A DNA stretch of 64,000 bases from Candidatus Hydrogenedentota bacterium (lineage in GTDB: Bacteria > Hydrogenedentota > Hydrogenedentia > Hydrogenedentales > SLHB01). Of the stretch, positions 1-64,000 are shown in pieces (within the stretch, counting starts at the first letter, position 1; every line of letters starts with the position of its first letter). The stretch spans positions 2,721 to 66,720 of the forward strand of contig JARKSN010000276.1 in assembly GCA_029974275.1 (NCBI GenBank), written 5' to 3'. Both the position numbers and the translations under genes were made by a program. The notes under the pieces are model-generated. The model ran no database searches, had not been told where the DNA came from, and saw nothing but the letters and a program-made list of their open reading frames with translations.

Positions 1-1562
1 TGGGCAGCGCCAATCCCTACCTCGAATGGGCCACCCAAGACGCCCCCGACTTCTCGCCGCAACGGCGCATGTATTTCGCCCCCATCGAGTCGAATGAATT
101 CGTCTACGCCATGATCCCCATGCACCAGCACCCCGCATGGAAAGGCGCGTTCAACCGATTGCGCATTCGGTTCGACAATTCCACGTCCGGCGCGCACGTG
201 GGCATACAAGCCCTGTTCACCCAGTTCGACACGCGCCATACCATCAACGCATCCAACTTCATCCGGGGCTGCGCCAAATATTTCTCTTGGACCAAAGACC
301 TCGCATTTCTGCGGCAGAACATCAACCGCATGCGGACCGCGTTGCGCTACGACCTCACGGAATTCCGGACACAAAAAGAAGGCGTCGTGCACGCGCCGTG
401 GATCGGACACGAAGGTCGCAGTGGAGTGGTCCTCGACGCCGAAGGGAAGAAGACCATTCTTCCCGGCGAAGGCATCGGCGGCAACTACTGGGACCTGCTT
501 CCTTTCGGCGGCAAAGACGCGTACGCGACAGTGCAACACTACGATGCGGTGCGTTGGATGGCTCAGGTCGAACGGGCCATCGCCGCGCACCCGGAATGGA
601 ACATCCCCGTGGGGGCCCTCGCGTTCGATCCGGCAGATCTGGAACGTCACGCCGACCGCGTCAAACGCACGGGAAATCGCCTCTTCTGGAACCGCGAAAC
701 CGGGCGTTTTGTCGCCGCCATCGATGATGACGGAAAGACCCACGACTACGGCTTCACCTTCCTGAATCTCGAAGCGGTGCACTACGGTTTCGCGACGGAG
801 GCGCACGCGCGATCGATCCTGTCCTGGATCAACGGAGACCGGATCGTGAAAAGCGACATATCCCAAGGCGCAGACATCTATCACTGGCGCTTTGGGCCGC
901 GATCTACGACCAAACGAAATCTTGACTACTACGCCTTCGTGTGGAGCGGCCCCGAGACCATTCCGTGGGGCGATCAAGTGCAAGATGGCGGCGCCGTGCT
1001 GGGGTTCTCGTATCACGACCTCATGGCGCGCCTGAATGTGCTCGGACCGGACAACGCCGCCGCGCGCTTGAAAAAGATCGCGGCATGGTTTGACGAAACC
1101 GTGGCGGCAGGCGGCTACCGAAAATACTACGACGGATCGCGCCCCGGCACGATGCAAGGCTCCGGAACGCCCGGCGGCCTGGGACTCGACATGGAATTTT
1201 TCGAGAGCGCGCTCGTGCCGCAGGTTCTCGTCGACGGGTTCCTTGGATTGCGCCCAACGCCGGAAGGATTTGCGATCAAACCCAACCTGCCCAGCGACTG
1301 GCCCGAACTCACCGTGACCCGCATCCGCATCGCAGACGGCGTCTGGCGCATCCGCGCGATGCATGACGCGATCGAACTGACGCTCGAATCGGTCGCCGGC
1401 GCCGCCGATTTTCCGATCGTGATCACGTGGCCCCAAAAGACATGGACGCTCGCACAGCCTGCCGCATCGGAAGCAAGCGTTCTAACGGCATGCGCCCCCG
1501 GCTCCGCCACGATCCCAATACAACAGCCACTGACCATAACCCTGGCGCGAAAAAAGGACTAA
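1..1562 (+). CDS. hypothetical protein, 5'-truncated at the window edge; possibly a glycoside-hydrolase-like (alpha/alpha)6-barrel protein
   Basis: Frame 3 is open from base 3 (GSANPYLEWATQD...) into the listed ORF 69..1562, so the gene probably starts upstream of the window. The sequence looks protein-like (GGNYWDLLPFGGKDAYATVQHYDAVRWM, DGGAVLGFSYHDLMARLNVLG). The fold assignment is only an impression. Confidence 0.6.
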   Translation, partial: GSANPYLEWATQDAPDFSPQRRMYFAPIESNEFVYAMIPMHQHPAWKGAFNRLRIRFDNSTSGAHVGIQALFTQFDTRHTINASNFIRGCAKYFSWTKDLAFLRQNINRMRTALRYDLTEFRTQKEGVVHAPWIGHEGRSGVVLDAEGKKTILPGEGIGGNYWDLLPFGGKDAYATVQHYDAVRWMAQVERAIAAHPEWNIPVGALAFDPADLERHADRVKRTGNRLFWNRETGRFVAAIDDDGKTHDYGFTFLNLEAVHYGFATEAHARSILSWINGDRIVKSDISQGADIYHWRFGPRSTTKRNLDYYAFVWSGPETIPWGDQVQDGGAVLGFSYHDLMARLNVLGPDNAAARLKKIAAWFDETVAAGGYRKYYDGSRPGTMQGSGTPGGLGLDMEFFESALVPQVLVDGFLGLRPTPEGFAIKPNLPSDWPELTVTRIRIADGVWRIRAMHDAIELTLESVAGAADFPIVITWPQKTWTLAQPAASEASVLTACAPGSATIPIQQPLTITLARKKD

Positions 1563-1694
1563 CCGCGATCGCCCTATTCCATGCGTCTCGGCGCTTGACG
1601 GAATTCAGGCAAGGGCGTTCAGGACTCTTCGTCATGAAATCGCCTGCAGATACGCGCGACGCCAGCCACCGCATGTCGCTCACGCAAGCTTCGC

Positions 1695-3074
1695 CTATTT
1701 CCCGCTATTGAGCCCGATTTGCAGGTCCGCCTTCTTGGCGGCCCTGCTGTCAATGACAACGCCTCCCCGCATACGATTGCCGACGATGATCGCCGACTGG
1801 CTGGCCGCCCCCAAACGCACCTTGAGAGCCCGGGAACGTTTCATGGAAAAATCACTGCCCGTAAGGGTGATCGCATCGCAATTCGCCTCGATGGCCGCAG
1901 CGCCGTTGCGCCTCTTGTCCCAATCATGAAACCGGCACGCCGAAAACAGAACCGTCGCGGGCCCCGCAAGCTTTGCATGATAGTCCGTTCCCTTGCCCGG
2001 CCAGAATCCAACCGCCACAAGACTGACGAGCGTCTGTCGCGTCACGGAGACTTCCAGCCCGCTCATCAAGCTGGCGTTGACAATGGAAATCGGAGCATGC
2101 GCATGACTCGCCTCGATGTTGACGGCGCAAGGGGAAACGTCCGAATATAGATTCGTGTACATGCCCGAACCGCCTCCGTGCCCCGCGTCGACAAAATGAA
2201 ATCCGATGTTGTAGCCGATCTGAAATAGGTTCACGCCTTCCTCGCCATCGGTGCGCGCGATGAGAAAAGCGACCCCCTTCTCGTACGTGAACCGGCAAAC
2301 GTCACTGGCAAGATCGGGATTCCAAAAAGGCCAGAAATGGATGTTCTCGATGCGGCCCACATCGTAACATTGATCGATGAACAAGCCCCTATAGAGAGCC
2401 TGCGCATAGAGCCCGTTGATGTAATGCCTCCCGCAAAACTCGGTTCCAAAATCAACCGCCTGATACGGATTCACCAGGGTGACGCTCAGGATGCTGTTGT
2501 TGTCGCCCCGGCCTCGCACCGTCCACGGATACGCCTGAGGCGGATTCGTGGGCGTCTGCTCCGGATAGAAAACCGTCAATCCCTTCAACACCGAGCTACT
2601 GTTCAACGTCAGGAAAGGAGACCCATTGGGATCGCCCTTCCCCTCTGTGGGAAGCAGGACGGTGCCGCTGTCGAGAACGTCGGCGCGCGATGGGGCGCGC
2701 CACAAACCTTCGAGCGTGACATTCGCCGGAATGTTGAGATGGCCTTTGATTAGGAAACGTCCCGCTCCCGCCTTCACCACCCCGCCCGTCTTTCCGGCGG
2801 CGTCAAGAGCCTCTTGGAACGCCTCCGTATCGTCGGCGATCCCATCGCCCTTGGCGCCAAACGCATGAACCGTGAATTCCCCCGGAAGCAACGCATTGGC
2901 CCGCGCCGCCGGCGAAACGACTTCTCCTGTGGAAAAGACCGGGGGCGCAGGCTTGCCAACGGCATCCTCCACGGAAAAAGGCGCGGCGCCGACCTCCGCC
3001 AACGCCGCCGCTCCGCCCAAGAACGAAAACGTCCACGCCATCAACGCCGCCCTAAACGCATACCCGCATCGCAA
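1695..3074 (-). CDS. secreted pectate-lyase-superfamily (right-handed beta-helix, Pectate_lyase_3-like) protein
   Basis: It carries FGAKGDGIADDTEAFQEALDAAGKTGG, typical of PF12708-type beta-helix proteins. It shares YPEQ..NPP.AYPWT, AVDFGT..CGRHY and DQCYDVGR..NIHFWPF blocks with the upstream gene. A TTG at 3074 lies 4 nt after the upstream stop and is preceded by GAGGA; it yields a signal-peptide-like N-terminus (RCGYAFRAALMAWTFSFLGGAAALA). ATG 3041 is an alternative start. The long N-terminal extension of the listed ORF (to 3359) overlaps the upstream gene and is rejected. Confidence 0.75.
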   Translation of the reverse strand: MRCGYAFRAALMAWTFSFLGGAAALAEVGAAPFSVEDAVGKPAPPVFSTGEVVSPAARANALLPGEFTVHAFGAKGDGIADDTEAFQEALDAAGKTGGVVKAGAGRFLIKGHLNIPANVTLEGLWRAPSRADVLDSGTVLLPTEGKGDPNGSPFLTLNSSSVLKGLTVFYPEQTPTNPPQAYPWTVRGRGDNNSILSVTLVNPYQAVDFGTEFCGRHYINGLYAQALYRGLFIDQCYDVGRIENIHFWPFWNPDLASDVCRFTYEKGVAFLIARTDGEEGVNLFQIGYNIGFHFVDAGHGGGSGMYTNLYSDVSPCAVNIEASHAHAPISIVNASLMSGLEVSVTRQTLVSLVAVGFWPGKGTDYHAKLAGPATVLFSACRFHDWDKRRNGAAAIEANCDAITLTGSDFSMKRSRALKVRLGAASQSAIIVGNRMRGGVVIDSRAAKKADLQIGLNSGK

Positions 3075-3078
3075 CGCG

Positions 3079-5085
3079 CTATTTCCTCTTTTTCTTGTCA
3101 CCGGCCGTTCCCGCCCTGGGGGAATTGGGATCGAGCAGCAGCAGCGCCTTGCCTTTTTTGTCGCGCGCCTCCACCATGAACTCCCAGAATGTGCCGGAAC
3201 CATCCTCAACCTTGACCAAAATCCTGTTGACGCCCCTCTGCGCGCGAATCGAAAATTTGTCCTGGGCGGGGGCGAACAACCGGCCGGGCGTCCATACGCG
3301 ATGCACAAGTTCGCCGTTGACCCATACCTTCGCGCTGTCCGCCGACCCAAACAAAACATCTATCGTCTCGGCCTTTTGGGCCTCGAACTCGGCATACGCA
3401 TAGGCGACCTTTCCGTTCGCCTTCAGACGCCGTGCAAAATCCAGCCGCGCGGCGTCATTGGTGGGAACATTGACGGCCACAACCGTCTGCTTGACGCCCT
3501 GCTCGTCCTCGTAATCCACCGTCGCGCCAGGCTTGATAACCGCCGCCGCCTCACCGCCAAGCGACGTCAAATAATCCGTGTCGTATCCCGCGCGCGTAGG
3601 CGCGTCGCCCTGCGGCGCAGGCGTGACGGCAGGATTCGGAAACGGCCCAAGGATCGTCCAACGTCGAATGCAGGCATCAACTTTATTCCCCGCGTTAAGA
3701 CCAATTTGCACATCGGCATATCGGGGAGCCTCGTTGACAATGGACACCCCCCCAGACATCAGATTGGACGTCACGACGGCATCGCGGACATTGGGGCCAA
3801 GCCGCACTTTCGTCAGGTTGGGACGGATCGACAGAAAATCGCAGCCGGTGATGATGACCCGGCGCGCGTTGGCGTCGATGCACGGAGCGCCCGTCTCCGC
3901 CCGATCCCAATTGGCAAAATGACACGCCTCGAAATAAACGGGCGCCGTCCCCTCGATCGCGGCGTGCGTATCAAGATCGGACGTCGCCCAAAAACCACAC
4001 CCGTTGAAACGAATGGGGCCCCGGTTTCGCGGTCCCACGACGACCTTCGACATGAAAAAACTGTTTGTGAAGCTATATCCGGCGTTTTCCATGGAATCAT
4101 CGACCTTGAGCGCGCAAGGAGAAACATCAAGATACAGGTTCGTGAACGCCGCCGATCCGCCCTGATATTCGACCCGCAACGGCTCGCCGGGTTTAGTTTG
4201 CGGAATGGGTCCCCCGATCATATGCATGCCAATACCGTAAAAAATGCTGAAGCAATTCGAAACGAGCTCGCCGTCGGTGCGCCCAAATTTGAACGACGTT
4301 CCGTTGGTTCGGGTGTATTCCCACAGAGGACTCTTGGGATCGAGATCATAGAACGGCCAAAAGTGAATGTTGTTCAGCCGACCGACATCGTAGCATTGGT
4401 CCACATAAATGCCCATTTTAAGGGCATGCGCATACAAACCATCCACATAGTGACGTCCGCACGCAAACGTGCCAAAATCCACGGCTTGAAAGGAACTGAC
4501 CATCGTCACATTCAAAATGCCGCAATCATCGCCCTGCCCCTGAATGGTCCACGGATAGGCATGCGGCGGATTCGCGCGAATCTGCTCGGGATAAAAGATG
4601 GTCACGCCCGCCAGACACGTGTCGCTCTTCATCACAATGAACGGCGTGCCATCCGGATTCCCTTTCCCCTCCACCGCGAGGAGGACTGTGCCCTTTCCCC
4701 TAGGCTCCCCCCGCTGCGGTTTCCGCCACACCCCCTGAAGAGAAACATGCGGCGGAAGAACAAGGTGCGTTTTGATCAAAAATTCGCCCGTAGGCAGCTC
4801 AACCGTCCCGCCACCATCGTCAGCGGCCGCATTCAGAGCCTTCTGAATGGCCATGGTGTCATCGGCAACCCCATCGCCCTTGGCGCCGAATTCCATGGCA
4901 TTGTACACCCCCCGATGCGCCGGAGATCGGTGTGCGCGCGGATCGGCCGGCACGCCCTCGCCCATGCGATCCAGCGCTTGCTGCAACGCCTCCAGATCCG
5001 CGGAAATGGATGATTGGGCCGCTCCGGCCATGCTTCCCCACGCAAAAAGAAACAAAAATGCCCCAAAAAATGACAGCTTTTTCAT
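3079..5085 (-). CDS. secreted pectate-lyase-superfamily beta-helix protein with a C-terminal beta-sandwich-like domain
   Basis: ATG at 5085 is preceded by AAGGA. The N-terminus MKKLSFFGAFLFLFAWGSMAGAA looks like a signal peptide. The FGAKGDGVADDTMAIQKALNAA motif is present. An extra ~200 aa follow the helix (RRWTILGPFPNP...VWVNGELVHRVW...). It is a paralogue of 1695..3074. Confidence 0.8.
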   Translation of the reverse strand: MKKLSFFGAFLFLFAWGSMAGAAQSSISADLEALQQALDRMGEGVPADPRAHRSPAHRGVYNAMEFGAKGDGVADDTMAIQKALNAAADDGGGTVELPTGEFLIKTHLVLPPHVSLQGVWRKPQRGEPRGKGTVLLAVEGKGNPDGTPFIVMKSDTCLAGVTIFYPEQIRANPPHAYPWTIQGQGDDCGILNVTMVSSFQAVDFGTFACGRHYVDGLYAHALKMGIYVDQCYDVGRLNNIHFWPFYDLDPKSPLWEYTRTNGTSFKFGRTDGELVSNCFSIFYGIGMHMIGGPIPQTKPGEPLRVEYQGGSAAFTNLYLDVSPCALKVDDSMENAGYSFTNSFFMSKVVVGPRNRGPIRFNGCGFWATSDLDTHAAIEGTAPVYFEACHFANWDRAETGAPCIDANARRVIITGCDFLSIRPNLTKVRLGPNVRDAVVTSNLMSGGVSIVNEAPRYADVQIGLNAGNKVDACIRRWTILGPFPNPAVTPAPQGDAPTRAGYDTDYLTSLGGEAAAVIKPGATVDYEDEQGVKQTVVAVNVPTNDAARLDFARRLKANGKVAYAYAEFEAQKAETIDVLFGSADSAKVWVNGELVHRVWTPGRLFAPAQDKFSIRAQRGVNRILVKVEDGSGTFWEFMVEARDKKGKALLLLDPNSPRAGTAGDKKKRK

Positions 5086-5248
5086 TGGCCTATCCTTGTC
5101 GGTTAAACGCCTTGGACGCCGCACACATCAAACGGTCGCTTGCTTTCCACAATCTACAGCATAGCGGATTTTTGTAAATTTGTCCTCCCCGCATCCTGGG
5201 CAAAGGCAAGCAAGCCCCGCTTTTCGCCCCACCGCATCCGACGCCTCG

Positions 5249-7375
5249 TCACGCGTCGCCGCGAAGCAGCCGCAGGCTGTTGAAAATCACCAGCAGCGAT
5301 GCGCCCATGTCGGCGGCAATGGCGCCCCAAAGCGTGGCAACCCCCGCAAACGCAAGCGCGATGAAAAGGACTTTGATCCCAATCGAACAAGCAACGTTCT
5401 CGCGAATCGTCGCAAGCGTGCGGCGCGAATGACGCACAAGCCACGGAAGCTTCGCAAGATCGTCCGACATCAACGCGATATCCGCCGTCTCGATGGCCGC
5501 GTCGCTTCCCGCAGCCCCCATTGCGATCCCCAACGAAGAGGCGGCCATGGCAGGGGCGTCGTTAACGCCATCGCCCACCATCGCGACAAAACCATGACGG
5601 CGCCGCATCGCCTCGATGACGCGCACCTTGTCCTGCGGCAATAATTCGGCATGCCACGACTCAATGCCGCATGCCTCCGCCACGCCGCGCGCAGTGCCCT
5701 CGTGGTCGCCGGTAAGCAACGCAATATGGGCTATGCCGATCGCCCTCAACGCCTGCACCGTCTCCGCCGCTTCAGGCCGAACCCCGTCCGCGACGCTGAT
5801 GAGCCCGCACACATGATCATCGTTTCCCACCGCCAGCACCGAGTGCCCCGCGTCCTCGAATGCATTGGCGCGCTCGTGAAAATTCGGATGCTCCAAGCCC
5901 GTCTCGTGCAAAAGCCGATGACTGCCCACCCAAAACGGCCTTCCCCCGATCTCGCCGCTCGCTCCCTTCCCATGAATTTCGGCATACCGGCTCGCGGGCG
6001 CATAGGCAATGCCCTCCTCCTGCGCCTTGCGGATGATGGCTCGGGCAAGAGGATGATTGCTGTGCGCCTCCATGGCCGCCGCGCGCTCGAGAAGCTCTTT
6101 GTCCGTATGGCCATTGAGCGGGACTATGCGCTGCACCGTGGGCTTGCCATACGTGAGCGTGCCCGTCTTGTCCATCGCGATGGCGCGCAGGCGCGCAGGC
6201 ATTTCAAGATAAACGCCGCCTTTGATGAGCACCCCCGCGTGCGCCGCCGCCGCCAACCCCGCCAAAATGCTCACCGGAGTCGAAATCACCAGCGCACAAG
6301 GACACGCAATGACCAGCAACGTCAGCGCTCTGTACAAGGCATCATTCCAAGCAGCCCCGAACACAAGCGGCGGAACTGCGGCTGCGCACACGGCAAGAAC
6401 CATCATGGCAGGCGTGTAATACCGCGCAAAGCGCTCGACCCACTGCTCCGAAGGAGCCCGGCGCGCCTGCGCCTCCTCCACCATGCGCACAATGCGCGCG
6501 AGGGTCGTGTCGGCGGCGGGACGAGTCGCCCGAAACTCAAAGGCCCCCTCGTTGTTGACCGTGCCAGCATACACCTCATCGCCCGCCCGCTTCGCGACCG
6601 GATTGGATTCGCCGGTGATGGGGGCCTGGTTAATAGACGTTTCGCCTGCCGTAACGACGCCATCCAACGGAACGCGCTCGCCCGGACGCACCAAAACGGT
6701 CACGCCAACGGGCACTTCCTGCACCGGTTTTTCGAGGATATCGCCGTCATGAGGACAGATGTAGCGCGCCTGGAGCGGAGTCTGATCGATGAGCGTTCGA
6801 ATGGCGCGGCGCGCCCGCGCCACGCTACGCGATTCCAACAGCAACGCAAGCGCAAACAAAAACGCGACGGTCGCCGCTTCCGACCACTCGCCAATGCCAA
6901 TCGCTCCAAACACGGCGATGACCATGAGCAGATTCATGTCGGGACGCATCCGCTTGGCCGATGACCATGCCTTGGGCAGGACAAACCACGCTCCCAGCAG
7001 CACGCCGAGAAGGTACAGCCCGCGAATCACTATCGGGGGAACGCCCGGCATCAAATCGAACACAACGCCCGCCACAAGGAATGTGCCGCTCGCCAGACAA
7101 AAGGCAAAACGCCCCTGCCGCTGCCAACGCGTCTCGGCGAAACAAGCGCCGCAACCTTTCTCTGTTTCTACGGCATGCAACCCCGCGCGCGCCACGGCGC
7201 GAACGACGTCTTCCGAGGAAAAAGCGCCCCCCCCTCGCTTCACCGTCATGTGGCCATTCAGGAGATCAAAAGACAGAAAACCATCGCCCCCAACCACTCG
7301 GCCCACTTCACGGCGCAACGCCGCGACCTCTTCGGCGCAATCCATGCCGCGTATGGCATACACCCAAGGTTCCAC
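5249..7375 (-). CDS. heavy-metal (Zn/Cd/Pb-type) translocating P1B-type ATPase
   Basis: N-terminal HMA-like GMDCAEEV, the CPCALVISTP transmembrane metal site, DKTGTLT phosphorylation motif, HPLARAI and GDGVNDAPAMA. The start codon at 7375 is GTG. Metal specificity is inferred from the CPC motif only. Confidence 0.93.
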   Translation of the reverse strand: MEPWVYAIRGMDCAEEVAALRREVGRVVGGDGFLSFDLLNGHMTVKRGGGAFSSEDVVRAVARAGLHAVETEKGCGACFAETRWQRQGRFAFCLASGTFLVAGVVFDLMPGVPPIVIRGLYLLGVLLGAWFVLPKAWSSAKRMRPDMNLLMVIAVFGAIGIGEWSEAATVAFLFALALLLESRSVARARRAIRTLIDQTPLQARYICPHDGDILEKPVQEVPVGVTVLVRPGERVPLDGVVTAGETSINQAPITGESNPVAKRAGDEVYAGTVNNEGAFEFRATRPAADTTLARIVRMVEEAQARRAPSEQWVERFARYYTPAMMVLAVCAAAVPPLVFGAAWNDALYRALTLLVIACPCALVISTPVSILAGLAAAAHAGVLIKGGVYLEMPARLRAIAMDKTGTLTYGKPTVQRIVPLNGHTDKELLERAAAMEAHSNHPLARAIIRKAQEEGIAYAPASRYAEIHGKGASGEIGGRPFWVGSHRLLHETGLEHPNFHERANAFEDAGHSVLAVGNDDHVCGLISVADGVRPEAAETVQALRAIGIAHIALLTGDHEGTARGVAEACGIESWHAELLPQDKVRVIEAMRRRHGFVAMVGDGVNDAPAMAASSLGIAMGAAGSDAAIETADIALMSDDLAKLPWLVRHSRRTLATIRENVACSIGIKVLFIALAFAGVATLWGAIAADMGASLLVIFNSLRLLRGDA

Positions 7376-7665
7376 TACGGTTCACCCATAGGTTTCCTCG
7401 TTTGGGCTCCCGGCCTTGCCGTTCAACCCTACCGTTCGGCGAAAAACGGGCCGCGTCTCCCTTTTCCGGAACGCGAACCTGGAACGACCTCACCTCAGAA
7501 ACACGCCGTGGATGCCCGATATTCGTTCCAAACCGCGCCCAATCCGATTAGCCCATCGATCCTTCCAGGGCATCTTTCGGAAACAATGCGTCGCATGGCG
7601 TGCGCGAAATCGCCCTCCTTGAAAACGCTTTCCAAAGAAACCGGCCATGCCCCGCGCCAAACGCC

Positions 7666-8106
7666 CTATCGCCCCTGAGAACGTTCGTATTCCGCGGAAA
7701 CGGAGCTCGCCAAGCCCCCGCGCGGGTTGCACGCGATGACCACGCTCATGCGCACCGGATCACACGCACGCACAAGGTCTTCGAGCATGCGATTGACAAG
7801 ATGTTCGTACCAGATTCCGACATTGCGATAACTCATGAGGTAATATTTCAGCGACCGCAATTCGATGCATTTCGCGTGAGGCGTATACGTAATGGTCACG
7901 CGCGCAAAATCGGGAAGCCCCGAAAACGGACATACCGAAGTGAACTCGTCCGTCGTCGTGACAACATCGATGGCGCGCCCGCGATACGCATACTCAAAAC
8001 ATTCGAGACAACGCGTCTCAATGGCCTCCGGCCCCTGAAAGGGAACCGATTTGTCGAGCGCTTGGAAGGCGTCGCGGACCTTGCTCGGAGCATCTTTCTT
8101 CTTCAT
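7666..8106 (-). CDS. queF: NADPH-dependent 7-cyano-7-deazaguanine (preQ0) reductase, unimodular type
   Basis: FTSVCPFSGLPDF contains the catalytic Cys and ELRSLKYYL is the QueF motif; the size (~146 aa) fits the unimodular type. The start at MKKKDAPSK (8106) lies 20 nt after the stop of the upstream radical SAM gene. The longer listed ORF would overlap that gene. Confidence 0.88.
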   Translation of the reverse strand: MKKKDAPSKVRDAFQALDKSVPFQGPEAIETRCLECFEYAYRGRAIDVVTTTDEFTSVCPFSGLPDFARVTITYTPHAKCIELRSLKYYLMSYRNVGIWYEHLVNRMLEDLVRACDPVRMSVVIACNPRGGLASSVSAEYERSQGR

Positions 8107-8126
8107 TGCTGCGTCTCCCGTATCGA

Positions 8127-9533
8127 TTATGCCCACAGCGCGGCGCGCAAACGAAGAAGCGTCCGGAACATGGGTTCCGTAAGCCCCTGCTCGCGGCGAA
8201 GCTTCTCGGCGGCGCGGACAAGCTCGGGGGGCGGCGTGATCTCCGAAGCGCGCAAGCAATTAGGGCGCAACGACAAACATTCATCCATGAAATGGGTCAT
8301 TCGATCGCCCGGCACGAGCGGAGAAGCGTAAAAACACGGATTGAGCATAGGCTGATCGCACGGGATCACGCCCTGCTCGACGGCAATCGCATGAAGCCGG
8401 GTGTTGGGATAAATCCGAAGCCCCTGCGCGACATGAACAAGGTCCACCGGCGCAATGCACGCGTCGATGAAATCAAACGTTTCCTGGATGGTTTCTTCAT
8501 TTTCCCCTGGCCCGCCAAACACGAAAAACCACATCGTCGGCATATCGTGCGCCCGAATCAACGCGGCGGTCTGCCGCAACGCATCGAGCGTGAATCCCTT
8601 CCGCATCCCCTGCAACGTCCGGGGCGAAGCGGCGTCGGGCGTGCAATCGATCTGCACAAAACCAGCCGCCTTCATCAAATCGAGCGTCTCGCCCGTGACG
8701 CCCATCGGGTTGATGCCCATCGATCGCAGCCGAACCTGCAACCCCCGGCGCACGATCTCGCGGCACACATCCTCCAGCAACCCTGCCGGAGCGTTCAACG
8801 TCGAGTCGACGAACTCGAACATGACATCGCCGATCCGATCACGCGTTTCTTGCAGTTCATCCACAATGCGCATCACGGATCGCACGCGATAACGCCCCCC
8901 CTCGATGGCCGGATACGTGCAATAAACGCACTCGCGGTCACAGCCCCGTTTCATTTGCAGCGAATACGCCCCCTTGGACCGGTACGGCGTAAAATCGATC
9001 CAGCTATCCAGACGCGGAAACGGCAGCGCGTCCGGATCCAGCGCGATCGCGCCAGCCGCCGCCCCCCTGCCTCTGCCCGACACAACCCGCGGAATGGAAG
9101 TCGCATCCGCGCCCGCGTCGAGCGCGCGCAACAATGCGGGAAACGCCGCCTCCCCCTCCCCGGCCACGCCAAAATCCGCCCCGAGCGCCTCCATCACTTC
9201 TGGCGCCAAAATCGTGAAACCCGCCCCCCCAAGTATCATCGGAGCCCCAGTGCAACTCCGGATGGGCTCGACAACCTGGGCGCGGATGGCGTCCAGGTAA
9301 TACTGCGGCCGCTCCATCGTTACATTATCGATGTTCCGAATGCTGAGCCCCACATAGTCCGGCCTGAAATCCTCAGTCGCCGCGACCAAGGCCGCCACAT
9401 CCCCCTGTAGACCGTCGAAAACGCGCACCTCGTATTCGTTCGCGACGGCATGGGCGACGGAACACAGTCCGATCGGGGGAATGGGATACGGCGCGGTGAC
9501 CGTGTTGGTGTTGATCAGCAGAACTTTTTTCAC
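8127..9533 (-). CDS. B12-binding-domain radical SAM enzyme
   Basis: The N-terminus is Rossmann-like (MKKVLLINTNTVTAPYPIPPIGL, then DYVGLSIRN), as in cobalamin-binding domains. The CDRECVYC sequence is the CxxxCxxC radical SAM cluster motif. The GTG start at 9533 overlaps the carrier-protein stop (GTGA). Confidence 0.88.
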   Translation of the reverse strand: MKKVLLINTNTVTAPYPIPPIGLCSVAHAVANEYEVRVFDGLQGDVAALVAATEDFRPDYVGLSIRNIDNVTMERPQYYLDAIRAQVVEPIRSCTGAPMILGGAGFTILAPEVMEALGADFGVAGEGEAAFPALLRALDAGADATSIPRVVSGRGRGAAAGAIALDPDALPFPRLDSWIDFTPYRSKGAYSLQMKRGCDRECVYCTYPAIEGGRYRVRSVMRIVDELQETRDRIGDVMFEFVDSTLNAPAGLLEDVCREIVRRGLQVRLRSMGINPMGVTGETLDLMKAAGFVQIDCTPDAASPRTLQGMRKGFTLDALRQTAALIRAHDMPTMWFFVFGGPGENEETIQETFDFIDACIAPVDLVHVAQGLRIYPNTRLHAIAVEQGVIPCDQPMLNPCFYASPLVPGDRMTHFMDECLSLRPNCLRASEITPPPELVRAAEKLRREQGLTEPMFRTLLRLRAALWA

Positions 9534-9817
9534 GTGCGCGATGCTTTCCCCTGTGCCGCGATGAATTCGGCGATCGAGTTGACGCTGTATACGACCGTGC
9601 GCGCCAGATTCTGATCATCGATGCGCACGGCATACTTGCTTTGAAGCGCCATCACGATTTCGAGCGCATCCACCGAATCCAACGTAATCTTCCCGGACCC
9701 ATCGAAAAGAGACGCCGCATCCTCAATATCCGCCATCGCCGCATCCGGAAGCGCCAGACACGCCACGATGAGCTCCCTGATTTCGCGCTTCAACTCCGGC
9801 GTCGCCACGTCACTCAT
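9530..9817 (-). CDS. stand-alone acyl/peptidyl carrier protein (phosphopantetheine attachment site)
   Basis: ITLDSVDALEIVMAL matches the carrier-protein DS(L/V)D..E helix-II motif, and the size is ~95 aa. ATG at 9817 (MSDVATPEL) has a purine-rich stretch upstream. GTG 9844 is an alternative start. Confidence 0.8.
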   Translation of the reverse strand: MSDVATPELKREIRELIVACLALPDAAMADIEDAASLFDGSGKITLDSVDALEIVMALQSKYAVRIDDQNLARTVVYSVNSIAEFIAAQGKASRT

Positions 9818-9906
9818 CGCATTTCCCTTTCCATGCAGGCCCACGCGTCATCAGTCCCGGCCCTTGCTCTAACTCAAACACGCCCGAAAAATCCGTCGCC
9901 CGGGAC

Positions 9907-10914
9907 CTACGCAACGACCTTCGCCAGTTCCTGGAACAATCTCTCCTCGGCATCGGCCCGCGCACGAACCATCGCGCTAAGCTCCTCAAGGCGATCGGGC
10001 CCCACATCGCGCTTCTTGCCGGTGCGCGCGGCAAACAGCGAAATCGCGCGCCAGGCGTCGCCATTCTCCATCATTTCCCGCGCCAGACACGCCAGTTCCT
10101 GCTTGCCAAGCACCCCCGCCGCTTCCTGCAAAAACGTCGCATACAGATACCGAAACCCCGCGCCGCCGGTTCCCCGGTCCTCGAGCATCACGTGGATCAT
10201 CATCATCTCATGCGCAAGACGATCAACGCTAACGGCATGCCGAGGCCAATCCAAAAGCTTTTTCGCGAGACGGCGAATGCCCGCCACGCCTAAAAACGGA
10301 ATGGGCAGCCGCAGCATGAAGAAGGCGGCGTGCTTGATCCCCCGTCGAATCGCCTTCTCGATGTCCAAATTCGCGGGAACCTTGCCGACATGATACATGA
10401 ACCCTCTCGGCGCAAATGAACCGCGCGCGAACCGCGCCCGTTCGAGCGTTGCGGCGTCAAGCGGCTTCAACTCCGCGCAATACGCGTCGCTCACCCAATA
10501 AACGCCGTCGCGCTTTCCGGCCACCGTCACAAAATGCCCATTGAAATGCGCCCGCGAATACGGCGGCACATAGTCCATATAAAAAAAATCCACCTGCACC
10601 GCCGCAGGCGTTCCCCGCGCGAGAAGCGCATCCAACGCGGCCGATGCCTTGCCCGGATGCCGGAAGCGCCGCCCTGGAAACTCAATGCGCAAATACTTGG
10701 TCAAATAATCCCGAATCTTTCCCGGCTGACTCCGCGCCGTGAACGTAGGGAAAGGCAGCATCCGCGTATCGAAATAACCAAAAAAAATCGCCCCGGCAAT
10801 GCCGAACACCATGGGCTCGGACAACGGCGCGCCCGCGTGACGCAACAAGCCGGCGATCGTGCTGGATTCACAATGCGCCCCAAGCCGATGACAGAAACCC
10901 GCCTCGCTATTCAT
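9907..10914 (-). CDS. BtrH N-terminal domain / DUF4872-like protein (papain/C39-like Cys-His-Asp enzyme)
   Basis: GAHCESSTIAGLLRHAG carries the nucleophile Cys. FNGHFVTVAGKRDGVYWVSDAY supplies His and then Asp. A long helical C-terminal half follows, as in BtrH_N+DUF4872 proteins. ATG 10914 overlaps the upstream stop by 8 nt. TTG 10947 is an alternative start. Confidence 0.75.
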   Translation of the reverse strand: MNSEAGFCHRLGAHCESSTIAGLLRHAGAPLSEPMVFGIAGAIFFGYFDTRMLPFPTFTARSQPGKIRDYLTKYLRIEFPGRRFRHPGKASAALDALLARGTPAAVQVDFFYMDYVPPYSRAHFNGHFVTVAGKRDGVYWVSDAYCAELKPLDAATLERARFARGSFAPRGFMYHVGKVPANLDIEKAIRRGIKHAAFFMLRLPIPFLGVAGIRRLAKKLLDWPRHAVSVDRLAHEMMMIHVMLEDRGTGGAGFRYLYATFLQEAAGVLGKQELACLAREMMENGDAWRAISLFAARTGKKRDVGPDRLEELSAMVRARADAEERLFQELAKVVA

Positions 10915-11377
10915 GGGCGGAAAAAGACTCGGCCCGGGTGACGACAACCAACGGGTTGGCCGTCTTGGCCTGGGTGAGCCGCATTTCAGGGCTGTCCGAC
11001 GTCAGCACCTGAAACAAATTCGCCACCGGAACCCCAAAAACCTCCGCATAGCGTTGCAACATCGGCAGATCAAGCGCCGCAAAACACTCGGGCCGCAGAT
11101 GCTTGCGCAGTCTCCGAACGCTGATCCGCACGCGCGCGGCAAGATCGCCTTCACTCAGGCCAAGCCACGTCATATAATATGCGATTGGGCTGATGCCCCC
11201 CGCACAGAGCTTTTCCAACTCGGATTCCTGGACGCTCCTGCGATGCGCCAGATAATCCGCGAAATAATGAGCCTTCATATACGAACCGGTCTGGATCGGA
11301 CCGTAGGTTCCATCGTCTCGCTCGACGTACAACACAAGCTGGTAATCGTCGTCGACGCGCGCGTCCTCTTCCTTCAT
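10907..11377 (-). CDS. XRE-like helix-turn-helix domain protein
   Basis: The ISPIAYYMTWLGLSEGDLAARVRISVRRLRKHL ... YAEVFGVPVANLF region looks like a Cro/C1-type HTH. ATG 11377 has GGAG upstream. The N-terminal ~60 aa are unassigned. Confidence 0.6.
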   Translation of the reverse strand: MKEEDARVDDDYQLVLYVERDDGTYGPIQTGSYMKAHYFADYLAHRRSVQESELEKLCAGGISPIAYYMTWLGLSEGDLAARVRISVRRLRKHLRPECFAALDLPMLQRYAEVFGVPVANLFQVLTSDSPEMRLTQAKTANPLVVVTRAESFSAHE

Positions 11378-11397
11378 TGATCAAGGCTCCGTTCGGC

Positions 11398-12750
11398 TCA
11401 CTCCGGTCTGCGAGCAGTGTAGAACAATGAAACGAACAATGTCACCCCAAAGAACGCCAACAACTTCAGGACATCCGGCAATACGTCCCAAAAGCCATAC
11501 TGCCGCACAAAAATGCCCAAAAATGCGTTCAATCCCCAATTCATCGGCGAAAAAGCGCTGACTTGCTGCAACGCCGCCGGCATCAGGAACGTCGGCACCA
11601 TGATCCCGCCCAACGCCGACGCAATCACCACGATGGTCGCCCCGAACATGGCCGCCTGCTCGTTGCTCCGCGCAAACACGCTGATGACCAGCCCCAACCC
11701 CGTCGCGGCGAGGCCAGACGCCGCACACACCGACACCATCGCGACGTAGTGCGAACCCGGATCAAACGACGACATGCCCAACAGCGGCATGACCGCAACG
11801 CCGATAAGCAACATCATCGCGAACTGAACCGCGCACACGCCCAAATACACCGCTTGCTTGCCTGCAAACAGCACGAACGGACGAACCGGCAGCGTCCGTA
11901 AACGCGTAAGCGTGCCCTGCTGCCTCTCTTGAATCAGACTGCTCGACAGCGGCACGACGATCAGGAACATCGCGAAAAGCGTCCACGCGGGAACATTCTG
12001 TTGTACAGGCGTGGGGACGATGGGCTCCCGGCCCCCTTCGAGATAGACCTCGCGCATGGGAAGCAACGCTTCGTCCGCCCACGCGCGACCCGATAGATCG
12101 ACCAGATCGCCGTTGTCCTCGGGAGCCTCTCCAGACATTTCGGCGGCAAGCGCATCGATTTTCTTCCGGAACGCGTTGCCGAGGGCGTTCACGGTCAACC
12201 CCATCTCGACGCCTTGGGTCAGCCGTTGTAAAGCGTGGAACACGGATTTCCTGTACAGACTGCCCACGGCGGGGTCGAAGCACACCTCCACGCAAAGAGC
12301 GCCCTTTTCCTTGGGCGGCTCATCGCCTTTCCAGGCCGCGTCGTCCTCCGCAAGTTCCTCCTCGGCAAAAGCCTTCTCGATTTCCGCCCGAAGCCGTTGC
12401 TCAAAATGCGCGGACGCATCCTCCGGTATCACCACGCAAACCTGCGCCGCGCCGCGCGTGACCAGCCCACGGGCCGCTCCTTCGTCCAACGCAACGCCCT
12501 TATGGGTCGTAACAAGAAAAAAATCGCCGCTTTCCGCCAGTTTTTCCGCAATGCCCCGCCCAATCGCGCCGGCGTCTCGGTTTACCAACGCCAGCGACAC
12601 CGTGCTCTCGGAAACGGACTGGAACGCCTTGTCCTGTATCATCGTGACAATACAAGCAAGCGCCAACGGCATGAGGAAAATAATCGCCAGTCCTCCCCGA
12701 TCGCGAACGAGAATCAATAGCTCCTTGTATGCCGATGCAAAAAATTTCAT
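11398..12750 (-). CDS. ABC-2 type exporter permease
   Basis: Topology is typical of ABC2_membrane_3 proteins: an N-terminal TM helix (LAIIFLMPLALACIVTMI), a large extracytoplasmic loop, and five C-terminal TM helices. It lies directly downstream of the ATPase gene. ATG is at 12750; TTG 12762 is an alternative start. Confidence 0.82.
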   Translation of the reverse strand: MKFFASAYKELLILVRDRGGLAIIFLMPLALACIVTMIQDKAFQSVSESTVSLALVNRDAGAIGRGIAEKLAESGDFFLVTTHKGVALDEGAARGLVTRGAAQVCVVIPEDASAHFEQRLRAEIEKAFAEEELAEDDAAWKGDEPPKEKGALCVEVCFDPAVGSLYRKSVFHALQRLTQGVEMGLTVNALGNAFRKKIDALAAEMSGEAPEDNGDLVDLSGRAWADEALLPMREVYLEGGREPIVPTPVQQNVPAWTLFAMFLIVVPLSSSLIQERQQGTLTRLRTLPVRPFVLFAGKQAVYLGVCAVQFAMMLLIGVAVMPLLGMSSFDPGSHYVAMVSVCAASGLAATGLGLVISVFARSNEQAAMFGATIVVIASALGGIMVPTFLMPAALQQVSAFSPMNWGLNAFLGIFVRQYGFWDVLPDVLKLLAFFGVTLFVSLFYTARRPE

Positions 12751-12817
12751 GACCGGCCCCAAAAGGATGCGGCATCGCCGGAAAAAACCTGTTTCCAGGG
12801 AGTTTTCCCCGAAAACA

Positions 12818-13561
12818 TCATTCCCTCAATTCTTTTCCGGTCAATGCCAAAAAAAGCTGGACGAGGCTCGAACAATCTTTTTGCCGCGCGATCAACTCCG
12901 CCGGCTCTCCCTGCGCGATCACCCCTCCAGCGTCGAGAATGGCGATCCGGGTGCACAGCGCTTCCGCTTCTTCCATGTAATGCGTTGTATAGACAATCGT
13001 CGTGCCGGATTGATTGATGGCTTTGAGGTTTTCGATCAGCACGTTGCGCGACTGCGCATCCACGCCAACGGTGGGCTCATCCAACACGAGAATCGGCGGT
13101 TCGCTCAGCAACCCTGCCGCGAGATTCGCGCGACGCTTGACTCCCCCCGAACACTGGACGACGCGGCGCGAAGCGTGCGATTCCAACGCGCCGATATGCA
13201 GGCACCGATCGACCCGTCTCCGGAGATCGCCGCCCCAAAGGCCGCTCATCCGCCCAAAATAATCGAGATTCTCGCGAACGGTCAGCGTCGGGTACAGAGC
13301 AATATCCTGAGGCACAAGCCCCATCCCGCGCGGCATCGTACGCGATTGCCCATCCCAACGTTCGCCGCGCACCTCGACATGACCCGCGGTAGGGCGCAAT
13401 AGCCCGCAGAGAATCGAGATGGTCGTCGTCTTGCCCGCGCCGTTTGGGCCGAGAAGACCGAAAAACTCCCCGCGCGCAACCTCAAAACTCAGATTTTTGA
13501 TTGCAGGACGGCTCGCCCCGGGATAGGTTCGCTCCAATCCTACAACCGAAATTTCGGCCAA
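12818..13561 (-). CDS. ABC transporter ATP-binding protein
   Basis: Walker A GPNGAGKTTT, signature-like CSGGVKRR, and Walker B ILVLDEPTVGVD. A TTG at 13561 is preceded by GAGGGAGGGGG and gives the usual N-terminus (LAEISVVGLERTY). The listed ORF extends to 13648. Confidence 0.88.
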   Translation of the reverse strand: MAEISVVGLERTYPGASRPAIKNLSFEVARGEFFGLLGPNGAGKTTTISILCGLLRPTAGHVEVRGERWDGQSRTMPRGMGLVPQDIALYPTLTVRENLDYFGRMSGLWGGDLRRRVDRCLHIGALESHASRRVVQCSGGVKRRANLAAGLLSEPPILVLDEPTVGVDAQSRNVLIENLKAINQSGTTIVYTTHYMEEAEALCTRIAILDAGGVIAQGEPAELIARQKDCSSLVQLFLALTGKELRE

Positions 13562-14102
13562 GCATCCCCCTCCCTCGCGAAAAAAACGCCTTGCCCGCAC
13601 AAGGACAACTCCCCCCTTCTCCCCCGCGACGCGCCAACCGGGGGTCACCTTTCAAACGAAACGAGGCAATCCGCTAGTCCCGGGTGAAAAAATTACGCTT
13701 CGAGTAATAATCGTCCCGCACAGCGTCGCGAGTGTCGCGGGCCTTTTGCGAAAGCCACGAGGCCGGTTTAGGCAAACAAGGCGATTTCTTGGTGGCGGCG
13801 CGAAGATGCTTCATCCCAATTTTCTCCCAAACTTCCGCGCGCAACCCATATACGCATGTCCATATCCGCGCGCGATAACCATGGACACGGCGATTATACC
13901 GGTATCCCCCCAGAGGCGCAACAAGCAGACAGCGGGAAGACGTCTGGCGCGCCGCCATGCCCTTCGCAACGCAACGGCCCCTTCCTGCTTCCAAAAGGAA
14001 ACTTCCACAACCCTCGCCCCATGTGCTAAAGTGCGAGGCATACGTATCGCGGGACGGATTCCTTCGTCTCGCTGCAACATCAGCTACAAGGAGTCACTGA
14101 TC

Positions 14103-16010
14103 ATGTCTCGACGCTTCCTCTCCTTCACATGCTTGTGCCTTGCCATCCTGGCGATGATGGCGTTGCCAGCCTGTCAGCCTGCTCAGGCTCCCCCCCCCGC
14201 AGAACAATCTCCCGCGCCCGCCGCGCCTCCCGCGCCCGCCGCCGCGCCGCAACCGGCCGCCGAAGAGCCTCCTGCGCCGCAGACTCTGACCGACGTCAAG
14301 ATTCCCATGCGCGACGGCATCGAACTGGCCGCAGACATCTACTTGCCCGCAACGGACGGTCCGCAGTGGCCTACCTTGCTCGTTCGCAGCACCTACGGCC
14401 GCGCCGAAGGCAAAGCCGTCAGCCTTGCCAAAAGCGGCTATGCTGTCGTCGTCCAGGATGTCCGCGGCCTCGGCGGCAGCCAGGGCATCTTCGGGGGGTT
14501 CCGCGACGACGGCTGGGGACCGGATCACGTTGACGGCGCCGACACCGTCCAGTGGATAAAGAGCCAGCCTTGGTGCAATGGCAAAATCGGCACCTTCGGC
14601 ATGTCGGCGCTGGGCATTGTCCAGTCGCGCATGGCCCCCACGACCAAGGACCTGAACTGTCAGATTCCCGAAGCGGCGGCGTCCAGTTTCTACGGCGGGC
14701 TCTCTTACGAAGGCGGCGTCATGCGCAAGGAAATGGTCGAGGGCTGGCTAGGTCTGTTCAAGGAAAAAGGCGGCCTCGACGTGTTGGCCACGTGGAAACA
14801 ACATCCAACCTATGACAGTTTCTGGGGCGACTTCAACGCCGACGCCAAAGCCGCCGATATCACCGCGCCTGCTCTCCATATCGGCGCATGGTACGACATA
14901 TTCTTGAGAGGCACCATCAACTCTTTCCGCACACGCCAGCATGACGGCGGCCCCGGAGCCAAAGGCAACCAGAAAATGGTCATCAAACCAACCGCTCACG
15001 GCGACTATTTACCGGATTTGCCCTACAAGATGAAAAAGAACTTCCAGGATGTCCGCATCACCCCGTTGCGCAACAAGTTCACGGATTTCTGGATGAAAGG
15101 CGTCGGCGAAGTCGACTCGATTCCCGCAGTCCAGTACTACATCATGGGCGACGACACGGCCCCCGACGCGCCGGGCAACGAATGGCGCACCGCTGACGAT
15201 TGGCCTCCATTCGTGACAGCGGGAAGAACCTTCTACGCGACGCTCGAAGGCGCCCTCGTGCCCGAACGCCCCCAGAGCGCGCCTGCCAAGTTGACCTTTG
15301 TCTACAACCCCGCCAATCCATTCCCGACGAAGGGCGGCGCCAATCTGACCATTCCCGCCGGCCCCTATGACCAGCGCGACGTCAACAAAGGCCGCAACGA
15401 TCTGATCACGTTCGCCACGGCTCCGCTCGAAGCGCCTGTCGAAGCGACAGGACGCGTCGTAGTCCGGTTGTACGTCTCCACCGACGTCCCGGACACTGAT
15501 TTCACCGCAAAACTCGTGGACATCTATCCCGAAGGCGATGGACGCGAAATCCTCGTTGCGGACAGCATTCAACGGCTGAAATTCCGCCACGGCTTTGAAA
15601 AGGCCAACCCCTTGCCCATCGGCTCGATCGGCCTCATCGAGATCGACCTCTGGCATATCAGTTGGGCCTTCCACAAAGGCCACAAAATCGGACTCCAGAT
15701 ATCGAGCAGCAATACCCCGCGCTTCGAAATCAACCCCAACACCGGCGCCGATTTCCCCGGCGAAGAAACGCGCATCGCCAACAACACCGTCCATATGGGC
15801 AAACTGCACGCCAGTTGCCTGATTCTTCCCCAAAAAGGCGATGCCTGGGACACCGATTACGACGGCATCCAAGACGATGAGGAAGTTCGCTTGGGCACCG
15901 ATCCGCACCAGGCCGATAGCGATAAGGACGGCCTTATCGACGGCGACGAAGTCCTCATCTTCAAGACCGATCCCATGAAGCCGGACAATTTGCTGAATCC
16001 AGGCGCCTAG
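14103..16010 (+). CDS. CocE/NonD family (X-Pro dipeptidyl-peptidase S15-like) hydrolase lipoprotein with C-terminal Ca-binding Asp-rich repeats
   Basis: AAGGAG lies before ATG 14103. MSRRFLSFTCLCLAILAMMALPAC is a signal/lipobox-like sequence followed by a Pro/Ala linker. Family blocks are LLVRSTYGR, VVVQDVRGLGGSQG and GTFGMSALG (nucleophile elbow), plus a PepX_C-like C-domain (HKIGLQISSSNTPRFEINPNTG). The tail carries DTDYDGIQDDEE and DSDKDGLIDGDE. Confidence 0.88.
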   Translation: MSRRFLSFTCLCLAILAMMALPACQPAQAPPPAEQSPAPAAPPAPAAAPQPAAEEPPAPQTLTDVKIPMRDGIELAADIYLPATDGPQWPTLLVRSTYGRAEGKAVSLAKSGYAVVVQDVRGLGGSQGIFGGFRDDGWGPDHVDGADTVQWIKSQPWCNGKIGTFGMSALGIVQSRMAPTTKDLNCQIPEAAASSFYGGLSYEGGVMRKEMVEGWLGLFKEKGGLDVLATWKQHPTYDSFWGDFNADAKAADITAPALHIGAWYDIFLRGTINSFRTRQHDGGPGAKGNQKMVIKPTAHGDYLPDLPYKMKKNFQDVRITPLRNKFTDFWMKGVGEVDSIPAVQYYIMGDDTAPDAPGNEWRTADDWPPFVTAGRTFYATLEGALVPERPQSAPAKLTFVYNPANPFPTKGGANLTIPAGPYDQRDVNKGRNDLITFATAPLEAPVEATGRVVVRLYVSTDVPDTDFTAKLVDIYPEGDGREILVADSIQRLKFRHGFEKANPLPIGSIGLIEIDLWHISWAFHKGHKIGLQISSSNTPRFEINPNTGADFPGEETRIANNTVHMGKLHASCLILPQKGDAWDTDYDGIQDDEEVRLGTDPHQADSDKDGLIDGDEVLIFKTDPMKPDNLLNPGA

Positions 16011-16048
16011 CCGAATAGGCTCAAGACCGACAGTGGCCGTACGCAATA

Positions 16049-16104
16049 GACCGCGAGTCCATGAACAGATCGGCAACGATTCCATGGGCTCGCGGTTTCT
16101 CTTT
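16049..16104 (+). terminator. candidate intrinsic terminator after the first CocE/NonD gene
   Basis: GACCGCGAGTCCATG (16049..16063) pairs with CCATGGGCTCGCGGT (16082..16096) with one mismatch. The stem is followed by TTCTCTTT. The loop is large (18 nt), so confidence is modest. Confidence 0.4.
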
Positions 16105-16503
16105 GGCGACTTCTTCGCTTTGATGACGGCGCGTATTTGAATTGCGGCCCCATGAAATCGCCCGCGCAGAAGGCCAGCCCACATATCAGAACAACGCCGA
16201 CGCAACACCTTTGTTTCAAGCACATTGCAAAGCCATTCCAAATTCCGAAACTTCTGTACTCCCAATCCGGAATGTGCTATTCTCAATTCCGATAGTTATG
16301 ATCTCGTCCCCGAAACGATCTAGGACGGATCGGCGGTGAATGTCCCGCAGGCGCACGCACGCAGCGGCACAGGAAGAGTCGCCGTTCGTGGGATGGCGCA
16401 ACGTGGAAAGTCGCCAATCGAAACCCTTAGGGGTCGAGCGTACGGGATTTTCGAAGCATTTCGAGCGGCAAAAACCTACAATTCAGGGAGAGGCACGATC
16501 GTG

Positions 16504-19032
16504 ATGAGACTGTTTATCTTGTTTGCTAGCACGCTTCTGGCCTGCGAGATGGCCTGGTCCGCCCACACCAAGATCACGACGTCCGTGCCAATGACCGACG
16601 GCGTTCAACTCAGAACCGACGTCTACACGCCGACCACGGGGGGGCCTTCCTTCGCGGTCATCCTGGAACGAACCCCCTACGATCCGGCTTCAGCAGGCGC
16701 CACCACATGGACGGACCAAGGCTATATCTACATTTGCCAGACGGTCCGCGGACGTTACGGAAGCACCGGAACCTTCCGTCCATTTGCCGACGACGGGTGG
16801 GGCGATCACAAAGACGGGGCCGAAACCGTCGATTGGATATTGGGACAGCCCTGGTGCAATGGCAAAGTGGCCACCTACGGAGGTTCCGCCAACGCCATCA
16901 CGTCCGTCCGACTCGGCGCCGCCTCGCAAAAACTGGTCTGCCAAGTCTTCCAGGAAGGCGGAACCAATTTCACCGATCACCTGACCTACCAAGGCGGCGT
17001 GTACCGGCAGGGGCTTTGCGATGGCTGGCTGACCTATGGCGTGGGAACGCCCAGCTACAACGAATGGCGGCAGCACCTGCCCAGCGATACGGCGTTTTGG
17101 AGCTTTTACAATGCCGAGGCGCGGGCGCCGCTCGTGACGGCTCCCGGCATGCACGTCGGAGGCTGGTGGGATATCTTCGCGCGCGGCACCATCAGCAACT
17201 TTGTGCAACGTCAATACCTGGGCGGCCCCGGAGCCAAAGGCAATCAGAAATTGTCCATGCGCCCCACGACCCACGGCGGGTGGGGCCCTGCGGGAGAATT
17301 CGTGCGCGCGCCGAATTTCGAGGATTTCAGGGTCACCCCGCGCCGTAGGGACTTCGCCCGTTACTGGCTGCTAGGCACGCCCAGCGCCTACATGTCGGAA
17401 CCGCCCGTAAGCTACTACATCGTGGGGCCGGACACCGATTACACCCTGGGATGGCAATATCGGACTGCGGACAAGTGGCCCCCCTTCCCGCCCAATGAGA
17501 CGCCACACTATTTGACGCACGCGGGCGCCTTGGAGACATCCGTGCCCGCTAGCGGTTCTCGCACCTACACCTTCAACCCATATAACCCGGCGCCGTCGCT
17601 GGGCGGGCAGGAATTGACCCTGCCCTCGGGCCCCTTCGACCAACGCCCCGTCAGCAACCGATCCGACATATTGAAATTTGAAAGCGCCGCGATGACCACT
17701 CCGCTCGAAGTCACCGGGCATTTCAAGGTTCGCTTGTTCGTCTCCTCGGACGCGCCCGACACGGATTTCACGGCCAAATTGGTGGATGTCTATCCCGCGC
17801 CAGACGGACGCGAAATTTTGATGCTGGATAGCATTCAGCGAGTGAAATACCGGCTCGGCAACGACCAGCCCCAACCCGCGCTGCAACCGGGACAAGTCGT
17901 CGAGATCACGATTGATCTGGGAGACATTAGCTGGATGTTCGCGACGGGCCACAAGATTGGGTTGCACATTTCGAGCAGCAACAGCACGCGTTTTCAGGTG
18001 AACCCCAACACCGGCGAAGACTTTCAGACCGGTTCCATGCGCGTCGCCCAAAACACGGTTCACATGGGAGGCGTATATGCCAGCGCGCTGCTGCTGCCAC
18101 AGCGCACGCCTTCGGTGGACACGGACAACGACGGGTTCACGGACGAACAAGAGTGGAACACGCCCAATGGCGACATGGACAACGACGGCATCACCGACGC
18201 CGAGGAATACTTCGTGTTGGGAAGCAACCCGCGCGTCGCCGGCATCGTGCTCGCCACCATGACGCTCATCCATGCCGTAGACGGTTCCAACGTCGATGTC
18301 ACGTTTTCCCGCCCTGTGGGACCCTCCGCCTTGGCGCCGGCCAATTACCTTCTTTCCGGATCAGGGAAAGGGACTATGGCCGACCATCCCCATACCGTCA
18401 CGCGACAACAAAATTCCAACGTGTACCGTTTGACATGGAACGCCGGCGAAATGCGCACGGGGGGAGATATCACCATCACGATATCCAATATCCTCGATGA
18501 AAATGGACGCGGCCTCCTGGCTCCGTACTCGCGGACCGAAGTGGGCACCGCCATGGGCGTGGCTCCCACCATCCTGCTCAAACCGACCGTGCCGAAAATA
18601 ACCAGCCTGTGGCCCATCCAGGTCGCCGCCGTTTTGTCGGAGCCCTTTGCCGATATGGGGCCGCATTGCCTCATGTTGACCAACGCAACCGTCAGCGACT
18701 TCGTCGTGAACGGCCTCGACGTCAACTTTTCGCTCTGGCCCAAGGCGAACGGAACCGTAACGGCGGTCGTCCCGGCCAACATCGCCCACGATCTCGCCGG
18801 CAACGCCAACACCATATCCAATACCCTGGTGCATGAGTTCCTGAAGGTCGGCGGCGATCTGGACGGGAATGGCGAGGCCGATGCGGTGGACGTTCAGTTG
18901 GCGATCAACAGCGCCCTGCGTCTTCCCGCAAACGTCGACGCCGATGTCAACTGCGACAAAGTCGTCGACATCGTCGATGTGCAGCTCATCATCAACGCGG
19001 CCTTGCGGTACAACGTGCAACTCTGTAAATAG
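16504..19032 (+). CDS. CocE/NonD family hydrolase with Asp-rich Ca-binding repeats, Ig-like region and C-terminal dockerin-like module
   Basis: MRLFILFASTLLAC is a signal peptide. It is a paralogue of 14103..16010 (GPGAKGNQK, HKIGLHISSSNSTRFQVNPNTG). Repeats are DTDNDGFTDEQE and DMDNDGITDAEE. The terminal GDLDGNGEADAVDVQLAINSAL ... DADVNCDKVVDIVDVQLIINAAL is a two-segment dockerin-type repeat. GTG 16501 is an alternative start. Confidence 0.88.
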   Translation: MRLFILFASTLLACEMAWSAHTKITTSVPMTDGVQLRTDVYTPTTGGPSFAVILERTPYDPASAGATTWTDQGYIYICQTVRGRYGSTGTFRPFADDGWGDHKDGAETVDWILGQPWCNGKVATYGGSANAITSVRLGAASQKLVCQVFQEGGTNFTDHLTYQGGVYRQGLCDGWLTYGVGTPSYNEWRQHLPSDTAFWSFYNAEARAPLVTAPGMHVGGWWDIFARGTISNFVQRQYLGGPGAKGNQKLSMRPTTHGGWGPAGEFVRAPNFEDFRVTPRRRDFARYWLLGTPSAYMSEPPVSYYIVGPDTDYTLGWQYRTADKWPPFPPNETPHYLTHAGALETSVPASGSRTYTFNPYNPAPSLGGQELTLPSGPFDQRPVSNRSDILKFESAAMTTPLEVTGHFKVRLFVSSDAPDTDFTAKLVDVYPAPDGREILMLDSIQRVKYRLGNDQPQPALQPGQVVEITIDLGDISWMFATGHKIGLHISSSNSTRFQVNPNTGEDFQTGSMRVAQNTVHMGGVYASALLLPQRTPSVDTDNDGFTDEQEWNTPNGDMDNDGITDAEEYFVLGSNPRVAGIVLATMTLIHAVDGSNVDVTFSRPVGPSALAPANYLLSGSGKGTMADHPHTVTRQQNSNVYRLTWNAGEMRTGGDITITISNILDENGRGLLAPYSRTEVGTAMGVAPTILLKPTVPKITSLWPIQVAAVLSEPFADMGPHCLMLTNATVSDFVVNGLDVNFSLWPKANGTVTAVVPANIAHDLAGNANTISNTLVHEFLKVGGDLDGNGEADAVDVQLAINSALRLPANVDADVNCDKVVDIVDVQLIINAALRYNVQLCK

Positions 19033-19077
19033 GAAAGAGGAAACAAGGAGAAATCCCCTGACGATCCCGCCAAGGGA

Positions 19078-19680
19078 TCAGACGGGCTTTCTCCCGTCGA
19101 GAGCATGGGCGAGGGTGACGTCGTCCGCGCATTCGAGTCCGCTTCCCATCGGGACCCCATGGGCGATGCGGGTGACGGCGACGTCTGGCCAGGGCGCAAT
19201 CTGCCGGGACACATACAGGGCCGTGGCCTCTCCTTGCGTCGTCGCGTTTGTCGCCAGGATCACTTCCCGCACCGCGCCGGCATGCAGTCGCTGCAACAAA
19301 CGGTCGAGGGTCAACTCCGACGGCCCCACGCCTTCCAACGGGTCCAAGGCGCCATGCAACACGTGGTAGACGCCGCGATATCCCGCGCCTTTTTCAATCG
19401 CCATGACGCCAGAGGGCCGTTCCGTCACGCAAACAACGGCATGATCCCGTCGAGCATCCGCGCAAATGGGACAGGGGTCTTGTTCCGTCAGGTTGCAGCA
19501 AATCGAACACCGCCGCACACGGTCGCGCGCATCCTGGATGGCCGCGCTCAGAAACGCCGCTTCGTCATCCGGCGCGCTAAGAAGATGAAGGGCCAGGCGC
19601 TCCGCCGTACGTTTGCCTATGCCCGGCAGACGCCGGAACGCCTCGACCAAACGTTCCACAGACGGCGCGTTAACGAGCAT
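19078..19680 (-). CDS. recR: recombination protein RecR
   Basis: LPGIGKRTAERLALHLL is the helix-hairpin-helix. CSICCNLTEQDPCPIC is the C4 zinc finger. A Toprim region follows (VVCVTERPSGVMAIE). Confidence 0.95.
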   Translation of the reverse strand: MLVNAPSVERLVEAFRRLPGIGKRTAERLALHLLSAPDDEAAFLSAAIQDARDRVRRCSICCNLTEQDPCPICADARRDHAVVCVTERPSGVMAIEKGAGYRGVYHVLHGALDPLEGVGPSELTLDRLLQRLHAGAVREVILATNATTQGEATALYVSRQIAPWPDVAVTRIAHGVPMGSGLECADDVTLAHALDGRKPV

Positions 19681-19715
19681 ATTCTCCCCTTCGGCAGGCT
19701 ACGGCGAATCGGACA

Positions 19716-20231
19716 TCAGGCCTTCGTCGAGGCAAGCAACAGTTTTTCGCGGGTCTCGTTCCACTCCCGGAGCTTCGCCTGTTGCGTCAGGACATCGACC
19801 CGATCGAGAAAGATGAGACCGTCGAGATGATCGCATTCGTGTTGAATGATGCGCGCCAACAAGTCGCGCGCCTCAAACTCGACGCGTTTTCCGCGATGGT
19901 CCAGCGCGCGCACATGAATGAAAGCGGCGCGCGGCACCGGCGCATACACCTGCGGAAGACTCAAACAGCCTTCTTCCCCTTGCTCGACGCCTTCCATTTC
20001 GAGTATTTCGGGATTGATCAGGCACATCGGAGCCGCTTTGGGTTCTTGCACCACGATGATGCGCTTGGCCACTCCGACCTGGGGACCTGCCAGTCCCACT
20101 CCCTCGTAGGCGTTCATGGTTTCCAACATGTCTTCCGCCAACGCCGCCACGTCGTTCGTGACCGCGTCGAACGCTTGGGCGACCCGGGTCAATGGGTCGT
20201 CGGGAAAATATACCACTCGCAGCGAAGCCAT
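19716..20231 (-). CDS. def: peptide deformylase
   Basis: The three PDF motifs are present: GVGLAGPQVG, EGCLS and QHECDHLDG. AAGGAG lies 6 nt before ATG 20231 (MASLRVVYFPDDPL). Confidence 0.95.
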   Translation of the reverse strand: MASLRVVYFPDDPLTRVAQAFDAVTNDVAALAEDMLETMNAYEGVGLAGPQVGVAKRIIVVQEPKAAPMCLINPEILEMEGVEQGEEGCLSLPQVYAPVPRAAFIHVRALDHRGKRVEFEARDLLARIIQHECDHLDGLIFLDRVDVLTQQAKLREWNETREKLLLASTKA

Positions 20232-20445
20232 CATCCGCTCCTTCGTTTCCATGGTAACAAAAGCCGCCATGGGTCTCAATACCCCGCTCACGCTTCGCAA
20301 CAGAAACAGTTCTTGGCGCCCAGGAATTTCCGCCGGCTTTCTTAGATCCGTTTCATGAAAACCATGCCGGGCTCGCCCCGAAGCGTCTTCAAACAGAACC
20401 GCTTTCCGGCGAAATGCGGCTACGCCATTTTGAAAGCGGCGCCCA

Positions 20446-22977
20446 TCATTTCGGAGACGCCGTCACCGGCTCCACCGTGGCGGAAGGAACCTGAGCGGAC
20501 GCCCCGTCTGCAGCCGTCTCAGAAACGCTGTCCTTGGCGGGCGGCGAATCAAAGCACACCAGATAGGGGTCCAACGGGTCCAACAAGACGGGGAACGTCA
20601 CCTGTCGCCCTTCAATAAGGTCATGCCCAGAAGCAGGGCCCGTGAATAGACGGCCATGGACCGGCGCCTTGCCGATATTGAGCATGAACAAATACCCCTT
20701 CCCGTCTTTCTCGGCGTATTGAGTCCTCACGCCTTCCAGCGGATAGCCGTATTGATTGACGAGTCGTGGAATCTTCGGAAGCGATCCCATGACGAAGGAA
20801 GCGTCCATGGCGTGCAGATATTTGGGGGCTGTGGCGTTACCTTGAACCAATACGGTCCTCGGGGTAAAGGGAAATGTTTCGTGCCGGGCTCCCCCGCGCT
20901 CGTTGTAGGGGAAGGGATTTCCGGAACGGATGATCACGCCGCCTTGCTCGACGTGATCCATCAAGAGGCTGAATTTTTCGTCGGAAATGGCCTGTGCATG
21001 CGGAATGATCAGCACGCGCAACGATTTCAACACGTCACTCGTGCACTGTTCTTCGCTTACGAAACGCACGTTGAAGCCGGAGAAGGAACATCCTTCATAC
21101 GCCGCCAAGGCCGCGGCCAAAAAAGGATCGCCGTTGTCCAGAATGCGCGACGAGGTGGTCCACATGATCGCGGCATCGGCGGGGCGTTCCCGGAACGCCT
21201 GAATGACAGGCGCCAAACGATTGATGTCGAGAGCGGCGGTCGCATAGGCGTCGGCCAGTTCCGGAACATCCGCCAACGACGAAGCCCTGTCGCCCATGTT
21301 CAAGGCCAGGCCGCTCAGCCCCGCCAGGACGTTGTCCCACATGAGCGACGTCACGACATCCGCCAAGTCCGACGTTGACAAGACATCCCCGCCCAGCAAG
21401 GTCTGACCGAAGTCCACAATCGGCTTGTCCGGGGCGAACGAATGGAGCAGGGCGTACATTGCCGCTGGCAATGGATACGGCAGCGCATAGGGCGACGCGT
21501 CGATCCGGGGTTGCGACACGCACGCCGTGAACGGAGACATGCCGCAGATTCTCTCGTAATCGATGCCGCGGCGGGCATCGCCGAGATTGAAAATGTCGCC
21601 GCTAAAACGCACGGCAAGCGGCAAGCCTTCCAAGCGTTTTTCGCCGTCCTGCTGCATCATGGCCACTACGGTTGAAGTTCGATCCATATGGAAAAGCTGC
21701 AGATCGTACTGATAGGCGATCTTTTTATGGCTCCAATCGATTGGAATCTCCGATAAATCCCTGAGATGCATTTTCCACGCCTGGTTCACATCATCGCGAT
21801 CGGCGTAGTAAGCGCGGACGCGCTCGATAAACCGTTGGCGGTCGTCTTCGGTCAGGGGCGACATAGGCGGCAGGTCGATACACGCCAGCGCTTTCGCCGA
21901 AGGCGCGTCGGCAAGCAGGGAAGCCGCCTCGGAAAGGGCATGATCAATCGCCACGCCCCCAGCGGCGTAATCGATCGCGTCCCTCTCCGGCGTCAGAATC
22001 GAACGCAAATCCAACGCCAGCACAAGGTTTTGGTCCGCGGCCGCCGCCAGAATCGACTTTATTTCCTCGCCGTGCGTCTTTTCGGGTTCCAGGGATATCA
22101 GCTGGAAACCCAGCCGAGCAAGCCGCTGAATGTCATCCGCTCCGCCAGAAGGGAGAGTCGTTCCAAAGAGGAAAATGGGCCGGTCCATCTGCCAGAAAAG
22201 CCCGTCGCGCCGCGTGATCGCCGCCGCATCGAACGCGGGCATGACGACGCGTCGCGCGCTGTCGGATCCTTCCAGGGAGAAGCGCGTGCGCACCCAACCG
22301 TTGGCGGCGTTCAGATAGCGGACGAGATCTTGCGCCTTGGGCCATTCCCCGCTCTCGAACGCAAGACGGATTTGCGCCATCGCCGCGGAACTCGTCGTCA
22401 TCTTGACCTGGACGTAGTTCGACAGAGGCTCGGGCTGCTGATCCAGGTATGCCTTGAGCGCGGCATGGTCGGCTTCCGCCCGTTGCAGCGCGTTCCAAAG
22501 CTGCTGCTCGGATATGACGTGCGCCGCCGCCGCCGCCGTCGCGGAAGTCAAACTGCGTTGATGACTGACCGCTAATCGCGCCGTATACTCGCCGGGAGGC
22601 AACGTCGACGGATCCAGCGTGAACCGGAAGGGATTGGGGCCCGCTATCACCTCCATTCGCAAGGAACCGGTCTGAAGCGTCTTGCCGGAAACATCAACGA
22701 CATCGAGTTTGAGCCGCATGTCGATGGCATCGGCAGGGCACAGCAGGGTCCCGAAAAGCGTGACGGACTCGTCGCGCGATTGCGGTGGAACAGGGTCTAT
22801 CCGCACCTGAACGCTCTTCCCAGACTGTTGCAGGAAAGGTTCAAACCAAATGCGCACATGGTCCTGGCTGGATGGTGCATCGGCGGACGCCTTCGCTGCC
22901 ACATCGGCTCCCGCCGCGTTCCAGCCGATCGCCACCAACCCAAGGGCCGCCATCGTCAGATAGATAAGACGAAACAT
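20446..22977 (-). CDS. large secreted hypothetical protein (possibly GH42-like: TIM-barrel plus GATase1-like domain)
   Basis: ATG 22977 is preceded by AAGGA. MFRLIYLTMAALGLVAIGWNAAGA is a signal peptide. The segment VLIIPHAQAISDEKFSLLMDHVEQGGVIIRSG resembles the trimerisation/GATase-like domain of GH42 enzymes. The functional call is weak. Confidence 0.65.
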   Translation of the reverse strand: MFRLIYLTMAALGLVAIGWNAAGADVAAKASADAPSSQDHVRIWFEPFLQQSGKSVQVRIDPVPPQSRDESVTLFGTLLCPADAIDMRLKLDVVDVSGKTLQTGSLRMEVIAGPNPFRFTLDPSTLPPGEYTARLAVSHQRSLTSATAAAAAHVISEQQLWNALQRAEADHAALKAYLDQQPEPLSNYVQVKMTTSSAAMAQIRLAFESGEWPKAQDLVRYLNAANGWVRTRFSLEGSDSARRVVMPAFDAAAITRRDGLFWQMDRPIFLFGTTLPSGGADDIQRLARLGFQLISLEPEKTHGEEIKSILAAAADQNLVLALDLRSILTPERDAIDYAAGGVAIDHALSEAASLLADAPSAKALACIDLPPMSPLTEDDRQRFIERVRAYYADRDDVNQAWKMHLRDLSEIPIDWSHKKIAYQYDLQLFHMDRTSTVVAMMQQDGEKRLEGLPLAVRFSGDIFNLGDARRGIDYERICGMSPFTACVSQPRIDASPYALPYPLPAAMYALLHSFAPDKPIVDFGQTLLGGDVLSTSDLADVVTSLMWDNVLAGLSGLALNMGDRASSLADVPELADAYATAALDINRLAPVIQAFRERPADAAIMWTTSSRILDNGDPFLAAALAAYEGCSFSGFNVRFVSEEQCTSDVLKSLRVLIIPHAQAISDEKFSLLMDHVEQGGVIIRSGNPFPYNERGGARHETFPFTPRTVLVQGNATAPKYLHAMDASFVMGSLPKIPRLVNQYGYPLEGVRTQYAEKDGKGYLFMLNIGKAPVHGRLFTGPASGHDLIEGRQVTFPVLLDPLDPYLVCFDSPPAKDSVSETAADGASAQVPSATVEPVTASPK

Positions 22978-23186
22978 GCATTTCCTTTCGTAATCGCCGC
23001 CCATATCCACGCCGGGGGAAGGGGCCGCGTCCCGCGCTACACCGGCCATTCTAGGAAGGTCACCGGAAAATGGCAAATTGGCGCCCTCATCCGCGTCATA
23101 ACAACGCGGCAAGCCCTATCAATGATGACGCGCCTCTATTCGGAATTCCTGCGGGGATCCGCCGGAGCGGATCGTGACGGCCATCG

Positions 23187-24572
23187 CTACGGCAACACAT
23201 ACGCGGCTACTTCCCCCAACGCCTTCAGGAGTTCCTCGCCCGTGAAACCCGTTTCGTGACCGATACGGCCTGAAAAATACAGAACGGCCATCAAGACCGT
23301 CCACGCCACGCAGACCGCCGAGGCCGCCGCTAACAAACCTGCTCGCCGCCAAGCCGCCCGCGCCGCATCGCTCCCCAAAACGCGTTCGATCAGCCACGCG
23401 AACCCAATCAGCCAAACAGGCCAGCAGGCGAGCATGGCCCGCGCGCCAAACGACGCCCCAAACCACCAGATGCACCATGCCGAGTTGATGTACCAAAGCG
23501 CCAACCACGGCGCGCTCAGCGACAACGACCACTTCGCCTGGCCGCGCATGCCCGCAACGACAAGACCTATGGCGCATAACAGAACCACCGGCGCGTAGAC
23601 GAATAGCGAGTTGCGCGTTGAAAAAAGGGTGTTCAGGAGTTCAGGGCGCAGCCAATCGAATCCCTGTCCCTCGTAGCTGTCCACGAAAAACGCGCCGTAT
23701 AGCCGTTTCCACGCGATCAACTGTGGAGCGGCTCCGAGGAACCCGCCGACAGCGTACAACGTCCAATGCGGGGCGCGCGCAAAAAGAATTCGAACGCGCT
23801 CTCGCGGGCGTGATGAAACCATGCGGATAAATTCGCGCACGGCATAGGCCGCGCCCATGACCACGTCGGTGTAACGCACCGCGGCCATGAACCCGTTGAG
23901 ACACCCCAGCCCGAAAGTTGCGCGTTTCGAACGTGCCGCATCCGATCGAACCAGCCACCAAAAATACACCCCGGCAAGTCCCACATTCGTTGTGTGCGGA
24001 TTGGGGGCCTGTATCGTGCAATAGGCGAATAAACTCGTGCCCAACAGCACCACCGGCAACGCCAGAGCGGCGGCGCGTTCTCCCGCGAAACGCGCCGCCA
24101 GCCGCCAGCTCAACGCTATCCCGATCCACCCGATAAGGATGTTCGCAAGCGAATACAGGTACGTGTAGCAAGCCGAGTATCCGTCGTAGGGCAACTGTCG
24201 CCCCAAGACGACATTGGCTATCCACGTGGCCGCATGCCCCAGCCAGATCGTCGGCGCGAGCAAGAGCCCCATGCCCACGGCGTATCGATTGGGCACAAGA
24301 CCCGTCGCGGTTCGCTTTGATATCTCATCCGGTTGGTCCGCGGCGAAAGGGTTGTTGTAGAAATAGGCGTATTCGTTGGCGAAGTCGAGATCGCCGTCCA
24401 TGGCGAGCGAACGGGCATAGGCGTAATAATGCTGCTCGTCCCAGCCCTGGATGCTATGACGGGTTTCGCCGGTGGTCTGAAACACGGAGTACAGCGCCGT
24501 GCATACAAGGAAAAGGCCTAGGCAGATGCCTGCTCCCATGCGGCGCCACCGTGATTCTTCATGCAACGTCAT
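23187..24572 (-). CDS. polytopic membrane protein, GT-C (PMT/ArnT-like) glycosyltransferase-like
   Basis: There are about 11 predicted TM helices. The first loop, GWDEQHYYAYARSLAMDGDLDFANEY, carries the acidic D/E motif typical of GT-C enzymes. ATG 24572 (MTLHEESRWRR) was chosen as start. Upstream in-frame starts exist, up to 24671. Confidence 0.65.
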   Translation of the reverse strand: MTLHEESRWRRMGAGICLGLFLVCTALYSVFQTTGETRHSIQGWDEQHYYAYARSLAMDGDLDFANEYAYFYNNPFAADQPDEISKRTATGLVPNRYAVGMGLLLAPTIWLGHAATWIANVVLGRQLPYDGYSACYTYLYSLANILIGWIGIALSWRLAARFAGERAAALALPVVLLGTSLFAYCTIQAPNPHTTNVGLAGVYFWWLVRSDAARSKRATFGLGCLNGFMAAVRYTDVVMGAAYAVREFIRMVSSRPRERVRILFARAPHWTLYAVGGFLGAAPQLIAWKRLYGAFFVDSYEGQGFDWLRPELLNTLFSTRNSLFVYAPVVLLCAIGLVVAGMRGQAKWSLSLSAPWLALWYINSAWCIWWFGASFGARAMLACWPVWLIGFAWLIERVLGSDAARAAWRRAGLLAAASAVCVAWTVLMAVLYFSGRIGHETGFTGEELLKALGEVAAYVLP

Positions 24573-24753
24573 GCGAGACCCATTCTCCGGCTTACATGTT
24601 CGCGGCGTTGAAACAACGCCGGTGTCCGAAATCGTTTTTCCCCTCCCGTCGGCCGGATACCGTGCACTCACCCCATTTCTTGCGGGACGACAGACCGATC
24701 GGGTCTAATGGCCCCATTGTATACTGAAAGCGTCTAGAAAGGATTCTTGTCGG

Positions 24754-26265
24754 ATGTGGTTGAACTCCCGTCGTGCGTGCATGCGTCTTGTTCAGGATAT
24801 TGGGTTTTGTTGGTTGCTGCTGGCTGGCGCACTATTGGCCGGGTGCCGTGAGCCCGTCGTTCCCGGAGCCAAGCCGCCTGAACAAACCGTGGCGCCCCAA
24901 CCGATTACCGTCGATTCGGCGTCACGCCCGAACGTGATTCTTATCGTGGCGGACGCGTTGCGCGCGGACCGCGTGTTCGGAAAACGCGGCGACATTGCGC
25001 TCATGCCAAACCTGAGCCAGTTCGCCCAGGAATCGTGGAACTACGCCCATGCAACGTCCCAAGCGTCCTGGACCAAGCCCTCGGTCGCGTCGTATCTGAC
25101 GGCGCTCTATCCCGGCGTGCACCGGACGCTGTTTGGCGTCCATGTGCAACTGCTCCCAAATGATCCCGTCGAGGCCGACTCGTTGCCTCGCGAATTCGAA
25201 ACGATGCCCAAGTACCTGAAAAGCCAAGGGTATGCAACGGCGTGCCTTCAGACAAACGCCAACGTCAGCGGCGCATTCGGGTTCGCGGAAGGTTTCGACG
25301 CCTACTTCTTCAAAGGCTATCCTGAATGCCGCGCGAACCAGGTCACGGACAAGGCCATCGAGACCATGGACGCGATGAAGCGTCCTTTCTTCTACTACAT
25401 TCACTACATGGACACGCACCTGCCGTATGATCCGCCCGCGCAGCGCCTCGACTCTTTCGGGCCGTTGCCCGCCCTCGAACCGTCGGATGAGAACATCCTC
25501 AACAATTACGAGTCGGCCTATATGGACTGGGTGCTGAACGCGATCGGGAAGAAACACGCGCGCGAGTTCGGCGAGTTATCGGAGGGCGGCAAGGAACGCA
25601 TCCGAATGAAATACGATGCCGAAGTCCAGTTTCTCGATGCAGAACTCGGGCGGTTGCTGACGCACATACGGCTCCAGCACCCAAACACCATCGTGATTGT
25701 CACCGCCGACCACGGCGAGGAACTGTGGGAACATGGCGGCATGGGACATGGCAGGACGGTATACGAGGAACTGGTCCATGTGCCGCTCATCATTGCGCAG
25801 CCCGGAGCCTCCGCGCGCGTGGTGGAGGCCCCAGTCGAACTGATTGATTTATTGCCGTCCCTGGCGGGCATCCTTGGCACGCCTCCGCGCGACGCCTGGC
25901 AGGGCGTCGATATCCTCTCGCATCCGGATGCGCTCCCGATGGAGCGGCCGACGTTCAGCATGACCATGTCGTCGATGCGGCGATCCGCGATCAATCTGCA
26001 GAGCGTGACGATAAGACCTTACAAGCTGGTCCGCGATTTACACGCGCAGACGTTCCGCGTGTACGATCTCCAACGCGATCCCGGCGAGCTCTCCCCGTTG
26101 ACCTCGCCCGACGCCGCGCTGTTGGCGCGCTTGGAGACGGCCAGCCAGAAATTGCGCGAACGGAACGCGGCGCACCCATCGATACAAACGCCTGCCGCCG
26201 CCCAAACGGTCGACCCCGAAACGCTCCGGCAGCTTGAAGCGTTGGGCTACAAGCCCCGGCAATAG
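24754..26265 (+). CDS. sulfatase-like (alkaline-phosphatase superfamily) lipoprotein, Thr-nucleophile type
   Basis: Lipobox LLAGC. NVILIVADALRADRV contains the metal-ligand Asp. SWTKPSVASYLTALYP sits where the sulfatase CxPSR motif would be. HYMDTHLPYD and VTADHGEELWEHGGMGHG are also present. ATG 24781 is an alternative start. Confidence 0.82.
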   Translation: MWLNSRRACMRLVQDIGFCWLLLAGALLAGCREPVVPGAKPPEQTVAPQPITVDSASRPNVILIVADALRADRVFGKRGDIALMPNLSQFAQESWNYAHATSQASWTKPSVASYLTALYPGVHRTLFGVHVQLLPNDPVEADSLPREFETMPKYLKSQGYATACLQTNANVSGAFGFAEGFDAYFFKGYPECRANQVTDKAIETMDAMKRPFFYYIHYMDTHLPYDPPAQRLDSFGPLPALEPSDENILNNYESAYMDWVLNAIGKKHAREFGELSEGGKERIRMKYDAEVQFLDAELGRLLTHIRLQHPNTIVIVTADHGEELWEHGGMGHGRTVYEELVHVPLIIAQPGASARVVEAPVELIDLLPSLAGILGTPPRDAWQGVDILSHPDALPMERPTFSMTMSSMRRSAINLQSVTIRPYKLVRDLHAQTFRVYDLQRDPGELSPLTSPDAALLARLETASQKLRERNAAHPSIQTPAAAQTVDPETLRQLEALGYKPRQ

Positions 26266-26416
26266 GCGCGTCCTCTAACCGGAAACAAGGAACGGCTTGC
26301 GGGATTTGTATCGGCCAACCCAAGTTGCTATGCTTGGCCCCTGCAAGATCAGGCGGCAAAAAACGCCTTTTGCCGGGCATATTCCCTGTCACAGGACATA
26401 ACACAACGAGGTTCTC

Positions 26417-27598
26417 ATGAGCACAGTGCTGATTATCGGCGCAGGCGGGGTCGGCGGCGTGGTGGCGCACAAGTGTGCACAGGCGCGCGAGGTCTTCTCG
26501 CGAATCGTGTTGGCGAGCCGCACGCTGGAGAAGTGCGACCGCATCAAAGAGCAAATCGGCGGCGGCATCGAGACGGCGCAGGTCGACGCGGACAATGTTC
26601 CGGAACTCGTCGCGCTGATACGCAGAGTGCAGCCGGACCTCGTGCTGAACGTCGCGCTGCCGTATCAAGACCTCCACATCATGGACGCGTGCCTGGAAAC
26701 CGGCGTGAATTACCTCGACACGGCAAACTACGAGCCGTTGGACGTGGCGAAGTTCGAGTACAGTTGGCAGTGGGCGTATCACGACCGCTTCCGCGAAAAG
26801 GGCATCATGGCGTTGCTCGGCAGCGGCTTCGACCCCGGCGTGACGAATGTCTTTTGTGCGCACGCCCAGAAGAATCACTTCGATACGATTGAATATGTCG
26901 ACATCGTCGACTGCAACGCGGGCGACCACGGCCACCCCTTTGCGACAAACTTCAATCCGGAGATCAACATCCGCGAGATCACCCAACGCGGACGCTATTG
27001 GGAAAACGGCCAATGGGTCGAGACGGAGCCGCTGGAACACTCGCAGACCTTCGACTTTCCCGGCGTCGGCCCGCGCAAGGCGTTCTTGCTGTACCACGAA
27101 GAGTTGGAGAGCCTCATCCAAAACATCAAGGGACTCAAGCGCATCCGTTTCTGGATGACCTTCGGCGAGGCGTACCTCACGCACCTGCGCGTGCTGCAGA
27201 ACGTTGGCATGACGCGCATCGACCCGGTGATGTACGAGGGGCATGAGGTTGTGCCGATCAAGTTGCTCAAGTTGCTGCTGCCTGACCCTGCCTCGCTCGC
27301 CGAAAACTATACCGGCAAGACCAGCATCGGCTGCATCATCGAAGGGCTCAAGAACGGCGAACGCAAGAAGCTGTTCATCTACAACATCTGCGACCATGCC
27401 GAATGTTACAAAGAAGTGAAGGCCCAGGCCGTCTCGTACACCACCGGCGTCCCCGCAATGGTTGGCGCGATGATGATGGTCAAAGGCATCTGGACCGGCA
27501 AGGGCGTCTACAACATCGAGCAACTCGACCCCACGCCGTTCCTCGAAGAACTTGGCAAGCGCGGCCTCCCCTGGCACGAAGAATGGCTGCCGACGTGA
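26417..27598 (+). CDS. carboxynorspermidine/carboxyspermidine dehydrogenase (saccharopine dehydrogenase family)
   Basis: IIGAGGVGGVVAHK is the NAD(P) fold. GSGFDPGVTNVF, NAGDHGHPFATNFNPEINIREI, RYWENGQW, LLPDP.SLA and VSYTTGVPA match my recollection of Vibrio-type CANSDH. The long antisense ORF 25991..27628 is rejected. Confidence 0.82.
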   Translation: MSTVLIIGAGGVGGVVAHKCAQAREVFSRIVLASRTLEKCDRIKEQIGGGIETAQVDADNVPELVALIRRVQPDLVLNVALPYQDLHIMDACLETGVNYLDTANYEPLDVAKFEYSWQWAYHDRFREKGIMALLGSGFDPGVTNVFCAHAQKNHFDTIEYVDIVDCNAGDHGHPFATNFNPEINIREITQRGRYWENGQWVETEPLEHSQTFDFPGVGPRKAFLLYHEELESLIQNIKGLKRIRFWMTFGEAYLTHLRVLQNVGMTRIDPVMYEGHEVVPIKLLKLLLPDPASLAENYTGKTSIGCIIEGLKNGERKKLFIYNICDHAECYKEVKAQAVSYTTGVPAMVGAMMMVKGIWTGKGVYNIEQLDPTPFLEELGKRGLPWHEEWLPT

Positions 27599-27715
27599 CG
27601 CCAAGCGATCCCGATAACAAGACGTCAAGATCCGCCACAGTCCGCCTCATAGCCATGGCGGCGGAAGACGTTGCTCCATCGCGGTTTTTGGGTGAATTCG
27701 CGGAGAAATGACCCT

Positions 27716-28564
27716 ATGGCGACCCTGATTCTCGGTGCGCGCGGGCAATTGGGCCGTGATCTATGCGCGACGTTCGCGCGCTTGGGTGATGTCGTCGGCA
27801 TCGACCTTCCGGAACTGGATGTCGCCGATCGCCATGCGGTAGACCGCCAGATTGCCCTGTGTCATCCCGCATGGGTGATCAACGCGGCGGCATACACGGA
27901 CGTGGAGAAGGCCGAGTCGGACCGGGACGCCGCTTTCCGCACGAACGAGACCGGGGCGCGGGTCGTGGCAGAGGCCGCCGCCGCCGCCGGCATTCCGGTG
28001 GTCTATTACAGCACCGATTTTGTGTTTGGCGGCGATGCCTCCAATGCGCGGCCGTATGAATGCGACGATCCGATCGCGCCGCAGGGCGTTTACGCGGCGT
28101 CGAAGGCCGCCGGTGAAACGGCCACGCGCTTGGCCAATCCGCGTCACTTCATTATTCGCACGGCGTGGCTTTACGGTCCGGGCGGCAACAATTTCGTCGA
28201 GAAAATTCTTCGGGCGGCGCACTCGCGTCCGCAATTGAAGGTTGTGGACGACGAGGTCGGATCGCCGACCCATACGCTCGATTTGGCCGATGCGACATTG
28301 GCGTTGTGCCGGACAGAGGCATACGGCACGTATCATGCCGTGAACAAAGGCTCCTGCAACCGCTATGATTTTGCGCGGGAAATTCTCCGGCTGGCGGGAT
28401 TGACGACGCCCATCGGACCGTGCAGGGCAAACGAATTTCCGTCGCAGGCGCCGCGGCCTGCCTATTCCGTGTTGTCGAATGCGAAACTAGAGGCCACTAC
28501 GGCCTATCGGATGCGCCCGTGGCGCGAGGCGCTGGTCCATTATATGGAGAGGAGAAACGCGTGA
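27716..28564 (+). CDS. rfbD: dTDP-4-dehydrorhamnose reductase
   Basis: MATLILGARGQLGRDL is the Rossmann motif. YAASKAAGE is the YxxxK motif. TAWLYG and PRPAYSVL are present. GGAG lies upstream of ATG 27716. Confidence 0.9.
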   Translation: MATLILGARGQLGRDLCATFARLGDVVGIDLPELDVADRHAVDRQIALCHPAWVINAAAYTDVEKAESDRDAAFRTNETGARVVAEAAAAAGIPVVYYSTDFVFGGDASNARPYECDDPIAPQGVYAASKAAGETATRLANPRHFIIRTAWLYGPGGNNFVEKILRAAHSRPQLKVVDDEVGSPTHTLDLADATLALCRTEAYGTYHAVNKGSCNRYDFAREILRLAGLTTPIGPCRANEFPSQAPRPAYSVLSNAKLEATTAYRMRPWREALVHYMERRNA

Positions 28565-29565
28565 GCATCCAACGAATTCTGGTGACGGGCGGCGCGGGGT
28601 TTATCGGGTCGGCGTTCGTGCGCTATCAACTGCGCACCTATCCTGATGTGCATATTGTCAATCTCGACAAGCTGACCTACGCGGGCAACCTCGATAATCT
28701 GAAGGGCATCGACGAGTCGCGCTATGCGTTCGTGCATGCGGACATCGCCGACGCAGCCGCTGTCGAAGCCGCCATGCAGGGCTGCGATGCGGTCGTCAAT
28801 TTCGCCGCCGAGACGCACGTCGATCGCAGCATCATGGGCGCGGCGGAGTTCATCGACACCGACGTGCTGGGCGTACACAACATCGTCGAGAGCGCCCGGA
28901 AACTAGGCGCCGAACGCGTCCTGCTCGTGTCGACCGACGAGGTCTACGGCAGCATCGCGTCCGGCTCGTTCAAGGAGAGCGATCCCGTCGGACCGCGCAA
29001 TCCCTATTCGGCCAGCAAGGCCGGGGGCGAGTTGATGGGGATGGCGTTCTTCCACACCTTCGGCGTGCCGGTGATCATCACGCGCGGATCGAACACCTAC
29101 GGGCCGTACCAGTATCCCGAGAAGGTGCTCCCGCTGTTCGTGACCAATGCCATCGACGACGAGCCGTTGCCGCTGTATGGCGACGGACGCAACGTGCGCG
29201 ATTGGCTGTTTGTCGACGACCATTGCAGCGGCATCGACACAGCCCTGCGCAAAGGCGTCCCCGGCGAGATATACAACATCGCGGGCGGCAACGAGCGCGA
29301 AAACATCGTTCTCACGCACAAGATTCTCGATGCCGTCGGCAAGGGCAAGGACCTCATCACGCCTGTCAAGGACCGGCCCGGCCACGACCGCCGTTATTCA
29401 ATCGACGCGAGCAAATTGCACGCGTTGGGCTGGGCGCCTGCCATGGACTGGGACCAGGGCGTCGAGTGCACGGTGCGGTGGTACCAAGAAAACGAATGGT
29501 GGTGGCGCAAAATCAAAACCGGCGAGTTTCTCGCATATTACCGGCGGCAATATGCCGACCGATGA
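28561..29565 (+). CDS. rfbB: dTDP-glucose 4,6-dehydratase
   Basis: The GTG start overlaps the rfbD stop (GTGA). VTGGAGFIGSAF, STDEVYG, YSASKAGGE and DRPGHDRRYSID are present. Confidence 0.95.
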   Translation: MSIQRILVTGGAGFIGSAFVRYQLRTYPDVHIVNLDKLTYAGNLDNLKGIDESRYAFVHADIADAAAVEAAMQGCDAVVNFAAETHVDRSIMGAAEFIDTDVLGVHNIVESARKLGAERVLLVSTDEVYGSIASGSFKESDPVGPRNPYSASKAGGELMGMAFFHTFGVPVIITRGSNTYGPYQYPEKVLPLFVTNAIDDEPLPLYGDGRNVRDWLFVDDHCSGIDTALRKGVPGEIYNIAGGNERENIVLTHKILDAVGKGKDLITPVKDRPGHDRRYSIDASKLHALGWAPAMDWDQGVECTVRWYQENEWWWRKIKTGEFLAYYRRQYADR

Positions 29566-31342
29566 GGAATTCGTGAAAGGGCCGCGCCCTCCGGAAGACG
29601 AGGCCGCAGCGGCCATCCACGACAGCGAGCTCATGCTTGAAGCGCTGCTGGATTGCTTCAAGGATCGCGTCCATATCAAGGACATTCATTCCCGATTCAT
29701 CCGCGTCAACAAGGTTCTCGCGGATAATCTTTCGCTGGCCGATCCCGCCCAAGCGATCGGAAAGACAGACGCCGACTTTTTCACCCAGGAAGAGGCTGCG
29801 CATTTCCGGGAGATCGAGCAACAGGTGATGCAAACGGGCGTTCCGCTGCGAGACATGGAAATCGTCGCGTTGCATCCCGTCACCAAAGCCACGACCTATC
29901 TCTTGTCGTCGAAGGCGCCCGTGCGAGACCGCGCCGGACGCATCGTCGGAATCGCGGGCATCACCCAGGACGTGACCGAAACGAAGACGGCCAAAGAGGC
30001 CCGCCGAAAAAGCGAAGAAAAATTCGAGACGGTGTTTCAAACGAGTCCGCAGGCGATCGTGATCACGCGTCTTTCGGACGGGACAATCGTGGAAGCCAAC
30101 GAAGCGGCCGAGCGCCTCACGGGGTTCCGCCGCGACGAGGGCATCCACCACACCACCGTCGAACTCGGCATCTTGCGGCCCGAAGACCGGGACGACTATT
30201 TGAATGCTCTTGTCGCCGACGGAACGGCGAAGCGCCGCGAGACGCCTTACTTCACCAAATCCGGCGCGCAACGCACGGCCCTTCTCTCCGGCGAGCGGAT
30301 CGAAATCGATGGAGAGCCCTGCCTTCTGCATGTCATCGAAGATATCACGGAAATCAAGGAGGCCGCCCTTGCCCTGCGCGAGAGCGAGGCAAGGAACCGC
30401 GCGTTGCTTGCGGCCATGCCCGACTCCATCTTTTTGCTGAGCGAAGACGGGACGGTGATCGATTATTCGGGGCCCGCGGATGGATCCCGTTCCCTATATG
30501 CTTCAATCCTTTCGAAGCATATAGGGGCGCTTCTGCCAAGCTCTCTCGTGGGACAAGCGATGCGCGCCATCCGGCAGGCGCTGAACACGCGATCGGTCCA
30601 GTTGCTGGAGTTTCAGACGCCTGGGCCGACGGGGCCGCACGATTATGAGGCGCGGCTGGTCGTCTGCGGCGAGCGATCGGTCATGGCGCTGCTGCGCGAC
30701 ATCACGTTTTACCGCCGTCTTGAGAGACAAGTGCTGGAAGTGAGCGCGCGCGAGGAACAGCGTATCGGACACGACTTGCACGATGGGCTCGGACAAGAGT
30801 TGACCGGGATCGCCTTCCTCACGAAGGCGCTCGCCGACAGACTGCGCACGCTGTCGCTTCCCGAGTCCGAGGATGCCCAGCGCCTGGTCGATCATGTGAA
30901 CAAAGCGATTGGCAGAGTGCGAGCGTTGGCGCGAGGACTTTCGCCAGCGGGCATGGAGGAGCGCGGCCTGATCGTCGCGTTGGAAGGTCTTGCGCGAGAC
31001 ACGTCCGTCGTTTTCAACATCCCTTGTGCGTTTCACTGCGATATCGATGGCTTTCCTGGAGAATCCGGCGTGCAAACCCAGCTTTTCCGCATCGCGCAGG
31101 AGGCGGTGCATAACGCCGTGCGACACAGCGGGGCCTCGAAGATCGAAATAACGTTGACGGAAGACAAGGAGGGCATGGCGTTGCGCATCCGCGACAACGG
31201 CGCCGGGTTCGACGAAAACCGCACCGCTTCCTCCGGCATGGGACTGCACATCATGCGCTACCGGGCCTCGATGGCAAACGGCACGCTCTCGGTTGCGTCG
31301 CAGCCCGGCAAAGGAACCGTCATCGCCTGCATTCTGCAGTAG
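29552..31342 (+). CDS. cytoplasmic multi-PAS sensor histidine kinase (HisKA_3 / NarL-partner type), orphan
   Basis: Three PAS-like segments are visible (DRVHIKDIHSRFIRVN; FQTSPQAIVITRLSDGTIVEANEAA; MPDSIFLLSEDGTVIDYSG). HDLHDGLGQELTG is the HisKA_3 H-box. HATPase_c is marked by RIRDNGAGF and GMGLHIMRYRA. There are no TM helices and no adjacent response regulator. The start overlaps the rfbB end by 14 nt. Confidence 0.9.
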   Translation: MPTDEEFVKGPRPPEDEAAAAIHDSELMLEALLDCFKDRVHIKDIHSRFIRVNKVLADNLSLADPAQAIGKTDADFFTQEEAAHFREIEQQVMQTGVPLRDMEIVALHPVTKATTYLLSSKAPVRDRAGRIVGIAGITQDVTETKTAKEARRKSEEKFETVFQTSPQAIVITRLSDGTIVEANEAAERLTGFRRDEGIHHTTVELGILRPEDRDDYLNALVADGTAKRRETPYFTKSGAQRTALLSGERIEIDGEPCLLHVIEDITEIKEAALALRESEARNRALLAAMPDSIFLLSEDGTVIDYSGPADGSRSLYASILSKHIGALLPSSLVGQAMRAIRQALNTRSVQLLEFQTPGPTGPHDYEARLVVCGERSVMALLRDITFYRRLERQVLEVSAREEQRIGHDLHDGLGQELTGIAFLTKALADRLRTLSLPESEDAQRLVDHVNKAIGRVRALARGLSPAGMEERGLIVALEGLARDTSVVFNIPCAFHCDIDGFPGESGVQTQLFRIAQEAVHNAVRHSGASKIEITLTEDKEGMALRIRDNGAGFDENRTASSGMGLHIMRYRASMANGTLSVASQPGKGTVIACILQ

Positions 31343-31387
31343 CGCACAGGCCATCGACCTCGGGACAGCGGGGAGATTTCGGCGGCG

Positions 31388-32275
31388 TCAGGCCTCGTAT
31401 CGTTTCAGTAGGCCGTCGTAGGCGTCGATGCGCCGATCGCGCAGAAACGGCCAAATGCGGCGAACCGATTCCGTCCGCCCAAGGTCGATGTCGGCAACAA
31501 GCGTCTCATTCTGGGTCGCGCCGGCGCCGGCCAACAATTCGCCCTGGGGTCCTGCGACAAAAGAGCTTCCCCAAAAATCCACCCCCGCCAGCACGCCGCT
31601 GGGATCGGGTTCGTGGCCGACGCGGTTCACGCTGAGCACGAAAAGACCGTTGACAACGGCATGAGCGCGCTGGGCGATGGTCCAGGCATCGCGTTGGCGC
31701 TCTTTTTCGGCGCGGTCGTCGCGGGGATCCCAGCCGATGGCAGTGGGATAGACGAGCAGTTCCGCGCCGCGCAAGGTCATCAAACGCGCCGCTTCGGGAA
31801 ACCATTGGTCCCAGCACACCAGCACGCCGAGGCGCCCCACGGAAGTGGCAATCGGCGCAAATCCGATATCGCCGGGCGCGAAATAAAACTTCTCGTGAAA
31901 ACCGGGGTCGTCGGGAATGTGCATCTTGCGGTACATGCCCGCGATGGAACCGTCGCGCTCGAAGACGACCGCGGTGTTGTGGTGCAGTCCCGGCGCGCGT
32001 TTCTCGAACAACGACGCCACCAACACAATGCCGAGTTCCGCCGCGACCGCCGACAACCATTCGGTCGCCGGACCGGGAACGGTCTCGGCGAGATCGAAAC
32101 AGGCGACATCCTCGGTCTGGCAGAAATAGCGCGTTGTGTGCAGTTCCTGCAGCACGACAAGCTCCGCGCCTTTCCCGGCGGCTTCGCGCGCCATCGCGAT
32201 GCTCGTCGCGAGATTCGTGTTTTTGTCCTCGCCGCAGGCATGCTGCAACAAGGCGGCGCGTATGATCCTGCTCAT
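31388..32275 (-). CDS. aguB: N-carbamoylputrescine amidase (CN-hydrolase family)
   Basis: MSRIIRAALLQ, VVLQELH (catalytic Glu region), YRKMHIPDDPGFHEKFYF and GVLVCWDQWFPE (catalytic Cys). ATG 32275 overlaps the aguA stop (ATGA). Confidence 0.9.
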   Translation of the reverse strand: MSRIIRAALLQHACGEDKNTNLATSIAMAREAAGKGAELVVLQELHTTRYFCQTEDVACFDLAETVPGPATEWLSAVAAELGIVLVASLFEKRAPGLHHNTAVVFERDGSIAGMYRKMHIPDDPGFHEKFYFAPGDIGFAPIATSVGRLGVLVCWDQWFPEAARLMTLRGAELLVYPTAIGWDPRDDRAEKERQRDAWTIAQRAHAVVNGLFVLSVNRVGHEPDPSGVLAGVDFWGSSFVAGPQGELLAGAGATQNETLVADIDLGRTESVRRIWPFLRDRRIDAYDGLLKRYEA

Positions 32276-33336
32276 GGCAATACTCCCTGTGGAAACTGCA
32301 TTGACGCGCAATGCACCGAGCCGAATTGCAACACCAACCCGATCCCGTCGATCGGAATGATCTCGCGATCGGGAAAACATGCTGTAACGACTTGCAAGGC
32401 GTCGGCGTCTTGCGGGCAATGGTATGTCGGCGTCAACACTGCACCGTTAATAATCAAGAAGTTTGCGTAGGTCGCGGGTAAGCGATCGCCCTCGTCGTTG
32501 TATACAGGACGCGGCATAGGCAGCGGGACCAAACGGTACGGATCGTCGCTCGCCGTGCGGAACGTGCGGAGCTGCGCCTCCATGGCACGAAGGCTATCGG
32601 CTTCTTCGCCCCGCGCATCGCCCGCCGAAACGTACGTCAGCGTGTGGGCGTCGCAAAACCGGACCAGCGTGTCCACGTGCGCGTCTGTATCGTCTCCTTC
32701 GAGCCAGCCATTTTCGATCCACAACACCCGGGAAGCGCCAAGGATCCGATGCAACTCCCGCTCGAGGTCCTCCCGCGCAAGATGCGGATTGCGGTTCGGC
32801 GATAGCAGACACCGGGAGGTTGTCAGCAGCGCGCCATGTCCGTCCGATTCGATCGATCCGCCTTCGAGGACAAGGCCCAAGGTCGTCATGGGAGTCGAGG
32901 AAAAGGCCCCAAGCCGCGCCAAGCGACGGCCTATTTGGTTGTCGTCGTATGCGGGATATTTCAAGCCCCATCCGTTGAACGCAAAATCGAGGAGTTCGGG
33001 CCGACCCTCGCGCAAAATTGCGATGGGCCCATGGTCGCGCGCCCAGATGTCGTTCGACGGAACGGGCAGGAACTGCACGTTACGCGCCAACGCCGCCGTG
33101 TTTTCCAAGAGAGCCTGGGTATGCGCAACGTCCGAACACGCGAGGACGACGCGCTCGCGTTGGCTGATCGCAACCGTCATGGCAATCAAAGCCGGTTCCA
33201 CGCGCGGCAGCAGCCCCTTCCAATCGCCTTCGTCGTGCGGCCACGTGAGCAGCACGCCCGACTGCGGCTCCCATTCCGCGGGCAGCCGCACGTCCGCTAA
33301 CGGCACGGAAGACATGCTGTGAGGATCATTATTCAT
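32272..33336 (-). CDS. aguA: agmatine deiminase
   Basis: LPAEWEPQSGVLLTWPH, DIWARDHGP, DGHGALLTT, DTDAHVDT and the C-terminal GSVHCASMQ (catalytic Cys). The start is uncertain: 33336 overlaps the upstream stop by 8 nt, and 33315 is the alternative. Confidence 0.9.
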   Translation of the reverse strand: MNNDPHSMSSVPLADVRLPAEWEPQSGVLLTWPHDEGDWKGLLPRVEPALIAMTVAISQRERVVLACSDVAHTQALLENTAALARNVQFLPVPSNDIWARDHGPIAILREGRPELLDFAFNGWGLKYPAYDDNQIGRRLARLGAFSSTPMTTLGLVLEGGSIESDGHGALLTTSRCLLSPNRNPHLAREDLERELHRILGASRVLWIENGWLEGDDTDAHVDTLVRFCDAHTLTYVSAGDARGEEADSLRAMEAQLRTFRTASDDPYRLVPLPMPRPVYNDEGDRLPATYANFLIINGAVLTPTYHCPQDADALQVVTACFPDREIIPIDGIGLVLQFGSVHCASMQFPQGVLP

Positions 33337-35282
33337 GGACGGATGAATCGCCATTCTTCGCATCGCCCGCGATCGTGTGCGAGACGCACTGAGAGATCTG
33401 CGTCACGGCGGGCGATTCTTCCAGCGCCTTTGTCAAAACGACGCGATCAATGACTGCCGGCGTCGCGTTTGGGTTGCATAACGTCACCTCCAAGGAATTT
33501 CCGCTGCACGTTGCGCGCGCGTCTATCCCGTCGACGCATTCGCCCAAAACGCGAGGAACCCATTCCGGGCCCGAAACGTCCGCAATCGCCAGGGAAACGG
33601 ATTGTCCCTGCTGCAGCGAAATAACAAGACGATCGCCGCACAGGAACGCCGGACAAGCGTTTTCGCTCATGAAATACGCCGGGATGTCAATGCGGTCCGG
33701 CTCGCTTCGGACGCCAACCTTGAGACTGCTCTGGCGAAACCACATGACGACGGTTTCGTTTTCTTCGCCCCATCCCCCCAAATGCACCGGGGCGTATAGA
33801 CGACGGAGGGTATCGAGACCCTTCTGCTCGCGGGGAGGCATCGCATTCTCCCATGTGTCTCCCGGAAAAAGCGAGATGATATCGGGATTTCTGGCAAAGA
33901 GGTAGCGCGCATTCGCCAATTCATGTCCCAAAAAACCTTTCCCAAAATCTTCGGGAGGGTGACGCGGCAAATAATAATCGTTCAAGCCCAACATGTCGAG
34001 GCTCGGCAATTTCGACCAAAACGGCAGACATCCAGCGGCGACCACGGCAAGCAACGGCTGTTCGTCGGCAAAGGCCTTGTTGAGCAGAACGCCCAAGGCC
34101 TGGCCCTTCCACTCGAAACGCTCGCGGACCGCCCTCCGGTTCTCGGGATTGGCGAACTGAATGCACGAAAAAAGCCCGAACAGAATGGCGATCCCGATCA
34201 ATCCTCCGCGAGCGCCTAACCGTCTGCCTTCCTGCCGCACATAATCGCGGAGAAATTCGCCCCCCTCCACCACGGCAAAGGAGAGTATCGTCAGCGGAGG
34301 AAGCATATGCCGCCACGCCGGAAAAATGTCCCCCCCCGGCGACGGCTACATAGACCAACCACGGCGCGAGCAAGGATCCCAGAAAAATGGCGCGTTGACG
34401 GTGCGGAGCGCCCAACGCCGCACCCATCCCCAGGTATGCAATGGCCAAAACAGAAAAAGGAGCGAGCGACCCCAGGCCGTTGATGACATACACAGCGCCA
34501 TTCTGGAAATGGTGCCACGAGGGAGCCAACTTCACCAAAGCCGTGTTGGGCACGAACTCTCCGTAATATCCGATGCGGAAAGCCAACTGCCCGGAACAGA
34601 ATAGAACCGGCAAGCAGGGCAACAGAAACAAAATGCGCCACGACCAACGGCGGCGAGACAGCGCCCGCGCCAAGCTAATTCCCGCCAAGGCGGCAACCGT
34701 GAAGAGGGGACCGTCCGGCCGCGTAAGACACATGCCGCCAAGGAAAGCGGAAGCCGCAAGGGCGGGCGCGGCGCGAGGATATTCCTCATCCAGCAACGGG
34801 AAACAGGATGCGATTGCCCACGCCAGACAAACGGCGTAGAGCGGCTGCTCCAGTCCGCCAATCGCCCAAACGGCGCTGGGGGCCGCCAAACAAAAGAAGA
34901 GCGCGCCCGCGGAAATCGACGACCAAGACGCGCCTTTGCGTTCCGCGCGAAGATAGGCCAGCGGCAAGGCGAAGACCGCGACCGACATGAACAAAAGGCC
35001 CGCCAATCGCGACGCGCCCACCAATCCCACGTGAAGTCCCTTGGATATTCCGGCGACCGTCAACACCCACAACAGATTTGAGTACCCCTCAACGCGTTCG
35101 CCGTCGTTCCACGTCAGCCCCTTGCCCTCCAGAAAACGCTCCGCGTATCGCAACGAAATGAGGGCATCGTCCGAGATAAAGGGATAGTAATGCAACGCAT
35201 GCGCGAACAACAGACAAGAAGCCGTCAACACGAACAGCGCAAGGAATGCGAATTCCTTTTTCCGGGCTGGAAGATGTTCCAT
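33329..35282 (-). pseudogene. GT-C family membrane glycosyltransferase (arabinofuranosyltransferase-like), interrupted by a frameshift at a G8 tract
   Basis: The N-terminal 300+ aa are in one frame (ORF 33921..35282: PFISDDALISLRYAERFLEGKGLTWNDGERVEGYSNLLW, then ~9 TM helices). That frame becomes Arg-rich nonsense right after ...VYVAVAGGG. The protein-like continuation (..DIFPAWRHMLPPLTILSFAVVEGG.., periplasmic domain) is in ORF 33329..34306. Total length is 1954 nt, so removing one G from the G8 run gives a 650-aa ORF. Confidence 0.7.
34330..34337 (-). repeat. homopolymeric G8 tract (C8 on the + strand) at the frameshift point
   Basis: Read directly: gtCCCCCCCCgg at 34330..34337. The two protein-like reading frames switch here. 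Confidence 0.9.
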
Positions 35283-35380
35283 AACGCTTACGGCGCTTTC
35301 TCCGCGAACGGCCCCGCGTGTATCACGGCTTCCCTTTCATTGGGCTTTGCCTCAATCCGATCCCTGGCGCAGCGCGCGCC

Positions 35381-36637
35381 CTACTTGCGCCTCTTGATTT
35401 CCGGAGCCTCCCGGATGCAAGCGCCAAGGACGCGAAAGGCTTGGCCGAACATGGCCGAGACGTTTCGATGGAACCCGGCGGCGCCCGTCGCGGGAACCTG
35501 GAAGCCGTCGGGCGTTTCGGGGACGTGGCCCCAGTGCTGAAAAAGCCGACCCCATTCGCTTTCGAGACAGGCTTTCATCTGGCGTTCGCTGTTGCGCTGG
35601 TACCAGTAAAAATCGTGGTAGAGCACGCTGGCGATATAGGCCCACGGAGCCATCCAGGTCTTGAGCGACCACTCGATCGGCTTTTTGAGGGGCCCCCAAT
35701 AGATTTTGTGTTGCATCTGGCTCGCGAAGGTCATTTTCTTGAACGGCCCGACGAAATGCCAGTTCTCGTTCGCGGCATCCACGTCGCCGACGACCTCGAT
35801 GTCGCGCACGTCGCCGCAGCCGAGGCCGAGGTCGTGCGCCAGACGGATAAACTTGCAGTCGCGAAGCGGATCGAACCCCATCAACTTCGCCGCGACGGCA
35901 TCGATGGCCACTTGGTCGGACGACGCAAGCAGCACGTTCTTGACGTGCGGCAGCATGCACCGCGGGCCGGGACCGTCACCCGCAAATGTGCCGTCCATCA
36001 CCGCAAACACGCCGCGATGAATCTTCTTCTGAATCATGAGCAAATCGACAAGCGTCTCGTGAATGACCGGATGCGTCCAGTGGCGATGCTCATTCAGCAG
36101 CCCCCCGAACGCGTTCTTCATCGCGCCGGTGGTCGTAGTGAAAACATGGGTCTTGACGGTCGGCAGGTGGATGATGTTTTCCCCGATGAATCGCTTGGGA
36201 ATGGAAAAACCCTTGGGGTACACCTCGTTGAGACACAGAAACTTCTTGGCGAGATCGCCCACGGCGTCGCGAATATTGATCCATTCCTCGCCCTCGTACA
36301 AATGCACGTTGCGCAGGCCATAGGCGTTGACGACATCAATCTGCTTGTTTTCGCGCTCGCCCAGGTGCGAATCGATCACCACGGTGCGGTTATGGCAAGC
36401 GTGGATAAGGTCCCCCGAATACCCGTCGCGCAACAGCGCGCCGATCACGCCGTCCAACTGCCACGGCGTCGTCGAACTGGCCGGAAAAAAGAAATGCCAC
36501 GAGATATTGACCTTGAGCGCCGTGTCGGCGTCCTTGGCGATGACGTCCTGATACCCGGCGAGATTCAGCAATTCATGATAATCGGACCGGACGCGCTCGG
36601 GACTCGTCCGCAACACGGCGACCTTCGATCGGGACAT
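35381..36637 (-). CDS. DUF362 domain-containing protein with C-terminal extension
   Basis: AAGGAG lies 8 nt before ATG 36637. Blocks typical of DUF362 are VAVLRTSPE, LKVNISW, HLPTVKTHVFTTTTGAMKNAFGGL and AVMDGTFAGDGPGP. A ~110-aa Trp/Tyr-rich tail follows. Confidence 0.82.
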   Translation of the reverse strand: MSRSKVAVLRTSPERVRSDYHELLNLAGYQDVIAKDADTALKVNISWHFFFPASSTTPWQLDGVIGALLRDGYSGDLIHACHNRTVVIDSHLGERENKQIDVVNAYGLRNVHLYEGEEWINIRDAVGDLAKKFLCLNEVYPKGFSIPKRFIGENIIHLPTVKTHVFTTTTGAMKNAFGGLLNEHRHWTHPVIHETLVDLLMIQKKIHRGVFAVMDGTFAGDGPGPRCMLPHVKNVLLASSDQVAIDAVAAKLMGFDPLRDCKFIRLAHDLGLGCGDVRDIEVVGDVDAANENWHFVGPFKKMTFASQMQHKIYWGPLKKPIEWSLKTWMAPWAYIASVLYHDFYWYQRNSERQMKACLESEWGRLFQHWGHVPETPDGFQVPATGAAGFHRNVSAMFGQAFRVLGACIREAPEIKRRK

Positions 36638-36652
36638 GCACTAGCTCCTTGT

Positions 36653-37636
36653 TCACTTCAAGAATTCAATATAGGGCCCGAGATAGGGCTTGCCATAAAT
36701 GACACCCAAACAGATGAGGCCCCAAATCGCGATGTTCGCCAAAAAGGGCTTATCCATCACCACCGCGCGGCTAGGGCTGCCGCCTTCGTTCAGGTGGTAC
36801 GAAAGATAGAGATAGCGAAACAGCCCATACATGACCGACGGCACGCTCAAGATCAACATGCGCGTGTTGAACACGTGAACCGTGCGAGCATCGACGGTGT
36901 ACAAAATGTAGCAGACCAAGGTGGTGCTCGTGACGATGGCGATCATCTGATCCAAAAACGCCGGACTGTAGTGTTCCAGCACCCGCCGGTGGGTGACGGC
37001 TCCGTCGGCCAAGGAGATCAATTCGGAACGTCGTTTGACGAACCCCAGGAACAGGGAGATGTTCAACGTGCACAACAGCAGCCAATAAGAAGGCTCGGTG
37101 AAGGTCGCGAAGGCTCCGGCCAAAATGCGCAACAAAAACCCAACAGCGATGAACATCACGTCCATGATAACCCAATGCTTGATGTTCCGCGAGTACAAGA
37201 CGTTGGCGACGATATAGCCCGCAATCACCAGGGCCGCCAAGAGGTTGGTGAAAAAAAACGCAACGCCTATCGAGCCGGCAATCAGAACCGCCATCCAAGC
37301 AACGGCGAGTTTCGGCTCGACGCGCCCCGCAGGAAGAGGACGCCTGCGTTTTTGGGGATGATTCCGATCCCGTTCGAGATCGAACAAGTCGTTAACAATA
37401 TAGACGGCGCTCGAGGCGAGACAAAACGCGACAAAAGCCGCCGACGCTTGCCCAAACCTTTCGGGGACGAACAGTTCCTTGCCAAAAACAGGCGCGGCAA
37501 ATACGAAGGCGTTCTTCGTCCACTGATGCCACCGCATCAACTGGAAGAGCAAGCGAATCTGTCTGAGAAACATGCGTACGTCCACTGCTTGCCCCATCTT
37601 GGCGTCTAGATCGGCGCGGCTCCGTCTGCTGTCCAT
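36653..37636 (-). CDS. UbiA-family decaprenyl-phosphate 5-phosphoribosyltransferase-like enzyme (polyprenyl-phosphate pentose synthase)
   Basis: LMRWHQWTKNAFVFAAPVF and the NDLFDLERDRNHPQKRRRPLPAGRV Asp-rich motif match the Rv3806c/DPPR-synthase subfamily of UbiA prenyltransferases. There are about 8 TM helices. The start is uncertain: ATGs lie at 37636, 37597 and 37573. Confidence 0.82.
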   Translation of the reverse strand: MDSRRSRADLDAKMGQAVDVRMFLRQIRLLFQLMRWHQWTKNAFVFAAPVFGKELFVPERFGQASAAFVAFCLASSAVYIVNDLFDLERDRNHPQKRRRPLPAGRVEPKLAVAWMAVLIAGSIGVAFFFTNLLAALVIAGYIVANVLYSRNIKHWVIMDVMFIAVGFLLRILAGAFATFTEPSYWLLLCTLNISLFLGFVKRRSELISLADGAVTHRRVLEHYSPAFLDQMIAIVTSTTLVCYILYTVDARTVHVFNTRMLILSVPSVMYGLFRYLYLSYHLNEGGSPSRAVVMDKPFLANIAIWGLICLGVIYGKPYLGPYIEFLK

Positions 37637-37691
37637 TTGCCCTATCGAGGGGCATATGGTACACCATCGTAAGGGGAAAGGGAAACTGGAT

Positions 37692-38432
37692 ATGGCAGAC
37701 AGCCTTGATACGGAATCTCCGCGAGCGACAATGCGTTCCGCGTTGGCGGCTGTGGTTCCATGCTATAACGCCGGCGGCCGGGTGCGGCCCGTGCTGGAAC
37801 GACTTGCCGCCTTTCTCGACCACGTCATTGTCGTGGACGACGGAGGCACGGACGGCCTTCCGGCGCGCCTGGAAGGGCTCCAGCTACAGGTGGCGACGTT
37901 CGCGCAGAACCGAGGCAAAGGCCATGCCCTGCTCGAGGGCTTCCGGTTAGCGCGGGCAATTCCTGGCGTAGAGGCAGTGGCAACGCTTGACAGCGACGGC
38001 CAACACGATCCGCGCGAACTGCCGTCGCTGTACGAAATGTTTCTTCGCGAACGAGCCGACCTACTCATCGGATCGCGGACGTTCGACGAACGGCACGTTC
38101 CGCTGCGTAGCCGCCTCGGCAACAAATTCACGATCGCCATGACCGGCCTGATCATCGGGCGCCGCCTGCCCGACACCCAGTCTGGCTACCGCATCCACTC
38201 GATCCGGCTCGTTGACCGCATTCTCGACGATGTAACGCCGGGACGATACGAGACGGAAATGGAGATTCTCGTGCTGGCGGTGAAACAGGGATTCGCCACG
38301 ATCGCGGCGCCTATTCAGACAATTTACGAACCGGGCAATACGAGTTCGCATTTCGACGCGTTGCGGGATTCAGCCCGCATCTGCAAAACGCTTTTGCGCG
38401 CTTCGATGCGGTTTCAGCGCCCCTCAACGTAG
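37692..38432 (+). CDS. family 2 glycosyltransferase (polyprenol-phosphate glycosyltransferase-like)
   Basis: AAVVPCYNAGGRV and VIVVDDGGTDG (DxD region), LDSDGQHDP, and RLPDTQSGYRIHS. It is divergent from the UbiA-like gene. Confidence 0.85.
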   Translation: MADSLDTESPRATMRSALAAVVPCYNAGGRVRPVLERLAAFLDHVIVVDDGGTDGLPARLEGLQLQVATFAQNRGKGHALLEGFRLARAIPGVEAVATLDSDGQHDPRELPSLYEMFLRERADLLIGSRTFDERHVPLRSRLGNKFTIAMTGLIIGRRLPDTQSGYRIHSIRLVDRILDDVTPGRYETEMEILVLAVKQGFATIAAPIQTIYEPGNTSSHFDALRDSARICKTLLRASMRFQRPST

Positions 38433-38490
38433 CCCCCGAAACCGCTGTCCCTGTCGGGCGGCGATCGTTTCCACCCAGAAAAGAGGGCCG

Positions 38491-39747
38491 CTACGGGGCC
38501 GCGCCGGGATCGACCGTGGGAATGAAATCGACGCAGAGAATATACTTGCATCTGTCCGCCGCGCGGAAAGTCGTCGAGATGGTGCGGCACAACACGCCCG
38601 ACACGACCGAAATATACGGCTCCGTGACGTAACGCGCCAAACCGGTCTTCAACAAAAACACATAATCCTTGTACGAATGGTCCACGCCGCGGTCAGCCGC
38701 CTCGAAAATGAAACAACGCGGATCGCGACGGTCACGAGGACTCATAACGGTGCGGGTCACCTGAATGCCGTTTTCGTCCAAGGCGTAAATGCTGTCGATC
38801 TGCTTGTGTTGCGACACAATATCGTTGAGGTAGACGTCGAAATCCGACCCGGCGGCGTTGGCGAGAACGCACAAAATGCCGTTGACAATCGCGTCGTAAT
38901 GCTGGGCCTCGGCCTGCTTCTGGCCAATCTTCTTCACCAGGTATTCCCGGAACGTTCCGCCCAAATGGATGGTTTGCTCCTTGGCCAACTGGATGGCGTT
39001 GTCGTTGATGGATGTCGGATGCCCCAGGAAAAATCCCTGAAGAATGTCGGCATTGATATCGAGACAGAAAAGGGCCTCCTGCTCGGTTTCCACGCCTTCC
39101 CCGACCGCCAACGCGCCGATCTGATGGGCGAGGTTGACAAGGGAACGGAACACCTCCTGCTTGTGATAGAGCCGGTCTATCTCCGCCACGAGCGACCGGT
39201 CTATCTTGAGCAAATCAGGCTTGAGCACCGCAACGCGCTCGAGATTGGAATGACCGGAACCAATATCGTCAAGGGCGATCAGAAATCCGCTTCGCCGGCA
39301 AACCTCCACGAATTGGATCAAGGCGTTCATGTCATGAACCGACGATTCGCGAATTTCCAAAACGATATTGGCGGGATTGAGGTCGAAACGATTCACTTCC
39401 GTCACCAGCCTGGCGGCCCCGGCGATCCCGTCGTCGATAATCTGGGTATCGAAATTCACGAACAGCGTGGAGTCAAGATGCCCTTGGAAATGACGGGCAT
39501 AGGTTTCAAGGGCCCGGGCGCGGCAGTGTTCATCCCACTCGGCCGACTGGCCCTTGCGAGCCGCATAATCGAACAATTGCATTGGGGGCACGGGATCGCC
39601 CGTGACCGGATGATACGGACGCAACAAGGCCTCAAAACCGACGATCCGCCCCTGCTTGGCAGAACAAATGGGCTGGTAGTGCGTTTCCAGCAAATCCTGC
39701 TGGATAATGGCCTCGATTACGTCATCGTCCAGAGGCTTATACGGCAT
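38491..39747 (-). CDS. EAL-domain cyclic-di-GMP phosphodiesterase with uncharacterised C-terminal sensor-like domain
   Basis: YQPICS...IVGFEALLRP, VNF, EIRE, ALDDIGSGHSNLERVAVLKPDLLKID and EGVETEQE are the EAL catalytic signature residues. The last ~170 aa are unassigned. Confidence 0.85.
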   Translation of the reverse strand: MPYKPLDDDVIEAIIQQDLLETHYQPICSAKQGRIVGFEALLRPYHPVTGDPVPPMQLFDYAARKGQSAEWDEHCRARALETYARHFQGHLDSTLFVNFDTQIIDDGIAGAARLVTEVNRFDLNPANIVLEIRESSVHDMNALIQFVEVCRRSGFLIALDDIGSGHSNLERVAVLKPDLLKIDRSLVAEIDRLYHKQEVFRSLVNLAHQIGALAVGEGVETEQEALFCLDINADILQGFFLGHPTSINDNAIQLAKEQTIHLGGTFREYLVKKIGQKQAEAQHYDAIVNGILCVLANAAGSDFDVYLNDIVSQHKQIDSIYALDENGIQVTRTVMSPRDRRDPRCFIFEAADRGVDHSYKDYVFLLKTGLARYVTEPYISVVSGVLCRTISTTFRAADRCKYILCVDFIPTVDPGAAP

Positions 39748-39934
39748 AATATCCCCGCTCCGCGCTTATACGACCCTTCGCAACGCCCCCTACACTCCTG
39801 CTGACGAAGTAGAGTTTAGCACTAGTGCCCACCCGATTTCATATCGAAAAGAAAGGAAGAGAACGGGCGACGCCGCGCAAAAGCGCAAAAGGCGATTTGC
39901 AGGACGATGCGATCTTCACCTACTCTGATAGCCT

Positions 39935-40687
39935 ATGCAGAAACACGAGGAATGCGAAGTGCATGAAACGCCATCCCGACCGACGCAAACGCCGCCGCGC
40001 GACACGTCATGGCGAATGTTTGACACAATCGCCGGCCGGTACGACGCGCTGAATCGTCTGCTGTCATTTCGGCGCGACGTGGCGTGGCGGCGCATGCTGG
40101 CAAACCTGTTGCCGCCCGGCGATCATTTGCGCACGCTCGATCTCGCCACCGGCACCGCGGACGTCTTGCTGGCCCTGAAACGCTTCAATCCGCGCGTCGC
40201 GTCCGGCGTGGGCGTCGATATGTCGCGCAACATGCTCCGCCATGCCAAGGACAAGATCGCCGCACGGGGCTTGTCCGACGCGTTACGCCTTGTTCGCAGC
40301 AACGGCGTATGCATGGGCCTCGCAGACGCCTCGTTCGACGCGGTCACTATCTCCTTCGGCATCCGCAACATGCCGGACGCGCTCGCGACGCTCCACGAGA
40401 TTCGCCGTGTGCTGCGGCCCGGCGGACGCGCCTTGATCCTCGAATTCGCGTTGCCAAAGAGCAACGTCATGCGCGCACTGCACCTGTTCTACCTGCGCCA
40501 CGCTCTCCCGCATATCGGGGGGCTGGTTTCGGGCAATTTCGCTGCGTACCGATATCTCAACACGACCATCGAAACCTTTCCGTACGGCGAAGAATTCTGC
40601 GCGCTCATGCGCGAGGCGGGCTTCCGCAGCGTTGTCGCGCACACGCTGACGTTCGGCGCGGCGAATCTCTACCAGGGGGACGCATGA
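39935..40687 (+). CDS. ubiE: demethylmenaquinone / ubiquinone C-methyltransferase
   Basis: FDTIAGRYDALNRLLSFRRDVAWRR, LDLATGTADV (SAM motif I), FGIRNMPD and LRPGGRALILEF. The stop overlaps the menF start (ATGA). Confidence 0.9.
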   Translation: MQKHEECEVHETPSRPTQTPPRDTSWRMFDTIAGRYDALNRLLSFRRDVAWRRMLANLLPPGDHLRTLDLATGTADVLLALKRFNPRVASGVGVDMSRNMLRHAKDKIAARGLSDALRLVRSNGVCMGLADASFDAVTISFGIRNMPDALATLHEIRRVLRPGGRALILEFALPKSNVMRALHLFYLRHALPHIGGLVSGNFAAYRYLNTTIETFPYGEEFCALMREAGFRSVVAHTLTFGAANLYQGDA

Positions 40688-42108
40688 CCGGTCACCCAGA
40701 GATGCGCCCGTCACCGGAAGCCTATGCACAGGCCCTTCTCGCCCCCGAGCAGGTAAGGCCCGTATTGGCGGCTCTCATCGAGCAAACGTTGGATGGCCTT
40801 GAAGCGCGTGGCACAGCGCACGCATGGCGCATCGAGGCTCCGGTGCAACCGATCGATCCCGTGGAATGGCTCGCCGCGCAGGAGGCGCCGGTCAAGGTCT
40901 ACTGGGCCGATCGCGCCGGACGTTTTCGCGTCGCAGGCGTGCATGCCGCGGATCGCATGGCGTGCGCCCATGCCGACGAGACCGCAGATATCTTCCGCCG
41001 CATCGCAACACGCGTCGCCTCCGGTCACCCCAATCTGCGATATTTCGGCGGCCTTCGCTTCTCCGATCAGGGGCAACGCGACGCCACGTGGGAACCATTC
41101 GGCTATGCGTCATTCGTGCTGCCGCGATTCGAGTTGTTGACCCACGGCGACCAGTCCTATCTTGCCTGCAATCTTTTCATCGATCGCGACACATCGCCCG
41201 AAACCCTCCTCGACGAGACCCTGGCCGCGCTCGATGCATTGTCGTTCTCGCCCGCGCCATGGCCCGCATCGAACATTCGCATTCTCGCGCGCGGCGATGC
41301 GCCGGATTCCTCGCTCTGGAACGAAGCCGTTGCGCACACGCTTCGGCGCATCCGCAAAAACGACGCGGCCAAAGTCGTATTGGCGCGCGCGACGCGCTTC
41401 TCCTTCGATGCCCCGCCGCACCCCTTGGCGTTCATGGCGCGGCTTACGGCGCTGCCGTCGCGCGCATACCGCTTCCTCTATCAGCCCCAGCCGGGCGTTG
41501 CGTTTCTGGGCGCTTCCCCGGAACGGCTGTATTCGCGACACATGCGGCATATCGAGAGCGAAGCGGTCGCGGGAACGCGTCCTCGCGGCGCCACGCCAGA
41601 AACCGACGGCGCATTGGGCGAAGCGCTGCGCGCCAGCGACAAGGAACAGCGCGAGCATGCCTTCGTCGCAAAAGCCGTCCATGCCGCGCTGCAATCGTTA
41701 TGTTCGGCGGTGCATTCCGATGCCGCGCCGACAGTGCTGCATCTGCCCAATTGCCAGCACCTGTATCGCCGGTTCGAAGGTTTCCTCGACACCCGCGACG
41801 ACGAAGCCATCCTGCGCGCGTTGCATCCCACCCCCGCGGTCGGCGGCGCGCCCACCGACCGGGCCTGCGCGATCATTGCGGAAGTGGAACCCTTCGACCG
41901 GGGGTGGTACGCTGGCCCAGTTGGATACATCGGATGTGACAACGCCGAATTTGCCGTGGCGATCCGGTCCGGTCTCGTCGAAAACGACACGGTAACGCTG
42001 TTTACCGGCGCGGGCATTGTCGAAGGATCGGACGCCCATGCGGAGTGGGACGAATTGGAGAACAAAATGGGCGCGTTTCGAAGCGCGTTGGAAGACCATG
42101 CCGACTGA
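40684..42108 (+). CDS. menF: isochorismate synthase
   Basis: AVAGTRPRG, LHPTPAVGGAP, RGWYAGPVGY and AIRSGL. The first 200 codons of the listed ORF 40084..42108 run out of frame across ubiE and are Arg-rich, so the start is set at ATG 40684. Confidence 0.9.
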   Translation: MTGHPEMRPSPEAYAQALLAPEQVRPVLAALIEQTLDGLEARGTAHAWRIEAPVQPIDPVEWLAAQEAPVKVYWADRAGRFRVAGVHAADRMACAHADETADIFRRIATRVASGHPNLRYFGGLRFSDQGQRDATWEPFGYASFVLPRFELLTHGDQSYLACNLFIDRDTSPETLLDETLAALDALSFSPAPWPASNIRILARGDAPDSSLWNEAVAHTLRRIRKNDAAKVVLARATRFSFDAPPHPLAFMARLTALPSRAYRFLYQPQPGVAFLGASPERLYSRHMRHIESEAVAGTRPRGATPETDGALGEALRASDKEQREHAFVAKAVHAALQSLCSAVHSDAAPTVLHLPNCQHLYRRFEGFLDTRDDEAILRALHPTPAVGGAPTDRACAIIAEVEPFDRGWYAGPVGYIGCDNAEFAVAIRSGLVENDTVTLFTGAGIVEGSDAHAEWDELENKMGAFRSALEDHAD

Positions 42109-43840
42109 AGCGGGAATGTGGAACCTTGCATGGGCGGAGTGGTTGATTGAGGAACTCGTCCGTCAGGGCGTGGGGGCTTTCTTTATCTCGCCGGGATCGC
42201 GATCGGCCCCCCTGACGGCCGCGGCGGCGCGCAATCCACGCGCGCGGACATTCGTCCACTTCGACGAACGCGGCGCCGGCTTCGCGGCAGTCGGCTTTGC
42301 CAAGGCCGCGGGACGTCCCGCAGCCCTCATCGGCACATCGGGCACGGCGGCGGCAAACTACTTTCCCGCCATCGTTGAAGCGTCCCAGTCCCACACGCCC
42401 CTCCTGATCATCACGGCCGATCGTCCGTCGGAACTGATCGACGCCGGAGCAAACCAAACGATCGACCAAACACGGCTGTACGGCGCATACCCGCGGTGGC
42501 GCGCCGATATGCCATGTCCCTCACCGGACGTTCCTGCGGAATATGTGTTAACGACCGCCGCGCAAGCCGTCTACCGCGCCACGCGCCCTCCCGCCGGGCC
42601 CGTGCATCTGAACTGCCGGTTCCGCGAACCGCTGTTGCCGGACACGCCCCTGTCTACTCCCGCTTCCCTCGAAACCTGGGCATCACAGGGGCTGCCCTAC
42701 ACGCACTACCCTGCGGCGCCGCAGCACCCCTCGGACGCAGCGCTGGATGCACTGCAATCGGCAATTGCCCCCGCGCGACGCGGACTGCTCATCGTGGGCG
42801 CGTTGAACTCCCGCTCCGAACGCGATGCCGTGCGCGAAGTGGCGCAAGCGCTGAACTGGCCCACCTTCGCCGATAGTACGTCGGGACTACGCCTCGGCAA
42901 CCCCCAGCCTCCGTTTGTTCCTCAGTATCCGCTGCTTCTCGCCGGCGATTTCTTGTCGCGCGCCCCCAAGCCGGATGTCGTCGTGCATATCGGCGGCCCG
43001 ATCACGGCGAAACGCCTTCAAACCTACTTGCGAGACGCGCACCCGCCAATCCACGTGCGAGTGGCGGCGCATCCAAACCGCGTCGATCCCGATCACGGCA
43101 TTACCCTGCGCGTCGAAGCAGGCATCGAGCACACCTGCCAAGCAATGGGGCGAATGCCGATCGCATCCCCGGACATGGATTGGGCTACGTCGATTTTCGC
43201 GGCCGCCGCGCAGATAGAACGCTGCGTGGACGAATGCTTCGCACAAAACCATTCGCTCAGCGAGCCCGCCGTGGCTCGCCTCCTCTCGCGGCATCTCGCG
43301 GAAGACGCCGCCCTCTTCCTCGGAAATAGCATGCCGATTCGCGATATGGACACGTTTGCCTCGCCGCACGGCGCGGAGGTCCCCGTCTTTGCCAACCGGG
43401 GCGCGAGCGGCATCGACGGCAACGTCTGCACGGCGGCGGGCATCGCGCTGGGGTTGGGGCGCCCCGTCACCGCCGTGATGGGCGATCTCGCGTTGCTGCA
43501 CGACATCAACGGCTTGGCCCTGCTGAAGCAAACCCCGGTCGTGCTGGTCGTGCTGAACAACAACGGCGGCGGCATCTTCCATTTCCTGCCCGTTGCGAAA
43601 CACGCCGACATCTTCGAGCCGTTCTTTGTCGCCCCGCACGGCCTGCGCTTCGAGCACGCAGCCCGAATGTTCGGCATCGAGTATGCCGCGCCCACGGACG
43701 CGACGCAGTTTGCCCAAGCCTACGCCCACGCGATCCAGAAGCGAGTTGGCGCCATCATAGAGGTGCAAACGATCGCCGCCGAGAACCTGCGGACGCACAC
43801 GGCGCTGGAGGGGAGCGTCCGCCGCGCCGGAAAAGAATGA
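42098..43840 (+). CDS. menD: 2-succinyl-5-enolpyruvyl-6-hydroxy-3-cyclohexene-1-carboxylate (SEPHCHC) synthase
   Basis: ISPGSRSAPLT, GTSGTAAANYFPAIVEA, LIITADRP and the ThDP motif NRGASGIDG....VLNNNGGGIF. The start overlaps the menF end by 11 nt. Confidence 0.93.
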   Translation: MPTEAGMWNLAWAEWLIEELVRQGVGAFFISPGSRSAPLTAAAARNPRARTFVHFDERGAGFAAVGFAKAAGRPAALIGTSGTAAANYFPAIVEASQSHTPLLIITADRPSELIDAGANQTIDQTRLYGAYPRWRADMPCPSPDVPAEYVLTTAAQAVYRATRPPAGPVHLNCRFREPLLPDTPLSTPASLETWASQGLPYTHYPAAPQHPSDAALDALQSAIAPARRGLLIVGALNSRSERDAVREVAQALNWPTFADSTSGLRLGNPQPPFVPQYPLLLAGDFLSRAPKPDVVVHIGGPITAKRLQTYLRDAHPPIHVRVAAHPNRVDPDHGITLRVEAGIEHTCQAMGRMPIASPDMDWATSIFAAAAQIERCVDECFAQNHSLSEPAVARLLSRHLAEDAALFLGNSMPIRDMDTFASPHGAEVPVFANRGASGIDGNVCTAAGIALGLGRPVTAVMGDLALLHDINGLALLKQTPVVLVVLNNNGGGIFHFLPVAKHADIFEPFFVAPHGLRFEHAARMFGIEYAAPTDATQFAQAYAHAIQKRVGAIIEVQTIAAENLRTHTALEGSVRRAGKE

Positions 43841-44739
43841 CGCCGATGTCCAAAGCGCTGCCGTTATTCTTCAAGGAATATGGAAATCCGAAACATCCCG
43901 CCGTCATGTTGCTGCACGGTTTTCTGGGAAACGCCAACGATTGGATCTCTGTCGCAGAACGCTTCGCGGACGCGTTCCATGTCGTCACGCCCGATCTGCC
44001 CGGGCATGGAAGGTCCCTGCTGAACGATCCGGACGCGATCTACGATATCCCGCTCACCGCAACATCCCTCTTACGACTGCTCACTGCGCTCGACATCCAC
44101 CGCTGCGCCGTGGTCGGATATTCGATGGGCGGACGGCTGGCGCTCTACATGGCCATCACGCACCCGAACCGCATACGCGCCGCCGTCATCGAATCCGGCA
44201 CGCCCGGCATTGCTTCGGAAAGCGAACGCGCCGCGCGCCGCGCCCACGATGCGGCCCTCGCCCTGGAGTTCGAGAAGGAAAGCCTTGCCGAAGTCCTCAC
44301 GCGCTGGTACGCCCGGCCGCTGTTCGACTCGCTCCGACGTCACCCGCGTTTCGAGGAACTGCTCCAAACACGCTTGACCAACGATCGGTTGGAGGCGGCG
44401 CGAGCGCTGGTCAATCTCGGCGCAGGAAGCCAGCCCAATCTCTGGCCCTCCCTGCCCGAGCATACCGTCCCCACGCTGATGCTCGTTGGCGAGCACGACG
44501 CTCGTTACATCGACATCGCGCGCGCCATGACAGCGCAATCGCCCGCAATCCGCATGGAAATTGCGTCCGGCGCCGGACATAACATACACTTCGAAGTTCC
44601 CGAGGCGTTTGTGCAAAGCGTCCGCGCATTTCTCGAAAATGTATTGCGGGATCGCCCAGCGCAGCCCCGTCTTTCGCGATACAATGGCATGTCTGACGGA
44701 ACCTCGGGATCCTTAACCTGTAAAAGGAACCAACGATGA
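43837..44739 (+). CDS. menH: SHCHC synthase (alpha/beta hydrolase)
   Basis: [23 protein letters not shown] (nucleophile elbow) and GAGHNIHFE. The operon position is between menD and menB. ATGA overlaps occur at both ends. Confidence 0.82.
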
Positions 44740-45560
44740 TTTCAATGCCATGGACCCCTGCGGGCCCTTCTTACGCCGACATCCGCTACGAAAAAGCCGA
44801 GGGCATCGCAAAAATCACCCTCAACCGCCCGGAGGTCCGCAACGCCTTCCGTCCGCAAACCATCGACGAGATCATGCACGCACTCAACGATGCACGATTC
44901 GATGGCGCCATCGGCGTCATCATCCTGACCGGCGAGGGCAAGGAAGCTTTCTGCTCCGGGGGCGATCAACGGATACGCGGGGACGCAGGCTACCGCGACG
45001 ACGCGGGCGTCCATCGCCTCAACGTGCTCGACCTGCAACGGCAGATGCGCACCTGTCCAAAGCCGATCATCGCAATGGTCGCGGGCTACGCAATCGGCGG
45101 CGGCCACGTGCTGCACCTCATGGCCGACCTCACCATCGCCGCCGACAACGCGGTTTTCGGCCAAACCGGCCCGCGCGTCGGCTCCTTCGACGGCGGCTTT
45201 GGCGCGTCCTACATGGCGCGGGTCGTCGGTCAAAAGAAGGCGCGCGAGATATGGTTTCTCTGCCGCAAGTACGACGCACAACAAGCGCTCGACATGGGAT
45301 TGATCAACACCGTCGTGCCCTACGATCGCCTCGAAGAAGAAACGCTGCAATGGTGCCGCGAAATCCTGGCCAACTCGCCCATGGCGATCCGCTGCCTCAA
45401 AGCCGCGCTCAACGCCGATTGCGACGGACAAGCCGGCCTTCAGGAACTCGCCGGAAACGCCACCATGCTATTTTACATGACCGAAGAAGGCCAAGAGGGC
45501 CGCAACGCCTTCCTCGAAAAGCGCCCGCCGGATTTCTCGAAATTCACGCGAAACCCTTGA
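44736..45560 (+). CDS. menB: 1,4-dihydroxy-2-naphthoyl-CoA synthase
   Basis: The crotonase fold is marked by [46 protein letters not shown] and [17 protein letters not shown]. Confidence 0.95.
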
Positions 45561-45942
45561 CGCGAGTCCCAAACCCATTCACGCCCCACGAGTGCAAGCC
45601 CAAACAAGCAACTCACCTGCTTTCCTATTCACATGATATCTTCACATCCCTGCCGCACCACGCACATAGCAATTCGTCAACATTTTGTCAAACGCGCCAT
45701 ACATCCGCAACAACAATCCGTCAAAACAACACACATTAAATTCGCAACCCCCCCGCACAACAATGAATTACATAATGCCGTCATGTCGGCATGAATATTG
45801 CTTGCTTTATCGCGGCTGCGGCGATGCCACTCCCGAAGTGCTGAACCAAGCAAGGGAGGGCGATGCTTCCAATGAAACGATTCCAATGAATGGAACGCTT
45901 ACGGCGTGGATGATGCTTGGCTGAAGCGCAAGAAGATAGGAA

Positions 45943-46683
45943 ATGTTTGGAAAAACAAGGACGACCGTTCACGCCCTTGCCTTGGTTTTGCTATTGACTG
46001 TTTGCAGCGGACATGCGTTTGGCTTGCTGTTTACAGGGACAAGCGGAAATCTGGCGGCTTCGGTCGAATTCGAATTGGTGGCAGGCAACCTGCAAGTCAC
46101 GCTGACCAATACGTCCATGGCCGACGTCCTGGTTCCATCGGATGTGCTGACCGGCGTTTTCTTCACGCTGGCCGGCGATCCTGCCTTGACATCGCTTTCC
46201 GCCGTCCTGACGGCAGGCAGCACCGTGTTTTTCGGAGGGACAGACCCCGGAAACGTGGTGGGCGGCGAATGGGCCTATGCATCAGGCCTGAACGGGGCGC
46301 CTCGGGGCGCGAACCAAGGCATTAGCAGTTCCGGACTAGGCCTGTTTGGCGCGGCCACCTTTCCGGGATCGAATCTGCAAGGGCCCGTTGCGGTCAACGG
46401 CATGCAGTATGGCCTTGTCTCGCTGGGAGATAACCCGGCTACGGGCAATGCTCCGGTGACGGGATCCAACGCCTTCATTCACAACTCGGCCGTGTTCACG
46501 CTGGGCAATTTGCCCACGGACTTTTCACTGCACGATATTTCCAACGTGAGTTTCCAATATGGAACCTCATTGACCGAACCCAATTTCCCTGGAGATACGC
46601 CGGTGGTGCCGGAACCCGCCACCTTTGTGTTGCTGGGCATAGGCATCGCGGCCTTTGCCACACGGCGCACGAGAAAAACATAA
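45943..46683 (+). CDS. PEP-CTERM sorting-domain surface protein
   Basis: The signal peptide is MFGKTRTTVHALALVLLLTVCSGHAFG. The C-terminal VPEPATFVLLGIGIAAFATRRTRKT has the PEP motif, a TM helix and a basic tail. Confidence 0.85.
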   Translation: MFGKTRTTVHALALVLLLTVCSGHAFGLLFTGTSGNLAASVEFELVAGNLQVTLTNTSMADVLVPSDVLTGVFFTLAGDPALTSLSAVLTAGSTVFFGGTDPGNVVGGEWAYASGLNGAPRGANQGISSSGLGLFGAATFPGSNLQGPVAVNGMQYGLVSLGDNPATGNAPVTGSNAFIHNSAVFTLGNLPTDFSLHDISNVSFQYGTSLTEPNFPGDTPVVPEPATFVLLGIGIAAFATRRTRKT

Positions 46684-46720
46684 CAGCGGCTACTTCTCTA
46701 TCCTTAACTCCCTGGACTTT

Positions 46721-46758
46721 CGCCAACGGATGACCATGCCGTTGGCGAATGATCTTTT
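46721..46758 (+). terminator. candidate intrinsic terminator between convergent genes
   Basis: There is a perfect 9-bp stem, CGCCAACGG (46721..46729) with CCGTTGGCG (46739..46747), and a 9-nt loop. It is followed by AATGATCTTTT. Confidence 0.5.
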
Positions 46759-46763
46759 CGCGA

Positions 46764-47411
46764 TCAGTCTTCGCTTGAAGAATCCGGTTCCACGGGGGCG
46801 GTTTCGACAAACGGCGCGGGAAAAGGAAGAGTCGGTTCGACCGCAAAAGGCAGTTCCATTTGCTGATGCCGGATGAATTTGTACCGCTTGAGCAACCGCA
46901 AGGTCTGTAAGGTAGGCGAGGGATACGCGACGTTGGCGCTGACCTTGTGGAGAAGGTCCTGCAAAATGGCAGGGAATTCCATGACATGCTTGATGTTGGC
47001 TGCCTGCAACAGCGAGACGGCGCGGCGGCGTTGCTCGGCGGAAACCGGGAGTTCGGACAGAATCAGGATCGTGACAAAAGGCTGGCCGGCAAAGACTTCA
47101 CGGGCCAACGCCAAGGCGCTTTCCTCAGCGAACTGAAATAGCACCGGGTTCGCCTCGATAACCGAGGGGTAGAAACGGTCGGCATGCCACGCACGAACCT
47201 CGACGACGGCGCGTTCTATAAGGGGCAGTTCCTCCGGGGGCAGCACAAAAGCAGGTTCGCGCATGGAAACCGTCCGGGTATTCTGAAGGAACATCTGCGG
47301 GCTATGCTCGGGAACCCGCTCGCGCCACGGCTCCTGCTGCCAGTTGGTCAGCGTCTGAAATAGATTGAGTTCGAAAAACTCCCGGACCAGTTGAAGGCTG
47401 ACGTCCGCCAT
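46764..47411 (-). CDS. hypothetical protein
   Basis: AAGGAAAGGG lies before ATG 47411 (MADVSLQLVREFFELNLF). The start is 13 nt after the TPR gene stop. The composition is protein-like, but I recognise no family. Confidence 0.6.
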   Translation of the reverse strand: MADVSLQLVREFFELNLFQTLTNWQQEPWRERVPEHSPQMFLQNTRTVSMREPAFVLPPEELPLIERAVVEVRAWHADRFYPSVIEANPVLFQFAEESALALAREVFAGQPFVTILILSELPVSAEQRRRAVSLLQAANIKHVMEFPAILQDLLHKVSANVAYPSPTLQTLRLLKRYKFIRHQQMELPFAVEPTLPFPAPFVETAPVEPDSSSED

Positions 47412-47424
47412 GACCGCCCTTTCC

Positions 47425-48252
47425 TTACTTTTCCTGAGGCAACAGAGATTTTGCGAGCTTGTGTTCCGGGTCAATCGCGAGTATTTGCCTGGCGACGACG
47501 TGAGCTTGCTCCGCCCGATCTAGACGCTGGTAACACACGCCCTGCCGCGCCAGGATATCCACCCAGGTGAAATTCTCCCCGAACGCCGTGTAGTAGGTCT
47601 CGGGCTGCGCATGAACGCTTGCCGCGCGATACTCTTCGACAGCCGTAGCGAATTGGTCCATCGCCATGGCGACTTCGCCGCGCAGGAAATGCCCCTCGAC
47701 ACTGTCCGGAGCCAACTCGAGCGACTTTTTGATAAGCGCATCGGCCTCGTCGAAGGTTTTCAGGGCCAGCGACGCGTTCCCGGTCAGCTTGGCGGCGCGC
47801 CCCAGCACCCATAACACGGCGAAACTGCGTCCGCCGCACAACAGAGCCGCCTGCGCCTGCCGCAACGCAACGTCCCATCGCCCTTCCAAAAACGCCGTCT
47901 GGGCCAGCCCCAGTTGAGCGCGCCAATTCGACGGATCCAATGTTAACGCTTTCTCGAACTCAGCCTTGGCCGGAGCCGCCATTCCCCCGGTCAACAAGGC
48001 GGATCCCAAATCCAGGCGCGCCGCCGTCATCTCGGGCTTGTGCCGGACGACAGAATGGAGCAGATCGATCGCACGGGACGACTGCCCCATCCGAAGCAGA
48101 CATTTCGCCAATTGATGGCGCGCCGCCAGGTACGCGGGATCGAGCTTCAGGGCTCGCTCAAAACACTGGAGGGCTCGCTTCAGATCGCCCTTCATGGAGG
48201 CCGTGATCCCGTCGTCGAAGTAACTCTCCGCGTTCTCTCCGCCAAAGGGCAT
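47425..48252 (-). CDS. tetratricopeptide (TPR) repeat protein
   Basis: There are several 34-aa TPR units (GDLKRALQCFERALKLDPAYLAARHQLAKCL; AKAEFEKALTLDPSNWRAQLGLAQ; etc.). ATG 48252 is preceded by AAGAAGGGGGGGG. GTG 48273 is an alternative start that would overlap aroB. Confidence 0.8.
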   Translation of the reverse strand: MPFGGENAESYFDDGITASMKGDLKRALQCFERALKLDPAYLAARHQLAKCLLRMGQSSRAIDLLHSVVRHKPEMTAARLDLGSALLTGGMAAPAKAEFEKALTLDPSNWRAQLGLAQTAFLEGRWDVALRQAQAALLCGGRSFAVLWVLGRAAKLTGNASLALKTFDEADALIKKSLELAPDSVEGHFLRGEVAMAMDQFATAVEEYRAASVHAQPETYYTAFGENFTWVDILARQGVCYQRLDRAEQAHVVARQILAIDPEHKLAKSLLPQEK

Positions 48253-48265
48253 GGCCCCCCCCTTC

Positions 48266-49360
48266 TTATCCACGCCCTCCGCGTACGGCTTCGAGCGCCG
48301 CGCGCGTCTGCGCTTCGGTGATATCCTTCCGTTGAATCACGTGCGCCATGCCATCGGCAAGGATGAACTTCAACGCGCCCCCCACCGCTTTCTTGTCGTG
48401 CTGCATGGCTTCGAGCACAACGTCCACAGGCATCTCGGGCCAAGCGACCGGCAAACCGTATGCCTCGATGCAATCCCTCTGCCGTTGTACAAACGCCTCA
48501 TCCACGAGGCCAAGCTCCTGGGCCAGCGCCGCGGCCGCATGCATGCCCAACGCGACCGCCTCTCCATGAAGAAAACGGGCATACTTGCCGGCGGCCTCGA
48601 AACCATGACCAAAGGTGTGCCCATAGTTCAAAATGGCGCGGAGCCCCTGCTCGCGTTCGTCCTCCGCGACAATGCTCGCCTTGATCTCGCAACTGCGGCG
48701 GATGGGATACTCGAGCGCCGTCAGATCCTTGGCCAACAACCGCTCTGCGTTCGCTTCCATATATGCAAAAAGCGTCGCGTCGGCGATAACGCCATGCTTG
48801 ATGACTTCGGCAAGGCCCGCGCGAAGCTCGCGGTCCGGCAACGACCGGAGCAACGTCAGATCGATCACGACGGCGATCGGCTGGTGAAACGACCCGATTA
48901 TGTTCTTGGCAAGCGGATGGTTGACGCCGGTCTTCCCCCCGACGCTCGAATCGACCTGGGCCACGATCGTGGTCGGAACTTGCACAAAGCGAATGCCGCG
49001 CATGTACACGGCGGCGGCAAATCCCGCCACATCGCCCACAACCCCGCCGCCCAACGCCACGACAATGCTCGAACGATCGAGACCCGCCCTCAAAAACTCT
49101 CCGCAAAGCCACTCGATTCGATCAAGACGCTTGTTTTCCTCGCCAGCCTGCAGCACGCACAGACGAGGCCATAGCCCTGCCTCTCCCAGCAACTGGTCCA
49201 CGGCCGCGCCGTACAACGGGGCTACGTTGGAATCCGTAACGATCGCGACCGCGCCGCGCGCGCCCAACCTCGACAAGACATCCTGGAGAACCGGCACCGT
49301 GTCCAATCCAATGTGGATGGGATACGACCGCTCTCCAAGCGACACGTCTATCTGCGTCAT
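48266..49360 (-). CDS. aroB: 3-dehydroquinate synthase
   Basis: ERSYPIHIG, GGGVVGDVAGFAAAVYMRGIRFVQVPTT, VDSSVGGKTGVN, LNYGHTFGH and LHGEAVALGM. AAGGAG lies 10 nt before ATG 49360. The listed ORF start at 49426 is the alternative. Confidence 0.95.
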   Translation of the reverse strand: MTQIDVSLGERSYPIHIGLDTVPVLQDVLSRLGARGAVAIVTDSNVAPLYGAAVDQLLGEAGLWPRLCVLQAGEENKRLDRIEWLCGEFLRAGLDRSSIVVALGGGVVGDVAGFAAAVYMRGIRFVQVPTTIVAQVDSSVGGKTGVNHPLAKNIIGSFHQPIAVVIDLTLLRSLPDRELRAGLAEVIKHGVIADATLFAYMEANAERLLAKDLTALEYPIRRSCEIKASIVAEDEREQGLRAILNYGHTFGHGFEAAGKYARFLHGEAVALGMHAAAALAQELGLVDEAFVQRQRDCIEAYGLPVAWPEMPVDVVLEAMQHDKKAVGGALKFILADGMAHVIQRKDITEAQTRAALEAVRGGRG

Positions 49361-49439
49361 ACGGTAGGCGCTCCTTGCGTCAAAAACAGTCGGATATGGA
49401 AACGCTTCATGCAAAGGCTTCCTCAAGCCGCCTCAACGG

Positions 49440-50474
49440 CTAATGATTGAGCTTGACGGACTTGCCGGTCAGCGCAGACTTTTCCGCCGCGAGGATGATA
49501 TCGAGCGATTTTTTCGCGTCTTCGCCTGTGCAAAACGGCGTGGCGCGGCCCAGCGAGGCGAGCACGAAATTGCCGCACGCATTGAGCCCCCACTCGTCGT
49601 CGTCATTGGTTGCGGCCTGAGCCGTCGGAAATTCGATCTCGCATTGCGGGTTCACCAGATACGCCACAACGGGCTTTCCGGGAAACTCGCACACGCGCAA
49701 CGTGCCATTGGCGCAATGAAAGATCGTGTAGTTGGCCTCGCACCCCTTCACCGTCCACGAGGCGCACAACGTCCCCATTGTGCCGTCCGTAAACGTGAAA
49801 CTGGACACGAAGTTGTCCTCGACGTCCGAGTTTTTCTTTTCGAGGCGGTTCATGTACCCCGAAATCTCCGCCACCTCCTTGCCGGTCAAAAAACGAATCA
49901 GATCGGCCTTATGCACCCCGAGGTCCGCCATCGCGCCAAAACGCGCCTCCTTCTTCTTGAAAAACCACTTGCCCGTCGGACTCCAATTTTCGGGGCCGGA
50001 ATGACCGAACATGGAATTCACCACCAGAATCTTGCCCATCAGGCCGCTGTCGAGAACTTCCTTGGCCTTGACGTGAGCCGGAAAGAGACGCTGCGTCTGG
50101 TCCACCATGAGCAGCTTCTTGGCTTTCTTGGCGGCATCCACCATCTTCTGCGCCTCGACAGAACTCGTAGCCATCGGCTTCTCGACAAGAACGTGGCAGT
50201 CGGCCTTCAACGCCGCGATCGTCGCCGGACCATGCAAATAGTTCGGCGTGCAGATGGAAACGCCATCCAAATCCATCTCTTTCAACATCATCGAAAAATC
50301 GTGGAATATCTGCGCATCGGGCGCAAACTCCTGCGCCAATGCTCGCGCTTTCACAACGTCGATATCGCAAAATGCGACCACCTCGGCCTGCGGACAACGC
50401 GCGTAATCAGGAACGTGCAGATACTTGGCGATTTGGCCGCACCCAATAATGCCTACCCGGAATTTCTTATCCAT
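49440..50474 (-). CDS. Gfo/Idh/MocA family NAD(P)-dependent oxidoreductase
   Basis: GAAGGGGA lies before ATG 50474. FRVGIIGCGQIAKYLHVP is the Rossmann motif and HVLVEKPMA is the family EKP motif. Confidence 0.9.
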   Translation of the reverse strand: MDKKFRVGIIGCGQIAKYLHVPDYARCPQAEVVAFCDIDVVKARALAQEFAPDAQIFHDFSMMLKEMDLDGVSICTPNYLHGPATIAALKADCHVLVEKPMATSSVEAQKMVDAAKKAKKLLMVDQTQRLFPAHVKAKEVLDSGLMGKILVVNSMFGHSGPENWSPTGKWFFKKKEARFGAMADLGVHKADLIRFLTGKEVAEISGYMNRLEKKNSDVEDNFVSSFTFTDGTMGTLCASWTVKGCEANYTIFHCANGTLRVCEFPGKPVVAYLVNPQCEIEFPTAQAATNDDDEWGLNACGNFVLASLGRATPFCTGEDAKKSLDIILAAEKSALTGKSVKLNH

Positions 50475-50637
50475 GACGATTCCCCTTCTTGGGCTGTTTC
50501 CACGAAAGAACAGACTTCGCTCCGCGAGAGCCGCACGGAGCCACTGACCCATTCACCAAACCTCGAAAGAGCATTCTACCGGCTCATGTCGAACGGCGCA
50601 AATCCTCGAATAGCTGTTTTTTGTCTGGACGCTAATT

Positions 50638-50646
50638 TGTTATACT
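50638..50646 (+). promoter_or_regulatory. candidate extended -10 promoter element (TGTTATACT)
   Basis: TGnTATACT lies in the only AT-rich stretch of the 214-bp divergent intergenic region, about 43 nt upstream of ATG 50689. I found no convincing -35 element. Confidence 0.35.
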
Positions 50647-50688
50647 TTGTCCTTTGTGTTTTGTATCGAAATTAAGGATGGGCATGCT

Positions 50689-50895
50689 ATGCAGGGCGTC
50701 AAATTGCACGGGGGAATCGCCCTTATTGAGGTGACGGATCCAATGCTGCTGACGGAGATAGAGAGCGATCCGGCGTTGCGGCGTTTTTTGGGCGAACGGC
50801 TGTCGGATCGGTGTGTTGCGGTACAGCCGCAGGCTGTGACGGAGGTGGTCCGGCGGTTGCAGGGAATGGGGCATTTGCCGAGGGTTGTCGAGTGA
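50689..50895 (+). CDS. small stand-alone XPB-N-terminal/Helicase_C_3-associated module protein (68 aa)
   Basis: MQGVKLHGGIALIEVTDPMLLTEIESDPALRRFLGERLSDRCVAVQPQAVTEVVRRLQGMGHLPRV has the same pattern as an internal segment of the downstream protein (APLVRFVDPDVCESVLELAATKQMVEGRLGLYTLVLRKGQATSFRNLLKEHGIRMV). AAGGA lies upstream of ATG 50689. The stop overlaps the GTG start of the next gene (GTGA). Confidence 0.6.
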   Translation: MQGVKLHGGIALIEVTDPMLLTEIESDPALRRFLGERLSDRCVAVQPQAVTEVVRRLQGMGHLPRVVE

Positions 50896-53399
50896 GTCAG
50901 CCGTTTACGACAAAGGAATGTCTGCGGGGATATACGAACGAGGCGTTGGGCGCGATCTGCGATCGGTGGCGTTTGGCGGCGCAGAGCAAGGAGAGCCGCA
51001 TTCGCGCGATCGAGCATATTTTGCGTGAGCCGTTGCATGTGCAGGCGGCCCTTCAGGAGATGGAGGGGGCGGCGCTGCGGTTGGTGCATTTGGTTTGGGG
51101 AAGCCATCCTGTGTTTGCGGGGGATGTGTTGGGGGTGCGGGGGCTGTATCAGGCGTCGCATCCGGCCAAGCTTTTGGGCGATCTTGCGGGGCGGGGTTTT
51201 GTGTTGGCATGTCCGCAGGAGCGAGCAGGCGTTTTTTCGCTGGAGGATGTGGCGCGAGAGCATGGGCCTGGGGAGATGGGCCCGTTGTTGATGGTTCCGG
51301 ATGCCGTGGGGGAGCAGCTCGCGGTTGCGCCTTCTCCCCCTTTGTCGATAGCGGTTCCGGTGACGGAGGCATCGGCGGAGGGCGCGTCTTCTCGCGATCG
51401 GGCGACGTCGGTTTTTTTGGAGACGCTTCGTGCGGTGGAGGTGTTGTCGCCTCGGGTGACGGCGCAGGGGGAGGTGCACAAGGCTGATGAGGCTCGGGCG
51501 CTTGAGATGGTGCGGGAGTCTTCCATTTCGGCCGAGGCGTTTAGCCTTGCGTTGATGGAGGCGCGCGAATTGGGCTGCGTCGAGGCGCGAGAGGGGCGGT
51601 TGTGCACGACGGAGCGTGCGAGCGCGTGGACGGAGTTGGGCCGGGCCGATCGCGCCCGTGATTTGTTCCGGGCCTACGTTGCGTCGCCGGGGTTGTCGGA
51701 CGTGAAACTGTTCTTTCCGGAGTTGTTTGACGCAATGTGCGAGCGTTTGCCGTTGCATTCGTTGCGGCGGACGTATCACAAGGCGTTGGCGGCGGCGATT
51801 CTTCGCGGGCAGGCGGAGGGGGCGTGGCATCGCATCGCGGATTTCATTCATGCGGCGTACCACATGGACCGCAACGTGTTGTTTTTGGAAGCGCGGTGGC
51901 GCGCGATTCAGTCGCAGGCGCACGATGCGTCGCACGCGTGGCAGGAGCGTTCGTGGCAAACGCATGAGACGCGGTTGTTCTCGTGGATGATCACGTCGTT
52001 ATTGCGGGACCTGGATATGGTGGATATTTCCCGGGGCGGCGAAGCGTTTCGGGTGACTCCCTTGGGCCGTTATGCCTTGGGCGTGGGCGCGTGCCCGGAT
52101 GAGGCGGACTTGGTCGATGGACGTGCGCTGGTGGTTCAGCCGGATTTCGAGGTGCTGCTGTACATGGATCGATGCACGCCGGAGCTTCGGCGCAAGTTGG
52201 ACACGTTTTGCGAGCGAGTGCGCGGCGGTCCTGTCAGCACGTACAAATTGACGAAGGAGGCGTTGTATCGCGGGGCGCGCTCGAACATGTCCGCGGCCGA
52301 TTTCATGCGGATGTTGGGCCGGTATGCGATGAAGCCCATTCCGGAGAATGTGCATCGGCAGGTTGCGACGTGGGAGCGCCGGCTGGAGTCGTTGGTGATT
52401 CGGAGCCGGTGCGATGTGGCGGAGTATCCGACGCCGCAGGCGGCCAAGCAGGCGGCGGCGATTCCCGGAGCGCGGTTGGTGGGCGATCGTTTTGTATTGA
52501 TGACGGAGCCGCCTCGGGAGGTGAGCGTTCGGGTGGACTATCGGCAGCCGTTGCGGCGTTTCATGAGGCCCGAGAAGGGGTTTCAGTTCCGGGTTCCCTG
52601 GGAGAAGAGTCATTTGTTTCTGAGGTCGATGCTGGGCGATATCGCTGATCTTGAGACGGACGCTTCCGGAGGGGTGACGGTGCGACTGTCGCAACGCAAG
52701 ATTGGGGCGATGGATGATTGGTCGCTTGTGGCGGCGCAGCTGGAGGCGGTGAGCGAGGAGCCTTTGCCCGCGCGATTCCGTTTGATAATCCGGGCGTGGA
52801 TGGGGGATGTTGAGCCGGCGCTTTCCGGTTCGGCGCCGTTGGTGCGTTTTGTCGATCCGGACGTGTGCGAGAGCGTTTTGGAACTGGCGGCGACCAAACA
52901 GATGGTCGAGGGGCGGTTAGGGTTGTATACGCTTGTGCTGCGCAAAGGGCAGGCGACGTCGTTCCGAAATCTGCTTAAGGAGCATGGCATTCGCATGGTG
53001 GCCGGGGAGGCGTTTGCCGACACGCAGCCGCCCGAGACGTGGGTAGGGGATTGGGTCCGGCGCCATGGCCATGGACAGGAAATGGAGAAGACGGCGGGCG
53101 GGGACCATCGCGAGGGACGTCATGCGCCCACGCAACCGGATGAGCAGTTGCCGGCGTATTCGCCGCGCATCGTGCGGGAGATTGTCGAAGAGGCCATAGC
53201 CCGTCGGCATGCGATCCTGATTGCGTACCAGTCGGCGTGGGGGCCGACCCCTTCCATTCGGAAGGTCAACCCCGTGTCGCTGGATTTGACGAACCGGACG
53301 CCGACGGTGAGCGGTTATTGTCACTTGCATGGCGGCGCGCGCAGTTTCAAGCTTTCGCAAATTACGGGCATTCGCGTTTTGGAGGATGAAACGTTCTGA
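50892..53399 (+). CDS. 835-aa Helicase_C_3 (XPB-associated) domain protein with C-terminal WYL domain; no helicase core
   Basis: RALVVQPDFEVLLYMDRCTPELRRKLDTFCERV..STYKLTKEALYRGARSNMSAADFMRMLGRYAMKPIPENVHRQVATWERR matches the PF13625-type pattern as I recall it. The C-terminal AILIAYQS....IRKVNPVSLDL....TVSGYCHLHGGARSFKLSQITGIRVLE is WYL-like. No Walker A/B or DEAH motifs were seen. GTG 50892 is preceded by GAGGG. Confidence 0.8.
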   Translation: MSQPFTTKECLRGYTNEALGAICDRWRLAAQSKESRIRAIEHILREPLHVQAALQEMEGAALRLVHLVWGSHPVFAGDVLGVRGLYQASHPAKLLGDLAGRGFVLACPQERAGVFSLEDVAREHGPGEMGPLLMVPDAVGEQLAVAPSPPLSIAVPVTEASAEGASSRDRATSVFLETLRAVEVLSPRVTAQGEVHKADEARALEMVRESSISAEAFSLALMEARELGCVEAREGRLCTTERASAWTELGRADRARDLFRAYVASPGLSDVKLFFPELFDAMCERLPLHSLRRTYHKALAAAILRGQAEGAWHRIADFIHAAYHMDRNVLFLEARWRAIQSQAHDASHAWQERSWQTHETRLFSWMITSLLRDLDMVDISRGGEAFRVTPLGRYALGVGACPDEADLVDGRALVVQPDFEVLLYMDRCTPELRRKLDTFCERVRGGPVSTYKLTKEALYRGARSNMSAADFMRMLGRYAMKPIPENVHRQVATWERRLESLVIRSRCDVAEYPTPQAAKQAAAIPGARLVGDRFVLMTEPPREVSVRVDYRQPLRRFMRPEKGFQFRVPWEKSHLFLRSMLGDIADLETDASGGVTVRLSQRKIGAMDDWSLVAAQLEAVSEEPLPARFRLIIRAWMGDVEPALSGSAPLVRFVDPDVCESVLELAATKQMVEGRLGLYTLVLRKGQATSFRNLLKEHGIRMVAGEAFADTQPPETWVGDWVRRHGHGQEMEKTAGGDHREGRHAPTQPDEQLPAYSPRIVREIVEEAIARRHAILIAYQSAWGPTPSIRKVNPVSLDLTNRTPTVSGYCHLHGGARSFKLSQITGIRVLEDETF

Positions 53400-53410
53400 G
53401 CGTTTTTGCT

Positions 53411-55024
53411 TCATCGATGGCGCTGCCGGTGCAGGGACAGCGGCTCGAGGAGGAAAGGGTACACAGGGAGCGAGGCGATGGCGATGAGCACAAGCGCACT
53501 AGCAAGGAGCAAGGCAACGTCGGCATGCCGCGAACCAGACAGGAAGGGCGCGTAGCGCGCCGCAACAAACGCCAATCCGGCCCAGAGCGCGCAATACAGC
53601 CCCACGCTCGTGCGCGAGCATAAGCCCCGCCGCACGCCTGCACGGGCAAGGAACAAGAGACCGGCTGTTGGCACGCAAAAAATCACGCACGCCAGCGAAA
53701 GCCCGATGACGGAAACGATGGGCGGGTAGTCTATTGTTATCCCGACAATCGCCATTGGCAAGCCAATCGTAGCCGCGGCGATAACGAAGGCGCCGCTCGA
53801 CATCAATGCCCAGCAGCCACATACGTATGCGAACGCAAGCGCCATCACGGACATTGCATACATGAGGGCGAGGTCCTGCAACCAATAGTGTATGGAGGGC
53901 CCCTTGACCCCGACGGCCGCGCCAATCAGGTGAAGCAGAAGCACGTACACCGCCACTGCCGCAACCAAAACGCCTATGCTCACGAGTAAGGCTTTGGCCG
54001 CTGCAAGGAGCCGTATACGGGCAAGCGTTCGCGTGGGGATGGGACGCGTGAAGACAAAGACGTTTTGGGCCGAGGGGCGAATCCATTTTTCCTGGACACT
54101 GAGCGCGCTCCAGACGAATAGGGCCGTGGGCAATCCCCAAATAGCCCCGAGGAAAACCCCCATGAACGACATGACCTGCAGCAGGCTGGACGGCTCTACT
54201 CCGGCGATGGTTCCGAATGCGGGCGCCACCAGCAAGGCAAAGAAGCCGAAAAAGAGCAGCGTGATCTTCGGCAACCAACCATAGCGCGTGCGCCACTCGT
54301 ACCAGCCTTGCGCATGTTCCGGCGAAGCGAAAGCCATGGGCGCGCGGAACAGGGACAGGTTGATCTCCTTCGACTGAAGACGACGTCCGCTCCGTTCACG
54401 CAGTACGGCGGGTAGGCCGATCAAATAGCCCGCGAGAACCGCGCACAGCATCATCGCAAGCTGCTGCGGCGCGGACGCTTCGGCAAACCCTACAACAATT
54501 CCAGCGACAACCTCGCGCACAAAAGGAAATGGCGCGCACACGACCATGACAACCGCCGCCGCCACGGCCCCGTTGCGCCACCACGCAATGCCCTGGACCA
54601 ACGCGAACAACGACGTGAACACGAACGGCGATAGAAGCCACGATGTTGTAGCATTAGCGTGCCGATCAACAGCAAAGGCGACGCCAACCGTCAAAAATAG
54701 GGCAAGCGCGACGATGGCGACGCGGCCAAGATATTCGATCGCGGCCAGGCGGGCCGTGCGTAGCGGCAGTGCAAATAACGCCCACGGAAACGCAAGGGAT
54801 CGTTCCCCAACGTCCGCGCCGTTGGACAAGGTCATCGCCATCAATACCAGCATGCTCATGACCAGCGCAACGCCCGTAAAACCGCCGTATTCGTGATACT
54901 TGATCCAGGAATGAACGGCACATTCGCAAACAAACACGGCGGGCGTCCCCATAACGACCGCCAAGAACGGCCACCGCAACATCCGCCATTGCCGCCAGAG
55001 AAGCGCTTGAGTCGGTGTACGCAT
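53411..55024 (-). CDS. polytopic membrane protein, putative permease partner of the adjacent ABC ATPase
   Basis: It is 537 aa with at least 12 hydrophobic helices. It is the last gene of the GntR-ABC operon. I recognise no family signature. Confidence 0.72.
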   Translation of the reverse strand: MRTPTQALLWRQWRMLRWPFLAVVMGTPAVFVCECAVHSWIKYHEYGGFTGVALVMSMLVLMAMTLSNGADVGERSLAFPWALFALPLRTARLAAIEYLGRVAIVALALFLTVGVAFAVDRHANATTSWLLSPFVFTSLFALVQGIAWWRNGAVAAAVVMVVCAPFPFVREVVAGIVVGFAEASAPQQLAMMLCAVLAGYLIGLPAVLRERSGRRLQSKEINLSLFRAPMAFASPEHAQGWYEWRTRYGWLPKITLLFFGFFALLVAPAFGTIAGVEPSSLLQVMSFMGVFLGAIWGLPTALFVWSALSVQEKWIRPSAQNVFVFTRPIPTRTLARIRLLAAAKALLVSIGVLVAAVAVYVLLLHLIGAAVGVKGPSIHYWLQDLALMYAMSVMALAFAYVCGCWALMSSGAFVIAAATIGLPMAIVGITIDYPPIVSVIGLSLACVIFCVPTAGLLFLARAGVRRGLCSRTSVGLYCALWAGLAFVAARYAPFLSGSRHADVALLLASALVLIAIASLPVYPFLLEPLSLHRQRHR

Positions 55025-55078
55025 GTCAACCTCCTACGTATTCAAAGCCTGTGTTCGGCATCTTGGACCCATGTGTCC

Positions 55079-55163
55079 TTGTAGCGCCCGGTCTCCGTGC
55101 CGGGCGCCTTGCGCATCCGATACAAAGACCAAGACCGCCCGGCACGGAGACCGGGCGCTACAA
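55079..55163. repeat. 85-bp nested perfect palindrome (28-bp arms, 29-nt centre), intergenic within an operon
   Basis: TTGTAGCGCCCGGTCTCCGTGCCGGGCG (55079..55106) is the exact reverse complement of CGCCCGGCACGGAGACCGGGCGCTACAA (55136..55163). Each arm also contains its own hairpin (CGCCCGG-N8-CCGGGCG). Confidence 0.9.
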
Positions 55164-55218
55164 AGAAGGTCTTCGCGCGGTTGTATGGTCCGCTCATTAT
55201 GGTTGCGCTGCGCATGGG

Positions 55219-56136
55219 CTACGCACCCTTCTTCCCGCCACGCACGTGGGCGACAAAAATATCCTCCAGGGTTGCGGCGTTGTCTTCGACGATCTCGGCG
55301 TTCAGTTGCGTCACGGCTTGGCGGAACTCCTCGGTCTTGCCGTTGCAGATGGCGGTCCATTCGCGGCCGTCGCCCATCGGCGCGATATCGTCCCAAAGCA
55401 GTACGCCGGGCAGTTGGGGCGGTTCGTTGGCGGACGTCGCGAGGCGCACGGTGACGCGCCGGTGCTGGCGCTGCAACTCGTCGAGCGGCGCGCACAATAC
55501 GATGCGACCCTCGTGCACCATCGCGACGTGATCGACCATGCGTTCCACTTCATCGAGCAGGTGCGACGATAGCAGCACGGTGCGGCCTTCGTTCACGACG
55601 CCGCGAATGATCGTCGTCAGAATGTTGCGCCGCACCACCGGGTCAAGTCCCGACGACGGTTCGTCGAGCAGCAGCAATTCCGGCCTATACGCGAGCGCGA
55701 TCAGCAGCGCTGCCTGGGCGCGTTGACCACGGCTCAGGTTCTTCACGCGCGCGGTCGGGTCGAGTTTGAAGGCGTGAAGCAGTTCGGCGGCGTATGCGTC
55801 GTCCCACTTTGGATAGAATGCGCGCGTGTAGGCAATCAGCTCACTGACCCTCATCCAGCCCGGTATCTCGCGGTTTTCAGACAAATATCCGATGCGATTC
55901 CGCGTTTGTTCCGGCGCCTGGACGGGGTCGATGCCGACTGCGCGCACCGTGCCCGCGTCGGGCTTGAGCAGGCCGAGCAGGTGTTTAATGATCGTGGTCT
56001 TGCCTGCGCCGTTTTCGCCGACAAGTCCCATCACGATGCCCTTGGGCACGCGGAGGCTGACGCCGTCGAGCGCTTGCGTTTTCCCAAACTTTCGCGATAG
56101 GCCGTTGACTTCGATCGGGTGGACGGACTCACTCAT
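55219..56136 (-). CDS. ABC transporter ATP-binding protein (YtrB-like)
   Basis: AAGGAG lies 9 nt before ATG 56136. Walker A is GENGAGKTT, the signature is LSRGQRAQAALL and Walker B is LLLLDEPSSGLD. The start overlaps the GntR gene stop by 8 nt. Confidence 0.9.
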   Translation of the reverse strand: MSESVHPIEVNGLSRKFGKTQALDGVSLRVPKGIVMGLVGENGAGKTTIIKHLLGLLKPDAGTVRAVGIDPVQAPEQTRNRIGYLSENREIPGWMRVSELIAYTRAFYPKWDDAYAAELLHAFKLDPTARVKNLSRGQRAQAALLIALAYRPELLLLDEPSSGLDPVVRRNILTTIIRGVVNEGRTVLLSSHLLDEVERMVDHVAMVHEGRIVLCAPLDELQRQHRRVTVRLATSANEPPQLPGVLLWDDIAPMGDGREWTAICNGKTEEFRQAVTQLNAEIVEDNAATLEDIFVAHVRGGKKGA

Positions 56137-56533
56137 GGTTCGTGTCTCCTTGGCCCATGCCCAGGGCCTTCGCGCGGTCCCGCACCGCATCCAACGCTTG
56201 CTCCAACCCAAACCCTAACTGCCGCGCCGCAACCAGCAGCGCGTCCGCATGTTCTGACAGGATTCGCACGCGTTCGCGCCGGGCCAATGGCGATCCGCGT
56301 TCCGACACGTAGGTCCCCGCGCCGCGCCGCGTCGTCAACAGCCCTTCGCCTTCCAGATCGCGGTAAGCCCGCGCGACGGTATTGGGGTTGATGACGAGTT
56401 GCTCCGCGAGCACCCGGATCGGGAGGACCTCGTCGCCCGGTCTCAAGCTGCCCGACGCGATGAGGTACTTGATCTGGCTGATGAGCTGCAGATAAAGCGG
56501 CATGCCGTTTTGTGGAGATATTCGCAGTCGCAT
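56129..56533 (-). CDS. GntR-family transcriptional regulator, YtrA subfamily
   Basis: The winged-HTH region is PLYLQLISQIKYLIASGSLRPGDEVLPIRVLAEQLVINPNTVARAYRDLEGEGLLTTRRGAGTYV, followed by a short C-terminal domain (134 aa total). It heads an ABC operon. Confidence 0.9.
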   Translation of the reverse strand: MRLRISPQNGMPLYLQLISQIKYLIASGSLRPGDEVLPIRVLAEQLVINPNTVARAYRDLEGEGLLTTRRGAGTYVSERGSPLARRERVRILSEHADALLVAARQLGFGLEQALDAVRDRAKALGMGQGDTNHE

Positions 56534-56554
56534 ACGCGCCTCCTTCGTTGAGAG

Positions 56555-56594
56555 TATTGTATTAACATTTTAATACAATTTGGGCCGCGTGTCA
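56555..56594 (-). promoter_or_regulatory. sigma70-type promoter (TTGACA-17-TAAAAT) overlapped by a perfect 10-4-10 palindromic operator
   Basis: On the minus strand, TTGACA is at 56594..56589, a 17-nt spacer follows, and TAAAAT is at 56571..56566. ATTGTATTAA-CATT-TTAATACAAT (56555..56578) overlaps the -10 element. GAAGGAGG precedes ATG 56533. Confidence 0.7.
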
Positions 56595-56681
56595 AGCGGC
56601 CTTTGGAAAGGTCGCCTTCTCCAGCGATCCGGGTCGCGTGAACCGCTGAGGCCGGGGCGTTGGAAGTTCCTCGGGGCGCGG

Positions 56682-57383
56682 TCAGACGATCGCCAGGAAG
56701 ACGATGAGTTCGAGTTCGATGATGAGGTGCGCCGTAAAAGGCAGGAGAGCGTTGCGGCGGGCGATGGCCCAAGGGGTCAGCGCCAAGCTGAATGCCAACA
56801 TGGCGAGCGTCTCGGGCCAGGGCTTTTGGAGGTGGTAGATGGTTTCGCTGACGGGAATGATCAGCCAACCCCAACGCGGCAAAACGGCCAATGCGCGTCG
56901 CGCCATCCAATAGCGATGCATGAATTCCCAGCCTGCAAGCCAGGAGAGAGTCCACAACAATGTCGAACCTGCCAGGAGCAGGCGATCGCTCAAGGGGAAC
57001 TGGCCCCAACTCGGATAGATGGCGCGCAGGCCGGGCGTCACGGCTACAACCATCATCGCGGCGATGCCGCCGACCAGCGCCACGCCCAACACGATGAAGT
57101 CGACGCGTCGCCAACCGTGGAACGTGAACCACGACCGGTCGAGATCTCTCGCGCAAAAAAGAAGCGGCAGGAGAAACCAGGCAATGAACTTAAAGAGGTC
57201 GAACCTGCCAATGTGCCACCGAAACGCCTGCCATTCGACGAGAAAATGCACGTGCCAAGCGGCCAGCGTGTCGATCGCCAATACAACCGCTACGTAGACC
57301 GCGGCGAACATGAAGGATGCAAGGGGGGCATGGATCGTCTTGGCGATCGCTGCGCCGGCGGGCTCTGGGGGGAGGTCGTTCAT
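56682..57383 (-). CDS. polytopic membrane protein, possibly a CPBP/Abi-like intramembrane protease
   Basis: There are about 7 TM helices. WEFMHRYW (E-x3-R) and FTAHLIIE are weak matches to CPBP motifs. ATG 57383 lies 5 nt after the nth stop. Confidence 0.55.
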   Translation of the reverse strand: MNDLPPEPAGAAIAKTIHAPLASFMFAAVYVAVVLAIDTLAAWHVHFLVEWQAFRWHIGRFDLFKFIAWFLLPLLFCARDLDRSWFTFHGWRRVDFIVLGVALVGGIAAMMVVAVTPGLRAIYPSWGQFPLSDRLLLAGSTLLWTLSWLAGWEFMHRYWMARRALAVLPRWGWLIIPVSETIYHLQKPWPETLAMLAFSLALTPWAIARRNALLPFTAHLIIELELIVFLAIV

Positions 57384-57388
57384 GCGCT

Positions 57389-58066
57389 TCACTTCCCGAT
57401 TCTCTTGCCTTCTTTTGTCTCGGGAAAGGGGCACAACTCACGCACGGGACACTGCGAACATTGGGGGGCGCGCGCGGTGCACAGGTCGCGTCCGTGAAAA
57501 ACGGTCAGATGCGACCATAGACTCCATTTCTCTTGCGGCCATATCTTCATCAGGTCTAGCTCAATCTTTTTCGGGTCTTTGCTTTTTGTAAATCCGAGCC
57601 GTCGCGTGATGCGCATGCAATGCGTATCCACTACGACTCCCGGCGTGTTGAAACAGGCGCCGAGGAGAACGTTGGCTGTCTTGCGGCCCACGCCGTCGAG
57701 CTGCAGCAGTTCGTCCATGGTCTGCGGGACTTTGCCGCCGAATCTCTCGAGGATAGTCGCGCAGGCGCCGCGGATGTTTTTCGCTTTCATCCGGTAGAAT
57801 CCACAACGACGAATAACCTCTTCGAGCGCGCCTTCCGGCGCGCGGACATAGTCCTCCGGCGTGAGGTATTTGCGGAATAACGCGGGCGTGACTTGGTTCA
57901 CGCGCGCGTCGGTGCACTGCGCGGCGAGGATTGTCGCGACAAGCAGTTGAAGCGGATCGCGATGGTCCAACGAGCATTGCGCGCCGGGATAGCGCGCCAC
58001 GAGTCGCATGAAGACCTCGGCGGCGCGCGTTTGGGCCGCCGTCAAGGCCGGCGGAGTTTTTGCCAT
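57389..58066 (-). CDS. nth: endonuclease III
   Basis: LLVATILAAQCTDARVN, the HhH-GPD segment LLQLDGVGRKTANVLLG, DTHCMRI, and the 4Fe-4S ligands CTARAPQCSQCPVRELC. AAGGA lies upstream of ATG 58066. Confidence 0.95.
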   Translation of the reverse strand: MAKTPPALTAAQTRAAEVFMRLVARYPGAQCSLDHRDPLQLLVATILAAQCTDARVNQVTPALFRKYLTPEDYVRAPEGALEEVIRRCGFYRMKAKNIRGACATILERFGGKVPQTMDELLQLDGVGRKTANVLLGACFNTPGVVVDTHCMRITRRLGFTKSKDPKKIELDLMKIWPQEKWSLWSHLTVFHGRDLCTARAPQCSQCPVRELCPFPETKEGKRIGK

Positions 58067-58191
58067 TTCATGCGTTCCTTTGTCGGAGGCCGATTTGGTG
58101 CAAGGGATTGCGCGCGCGCCGAGGGACATTGCGCCGCCTCGGACTTTTCAGGCGCGGCGCCAAGGCTCGATGTCTCCTTTTTGCGTGACGG

Positions 58192-58869
58192 TCACGCGCC
58201 GCCTTCGCGGACGACGTATTCAACGGCGCATTGGATAAGTTGGCTGGCGCTATCCAGGTTGAGTTTCTTTTTGATGCGTTCGCGGTAAGTGGCGACGGTT
58301 TTGAATCCGACGTTGAGCGCCTCGGCGATCTGGCGCGTTTCGGCTCCGCGGCCAATCATGCGGAACACTTCGAGTTCGCGGTCGCTCAGGGTTTCGACGA
58401 GGGCGACGGGATGGCTGCGTTGGGAGTCGGTGACGATGTTGAGGAGCCGCTCGGTCATTTTCTCGCTGACATACACGCCGCCGTCGAGAACGCGTCGGAT
58501 GGCATGCACCATTTTTTCGTCAGCTTCTTGTTTCATGATGTAGCCGCGGGCGCCTGCGTGAAGAGCGCGTTCGGCGTAGAGGATTTCGTCGTGCATGGAT
58601 ACGACCAGCATGGATAGGGTGGGAAATTGCCCCCGGAGTTGTTTGATGAGGTCGATGCCGCTCGAAGTTTTGAGGGTGATGTCGATGATGGCTAGGTCCG
58701 GGCTGGCAGCTGCAATCACGTCGATCGCTTGGGGGGCGTCTTCGGCCTCGCCGCAGACTTCCATGTCGGGCTCGTCTTCGATGAGATAGATGAACCCCCG
58801 CCGGACAATCGAGTGATCGTCCACCACGACAATGCGTTTTTTCTTGTTCTGGGCATCTTGTGTCGTCAC
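58192..58869 (-). CDS. NarL/FixJ-family response regulator (REC + LuxR-type HTH)
   Basis: IVVVDDHSIVRRG, DLAIIDITL (phospho-Asp) and LSDRELEVFRMIGRGAETRQIAEALNVGFKTVATYRERI. The GTG start at 58869 overlaps the kinase stop (GTGA). Confidence 0.9.
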   Translation of the reverse strand: MTTQDAQNKKKRIVVVDDHSIVRRGFIYLIEDEPDMEVCGEAEDAPQAIDVIAAASPDLAIIDITLKTSSGIDLIKQLRGQFPTLSMLVVSMHDEILYAERALHAGARGYIMKQEADEKMVHAIRRVLDGGVYVSEKMTERLLNIVTDSQRSHPVALVETLSDRELEVFRMIGRGAETRQIAEALNVGFKTVATYRERIKKKLNLDSASQLIQCAVEYVVREGGA

Positions 58870-60458
58870 GGTCTTTCGCTGTCCTTTGATTCGGAGTCCC
58901 TGTCTGATTTGGCGCTGGGCCACACGCACACCACCGCGGCGCCGCCTTCCGCTCCCGCTCGGAACTTGATTGCTCCGTTGATGATACGAGCGCGGTGTTT
59001 CATGATGCCGAGTCCCAATCCTTTGGCGCGTTCGGATCCGGCCTGCATGCCGACGCCGTTGTCTTCGACGGTCAATACCAGGCGGCCGGCTTCCGTCGCG
59101 AGGCTGACCTTGATGCGGGTCGGATCAGCGTGCTTCACGGCGTTGGTCACCGCTTCCTGCGCGATGCGGTAGAGATGCTCGGCCACCGCGTCCTCGGTAA
59201 TGACGACGTCAGTATCATACGCAAATGAACATGGGATGCCAAACAATTCTTGGGTGCTGTCGGCCAATTCCTTCAGGGCGGTTTGGAGGCCCATGGCCTC
59301 GAGGGCGACGGGGCGCAGCCCTTTGGCCAGGGAACGGGTCTTGACGATCGATTCCTTGAGCATGCGCGTCATTTCTTCCGCTTCTTGGGCGAAACGGGAG
59401 TTTTCGGCCCCAAGCTTTTTGGCCATCCCGCGCGCAAAACACAGCATTCCGGTCAATTCCTGGCCGAGGCCATCGTGCAGATCCCGGGCGATGCGCCGTT
59501 GTTCGCGGGCGCTGGCCTCGAGCATTTCGCGTTCCAGTTTGCGGCGCGCGGTGAGGTCGCGCAGGATCACAAGCGCTTCGTTGTGCTTTCCGGGAATAAC
59601 CCTCACTTCGACGTCCAGAAGGTCGGACGCCATCTTGGCTTGGTACTCAAAGAGCTGCGGTCCGCGGCGTTCCAGGGCATACGCCACGCCGCGCAGCAGA
59701 TCAGGGTCGTCTTCAAAAGGTTGTCTACGAAAGGAATTGCGACGTATTTCCGAGGGGGTTCCGGAGCGGGAAAGCCTGTTTTTTTTGAGGGGATAACGGC
59801 TTAGCGCGCCGTTTTTGTGCATCAGCAGAACAAGGTCGGGGATGGCTCCGAGCAGGGCGCTTTGCCGGTTTTCGGCCTGTCGCAGAGCCTCCTCGGTGGT
59901 TTGGCGTTCGTGTGCCTCGCGAACAAGCTGCGTCAGCTCTCTGTCGGTTTGGGACTGTGTCCGTCGCAATTCCGCCAACGACCAGATCGCCGCGGTGGCG
60001 GCGAAAAGCCAACTGCTCGCCAGCAACGCATACGCGAGAAACGAAATGGAATGGCCCGTCGCCGCTTCATGCACGCTTAGGGAAGCCAATGCCGCGACGC
60101 AGCATAATCCGGCGGAAGCGGCGAAGCATAGGGCGGCGCGGCGCGGCGTCAAATGCCGCAACGATAGATATCCGAGGGCTGTTCCGCACGCGATGGCGAG
60201 ACAGGCGATGAGGCTGAGGAGAATCGGCGGCAGGGAGAGGGAAAATTGGGCTGTGGCGGATATCGCTGCCACGACTCCAATCAGAACGAGGAATGACGCA
60301 GGACGCGGAGCGCTTGAATTCAGAACGCGCGCGTCGGGATCGTGTGGCATGCACGGGGTTGGGGTTGGGGTTGGTCTGGCATGGGGCGCGTCGGTCGGAA
60401 GCGTCATGCTGTGGCATTCGCGGGAATCTGTCGCGTGCGCCGGCGTTTCTGAGGACAT
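58866..60458 (-). CDS. membrane-bound sensor histidine kinase (HisKA_3 + HATPase_c)
   Basis: About 5 N-terminal TM helices are followed by a PAS-like segment. RDLHDGLGQELTG is the H-box. TVEDNGVGM and GLGLGIMKHRA are present. The catalytic core is a paralogue of 29552..31342. Confidence 0.9.
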   Translation of the reverse strand: MSSETPAHATDSRECHSMTLPTDAPHARPTPTPTPCMPHDPDARVLNSSAPRPASFLVLIGVVAAISATAQFSLSLPPILLSLIACLAIACGTALGYLSLRHLTPRRAALCFAASAGLCCVAALASLSVHEAATGHSISFLAYALLASSWLFAATAAIWSLAELRRTQSQTDRELTQLVREAHERQTTEEALRQAENRQSALLGAIPDLVLLMHKNGALSRYPLKKNRLSRSGTPSEIRRNSFRRQPFEDDPDLLRGVAYALERRGPQLFEYQAKMASDLLDVEVRVIPGKHNEALVILRDLTARRKLEREMLEASAREQRRIARDLHDGLGQELTGMLCFARGMAKKLGAENSRFAQEAEEMTRMLKESIVKTRSLAKGLRPVALEAMGLQTALKELADSTQELFGIPCSFAYDTDVVITEDAVAEHLYRIAQEAVTNAVKHADPTRIKVSLATEAGRLVLTVEDNGVGMQAGSERAKGLGLGIMKHRARIINGAIKFRAGAEGGAAVVCVWPSAKSDRDSESKDSERP

Positions 60459-60571
60459 GGTTCTCCACTTGCTCCGACGTCATGGCATCAGTATTAAAGG
60501 GCAAGTATACCGGAGATATCGTCGAAAAAAAACGCGCGCGGGCCAAATTCCGGGAATGGCGGCACGACCGA

Positions 60572-60610
60572 AATCAGCGCCGCCGCGGGGACGGCGCGGC
60601 GCTGATTTTT
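60572..60610 (-). terminator. 12-bp perfect hairpin spanning the lon stop codon (possible bidirectional terminator)
   Basis: AATCAGCGCCGC (60572..60583) is the exact reverse complement of GCGGCGCTGATT (60596..60607). On the + strand the stem runs into TTTTT. On the - strand it is followed only by TTTCGG. The stem encodes the non-conserved Lon C-terminal tail. Confidence 0.4.
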
Positions 60611-62964
60611 CGCCGGAGTCCCAGGGCGATGTCGAGCGCTTCTTCCATGCGACGCACGAAACGGAACGTCAGCTTGTTTTTGGCGGAAGCGGGGACGTCG
60701 TCGAGATCGCGTTCGCATTGCTGCGGCAAGATTACGGTGCGGATGCCGGCGCGCGCCGCCGCAAGCACTTTTTCTTTGATGCCGCCGACGGGCAACACGA
60801 GCCCGCGCAACGTGATTTCGCCGGTCATGGCCACTCGCGGCTTCACTTTTTTTCCCGTCAGGAGGGAGGTGACGGCAGCGAGGATCGCCACGCCCGCACT
60901 GGGGCCATCTTTGGGGACGGCGCCTGCCGGAACGTGGATGTGGATATCGAACGTTGAGAAATCTTCGTCCGGGATGCCCAAAAGACGTGCGTTGGCGCGA
61001 ACATAGCTCATAACGGCTTGGGCCGATTCCTTCATGACATCCCCCAGTTGTCCGGTCAACATAAGACCGCCCTTGCCCGGTACGCGGGTGGCCTCGATGA
61101 AGAGGATATCGCCGCCCGTCACGGTCCAGGCCAATCCCGTGGCGACGCCGGGCACGCTTGCGCGTTCGGCCGCTTCATGGAATACGCGTTCGCGCCCCAG
61201 ATAGACGGAGAGGTTTTCAGGCGTGATGATGACGGCCGTCTTCTGTCCGTCGGCGAAGAGACGGGCGCATCCGCGGCATACGTTCGCGATCTCGCGGTCG
61301 AGATTGCGAACGCCTGCTTCCTGGGTGTAGGAGGAGATGATTTTTCGCACGGCTGCTTGCGCGATTTTCAGATTTCTGGAAGGAATGCCGTGGGCGTGAA
61401 TTTGCTTGGGAATGAGGTATTTCCTGGCGATATGGAGTTTTTCCTCGGCGGTATAGCCAGGAATTTCGATGATTTCCATGCGATCGCGCAAGGCCCAGGG
61501 AATCGTGTCGAGCATGTTGGCGGTGGCGATGAACATTGTGCGCGATAGGTCGAATGGGACGTTCAAGTAGAGATCCGCAAACACGTGGTTCTGCGCCGGA
61601 TCGAGCACTTCGAGGAGGGCGGACGACGGGTCGCCGCGAAAATCCGATCCGACTTTGTCGATTTCATCCAGCATGAAGACGGGGTTGTTCGATCGCGCTT
61701 TGCGGATGTGCTGCATGATGCGTCCCGGGAGCGCGCCGACGTAGGTCTTGCGATGACCGCGGATCTCGGCTTCATCGCGCATGCCCCCCAACGACATGTG
61801 CGCGAAGTTGCGTCCTAACGCCCGGGCGATGGACTGCCCCAGGGAAGTTTTGCCGACGCCGGGCGGGCCGACGAAGCAGAGAATGGGGCCGGTGGCGTCC
61901 GGCTTGAGTTTGCGCACGGCCAGGTATTCGAGGATGCGTCGCTTCACCTTGTCCAGGCCGTAGTGGTCTTCGTTGAGGATGGTCTCGGCGCGCGCGATGT
62001 CGAGTCGATCTTCCGTGGAAACATTCCAGGGCAGGTCCACGATCCAGTCGAGGTAGGTCGTAATGACATGGTATTCGGCGCTGCTTTCGTTCATTTGTTC
62101 GAGGCGATCGGCTTCGCGCAAGACTTCTCGCTTGACGTCTTCTTTTAGGGCAAGCGCTTCGATTTTCTCCCGGTAGCGCTTCGCCTCGGTCGGTCCTGGA
62201 TCGCCTTCGCCGAGTTCGCGCTGAATGGCCTTCAATTGCTGTCGCAAGAAGAACTCGCGCTGGCCTTTGTCGATGGCGCTTTTGACGTCGTTCTGGATTT
62301 TGTCAGACAGTTCCATCAGTTCGACTTCGCGCGCGAGGATATAGGTCAAGCGTTCCAGACGGCGTTTGCGATCGACTTCCGATAGAATGCGCTGCTTTTC
62401 GGGTATGGAGATGTTGAGGTTGCTCGCCACCAAGTCCGCCAGGAACCCAGGGTCCTCAATGTTGTCGATAACGGCTTGGGCGGCGTCGGGAATGCTGGGC
62501 GCGAGCGCAATCAGGCGCGACATTTGGTTCTTGACCGTTGTGGCGAGCGGGGCAATCGCGTCGGGATCGCCGGGTGTGTCCTCAAGGGGCTTCACCTGAA
62601 CGATCCGGTAAGGTTCGCGCTGGATCAGCTTTTCGACGTGGCAGCGTTTGAGCGCCTGGATCAGGACGTTCGCGGAGTCGTCTGGCTGCCGTTGGAATTG
62701 CAGGATGCGCCCGATGACGCCGATTTCGAAGGCATTATCGAGGCCGTTGTTGTCGATCCGCGGGTCTCGCAGGGTCAGCAGGACGACGAATTTGTGTCCC
62801 ATGACCGTTTCCTCGAGGAGGGTGACTTCCGTGGCGTTGCTTACGCTCATTGGCATCATGGCCATAGGGAAAACGACTTGATTCGGCATCGTCAACAGGG
62901 GCAGGGCGGCAGGAAATTCAGCCGCCGGAGCAAGCGTGGCGTTGTCGGAATTGGATAGCGTCAT
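60574..62964 (-). CDS. lon: ATP-dependent Lon protease (LonA)
   Basis: The LON N-domain starts LPLLTMPNQVVFPMAMMPMSV. Walker A is GPPGVGKTSLGQSIA and Walker B is VFMLDEIDK. PKDGPSAGVA carries the catalytic Ser, and GGIKEKVLAA the Lys. ATG 62964 overlaps the hsp20 stop (ATGA). The longer listed ORF N-terminus is Arg/Pro-rich and is rejected. Confidence 0.95.
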   Translation of the reverse strand: MTLSNSDNATLAPAAEFPAALPLLTMPNQVVFPMAMMPMSVSNATEVTLLEETVMGHKFVVLLTLRDPRIDNNGLDNAFEIGVIGRILQFQRQPDDSANVLIQALKRCHVEKLIQREPYRIVQVKPLEDTPGDPDAIAPLATTVKNQMSRLIALAPSIPDAAQAVIDNIEDPGFLADLVASNLNISIPEKQRILSEVDRKRRLERLTYILAREVELMELSDKIQNDVKSAIDKGQREFFLRQQLKAIQRELGEGDPGPTEAKRYREKIEALALKEDVKREVLREADRLEQMNESSAEYHVITTYLDWIVDLPWNVSTEDRLDIARAETILNEDHYGLDKVKRRILEYLAVRKLKPDATGPILCFVGPPGVGKTSLGQSIARALGRNFAHMSLGGMRDEAEIRGHRKTYVGALPGRIMQHIRKARSNNPVFMLDEIDKVGSDFRGDPSSALLEVLDPAQNHVFADLYLNVPFDLSRTMFIATANMLDTIPWALRDRMEIIEIPGYTAEEKLHIARKYLIPKQIHAHGIPSRNLKIAQAAVRKIISSYTQEAGVRNLDREIANVCRGCARLFADGQKTAVIITPENLSVYLGRERVFHEAAERASVPGVATGLAWTVTGGDILFIEATRVPGKGGLMLTGQLGDVMKESAQAVMSYVRANARLLGIPDEDFSTFDIHIHVPAGAVPKDGPSAGVAILAAVTSLLTGKKVKPRVAMTGEITLRGLVLPVGGIKEKVLAAARAGIRTVILPQQCERDLDDVPASAKNKLTFRFVRRMEEALDIALGLRRKISAAPSPRRR

Positions 62965-63347
62965 TTGGGCCCTGCCTTGGGAATGCGGACGTGCAGGTAG
63001 CCGTTTTCGTATTGCGCCTCGATGTGGTCGAGTGCGGCGCAGGGGGGCAGCTTGATAACGCGGGTGAAGTAGCCGTAGGGGATTTCGATCTGGTGGACGT
63101 GTCGGGTCAGTTCGGGTATGTTCTTGGGGCGACTGCCCGATATCTTCAGTATCCCGCATTCAACCTGCACGCCGATTTGCTCTTTATCCACGCCGGGAAG
63201 TTCCGCAACGATAATCAAGCATTCGTCGGTCTCGAAGATGTCCACGGGCGGCTGCCAGGTTGCGGCGTGGGGCGGGTCGAAGGAGGGACCATGGCTCAGG
63301 CCTCCCATGACTGAAAAAACTTGCGAGAAATAGTGCGAGTGAGGCAT
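62961..63347 (-). CDS. Hsp20/alpha-crystallin family small heat-shock protein
   Basis: WQPPVDIFETDECLIIVAELPGVDKEQIGVQVECGILKISGSR and ...YENGYLHVRIPK are the alpha-crystallin domain. AAGGAG precedes ATG 63347. Confidence 0.9.
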   Translation of the reverse strand: MPHSHYFSQVFSVMGGLSHGPSFDPPHAATWQPPVDIFETDECLIIVAELPGVDKEQIGVQVECGILKISGSRPKNIPELTRHVHQIEIPYGYFTRVIKLPPCAALDHIEAQYENGYLHVRIPKAGPK

Positions 63348-63393
63348 GCAATCTCCTTCGCGGCGCCCCCGCGAGGCGGCCATCGTTACGAGC

Positions 63394-63422
63394 AGTATAG
63401 AGCGGGATGGCGATTGAAGCAA
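63394..63422 (-). promoter_or_regulatory. candidate promoter of hsp20-lon (TTGCTT-17-TATACT)
   Basis: On the minus strand, TTGCTT is at 63422..63417, a 17-nt spacer follows, and TATACT is at 63399..63394. This is about 45 nt upstream of ATG 63347. It is sigma70-like rather than an obvious sigma32 or CIRCE element. Confidence 0.4.
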
Positions 63423-63442
63423 CCCCCTCTCCTTTCTATAAT
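63414..63442 (+). promoter_or_regulatory. candidate promoter of the GT2 gene (TTGAAG-17-TATAAT)
   Basis: TTGAAG is at 63414..63419, a 17-nt spacer follows, and TATAAT is at 63437..63442. Its -35 element overlaps the -35 of the divergent hsp20 promoter. Confidence 0.45.
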
Positions 63443-63483
63443 GCCCGTGCAAGCGTTGCATAGCGCACTGCGGAGGAGAGGAC

Positions 63484-64000
63484 TTGAAATCCGTTGTCGT
63501 CATTCCCACCTACAACGAGGCCGACAATATTGGGCCGTTGATCGAGGCGATTCAGGGGGTCATGCCCGGTCTCGACATTATTGTCGTGGATGACAATTCT
63601 TCCGACGGCACCGCCGCCATCGCCGAGGGAAACGCCGGCGTTCACGTGATCCGCCGTCCGGGCAAGCAGGGGTTGGGCACGGCCTATGTCGCGGGGTATA
63701 AGTATGCCATTGGCGCGGGCTATGACCGCATTGGCGGGATGGACGCGGATTTCAGCCATGATCCGAAGGTTTTGCCGGCGCTGTTTTGCTTGCTGGACTC
63801 GTTCGACGTCGGTTTGGGCGCGCGCTATGTTCCGGGCGGCGGCACGCGCAATTGGGGCTTGCACCGGCGTCTGCTGAGCGGCGCAGCAAATCGTTTCGCG
63901 AAGTGGATGCTTCATATGCCGGTTCACGACGCCACCGGTGGATATCGTTGCTATCGCCGTGACGTGCTCGAAGCCATCGACCTCGATTCCTTGCGTTCGC
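63484..64000 (+). CDS. polyprenol-phosphate mannosyl/glycosyltransferase (GT2, Dpm1/Ppm1-like), 3'-truncated by window edge
   Basis: TTG 63484 is preceded by GGAGGAGAGG. The sequence reads LKSVVVIPTYNEADNIGPLIEAI...IVVDDNSSDGT...GKQGLGTAYVAGY...GMDADFSHDP...GARYVPGGG. It is absent from the ORF track because the frame stays open to the end of the window. Confidence 0.85.
   Translation, partial: MKSVVVIPTYNEADNIGPLIEAIQGVMPGLDIIVVDDNSSDGTAAIAEGNAGVHVIRRPGKQGLGTAYVAGYKYAIGAGYDRIGGMDADFSHDPKVLPALFCLLDSFDVGLGARYVPGGGTRNWGLHRRLLSGAANRFAKWMLHMPVHDATGGYRCYRRDVLEAIDLDSLRS

Follow-up and report, generated by a model that had tools for sequence, protein, structure and literature searches.

Gene content and layout of the cassette

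The stretch of DNA analysed here (64 kb; hereafter the window) carries on its minus strand a six-gene operon in the order ABC ATPase, ABC-2 permease, DarG-like protein, DarH, acyl carrier protein (ACP) and radical SAM enzyme, so that the ACP and the radical SAM protein are the products of its last two genes. The first gene (12818..13648, a maximal open reading frame whose true start is possibly later) encodes an ABC transporter ATP-binding subunit, matching PF00005 at 106.6 bits in Pfam and DrrA/NodI-like proteins in NCBIfam, and homologues occupy the same position in four related loci (L011, L012, L028 and L032). It is followed by an ABC-2 type permease (11398..12762) that scores above the cut-offs of PF12698, PF01061 and PF12679 and is likewise kept across the homologous cassettes. 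The third gene (10907..11377) encodes a small DarG-like protein of unassigned function, which reached 50.7 bits against the DarG family NF053536, missing its threshold of 70 bits, and had no match in the Pfam search; its counterpart lies directly upstream of DarH in those related loci that have DarH. DarH itself (9907..10947, again a maximal reading frame, starting perhaps near 10914) is a BtrH-related acyltransferase with BtrH_N and DUF4872 domains (PF14399, 125.3 bits; PF16169, 158.3 bits; both Pfam). Its score of 300.9 bits against NF053550 just reaches the cut-off of 300, and the domain architecture also fits. The ACP gene (9530..9817, 95 residues) and the gene for the B12-binding radical SAM enzyme (8127..9533, 468 residues, GTG start) complete the operon. 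A scan for promoters and terminators gave no signal above chance.

Another gene continues on the same strand 20 nt past the radical SAM stop codon. It encodes the preQ1 synthase QueF (7666..8106; TIGR03139, 122.8 bits against a cut-off of 86.9). No QueF homologue was present in any of 80 related loci, for which reason it was rejected as a member of the system, and it is probably a hitch-hiker outside the module.

The overlap between the last two genes of the operon, reported from the sequence in the earlier note, was confirmed. Read on the minus strand, positions 9533 to 9530 are G-T-G-A (the feature 9530..9533), with the GTG start of the radical SAM gene at 9533-9531 and the TGA stop of the ACP gene at 9532-9530. 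The maximal reading frames span 8127..9533 (468 residues, GTG) and 9530..9844. The GTG start is backed by the N-terminus VKKVLLINTNT, which stands at alignment position 1 against MKKVLLVNTNT in 120 homologues, and the ATG at 9817, giving 95 residues, agrees with the N-termini of 14 homologous carriers. The same note took the overlap to imply stoichiometric co-expression, a step that we do not follow, since a 4-nt overlap is no proof of stoichiometric expression. Further consecutive genes in the window overlap by four bases (43837-43840 and 44736-44739), and the overlap is kept in one of four homologous cassettes (L012), the remaining three (L011, L032 and L028) having gaps of 5, 23 and 27 nt, in no assigned order. 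Such four-base overlaps are routine operon architecture, and by itself this one adds little.

The carrier as a credible, divergent acyl carrier protein

The 95-residue protein scored 20.1 bits against PF00550, marginally below the gathering cut-off of 20.8, and 46.3 bits against NF006617 (cut-off 70). Its AlphaFold2 model (pLDDT 84.8) has four helices, at residues 7-21, 48-62, 69-75 and 79-93, with Ser48, the predicted phosphopantetheine attachment site in the DS motif of LDSVD, at the N-terminus of helix II. This serine is invariant in 15 homologues, and the model shows a putatively modifiable serine in a proper four-helix ACP fold. The top matches of a fold search were all ACPs, with ApeE first; the best match in the PDB was holo-ApeE (9ls6), with TM-scores of 0.79 and 0.86, an rmsd of 1.7 Å over 87 columns and 32% identity. 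A divergent ACP is thus a credible reading of the carrier, and would account for the marginal Pfam miss.

The radical SAM enzyme lies outside the named families

The enzyme carries a B12-binding domain at residues 10-135 (PF02310, 56.7 bits) and a Radical_SAM domain at residues 195-356 (PF04055, 76.2 bits), both above cut-off, and its AlphaFold2 model has a pLDDT of 93.9. Its motif CDRECVYC corresponds to C198-x3-C202-x2-C205, with all three cysteines invariant in 120 sequences. The Pfam domains, these cysteines and the predicted fold agree with the architecture first read from the sequence, a single CxxxCxxC motif behind an N-terminal B12 domain. A SPASM-type cysteine cluster is indeed absent; the other conserved cysteines, C257 (invariant) and C426 (kept in at least 90% of the 120 sequences), are isolated. 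The fold matches TsrM, OxsB, CysS and TokK, and AprD4 and OxsB were among the top structural matches in Foldseek. Domains and predicted fold together place the enzyme in class B, that of the cobalamin-dependent radical SAM proteins.

Within this class it fell below the cut-offs of TIGR04072, BzaD, TsrM, HpnR, HpnJ, BchE, PhpK and AprD4, the highest NCBIfam scores being 329.3 bits for TIGR04072 (cut-off 360), 154.1 for BzaD (450) and 118.7 for TsrM (500). The enzyme therefore falls outside those families among them that have a known, carrier-independent function. By sequence, it belongs to an unnamed subfamily that is sister to TIGR04072, the lipid B12 radical SAM family of the "ladderane type". 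For comparison, a Spirochaetota orthologue scored 310.5 bits against TIGR04072 and a true member from Bacteroidales 423.8 bits, and weaker relatives in the phylum of the source genome match just profile positions ~3-430 of 470.

The closest solved structure is that of TsrM (6wte; profile E-value 9e-48, Foldseek TMq 0.82). The arginine below the cobalamin in TsrM, Arg69, corresponds to Arg66 of the window's enzyme, a residue that at least 90% of 120 homologues share. Glu273, the fourth cluster ligand of TsrM and the residue that bars radical chemistry there, is replaced by Thr245, and Glu236 by Tyr207. With both glutamates missing, the polar methylation of TsrM cannot simply be transferred to this enzyme, and radical chemistry of another kind would, on these residues, be equally possible. 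Membership of TsrM itself was rejected on the score and these two replacements, just the arginine being kept, and membership of BzaD on its score and the lack of bza genes in the neighbourhood.

The carrier follows DarH more faithfully than it follows the radical SAM enzyme

In all 16 loci where this ACP was found, its gene comes after DarH, but just 5 of the 16 have an orthologous radical SAM gene after the ACP. Kilobases separate the enzyme from the ACP in the majority of orthologue loci. In Spirochaetota the radical SAM orthologue lies ~5.7 kb from the ACP, and in nine Spirochaetota loci a different B12 radical SAM gene abuts the same ACP at a distance of 4-52 nt. In Bacteroidales, DarH lies beyond the loci of +/-10 kb taken around the enzyme. 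The carrier thus keeps closer company with the DarH acyltransferase than with the radical enzyme, and its earlier description as dedicated to that enzyme does not hold. Likewise, the claim that carrier-bound substrates are rare among characterised B12 radical SAM enzymes finds no support in the form given, as the fold search led to structures (CysS, TokK) of enzymes already known for pantetheinyl-linked substrates. BtrH-type enzymes are established ACP-dependent partners, and adjacency alone is consequently no proof that the radical SAM substrate is tethered. Of the proposal of a tethered substrate, given the 16 loci against 5, what stands is its plausibility; what falls is adjacency as its proof.

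Related loci and the chain-building core

At least 393 species of anaerobes have an orthologue of the radical SAM enzyme, for the most part within a large cluster that also encodes FabF and a DarB-like ketosynthase. These clusters hold FabF, ACP, FabD, a DarB-like (KSIII-like) ketosynthase, two crotonases, HADH and a thioesterase, so the orthologues share with TIGR04072 its location in lipid clusters resembling fatty acid or polyketide synthases. The order ABC-DarG-DarH-ACP-radical SAM recurs in Desulfocapsaceae (L011, L032), Rokubacteria (L012) and Kiritimatiellia (L028). In a tree from a quick search, in which a long branch leads to the window's sequence, the radical SAM enzymes of the cassette loci lie close together, outside a 65-row clade of Spirochaetota and Bacteroidota. 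Eleven Spirochaetota loci have DarG-DarH-ACP in the same cluster as the radical SAM orthologue. Bacteroidales orthologues neighbour a GT2/DUF2062 protein, an MMPL-acyltransferase-methyltransferase fusion and another radical SAM enzyme. DarH was found in 10/10 other genomes that carry the radical SAM enzyme, compared to 0/14 control genomes. Out of 135 genomes from its phylum, the source genome is the only one with an orthologue of the radical SAM enzyme, with DarH or with the DarB-like ketosynthase. Lipid clusters of the "ladderane-like" or resorcinol type that include B12 radical SAM genes have been described in many anaerobic phyla, with the product unreported (PMC9902471), and our literature search found no description of a B12 radical SAM enzyme joined to DarG, DarH and ACP.

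No gene of the chain-building core lies within ~10 kb of the cassette. Contig C84 of the source genome carries such a core, made up of a second ACP, a thioesterase, FabF, a StlD/DarB-like ketosynthase, a FabD-like acyltransferase, a 3-hydroxyacyl-CoA dehydrogenase-like protein and a crotonase, and contig C125 carries a second B12 radical SAM enzyme, which is HpnR/BchE-like. The ketosynthase on C84 reached 133 bits where the cut-off is 450, and 93 bits where DarB proper requires 550, so far below the DarB/StlD cut-offs that even "resorcinol" is a tentative label. The spread over three contigs might in part be an effect of the assembly, which comprises 342 contigs. Contigs C84, C99 and C125 are typical of the genome in composition. 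Mis-binning of the contigs bearing core and cassette was rejected (GC 0.605-0.616; tetranucleotide correlation with the genome mean 0.993-0.997), and composition gave no sign of recent horizontal transfer, the cassette (GC 0.598, correlation 0.955) lying within the range of random 6-kb pieces. This compositional normality holds although the genes are unique among the 135 genomes of the phylum. The source genome has a compact tailoring and export part, with five dedicated genes that share a strand, and a short separate core operon.

Proposed role of the ACP-radical SAM pair

Our main reading, to which we give a probability of about 55%, is that the ACP and the radical SAM enzyme close a cassette for acyl transfer and export, part of an orphan lipid pathway of the resorcinol/flexirubin type ("ladderane-like" to mining tools) whose core is on C84. 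That the cassette genes belong to a lipid pathway of this type is very probable. From the observed gene identities, folds, operon layout, module conservation and co-occurrence, we infer the following working. The ApeE-like ACP would be phosphopantetheinylated on Ser48 and then receive an acyl or polyene-type chain. This chain, still on the ACP, or else a resorcinol-type acceptor, may be what the cobalamin radical SAM enzyme tailors, the most likely tailoring reaction being a cobalamin-mediated C-methylation. DarH, as a BtrH-type Cys-His-Asp acyltransferase, would then shift the acyl group from the ACP to the acceptor, and the ABC-2 exporter would take the product out. Two parts of this scheme are held more loosely than the whole: tethering of the radical SAM substrate to the ACP is a tentative proposal, at somewhat below even odds, and methylation as the reaction is a shade more doubtful again.

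A still more specific version, in which a carrier-dependent radical SAM enzyme modifies a ketoacyl lipid on the ApeE-like ACP before DarH transfers the modified group, appears quite unlikely. An example of the chemistry on such an ACP-held lipid would be C-methylation at an electron-rich sp2 carbon through a mechanism that is part TsrM-like and part radical. Were it true, no earlier chemical assignment would exist for any of the "ladderane-like" group related to TIGR04072, and the enzyme would be a second case of radical SAM tailoring of ketoacyl lipids, besides the proposed ladderane enzyme and Jaw5. The compact cassette, together with the core, is a practical place to begin rebuilding the pathway in a heterologous host and giving this enzyme group a first function.

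The tethered step has a serious competitor, possible although short of probable, in which the ACP is the acyl donor for DarH alone and the radical SAM enzyme acts on a non-tethered resorcinol or cyclohexanedione ring, on the ester product or on a membrane lipid. The constant pairing of ACP with DarH, compared to the 5 of 16 loci with an orthologous radical SAM gene, argues for such a division of labour, as do the ~5.7 kb between the two genes in Spirochaetota, the Bacteroidales neighbours (GT2/DUF2062, the MMPL fusion, another radical SAM enzyme), the use of free small molecules by the nearest characterised relatives TsrM and BzaD, and the routine occurrence of four-base overlaps in the window. 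The adjacency of ACP and radical SAM genes on the same strand is, however, retained in five cassettes from four phyla; the neighbourhood recurs with the other B12 radical SAM enzyme 4-52 nt from the same ACP in nine Spirochaetota loci; and the class has precedents for pantetheinyl-linked substrates (CysS, TokK). Under the non-tethered alternative, the overlap would be operon packing of no mechanistic meaning.

It is unlikely, but worth weighing, that the enzyme does not methylate at all and instead carries out an O2-independent oxidation, cyclisation, aromatisation or C-C coupling on the lipid through the 5'-deoxyadenosyl radical; cobalamin would then serve as an electron or radical mediator, as in BchE, OxsB, AprD4 or the proposed cyclobutane-forming ladderane role. 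The sole role proposed for the best-matching family, TIGR04072, is non-methylating ladderane chemistry (PMC2649909; PMC13459092), the TsrM glutamate that blocks SAM binding to the cluster is a threonine here, and the polar Glu236 is an aromatic tyrosine, as in radical enzymes. AprD4 and OxsB rank among the top structural matches, and anaerobic hosts could not use O2-dependent tailoring (PMC9902471). Yet an aromatase would be expected beside the DarB-like ketosynthase, where the radical SAM enzyme is the other, HpnR/BchE-like paralogue; the characterised class-B enzymes are mostly methylases (PMC12931638); and Arg66 resembles the non-radical cobalamin environment of TsrM. A role of the pair in housekeeping cofactor metabolism unrelated to the Dar-type genes, be it BzaD-type benzimidazole methylation for cobamides or 7-deazapurine metabolism with QueF, is highly improbable: BzaD is the second-best NCBIfam match (154 bits) and queF lies 20 nt downstream on the same strand, but the BzaD score is far below 450, neither bza nor other que genes lie nearby, QueF is missing from all 80 related loci, and in several phyla the radical SAM enzyme is found together with DarH and lipid genes.

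Comparison with known systems

TIGR04072 shares the two-domain architecture and gives the best HMM match to the window's enzyme, yet the score stays below the curated 360 bits, and in the window's subfamily the C-terminal tail is conserved and bears the motif EPMFRTLLRLRR. This family is known from the Kuenenia ladderane cluster and from "ladderane-like" clusters of non-anammox anaerobes; a true member on a Bacteroidales chromosome adjoins FabZ-like, DarG, DarH, DarG, DarH and ABC genes. The family names TIGR04072, DarG and DarH are themselves annotations by association.

TsrM (tryptophan 2-C-methyltransferase, PDB 6WTE/6WTF) and BzaD, both Csp2 methylases (PMC12931638), share 22-24% identity with the window's enzyme and are far from it by family score; TsrM is ~100 residues longer, and the genomic setting is unrelated to thiostrepton (TsrM) or cobamide (BzaD) synthesis. 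CysS and TokK/ThnK have the same class-B fold, and their structures with pantetheinylated ligands provide the precedent for carrier-type substrates, but they share only 16-18% identity (TMq 0.65-0.71), have larger C-terminal domains and belong to other pathways.

On the carrier side, the closest solved structure is that of ApeE (PDB 9LS6), acyl carrier protein 1 of the aryl-polyene pathway. Its partners there are enzymes of the KS/CLF type, and none of these has a gene beside that of the window's ACP. The BtrI/BtrH pair of butirosin biosynthesis likewise sets a free-standing carrier next to a BtrH_N-family transferase, and BtrH carries out ACP-dependent acyl transfer; the window lacks aminoglycoside genes, and the extra DUF4872 domain places its transferase in the DarH family. 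In published aerobic dar clusters (dialkylresorcinol, flexirubin, arcuflavin) DarA and DarB are adjacent, and radical SAM has no occurrence in the text of the arcuflavin paper (PMC3949708), whereas the window's locus is without ring-forming genes and its operon ends in a B12 radical SAM gene. The rest of the cassette has its counterpart in Azoarcus, where darD-darE-darF-darI-darC likewise bring together a small hypothetical protein, a BtrH-like protein, an ABC ATPase, an ABC permease and an ACP (PMC3949708).

A carrier protein and a B12-binding radical SAM enzyme close a six-gene cassette

The minus-strand operon at 8127-13648 is tightly packed and begins with genes for an ABC ATPase (12818-13648) and an ABC-2 permease (11398-12762), followed by a DarG-like small protein (10907-11377) and DarH, a BtrH_N+DUF4872 acyltransferase whose NCBIfam score lies at the cut-off (9907-10947); a carrier protein and a radical SAM enzyme, encoded as a pair, close the cassette. 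The enzyme ORF (8127..9533, minus strand, 468 aa) starts with GTG, and the carrier ORF (9530..9844, minus strand) holds an ATG at 9817 that yields a 95-aa protein. Both starts are supported by homologue N-termini, since VKKVLLINTNT of the enzyme pairs, beginning at alignment column 1, with MKKVLLVNTNT, the consensus among 120 relatives, and the carrier read from ATG 9817 matches 14 homologous carriers. Direct reading of minus-strand bases 9533->9530 gives G-T-G-A, bearing out the earlier note's description of an enzyme GTG start that overlaps the carrier's TGA stop. Further consecutive 4-nt overlaps occur at 43837-43840 and 44736-44739 of the window, and the start/stop overlap is kept in one of four homologous cassettes; it is not unusual in itself.

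The gene for QueF (preQ1 synthase; 7666-8106, minus strand; TIGR03139, 122.8 bits), 20 nt past the radical SAM gene, looks like a housekeeping hitch-hiker, because QueF is missing from all 80 related loci fetched. A tandem pair of S15/CocE-type peptidases bearing bacterial thrombospondin-type repeats (13746-19032, plus strand) lies divergently upstream and is unrelated to the cassette, and no ketosynthase lies near the cassette in the window. The 55-nt gap between ABC ATPase and permease contains a 12-bp hairpin with a T-run (12790-12817, minus strand); terminator-like matches in the cassette region were no more numerous than in shuffled sequence.

The carrier is a divergent ACP

Scores of the carrier fell below the cut-offs for both the PF00550-type PP-binding family of Pfam (20.1 against 20.8 bits) and NF006617 (46 against 70 bits), and we therefore regard it as a divergent ACP. 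The D-S motif lies within its sequence ITLDSVDALEIV, and Ser48 is invariant across 15 carrier homologues. In an AlphaFold model (pLDDT 84.8) four helices span residues 7-21, 48-62, 69-75 and 79-93, and Ser48 stands at the N-terminal end of helix II; the model's top structural matches are ACPs throughout, the best being holo-ApeE, an Acinetobacter carrier for aryl polyenes (32% identity, rmsd 1.7 Å). Motif, invariant serine, helices and matches together thus reveal a modifiable serine in a four-helix ACP fold, the lack of which the earlier note had named as grounds for refutation.

The enzyme resembles TsrM but has a mixed active site

Pfam places a B12-binding domain at residues 10-135 of the enzyme and a radical SAM core at 195-356, both above threshold. 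The CxxxCxxC motif CDRECVYC corresponds to C198/C202/C205 and, as had been noted, the sequence lacks a SPASM-type cysteine cluster; the remaining conserved cysteines stand alone, C257 being invariant and C426 kept in at least 90% of 120 sequences. The best curated family, TIGR04072 ('lipid biosynthesis B12-binding/radical SAM protein'), scored 329 bits, below its cut-off of 360, followed by BzaD (154 bits) and TsrM (119 bits), with BchE, HpnR, HpnJ, PhpK, AprD4 and RiPP methylases all far weaker. Relatives at ~50% identity are publicly annotated merely as 'radical SAM protein', and our literature search found no paper on this subfamily or on its union with DarG, DarH and ACP.

TsrM (6WTE) is the closest solved protein by family profile (E 9e-48) and the best fold match (TMq 0.82) of the high-confidence enzyme model (pLDDT 93.9), ahead of AprD4, MgmA, OxsB, CysS and TokK. 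Three TsrM residues, chosen from a 2026 review (PMC12931638), were compared through an HMM alignment. R69, the arginine under cobalamin, corresponds to R66, kept in at least 90% of 120 homologues, but E273, the fourth-iron ligand that 'is presumed to preclude radical chemistry' (PMC12931638), aligns with Thr245. Between the cofactors, TsrM's polar Glu236 gives way to an invariant Tyr207, a feature of radical methylases. Active-site features are therefore mixed; judged from these residues, the enzyme may let SAM bind to the cluster and perform radical chemistry, yet present cobalamin in the manner of TsrM.

A basic C-terminal helix (residues ~453-468; 8127-8180, minus strand; EPMFRTLLRLRR) is also conserved, with E453 and P454 invariant in 120 sequences and M455, F456, R457, L459, L460, R461 and R463 kept in at least 90%. 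It marks the enzyme's subfamily, weaker relatives from the same phylum matching only to about position 430, and could serve to anchor the enzyme in a membrane or to dock the acidic ACP. Several of the weaker radical SAM hits from 135 genomes of the phylum (e.g. in G061, G066, G024, G018 and G038) run through one or two in-frame TAA/TAG stops close to their ends, perhaps reflecting gene boundaries or frameshifts.

DarH and the ACP travel together in related loci

Searching one genome per species, we found relatives of the enzyme in at least 393 species and fetched the best 80 loci, from Bacteroidales, Spirochaetota, Fibrobacterota, Desulfocapsaceae, Rokubacteria, Kiritimatiellia and Myxococcota, lineages that are anaerobic. 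The order ABC-DarG-DarH-ACP-radical SAM recurs in two Desulfocapsaceae loci (L011, L032), one from Rokubacteria (L012) and one from Kiritimatiellia (L028). DarH is followed by the ACP in 16/16 loci, and the ACP by the orthologous enzyme in 5/16. Enzymes adjacent to the ACP, five in all and drawn from four phyla, group near one another outside a strongly supported clade made up of 65 Spirochaetota and Bacteroidota sequences, and the adjacency requires two changes on the tree, a quick maximum-likelihood reconstruction in which the window's long branch makes the grouping indicative only. In 11 Spirochaetota loci, the orthologue's cluster also includes DarG-DarH-ACP, some 5.7 kb further downstream, and in nine of these a different, convergent B12 radical SAM gene lies within 4-52 nt of the DarH-associated ACP. 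This third paralogue (L019 17435-18805, minus strand, and eight more loci) is weakly HpnJ/TIGR04072-like; the nine clusters each encode three different B12 radical SAM enzymes. DarH was also present in all ten further enzyme-carrying genomes without DarH inside 10 kb, and in 0/14 control genomes.

A chain-building core accompanies the enzyme

Clustering the orthologues' neighbours and annotating representatives revealed a conserved core of FabF, a second ACP, a FabD-like acyltransferase, a YbgC-type thioesterase, a 3-hydroxyacyl-CoA dehydrogenase, two crotonases, a thiolase-fold ketosynthase closest to StlD/DarB and a second, HpnR/BchE-like B12 radical SAM enzyme, which adjoins the DarB-like ketosynthase in the examples annotated from Spirochaetota and Bacteroidales (L019, L020). 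Clusters in Bacteroidales additionally encode a phytoene-desaturase-like flavoprotein, a FabA-like dehydratase, an MMPL-acyltransferase-methyltransferase fusion and a GT2/DUF2062 protein. A complete Bacteroidales chromosome holds the orthologue within a ~55-kb supercluster containing ABC-2-DarG-DarH and then the antisense-ORF signature of the same ACP; there, a true TIGR04072 member (424 bits) directly precedes FabZ-like-DarG-DarH-DarG-DarH-ABC-ABC-2, beyond which come KS-like genes and an ApeE-like ACP. This arrangement, in which the TIGR04072 enzyme and FabZ-like gene lead into a tandem DarG-DarH duplication, is located at 13357-18171 (minus strand) of L099 (G004:C1:3932000-3951000).

In the window's own genome, contig C84 encodes ACP2, thioesterase, FabF, DarB-like KS (61% identical to its Spirochaetota counterpart), FabD-like, HADH-like and crotonase proteins in one operon (L096 720-6965, minus strand), and contig C125 the HpnR/BchE-like enzyme (L097 7493-8824, minus strand); with the cassette elsewhere, the pathway therefore occupies three or more separate loci. 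The orthologous enzyme (772 bits versus at most 340 in any other), DarH and the DarB-like KS are each confined to this genome among 135 from the phylum. The three pathway contigs are compositionally typical of it, which argues against mis-binning, and the picture suggests that the whole pathway was acquired long ago or that the phylum has been sparsely sampled.

Possible reactions and comparison with known clusters

BtrH transfers acyl groups off a carrier protein, so by analogy the ACP's first partner would most simply be DarH. The radical SAM enzyme, too, may act on an ACP-bound group: its adjacency to the ACP is conserved within one lineage of cassettes, B12 radical SAM genes recur beside the same ACP, and CysS and TokK offer precedents with pantetheinyl-linked substrates, but the linkage of enzyme and ACP is loose in most genomes. 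For the reaction, methylation would be our best guess, because the enzyme is akin to TsrM and BzaD, which are Csp2 methylases (PMC12931638). An oxidative or C-C-forming reaction is nevertheless in play, since the TsrM-type Glu is missing and proposals for the linked family TIGR04072 have named non-methylating roles only (PMC2649909, PMC13459092). The value of the system lies in this enzyme group and in a compact cassette as an experimental handle, rather than in the start/stop overlap.

In make-up, the orthologue clusters equal aryl-polyene/flexirubin clusters and those labelled 'ladderane' by antiSMASH; the function of 'ladderane-like' clusters in non-anammox anaerobes is reported as unknown (PMC9902471). 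The Azoarcus dar cluster comprises darA, darB, darD (conserved hypothetical), darE (BtrH-like), ABC ATPase and permease, darC (ACP) and a ketosynthase (PMC3949708), and NCBIfam names the small and BtrH-like proteins of dar clusters DarG and DarH. Its accessory block is the same as that of the window's cassette, which carries a B12 radical SAM gene where dar has ring-forming genes.
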